Below are positions 1 through 9,032 of a stretch of 9,032 nucleotides of DNA, in pieces. A program made the position numbers and the translations under genes. The stretch lies in IMG/VR virus record IMGVR_UViG_2529293040_000001. The stretch is one strand, 5' to 3'. Every line of letters starts with the position of its first letter. Position 1 is the first letter of the stretch. The stretch is from a virus (lineage: Monodnaviria > Loebvirae > Hofneiviricota > Faserviricetes > Tubulavirales > Inoviridae). The notes beneath the pieces are model-generated. The model was not told the origin of the DNA. It worked only from the letters and a program-made list of their open reading frames with translations, and ran no database searches.

Positions 1-2316
<2,316 letters not shown>

Positions 2317-2324
2317 TCACCCTC

Positions 2325-2615
<291 letters not shown>

Positions 2616-2629
2616 TCACCACCTGATTA

Positions 2630-4234
<1,605 letters not shown>

Positions 4235-4246
4235 AAACTCATTTCA

Positions 4247-4417
4247 TCACCAGTAAAAACTAAATGGTTTTACAATTCGACGGAAATCCTGATCGGCTTT
4301 TTCAAGAATAACTGAAACAACATATTCTTCAATGGTTGTATTTTTATTGTAAATAATTCTTTCTATCTGCTCGATAGTGTATTCTGGCAATTTAACTTTA
4401 AATTCTTGAGTAGACAT
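4247..4417 (-). CDS. Hypothetical small hydrophilic protein (56 aa), AT-rich
   Basis: ATG at 4417 preceded by a GAGG Shine-Dalgarno. Translation: MSTQEFKVKLPEYTIEQIERIIYNKNTTIEEYVVSVILEKADQDFRRIVKPFSFYW. The TGA stop at 4249-4247 lies 13 nt before the pIII start. It is below the 60-aa cutoff of the supplied ORF track and I have no similarity evidence for it. Confidence 0.35.
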   Translation of the reverse strand: MSTQEFKVKLPEYTIEQIERIIYNKNTTIEEYVVSVILEKADQDFRRIVKPFSFYW

Positions 4418-4509
4418 AAAACCTCACAAATTAGATTTAAAGCCAATGACGCAACATAACCCACAAAGGGAACCAAACATCATAAAAATAAAATCAAACA
4501 TAAATATCC

Positions 4510-4535
4510 AAAAAAAGGGCGGAATATCCGCCCTT
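4510..4535 (-). terminator. Rho-independent terminator downstream of the major coat gene
   Basis: On the minus strand, a GC stem (GGGCGG / CCGCCC, extendable to 9 bp) with a short loop is followed by a T7 run, 17 nt after the pVIII stop. Ff phages have a terminator at the same place after gVIII. Confidence 0.6.
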
Positions 4536-4551
4536 CCTCATAAAAAACAAC

Positions 4552-4800
4552 TCAGATACTTCTGATGGCTCCCCATACTTTACGAACGCCAGCAAAAGTC
4601 AGATAAACTGTAACTCCTGCAACACCGATAGAAAGAATAACAGCAGAAACAGAAGACATATCAATACTGTTAGTCAATGATGAAAAATCGACTGTACCAG
4701 CAAAAGACGGAGATACAGCAAGAGCAGAAGCAGCGGAAAAAGATAAAGCTGCAACTTTCTTATCAACACCCTTAAAAAAATTGGTCATTTTTGCAAACAT
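4552..4800 (-). CDS. Major coat protein (pVIII-like) precursor
   Basis: A strong AAGGAGA Shine-Dalgarno lies 7 nt before the ATG at 4800. The product has a signal peptide (MFAKMTNFFKGVDKKVAALSFSAASALAVSPSFA) followed by a roughly 48-aa mature segment with an acidic N-terminus, a hydrophobic core (VSAVILSIGVAGVTVYLTFAG) and a basic C-terminus (VRKVWGAIRSI). The supplied ORF begins at an upstream ATG (4827) that lacks a ribosome-binding site. Confidence 0.75.
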   Translation of the reverse strand: MFAKMTNFFKGVDKKVAALSFSAASALAVSPSFAGTVDFSSLTNSIDMSSVSAVILSIGVAGVTVYLTFAGVRKVWGAIRSI

Positions 4801-4840
4801 AATTAAAGTCTCCTTATTAAACTCCAAATTGTGGAAATAA

Positions 4841-4975
4841 TCATGCCAAGAAAAAACAAAATACTGGCAGTGAAAATCCCGTTAAAAACGCCGAGGAATA
4901 AATCCCCGACACATCAGGTATCCCCACGCAAATAGCATTAATTTGCGTGGAAACTGAATCCGAATTAACAGACAT
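4841..4975 (-). CDS. Hypothetical 44-aa protein with a hydrophobic C-terminal half (possible pVII/pIX-type minor coat protein)
   Basis: ATG at 4975, 4 nt after the pV-like stop codon. Translation: MSVNSDSVSTQINAICVGIPDVSGIYSSAFLTGFSLPVFCFFLA. It sits between the ssDNA-binding gene and pVIII, where gVII/gIX lie in Ff. The ribosome-binding site is weak and the call rests on position and hydrophobicity. Confidence 0.35.
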   Translation of the reverse strand: MSVNSDSVSTQINAICVGIPDVSGIYSSAFLTGFSLPVFCFFLA

Positions 4976-4979
4976 AAAA

Positions 4980-7356
<2,377 letters not shown>

Positions 7357-7407
7357 TAAAGGAATGTAGAGTCCCGACAGGATTAACAACATCAGCTCAG
7401 AAAAACC

Positions 7408-7548
7408 ATGCACGACATGATTCTGGATTTACTAATGAAATACCTGATTGCCGGTAGTCTGTTCGGCATGTTTTTGTTCAGCGTCATAACAATAGTGTTG
7501 CCAATCGTCCTGAGGGCACACAATAAAATCAACAGAAGCAACGACTGA
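7408..7548 (+). CDS. Hypothetical 46-aa single-pass membrane peptide
   Basis: ATG-initiated ORF MHDMILDLLMKYLIAGSLFGMFLFSVITIVLPIVLRAHNKINRSND with a roughly 22-residue hydrophobic core and a charged tail. It ends 10 nt before the dif-like hairpin. There is no clear Shine-Dalgarno, so it may not be coding. Confidence 0.3.
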   Translation: MHDMILDLLMKYLIAGSLFGMFLFSVITIVLPIVLRAHNKINRSND

Positions 7549-7557
7549 ATACACAAC

Positions 7558-7651
7558 AGTGCGCACAATGGCGTTATGTATAAAAAGGCCGCTGCGGTGG
7601 AAAGTATCGCAGCGGCCTTTTCAACATAACGCGTGTCACATTATGCGCACC
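7558..7651. other. dif-like XerC/XerD site pair in inverted orientation around a hairpin (candidate attP-derived prophage/chromosome junction)
   Basis: Minus strand 7651-7619 reads GGTGCGCATAA-TGTGACACGCG-TTATGTTGAAAA. The first 14 nt equal E. coli dif (GGTGCGCATAATGT). Plus strand 7558-7584 reads AGTGCGCACAA-TGGCG-TTATGTATAAA. Between them is a perfect 10-bp stem GGCCGCTGCG / CGCAGCGGCC (7587-7617) with an 11-nt loop. Confidence 0.6.
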
Positions 7652-7730
7652 AACATAAACCAAGGGAGAATCCAGTCGTTGGCGGTTCATGGATTGTTCT
7701 GCTCATTAACAACGACCAAAACCCCATATC

Positions 7731-9032
7731 TTACTTAATACCGTATTCTCGGCTTAACCGACCGTGCAACCTCAACACATTGGTTTCAACTGCCGTCACC
7801 ACGTTCTCCGGAAAATCTGTCGGTAATGAAGTCTTCACGTTATCCAGTGCTGCCGGAATCATTCTGGCAAAGTCACTCAGGATTTCATGCATCTGCACTT
7901 CCGGGAATTTCAGCACCTTTGCTGTCGCCAGAAAATGTCGCGGATAAATTTTATCGATTGCCGTTTTTTTGCCTTTGGATGCGTTAAGCCCCATTGCCAG
8001 TTTGAGATCGCTGATGTGTATTCCCGTACCGCCAAGGACCGGAAATGCCGAAATGATGTCATAAAATGGTGTGAGCCGATAACTGCCGCCAGCCTGAATA
8101 AATACGGAGAAGTTTTTTGCATGGCCATCCGTTGCGCCAATCAACCACTGGAAGACCTGAAACTTCATAAAATCATAGCGATCTTTCAGCGCCTCGCTGG
8201 AGCCCATCAAAAAAGCCATAATTTGCGCGATACCGGGGCCTCCATCTGATTCATATTTCACCGATGAAGGTAAACCGAATGTCTGGCACATATCCTCCTG
8301 TGGCAAGCGAAGTAAAACCGTTCGCTCAGTATTCCAACGCCTGTCAAAACGTTCGACCGCTAACGCGCGCACCCTTCCCGCTTTAATGATTTCTGCGTCC
8401 GGAACATTCAACCCGAGTTCTTTCGCCAGCAGCAAACAGTAATACTCATTATCAACGCTTTGGCTAAGATCGAGCGTCGCATTGGGCTGTCTGATTTCGC
8501 CAATCGGCAATTTGATAATGTGCGTCGTTGGCGTTATTCCCTTCGGAATGCACCAGTCATTGCCTATTCTGAGCAGCGCAGTCTTCTCCTGTGCGCCAGC
8601 AACCGAGATGCGAAAGTCATTTTCTTCTCTAATCATGCCTAACGGGATATCTGCTTTATAAGCCGTTAATACTTCTTCAAGTCTGGCTTCAGTAAGCTTT
8701 TCCCATGCCATTATCGGACACGTTACGGTTTCATCTTCGGGGATTAACGTCACGGCACCAACGCTGTCTCGCCCTATTTCTGACAATAAATCAAACGGTT
8801 GTCTGGATTTAGCATGATAACGTTTAACGATCCGGTCACGTACAATCGGGCTATCGGGTAACAGGTTATCGAAGAAGTTAAATACGGCATCAGAGGTGAT
8901 ATTCCCCCTCTGCAATGGCAGCGAAAGTGACAACGGTCTGGCATAACGGCTGGCTAACCACTCAGGTGCATACTTAAAGGTGTGCGCGCCGTTGGCTAAC
9001 TTCGTTAACTCGCCTACCCGCTGGTTGTTCAT
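7731..9032 (-). CDS. hipA: HipA serine/threonine kinase toxin of the HipBA toxin-antitoxin system (N-terminus cut by the window edge)
   Basis: The 433-aa translation (MNNQRVGELTKLANGAHTFKYAPEWLASRYARPLSLSLPLQRGNITSDAVFNFF...LRLHGRLSREYGIK) matches E. coli HipA as I remember it almost along its whole length. The window ends inside the gene, so the first few codons and hipB lie beyond 9032. Confidence 0.93.
   Translation of the reverse strand: MNNQRVGELTKLANGAHTFKYAPEWLASRYARPLSLSLPLQRGNITSDAVFNFFDNLLPDSPIVRDRIVKRYHAKSRQPFDLLSEIGRDSVGAVTLIPEDETVTCPIMAWEKLTEARLEEVLTAYKADIPLGMIREENDFRISVAGAQEKTALLRIGNDWCIPKGITPTTHIIKLPIGEIRQPNATLDLSQSVDNEYYCLLLAKELGLNVPDAEIIKAGRVRALAVERFDRRWNTERTVLLRLPQEDMCQTFGLPSSVKYESDGGPGIAQIMAFLMGSSEALKDRYDFMKFQVFQWLIGATDGHAKNFSVFIQAGGSYRLTPFYDIISAFPVLGGTGIHISDLKLAMGLNASKGKKTAIDKIYPRHFLATAKVLKFPEVQMHEILSDFARMIPAALDNVKTSLPTDFPENVVTAVETNVLRLHGRLSREYGIK

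What the first reader, a model, noticed from the sequence alone, without database searches (positions are those of the whole stretch)
4247..4417. AT-rich 56-aa ORF inserted between the major coat gene and pIII, a possible cargo gene
In Ff-type genomes gVIII is followed by a terminator and then gIII directly. Here a ribosome-binding-site-equipped ORF encoding a hydrophilic 56-aa protein sits in that gap and ends 13 nt before the pIII start, which could couple its translation to pIII. Its AT content is clearly higher than the flanking coat genes. Filamentous phages often carry small accessory genes, so this could be a regulator, an exclusion factor or a pIII expression leader.
Basis: inference. 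Interest (0 to 1): 0.45.

Follow-up and report, generated by a model that had tools for sequence, protein, structure and literature searches.

The report
Small accessory gene before phage pIII
The 56-codon reading frame is a real but dispensable protein-coding gene of an E. coli filamentous prophage, probably a small ribbon-helix-helix regulator, and it is a modest, orphan addition rather than a new kind of system.

Summary
The ORF is real (window 4247-4417, minus strand). It has a GAGG ribosome-binding site and is the most AT-rich stretch of the prophage (29.8% GC).

It is a protein-coding gene, not a leader. A second allele of 58-63 aa (about 46-48% identity) occupies the same slot in related phages. 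The two align without gaps over 54 codons (pN 0.34, pS 0.70, Fisher p = 1.5e-4). The C-terminal motif D-FR-IVKPFSF is kept despite synonymous changes in most codons.

It is accessory. It is precisely absent in L012/L013, where pIII uses the very same RBS and ATG. It is deleted to remnants in L014 and missing from the nearest deposited inoviruses.

It does not lie directly after the coat gene. An unannotated, strongly conserved 25-aa hydrophobic gene (4424-4501) sits between the terminator and ORF56.

The best reading is a small dimeric RHH regulator translated together with pIII. Its target is unknown, and its net negative charge is a caveat.

The reported 13-nt gap to pIII is probably an artefact of a homopolymer deletion. 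In intact copies the pIII ATG lies 4 nt after the stop.

The parts
4247..4417 (-). ORF56: 56-aa accessory protein (MSTQEFKVKLPEYTIEQIERIIYNKNTTIEEYVVSVILEKADQDFRRIVKPFSFYW), predicted ribbon-helix-helix fold with a conserved C-terminal tail
   Evidence: ORF. Identical or near-identical in 27 E. coli genomes and annotated as WP_000107046.1. Second allele at 46-48% identity in the same slot. pN 0.34 versus pS 0.70, p = 1.5e-4. AF2 topology and RHH fold hits.
4422..4425 (-). GAGG ribosome-binding site of ORF56, 4 nt before the ATG. It overlaps the stop codon of orf25 (4424-4426). In relatives without ORF56 the same RBS and ATG start pIII.
   Evidence: Sequence (the junction TGAGGTTTTATG is shared by the window, L002 and L012/L013; the 63-aa-allele loci read TGAGTTTTTATG).
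4424..4501 (-). orf25: unannotated 25-aa hydrophobic core gene (MFDFIFMMFGSLCGLCCVIGFKSNL), immediately upstream of ORF56 and probably translationally linked to it
   Evidence: Present in every relative (80-100% aa identity), including those lacking ORF56. dN/dS 0.06-0.18, and 5 synonymous / 0 non-synonymous differences from L002. Counterparts found in two distant inoviruses.
4508..4535 (-). Intrinsic-terminator-like hairpin (AAGGGCGGA-TAT-TCCGCCCTT) followed by a T-run, after the coat gene. orf25, ORF56 and pIII lie downstream of it.
   Evidence: Inverted repeat I6. RNA fold -18.9 kcal/mol, z = -3.5. Conserved in relatives. The consensus scanner did not flag it.
4246..4251 (-). GGTGAT, a Shine-Dalgarno-like sequence for pIII embedded in the last codon and stop codon of ORF56
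   Evidence: Read from the sequence (TAC TGG TGA TGA A ATG). Its role is inferred.
4232..4242 (-). pIII translation start region. The ATG at 4240-4242 is out of frame in this window because the T run (4233-4237) has 5 T instead of 6. TTG at 4232-4234 is the only in-frame start here.
   Evidence: Alignments with L001/L002. Indel list. Intact 543-aa pIII starting MSFLKNIS in L001.
2630..4234 (-). pIII-like adsorption protein with a signal peptide, a Gly-Thr/Gly-Ser repeat linker and a conserved C-terminal domain; the gene downstream of ORF56
   Evidence: phrog_7187/3942 match to the C-terminal part. Position before DUF2523/pVI, Zot and the secretin.
4552..4827 (-). Major coat protein gene (annotated form 83 aa, from the ATG at 4800), upstream of the terminator
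   Evidence: phrog_2186 E = 4e-14; Pfam Phage_Coat_B E = 0.009. RefSeq annotation.

Best explanation
ORF56 is a genuine, translated accessory gene of an Escherichia-restricted filamentous (inovirus) prophage lineage. It was inserted exactly at the translation start of gene III. It took over the RBS and ATG that pIII uses in ORF-less relatives, and it hands ribosomes on to pIII through a 4-nt stop-to-start gap (a 14-nt overlap in the second allele).

The product is a roughly 6.7-kDa cytoplasmic protein with a ribbon-helix-helix fold. The predicted elements are a strand at about residues 4-10, helix A at 12-25 and helix B from 29. A short, highly conserved C-terminal tail (D-FR-IVKPFSF) follows.

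The most likely mechanism is that of other Arc/CopG-size RHH proteins. Two chains pair their N-terminal strands into a two-stranded sheet that inserts into the DNA major groove, and the dimer acts as a transcriptional regulator (most often a repressor). The protein would be made at low level, together with orf25 and pIII, by read-through of the coat-gene terminator. The tail would serve higher-order assembly or partner binding.

Shown: the gene is real, it is under protein-level selection, it is dispensable, and it sits in this layout.
Predicted: the RHH fold.
Inferred only: dimerisation, DNA binding, regulatory role, target, and expression by read-through.

My sub-confidences are: real protein-coding accessory gene 0.9; RHH fold 0.7; DNA-binding regulator 0.4.
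For: Coding and selection:
- Two alleles at 46-48% aa identity align without gaps over 54 codons, and the other two frames are full of stops.
- pN 0.34 versus pS 0.70, Fisher p = 1.5e-4.
- The C-terminal motif is invariant although most of its codons differ synonymously.
- All 19 cluster members retrieved keep full length, 56 or 63 aa; the ORF56 cluster holds 35 members in all.
- The exhaustive HMMER search finds only these two clusters.

Accessory status:
- Precise absence in L012/L013, where pIII is of the same type (72% identity) and starts at the shared TGAGGTTTTATG junction.
- A remnant (ATG TAA ... GGAGGTTGGTTGTG) in L014.
- The outgroup inoviruses go coat, terminator, orf25-like ORF, pIII with nothing in between.

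Fold:
- The AF2 model (pLDDT 72) has an extended N-terminus plus helices 12-25 and 29-52. The second allele gives the same topology at low confidence.
- Foldseek's top hits are almost all RHH: KacA, TacA, Arc, AmrZ, CopG, PutA, ParG.
- The PDB profile search and hhalign against an Arc-family profile give the same ungapped register, 5-39/40 to Arc 9-43/44. That register places F6/V8/L10 on Arc core positions F10/L12/W14, P11 on Arc P15, and E5/K7/K9 on the Arc base-contacting residues Q9/N11/R13.
Against: - No sequence family match at any curated threshold. Pfam, PHROG, NCBIfam and PADLOC give nothing significant, and the best Pfam hit is HTH_40 at E = 0.026, below its cut-off.
- hhalign against Arc is weak (P = 0.016).
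- The protein is net acidic (pI 5.3) and the RHH part carries about -2 charge, unlike Arc or CopG (the comparison rests on my own knowledge of those sequences).
- No operator-like repeat was found next to the gene. The terminator/orf25 leader is the same in phages with the 63-aa allele and with no ORF56 gene, so it offers no allele-specific site.
- Recent within-clade variation is close to neutral: 9 non-synonymous to 2 synonymous in the 56-aa clade.
- The gene is dispensable.
- There is no expression data.
Confidence: 0.45

Rival explanations
1. The protein has an RHH-like fold but works mainly through protein-protein contacts. Its conserved C-terminal peptide (D-FR-IVKPFSF) would dock onto a conserved partner. 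It might act like an orphan antitoxin or anti-defence factor that neutralises a host toxin, or as an adaptor for a phage assembly or replication protein. DNA binding would be secondary or absent.
For: The tail is the most conserved part of the protein: 11 of 13 positions are identical between alleles, and among the variants retrieved only V49I and one D42E occur within clades. The RHH part has diverged to about 40% identity. The closest structural neighbours are mostly type II antitoxins with an N-terminal RHH and a C-terminal toxin-binding tail. The net acidic charge is typical of antitoxins rather than of Arc or CopG. The gene travels with the conserved structural module across three different replication modules.
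Against: No toxin gene is adjacent; the neighbours are orf25 and pIII. Nothing in the prophage or the ORF56 family hits a defence or toxin-antitoxin model. The tail is only about 14 residues, shorter than typical toxin-neutralising domains. The PDB is dominated by antitoxin RHH entries, so the hit list is biased towards them.
Confidence: 0.25
2. The ORF is a recently acquired, nearly neutral passenger, a selfish or decaying insertion with no current function for phage or host. It persists only because removing it must preserve pIII translation.
For: It is dispensable: L012/L013 lack it and L014 deleted it. Within-clade polymorphism is near the neutral ratio, 9:2 and 6:4 non-synonymous to synonymous. 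Occasional disrupted or fused copies exist: P0003, P0004 and the L015 fusion to pIII. The very low GC suggests foreign origin.
Against: Between alleles, non-synonymous change is clearly suppressed (p = 1.5e-4). The C-terminal motif is kept despite synonymous turnover in most of its codons. All 19 cluster members retrieved, representing several hundred contigs, keep full length. Within-clade substitutions are mostly conservative (V/I, I/L, E/D, A/S).
Confidence: 0.12
3. The ORF is chiefly a translational leader or coupling device that sets the level of pIII synthesis, and the peptide itself is irrelevant.
For: The ORF occupies the original pIII initiation site. It ends 4 nt before the pIII start, or overlaps it by 14 nt. 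The pIII Shine-Dalgarno-like GGTGAT lies inside its last codons.
Against: The amino-acid sequence, not just the frame, is conserved between alleles with saturated synonymous divergence. The peptide is predicted to fold into a defined domain. ORF-less relatives express the same pIII type directly from the shared RBS. A coupling effect can coexist with a protein function but does not explain the conservation.
Confidence: 0.05
4. The ORF is a superinfection-exclusion factor that blocks entry of related filamentous phages.
For: Small accessory genes of inoviruses can have this role (my own knowledge, for example PfsE of Pf phages). The gene sits next to the hypervariable receptor-binding part of pIII.
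Against: There is no signal peptide or membrane segment, and the protein is hydrophilic, so a periplasmic or envelope action is unlikely. ORF56 alleles do not co-vary with pIII N-domain type: the 63-aa allele is found with two unrelated pIII N-domains, and the window's pIII type is found both with and without ORF56.
Confidence: 0.06

Closest known systems
Arc repressor of Salmonella phage P22 (Pfam PF03869) and CopG-type minimal ribbon-helix-helix repressors
   Same: Similar size (56 versus 53 or 45 aa). Same predicted strand-helix-helix topology. Ungapped alignment register 5-39/40 to Arc 9-43/44, with hydrophobic core positions and the Pro before helix A matching. Arc, CopG, PutA and AmrZ are among the structural neighbours. 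Like Arc, it is a small phage-encoded protein.
   Different: No significant sequence similarity (E = 0.83; hhalign P = 0.016; no Pfam RHH hit). No Gly in the inter-helix turn. Net acidic instead of basic. It carries an extra conserved C-terminal tail. It sits in the virion/assembly operon of an inovirus rather than in an immunity region. No operator has been identified.
RHH-type type II antitoxins (KacA/TacA/AtaR, ParD/PrpA, RHH-type MazE, RelB, VapB12)
   Different: There is no cognate toxin gene next to ORF56 or elsewhere in the prophage. The tail is much shorter than known toxin-neutralising domains. There is no sequence-family match.
Omega-like RHH protein ORF13 of Pseudomonas filamentous phage PMBT54 (PMC10534721)
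   Same: It is a small RHH protein carried as a non-structural extra gene by an inovirus. Its authors proposed a regulatory or copy-control role.
   Different: PMBT54 ORF13 is recognisably similar to plasmid omega repressors by sequence; ORF56 is not. As that paper describes it, ORF13 is discussed after the secretin-like gene, not at the coat-pIII junction. There is no evidence of homology.
Ff-type (f1/fd/M13) gene VIII - terminator - gene III junction
   Same: The layout is a coat gene followed by an intrinsic terminator, with gene III and the assembly genes downstream (my own knowledge of Ff; hairpin).
   Different: Here two extra genes lie between the terminator and gene III: the conserved 25-aa orf25 and the accessory ORF56. 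The phage is only distantly related to Ff (secretin about 26% identical).

Membership tests
Ribbon-helix-helix (Arc/MetJ/CopG) superfamily | Strand-helix-helix topology in about 45 residues, with an N-terminal strand of alternating polar and hydrophobic residues | tested here: met
   The AF2 model has an extended 1-11, then helices 12-25 and 29-52. The second allele gives the same topology (low confidence). F6/V8/L10 (I6/L8/I10 in the other allele) alternate with E5/K7/K9.
Ribbon-helix-helix (Arc/MetJ/CopG) superfamily | Structural similarity to solved RHH domains | tested here: met
Ribbon-helix-helix (Arc/MetJ/CopG) superfamily | G-x-S/T/N turn between the helices, with the S/T/N capping helix B and contacting the DNA backbone | tested here: inconclusive
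   The turn is K/Q-N-T/I-T. T28 is invariant and N26 nearly so (N or S), but there is no Gly.
Ribbon-helix-helix (Arc/MetJ/CopG) superfamily | Significant match to a curated RHH sequence model (for example Pfam RHH_1 or Arc PF03869) | tested here: not met
   No RHH family at E up to 10 for any of 8 members. PDB profile search: Arc E = 0.83, KacA E = 1.6. hhalign against an Arc-family profile: P = 0.016.
Ribbon-helix-helix (Arc/MetJ/CopG) superfamily | Obligate intertwined homodimer that binds DNA through the two-stranded sheet | not testable with these tools
   Only monomer prediction was available, and there is no biochemical data. The net negative charge is a caution.
Type II toxin-antitoxin antitoxin (RHH class) | Cognate toxin gene adjacent in the same operon | tested here: not met
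   The neighbours are orf25 (a 25-aa core gene present with or without ORF56) and pIII. The phage proteins scanned hit no toxin or defence model; the secretin gene was not scanned.
Inovirus core (structural/assembly) genes | Presence in all members of the lineage and in outgroup inoviruses | tested here: not met
   Absent in L012/L013, deleted in L014, absent in Inovirus D_HF5_61 and Dulem virus 53. orf25, by contrast, meets this test.
Translated leader / upstream ORF of gene III | The frame or act of translation matters but the peptide sequence is free to vary | tested here: not met
   pN is significantly below pS between alleles, and the C-terminal motif is conserved despite synonymous turnover in most of its codons.

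The most novel reading that the evidence does not exclude
ORF56 and its 63-aa allele would define a new, Escherichia-restricted family of inovirus accessory proteins. A divergent RHH domain would be coupled to an almost invariant C-terminal docking peptide (D-FR-IVKPFSF) that binds a conserved phage or host partner. One possible form is an orphan antitoxin-like anti-defence factor. Another is a regulator that links pIII and assembly-gene expression to a host signal. The gene would have been inserted so that it captures and gates the gene III translation start.
Probability: 0.15. Interest if true: 0.55.

Novelty: new member of a known kind. Interest (0 to 1): 0.3.

Why it matters
If the reading is right, this undescribed E. 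coli filamentous prophage lineage carries an extra small regulator in its assembly operon. The lineage is found in 27 of 5,426 complete genomes, mostly human isolates and often in tandem copies. Filamentous prophages are known to alter host behaviour through small accessory genes, so this is a testable candidate for effects on phage production or host physiology.

The work also shows that the coat-to-pIII junction of these phages is a hot spot for gain, loss and fusion of genes. It further shows that a 25-aa core gene there has gone unannotated. Neither point changes current understanding of inoviruses, so the value is mainly for annotation and for choosing targets.

Tried and rejected
- Word-indexed and exhaustive protein searches found only the two clusters. 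The 1,840-aa hit P0023 is a eukaryotic repeat protein and was rejected.
- Scans of one genome per species found no relative of ORF56 or of the neighbouring pVI.
- The metagenome hit L039 (35% identity) is a chance match of the motif DFRRIVKPF inside a thymidine-kinase-like ORF (recognised by eye from its P-loop and IDEAQFF motifs, not scanned) of a GC-rich bacterium; rejected.
- Pfam, PHROG, NCBIfam and PADLOC gave nothing at curated thresholds. The HTH_40 hit (E = 0.026, 15 bits against a cut-off of 27) was not pursued because it conflicts with the fold results.
- Rfam gave no RNA family in the window.
- Operator hunt: short inverted repeats inside ORF56 (4301-4310/4323-4332) are unremarkable for AT-rich DNA. 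I did not see an obvious counterpart in the other allele by eye, and I did not run a repeat search on it. No allele-specific site exists in the terminator/orf25 leader.
- The promoter scan gave no more sites than shuffles.
- ORF56 is not related to the phage's divergent repressor-like 71-aa protein.
- CUS-1/YpfPhi were considered as the identity of the prophage and rejected. They are described as CTXphi-like in organisation, and no text search found a description of this secretin-encoding lineage; no sequence comparison with CUS-1 or YpfPhi was run.
- The phage collection has no DNA match, and its best secretin match is 41% identical.
- The AFDB fold library was unavailable.
- The canonical 28-bp dif site is not present within 3 mismatches. 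Only a XerC-arm-like GGTGCGCATAAT is visible near 7640-7660.

Full report
CONTEXT

The window carries a filamentous (inovirus) prophage on the minus strand, next to the host gene hipA (7731-9032). Read along the minus strand, the genes are:
- a Rep_trans replication initiator (5325-6551);
- a 111-aa protein at the position of the ssDNA-binding gene (4980-5315);
- a small hydrophobic ORF (4841-4975);
- the major coat gene (4552-4827);
- the gap holding the finding;
- a pIII-like gene (2630-4234);
- DUF2523/pVI (2325-2612);
- Zot/pI (1439-2313, split in two);
- a secretin (1-1260).

Near-identical DNA occurs in 27 of 5,426 complete E. coli genomes, always chromosomal and often as tandem copies. 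There the ORF is annotated as a hypothetical protein. The deposited phage collection has no DNA match, and its best secretin match is only 41% identical. No paper on this lineage was found. CUS-1/YpfPhi, described as CTXphi-like, appears to be a different phage.

THE OBSERVATION

The 56-codon ORF is at 4247-4417 on the minus strand. GAGG lies 4 nt before its ATG. It is hydrophilic and has 29.8% GC, which puts it in the lowest 2% of windows in the prophage. Three details need correcting.

First, it does not directly follow the coat gene. After the coat stop there is a strong hairpin plus T-run (4508-4535; -18.9 kcal/mol, z -3.5). Then comes a 25-codon hydrophobic ORF (4424-4501), whose stop codon overlaps the ORF56 ribosome-binding site.

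Second, the 12-13-nt gap to pIII is specific to this window. Relatives have T6 where the window has T5. That puts an ATG (window 4242) in frame, so pIII starts MSFLKNIS only 4 nt after the ORF56 stop (TGG TGA TGA A ATG). A GGTGAT Shine-Dalgarno-like element lies inside the end of ORF56.

Third, an ORF of this length arises in 7.7% of shuffles of the gap. Length alone therefore proves nothing.

IS IT A GENE?

Yes. Coat-protein relatives at 75-90% identity led to more divergent phages. In every one of them the 25-aa ORF is present. In most of them it is followed 6 nt later by an ORF56-family gene, as one of two alleles. The 56-aa form is in the window and L001-L008. A 58-63-aa form at 46-48% identity is in L009-L011 and L016-L020.

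The two alleles align without a gap over 54 codons at about 60% nucleotide identity, and the other two frames are full of stops. Non-synonymous divergence is 0.34 against 0.70 synonymous (Fisher p = 1.5e-4). The C-terminal segment D-FR-IVKPFSF is identical between alleles although most of its codons differ synonymously. All 19 cluster members retrieved, representing several hundred contigs, keep full length.

It also rules out a sequence-independent leader. Within each clade, variation is close to the neutral ratio (9:2 and 6:4 non-synonymous to synonymous). It is confined to residues 1-41 except for V49I and one D42E, and it is mostly conservative. Constraint on the N-terminal part is therefore currently weak.

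IS IT ACCESSORY?

Yes. In L012/L013 the gene is precisely absent. The same junction TGAGGTTTTATG starts pIII directly (MPNIIKNIS...), and that pIII is of the same type as the window's (72% identity over the N-terminal 343 residues). In L014 only the first roughly 17 nt (now ATG TAA) and the last roughly 25 nt of the 63-aa allele remain.

The two nearest deposited inoviruses have the order coat, terminator, orf25-like peptide, pIII, with nothing in between. The ancestral layout is therefore orf25 followed by pIII. ORF56 was inserted at the pIII initiation site in the Escherichia lineage and later lost in some members.

The structural module carrying it is combined with three different replication modules: Rep_trans; Phage_GPA with an IS110-type gene; and G2P_X_C with an HTH repressor. 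ORF56 alleles do not track pIII N-domain type either.

WHAT IS IT?

Sequence methods give no answer. Pfam, PHROG, NCBIfam and PADLOC give nothing at curated thresholds. The exhaustive HMMER scan of 1.8 billion representatives finds only the two clusters.

By eye, the sequence has the pattern of a ribbon-helix-helix protein. An AlphaFold model (three-sequence alignment, pLDDT 72) gives an extended N-terminus and helices at 12-25 and 29-52. The 63-aa allele gives the same topology at low confidence.

Independently of the model, a family profile finds Arc (E = 0.83) and KacA (E = 1.6) in the PDB. A profile-profile comparison with an Arc-family alignment gives P = 0.016. Both use the same ungapped register, 5-39/40 to Arc 9-43/44. 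That register places F6/V8/L10 on the Arc core positions, P11 on Arc P15, and E5/K7/K9 on the Arc base-contacting residues Q9/N11/R13.

I rate the RHH fold at about 0.7. It is not a member of any curated RHH sequence family.

HOW IT LIKELY WORKS

By analogy with Arc/CopG-size RHH proteins, the most likely mechanism is a homodimer that binds DNA through its paired N-terminal strands and regulates transcription. The protein would be made together with orf25 and pIII from transcripts reading through the coat terminator. The tight stop-start arrangement would also couple pIII translation to it. These steps are inferred, not shown.

Several points argue for caution:
- The protein is net acidic (pI 5.3).
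- No operator candidate was found near the gene.
- The gene is dispensable.

The pattern of a divergent RHH part plus a near-invariant C-terminal tail, together with antitoxin-dominated structural neighbours, keeps a protein-partner mechanism alive. No toxin gene is present to support it.

COMPARISON AND NOVELTY

The closest known things are minimal phage and plasmid RHH repressors (Arc, CopG), RHH antitoxins, and the omega-like RHH protein reported in the Pseudomonas inovirus PMBT54. This is best filed as a new, orphan member of a known fold class in a new genomic position. It is of modest interest.

SIDE FINDINGS

Side findings are listed separately in Noticed in passing. The 25-aa core gene and the evidence that this window carries homopolymer errors are the most useful of them.

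Noticed in passing
window 4424-4501 (minus); L021 6231-6305; L022 6391-6465: There is an unannotated 25-aa hydrophobic ORF (MFDFIFMMFGSLCGLCCVIGFKSNL) between the coat terminator and ORF56/pIII. It is present in every relative (80-100% identity), with dN/dS 0.06-0.18 and 5 synonymous / 0 non-synonymous differences from L002. Recognisable counterparts sit at the same place in two distant inoviruses. It is probably a core virion or assembly peptide (pVII/pIX-like). It was not annotated or called in any record or contig examined here.
   Followed up: partly
window 1555, 2002, 4232, 4850, 6803, 7049: Relative to the near-identical copy L001, the window has six single-base deletions, all inside A or T homopolymer runs. 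They split Zot/pI into two ORFs, put the pIII ATG out of frame, shorten a 57-aa gene to 44 aa and lengthen a 71-aa gene to 94 aa. The pattern looks like homopolymer under-calling in sequencing rather than real decay.
   Followed up: partly
L015 6390-8294; L031; L017: The 3' end of the 63-aa allele contains a G-run just before the overlapping pIII GTG start, and the end varies between copies (FDFGGGREIK, FDFGGGCEIK, FDFGDSCEIK, FDFGG*, FDFGGWS*). In L015 the ORF is fused in frame to pIII, giving a 634-aa product. This could be assembly error or real slippage at the junction.
   Followed up: no
window 2960-3330 (minus), pIII: pIII contains a long (Gly-Thr/Gly-Ser)n linker encoded by a GC-rich repeat. 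Its length varies between copies: an 18-nt indel relative to L001, and pIII lengths of 534-546 aa.
   Followed up: no
window 6852-7136 (+) and 6719-6851: A divergently transcribed small protein (71 aa in intact copies; phrog_2503, unknown function) faces an intergenic region with GCATGCGC-type repeats. This is probably the phage repressor and its operators. The region has no blastn match in L010/L015 although the adjacent Rep gene is about 85% identical, which suggests heteroimmune variants. The protein is not related to ORF56.
   Followed up: partly
L002, L012, L019 versus window, L010, L015 versus L009, L014, L020: The same structural/assembly module (57-aa ORF through the secretin) is joined to three unrelated replication/regulation modules: Rep_trans; Phage_GPA endonuclease plus an IS110-family gene; and G2P_X_C plus an HTH_3 repressor. 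Integration sites also differ: next to hipA, or at ybiB-hcxB in L002/L012.
   Followed up: partly
window 7630-7670: A sequence matching the XerC arm of dif (reverse complement GGTGCGCATAATG...) lies between the prophage and hipA, next to a GC-rich hairpin terminator at about 7585-7625. This is consistent with XerCD-mediated integration at dif. The full 28-bp dif is not present within 3 mismatches.
   Followed up: partly
window 7408-7548 (+): A 46-aa ORF with a clear hydrophobic segment (MHDMILDLLMKYLIAGSLFGMFLFSVITIVLPIVLRAHNKINRSND) lies between the phage repressor-like gene and the dif-like site. I could not tell whether it belongs to the phage or the host.
   Followed up: no
L001 and other E. 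coli genomes: Most carrier genomes hold 2-5 copies of the prophage, arranged head to tail in L001, as is known for CTXphi-type dif-integrated phages.
   Followed up: no

Follow-up and report, generated by a model that had tools for sequence, protein, structure and literature searches.

Among the filamentous phages that exploit the host XerC and XerD recombinases, a closely comparable system is that of CTXphi. In this phage a hairpin is the integration substrate, catalysis by XerC is sufficient, and the product consists of one functional dif and non-functional sites (PMC3089051; PMC3442271). The two dif-like sites of CTXphi have spacers of 12 and 7 nt (PMC3089051, Table II), and the equivalent duplex sites have been reported to be non-functional (PMC3089051). 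A CTXphi prophage array is ordered as attP1 (12-nt spacer, + strand), ~97 nt, attP2 (7-nt spacer, inverted), rstR (reverse), rstA ... zot and dif1.

In enterobacteria, Ypfphi and CUS-1phi have already been classed as CTX-type (PMC4246890 table; PMC3089051; PMC3442271; PMC4266046). A different arrangement is found in the VGJphi and TLCphi types, with a single duplex attP of near-canonical spacing and a reversible integration; VGJ recombination is XerC-first (PMC4246890, PMC6744903), while that of TLC is XerD-first and involves an activation factor (PMC4246890, PMC6744903).

Here, a 9,032-nt stretch of viral DNA (IMGVR_UViG_2529293040_000001), referred to as the window, is compared with these systems. 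Positions 7558-7651 are the hipA-proximal junction of a 7.9-kb filamentous prophage at dif, the chromosome dimer resolution site. This prophage, devoid of an integrase, has very probably joined dif as single-stranded DNA apparently folded into a dif mimic, in a CTXphi-like reaction catalysed by XerC and resolved by replication. The novelty lies in an undescribed phage, a new backbone with a variant hairpin, since the mechanism and a CTX-like hairpin in E. coli phages have already been published. No paper on an E. coli inovirus of the RstA type was found in the library searched.

A prophage junction at dif

Matches to the stretch 7300-7800 exist in 3,599 of 5,426 complete E. coli genomes. A coverage of at least 80% is reached in just 8 of them, and among the matches listed nearly all start at position 7638. 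In the O18:K1 strain PMV-1, which carries no prophage at dif, the intact dif is followed by the same flank towards hipA. Because dif is intact in this prophage-free strain and the genome matches start at 7638, 7558-7637 is not native chromosome. The comparison bears out the expectation that dif lies next to hipA and that chromosomal sequence runs up to its XerC side, with phage sequence from there on; PMV-1 has intact dif, and not the 7558-7651 sequence, at this position. Relative to the intact dif of the prophage-free strain (GGTGCGCATAATGTATATTATGTTAAAT), the exact match spans 14 nt (GGTGCGCATAATGT, 7638-7651), in agreement with the proposal that the arm nearest to hipA is an exact XerC arm plus 3 nt of the central region. 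After the TGT, the window departs from dif.

Megablast of the prophage against the phage collection gave no match, and its relatives were recognized at the protein level only, the best relatives of the replication protein (Rep) being CTXphi RstA (33% identity, 92% of the length, E 2e-50). Pfam and PHROGs detected no integrase or recombinase domain among the window ORFs, and no integrase is annotated, at either end, in the complete 7.9-kb unit of related genomes, a unit whose immediate boundaries are dif and a chromosomal LysR gene. The original prediction of a prophage without an integrase is therefore upheld, and an integrase with its own att site at the other end, which would have spoken against it, is missing from the related complete units.

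Relative to the copy in strain E700025, two 1-nt deletions, at ~1555 and ~2002, break the zot/pI gene into two ORFs, and 13 gap openings separate the window from that copy over 7.7 kb. The frameshifts reflect either a defective prophage copy or assembly indel errors; this copy may therefore be defective, which has no bearing on how it integrated.

Two further features of the prophage body were observed. An ATG-initiated ORF of 46 codons on the plus strand (7408-7548), encoding the strongly hydrophobic peptide MHDMILDLLMKYLIAGSLFGMFLFSVITIVLPIVLRAHNKINRSND, stops 10 nt short of the hairpin. Neither Pfam nor PHROGs gives a match for it, and it is unannotated in related RefSeq genomes; relatives have plus-strand accessory genes at its position. 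The pIII-like gene contains an internal repeat in an 18-nt register at 3037-3202 (self-matches offset by 18 nt), resembling the variable linker of g3p in UPphi phages (PMC7307601), and the length of its product varies by strain (534 aa here, 543 aa in E700025 and 561 aa in AST217).

Table 1. Features of the window, and junction sequences of the related tandem prophage in strain E700025
Feature	Position	Strand	Sequence	Basis or remark
Filamentous (inovirus) prophage body, ~297 nt missing at left	1-7637	-		Pfam, PHROGs; unit length from E700025
Secretin	1-1260	-		Pfam/PHROGs
Zot/pI, two fragments	1439-2313	-		Pfam/PHROGs
DUF2523	2325-2612	-		Pfam/PHROGs
pIII-like	2630-4234	-		Pfam/PHROGs
Small coat-like ORFs	4247-4975	-		Prophage body
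111-aa ORF	4980-5315	-		Prophage body
RstA-like Rep_trans replication protein	5325-6551	-		Pfam/PHROGs
Small divergent regulatory-region ORFs	6521-7548			Prophage body
XerC-like arm, attP2-like site	7558-7568	+	AGTGCGCACAA	9/11 to dif
Short spacer, attP2-like site	7569-7573	+	TGGCG	5 nt; pattern search
XerD-like arm, inverted attP2-like site	7574-7584	+	TTATGTATAAA	Imperfect pairing with 7619-7629 in the fold
Inner GC stem-loop	7587-7617	.	GGCCGCTGCG, 11-nt loop, CGCAGCGGCC	Perfect 10-bp stem, halves 7587-7596 and 7608-7617
XerD-like arm, attP1-like site	7619-7629	-	TTATGTTGAAA	9/11 to dif XerD arm
Long spacer, attP1-like site	7630-7640	-	TGTGACACGCG	11 nt; 7638-7640 (TGT) also belong to the dif central region
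XerC arm of chromosomal dif, kept at the hipA-proximal junction	7641-7651	-	GGTGCGCATAA	Identical to intact dif, PMV-1
Native chromosome: 79-nt spacer, then hipA (7731-9032, cut by the window end)	7652-9032	-		E. coli genome matches
E700025 hipA-side junction			...TTATGTTG / GTGCGCATAATGT / GACACGCG...	Right flank also as GACACGCGTTATGTTGAAA...
E700025 phage-phage junction (intact phage site)			...CTGATAAC / AGTGCGCATAATGT / GACACGCG...	Left flank also as CCTGATAAC
E700025 distal junction			...CTGATAAC / AGTGCGCATAATGT / ATATTATGTTAAAT then chromosome	Left flank also as CCTGATAAC

The minus strand of 7558-7651 reads GGTGCGCATAA TGTGACACGCG TTATGTTGAAA A GGCCGCTGCG ATACTTTCCAC CGCAGCGGCC TT TTTATACATAA CGCCA TTGTGCGCACT, so that the first dif-like site (GGTGCGCATAA / TGTGACACGCG / TTATGTTGAAA) is followed by the 10-bp GC stem-loop and then by TTTATACATAA / CGCCA / TTGTGCGCACT. 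On the plus strand, the latter reads AGTGCGCACAA-TGGCG-TTATGTATAAA, a second dif-like site inverted with respect to the first. Every element of the proposed arrangement, two inverted dif-like pairs around a perfect 10-bp GC stem, was recovered (Table 1), with the 11-nt and 5-nt spacers and the XerD-like arm beyond the longer one matched by pattern search; the 34 nt between the attP1-like and attP2-like sites hold a single GC stem-loop. Two occurrences of the pattern GTGCGCAYAA-N5-11-TTATGT, one per strand, were found in the window, and none in any of 200 shuffles. A whole dif pattern, allowing up to 3 mismatches, is absent from the window because the regenerated dif lies to its left. No match was obtained with Rfam at the gathering threshold.

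The crossover point was located in strain E700025, where the same phage (99.4% identity) forms a tandem dimer of 7,934-nt units (Table 1). Position 1 of the XerC arm is A in the phage and G in the chromosome; the exchange therefore falls within the 13 nt that both share, XerC arm plus TGT, and the junction sequences place the crossover inside GTGCGCATAATGT, on the XerC side of dif. The far end of the prophage carries a near-perfect regenerated dif (AGTGCGCATAATGTATATTATGTTAAAT) whose one change is the phage A at position 1 of the XerC arm, and the same distal dif is found in strain AST217. A second junction with a regenerated dif had been anticipated; it was read in these 98-99% identical relatives, E700025 and AST217, the window's own distal end lying beyond the window. 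Furthermore, viral contigs contain heterologous tandem junctions (e.g., L078) in which the flank and A-type arm of one phage are joined to the hairpin of another at the same place, which fits later integrations into a regenerated dif.

A separate observation concerns strain TO73, which harbours a tandem inovirus with minus-strand junctions at 2888, 12092 and 21091 of L007. The same sequence lies upstream of the XerC arm at all three, and it corresponds to the chromosomal hipA-side dif flank (ACTGGATTCTTCCTTGGTTTAT...) over at least 20 nt per junction, and over ~45 nt where two hipA-side junctions were compared. The phage genome therefore seems to have taken up host DNA beside the attachment site.

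The predicted fold of the site and its conservation

The original prediction held that the single strand would fold with imperfectly paired arms and a bulge formed by the unequal spacers, as in CTXphi attP(+), and the in silico fold of the minus strand at 7550-7660 has this form. Its energy is -38.1 kcal/mol, in comparison with -14.8 ± 2.6 for shuffles (z -8.9; 0 of 200 as good). The XerC-like arms pair together, as do the XerD-like arms, and within the long spacer TGACAC forms a 6-nt bulge while TG and GCG are paired. The short strand of the folded central region measures 5 nt, compared with 6 in dif and 7 in CTXphi. For the intact phage form, read at the phage-phage junction in the tandem dimer, the energy is -43.9 kcal/mol (z -10.1), and flanking AAC/GTT pairs extend its outer stem. 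The inner GC stem-loop probably nucleates the fold.

With the same tool, CTXphi attP(+) gives -52.2 kcal/mol (z -8.4) and the same predicted topology, in which the XerC arms form a duplex, 5 nt bulge out of the long-spacer strand, a few pairs form in the centre, and the duplex of the XerD arms is followed by an inner structure. CTXphi and the window phage each have a pair of inverted dif-like sites whose spacers are non-canonical and of unequal length, 12/7 and 11/5, respectively. In both, the site with the long spacer reads in the XerC-cleaved sense on the coding (+) strand, the identity of the central region to dif is limited to TGT on the XerC side, and a bulge is predicted on the long-spacer strand. 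Also shared are the location of the site, which precedes a divergent regulator and a Rep of the RstA type, the regeneration of dif past the last morphogenesis gene, the tandem arrays and the lack of an integrase, and the order of sites and genes in CTXphi is that of the minus strand of the window.

However, several differences separate the two systems. The arms match E. coli dif here and V. cholerae dif1 in CTXphi, whose sites are ~97 nt apart with a branched structure between them, in contrast with 34 nt and one GC stem-loop here, and the short spacer has 7 nt in CTXphi and 5 nt in this phage. The window phage has its own secretin and no toxin genes, and its Rep is just 33% identical to RstA. 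Finally, ssDNA integration is an experimental finding in CTXphi, whereas the window phage is known from its sequence and predicted fold.

To survey the architecture more broadly, IMG/VR was scanned with the pattern GCGCATAATGT-N6-10-TTATGTT (XerC arm, TGT, 6-10 nt and TTATGTT), which returned 88 contigs, mostly of inovirus size (4-15 kb). An inverted XerD'-spacer-XerC' partner, scored with tolerance for wobble pairs, occurs within 200 nt downstream in 53 of the 57 unique sites with full flanks, at distances of 29-115 nt, and upstream in 4. Among the 53 sites, (11,5) is the commonest spacer pair (22 sites), followed by (10,6) with 9, (13,7) with 8, (12,6) with 6, (11,6) with 4 and (10,5) with 3. 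One contig group has the short GGCCGCTGCG hairpin seen here, and other groups have unrelated inner structures of 70-115 nt. Inverted dif-like sites whose longer spacer has 10-13 nt and whose shorter spacer has 5-7 nt are the rule in dozens of inovirus-sized contigs in which the XerC arm is of the E. coli type.

In 18 enterobacterial hairpins, the arms (including TTATGTTGAAA), TGT and CG are invariant and the GC stem is nearly so, while the 6 bulge positions, the loop and the outer flanks vary. Pairing is maintained in 94% of cells, in comparison with 28-51% when the partner is slid. Compensatory changes occur in the flanks and at position 1 of the XerC arm (G-C to A-T), the latter being G-C in 12 hairpins, A-T in 4, G-T in 2 and mismatched in 0. 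This covariation is support rather than statistical proof, because the sequences are related and some are junctions with the chromosome or with heterologous phages.

Proposed route of integration and alternatives

The route that best accommodates these data would start from a phage genome with two inverted dif-like sites, of 11-nt and 5-nt spacers, neither of them workable as a duplex. The two sites would anneal to each other within the coding-sense single strand that is packaged, giving a hairpin with one XerC-arm duplex, one XerD-arm duplex, a short, partly paired centre and, on the strand of the long spacer, a bulge of 6 nt. This dif mimic would be bound by the XerC and XerD of the host, and XerC would exchange one strand with dif at the border between the XerC arm and the central region, cleaving the folded (+) strand after ...GCGCATAA, with the common TGT stabilising the exchange. 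Replication would then turn the intermediate into a prophage. The predicted products are a working dif at the far end and, on the hipA side, a dead hybrid site made of the chromosomal XerC arm and the whole phage hairpin region, now duplex, so that excision by Xer recombination would not take place. The RstA-like protein would presumably drive rolling-circle replication across tandem copies and thereby generate new phage genomes.

We infer that the single strand is the substrate from the non-canonical spacers, the lack of a canonical site, the conserved and co-varying partner and the CTXphi experiments. We likewise infer that XerC alone catalyses the exchange, that replication resolves the intermediate and that phage is made from tandem arrays. 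Junction sequences alone read the same for ssDNA and dsDNA substrates. The proposal of a CTXphi-style XerCD integration of ssDNA is thus sustained by the junction, the crossover and the fold, although the part that concerns the nature of the substrate does not follow from the junctions alone. More generally, ssDNA integration in enterobacterial phages has so far been deduced from sequence.

Identical junctions would also be produced if the duplex replicative form integrated as VGJphi does, using just the attP1-like site, with XerC exchanging one pair of strands between duplex attP and dif, replication resolving the intermediate and no need for the attP2-like site; a homology to dif confined to the XerC side (TGT) is likewise a property of VGJ-type sites (PMC4246890). 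This route is quite improbable, since the only dif-like sites have 11-bp and 5-bp spacers instead of the 6 bp of dif, with canonical spacing found nowhere, and since it leaves unexplained a partner without a role that nevertheless co-varies and lies 29-115 nt downstream in 53 of 57 sites. Moreover, it would call on duplex sites whose CTXphi equivalents have been reported as non-functional (PMC3089051).

The GC stem-loop could, instead, be chiefly a bidirectional intrinsic terminator or a packaging signal, closing off the region of the accessory genes and insulating the phage from hipA read-through, the dif-like arms being a recombination scar. T-runs come after the 10-bp GC stem on both strands (TTTTT on the minus strand, TTTT on the plus strand), the plus-strand accessory genes of relatives end just before the stem-loop, and non-phage IS modules have the same stem-loop behind their cargo genes. 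However, two complete arm pairs with inverted symmetry and conserved unequal spacers are left without explanation, and in other phage groups the same architecture surrounds unrelated inner sequences, which makes this a highly improbable main function. A terminator scan did not call the stem-loop, because its 11-nt loop exceeds the 8-nt limit of the scan. Given the T-run after the stem on the minus strand, the stem-loop may also act as a terminator, a second role that is compatible with the attachment site. In Ff phages, a packaging hairpin lies after gene IV. Few packaging signals are known for filamentous phages that integrate (bioRxiv 10.1101/2023.12.30.573655); GGCCGCTGCG does not fit the Xanthomonas consensus GGX(A/-)CCG(C/T)G, and packaging is a minor possible second role of the stem-loop.

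Finally, native chromosome, or a prophage inserted at another att site by its own tyrosine or serine integrase, can practically be discarded, given the intact dif at this position in the prophage-free strain, the 8 of 5,426 genomes that cover at least 80% of 7300-7800, and a complete unit bounded by dif and the LysR gene in which there is no integrase and no recombinase by Pfam or PHROGs.

Related phages, hairpin relics and significance

The comparison with Ypfphi and CUS-1phi draws on reviews and on the sequence from Y. pestis. When species-representative genomes were scanned, the hairpin pattern was detected in Yersinia pestis, among others, where the site reads GGTGCGCATAA TGTACGACTCG TTATGTTGAAA A GGCCGCTGCG ... 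CGCAGCGGCC T CTTTAGCATAA CGTCA TTGTGCGAACC. The Y. pestis locus is 99% identical to the prophage of E. coli AHB2 (L003) outside an accessory-gene segment, which matches the published description of YpfPhi against CUS-1 (PMC4266046). This identity places the AHB2 prophage in the CUS-1/Ypf lineage.

YpfPhi (Yersinia pestis) and CUS-1phi (E. coli O18:K1:H7) share with the window phage the host family, the target and the tandem arrays, the CUS-1phi target in E. coli being the dif next to hipA. The hairpin is homologous, with an identical XerC arm, TGT, XerD arm (TTATGTTGAAA) and GC stem (GGCCGCTGCG) and with 11/5 spacers, whereas the loop, the bulge sequence and the attP2-like arms differ. At the nucleotide level, the window phage and this lineage match in the hairpin and the neighbouring chromosomal flank only. 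Amino-acid identity is 38-45% for secretin, Zot and DUF2523, and no match was obtained for Rep, which is of the II/X family in YpfPhi and CUS-1phi and an RstA-like Rep_trans here. Membership of their lineage, with its ~99% core identity and II/X-type replication module, was rejected.

UPphi phages (IKe-like, Enterobacterales) also form E. coli dif prophages in tandem repeats, with reverse accessory genes near the dif-proximal end (PMC7307601), but differ in their gene II-type Rep and IKe-like morphogenesis module (PMC7307601). The paper describing them refers only to 'a copy of the dif site', with repeats matching over ~15 nt, and mentions neither a hairpin nor attP (PMC7307601). The VGJphi/TLCphi-type IMEXs (integrative mobile elements exploiting Xer) resemble the window phage in using XerCD at dif without an integrase; a single duplex attP of the VGJphi type was also considered and rejected, the combinations of XerC arm and XerD arm having spacers of 5 and 11 only.

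A third E. coli inovirus lineage, encoding a 'replication endonuclease' (L059 type), has a hairpin 98% identical. The hairpin is nearly unchanged in at least three inovirus lineages with unrelated Reps (RstA-like, II/X-type and 'replication endonuclease'). In the E. coli genomes H156, H157 and H159, the L059-type lineage has up to 35 separate matching places per chromosome, and 35 places in one chromosome suggest long tandem arrays or many scattered fragments.

Relics of the hairpin occur outside phages as well. With 7540-7637 as the query, sequences ~81% identical to 7559-7628 were found in 929 of 5,426 E. coli genomes, and hairpin-like matches were found at 482 places on plasmids, including pAPEC-O1-ColBM and ColV/ColBM-type plasmids. 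The relic consists of the attP2-like site, the stem-loop and the XerD arm, without the outer XerC arm; examples are L005 7325-10130, L004 3286-6125, L141 and L142. In four of five relic loci examined, an 'ISNCY' transposase gene is alongside; in these four, no phage is present and the hairpin follows a cargo gene (SIR2, AbiJ_NTD4 plus DUF7014, or a TIR protein). In L004 and L005, transposase, cargo and hairpin are contained in a ~2.8-kb unit with ~55-nt inverted repeats (TGT...ACA). A distance of 5 bp separates this unit from a XerC arm, either that of dif or that of a dif-like site on a plasmid, and there is an AACAT duplication. These units fit the IS1202-family 'dif hunters' of PMC10132070. 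That the enterobacterial attP hairpin is a portable integration cassette, relics in IS1202-family elements with anti-phage cargo included, is a tentative and rather unlikely extension. If the relic still binds Xer or folds, attachment sites and dif-targeting transposons would together constitute an unrecognised route moving defence genes to dif-like sites.

The window phage represents a second, undescribed lineage of E. coli filamentous phages with a CTXphi-style folded site, having an RstA-type Rep, its own secretin and clean evidence from three junctions. The ends of such prophages are missed by prophage finders because the prophages are small, lack an integrase and are bounded by just 13 nt of identity. 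As integration takes place at dif, any effect on chromosome dimer resolution would be relevant to the host. E. coli XerCD, together with this 110-nt hairpin, would be well suited as a native system in which to examine the model of ssDNA integration outside Vibrio.
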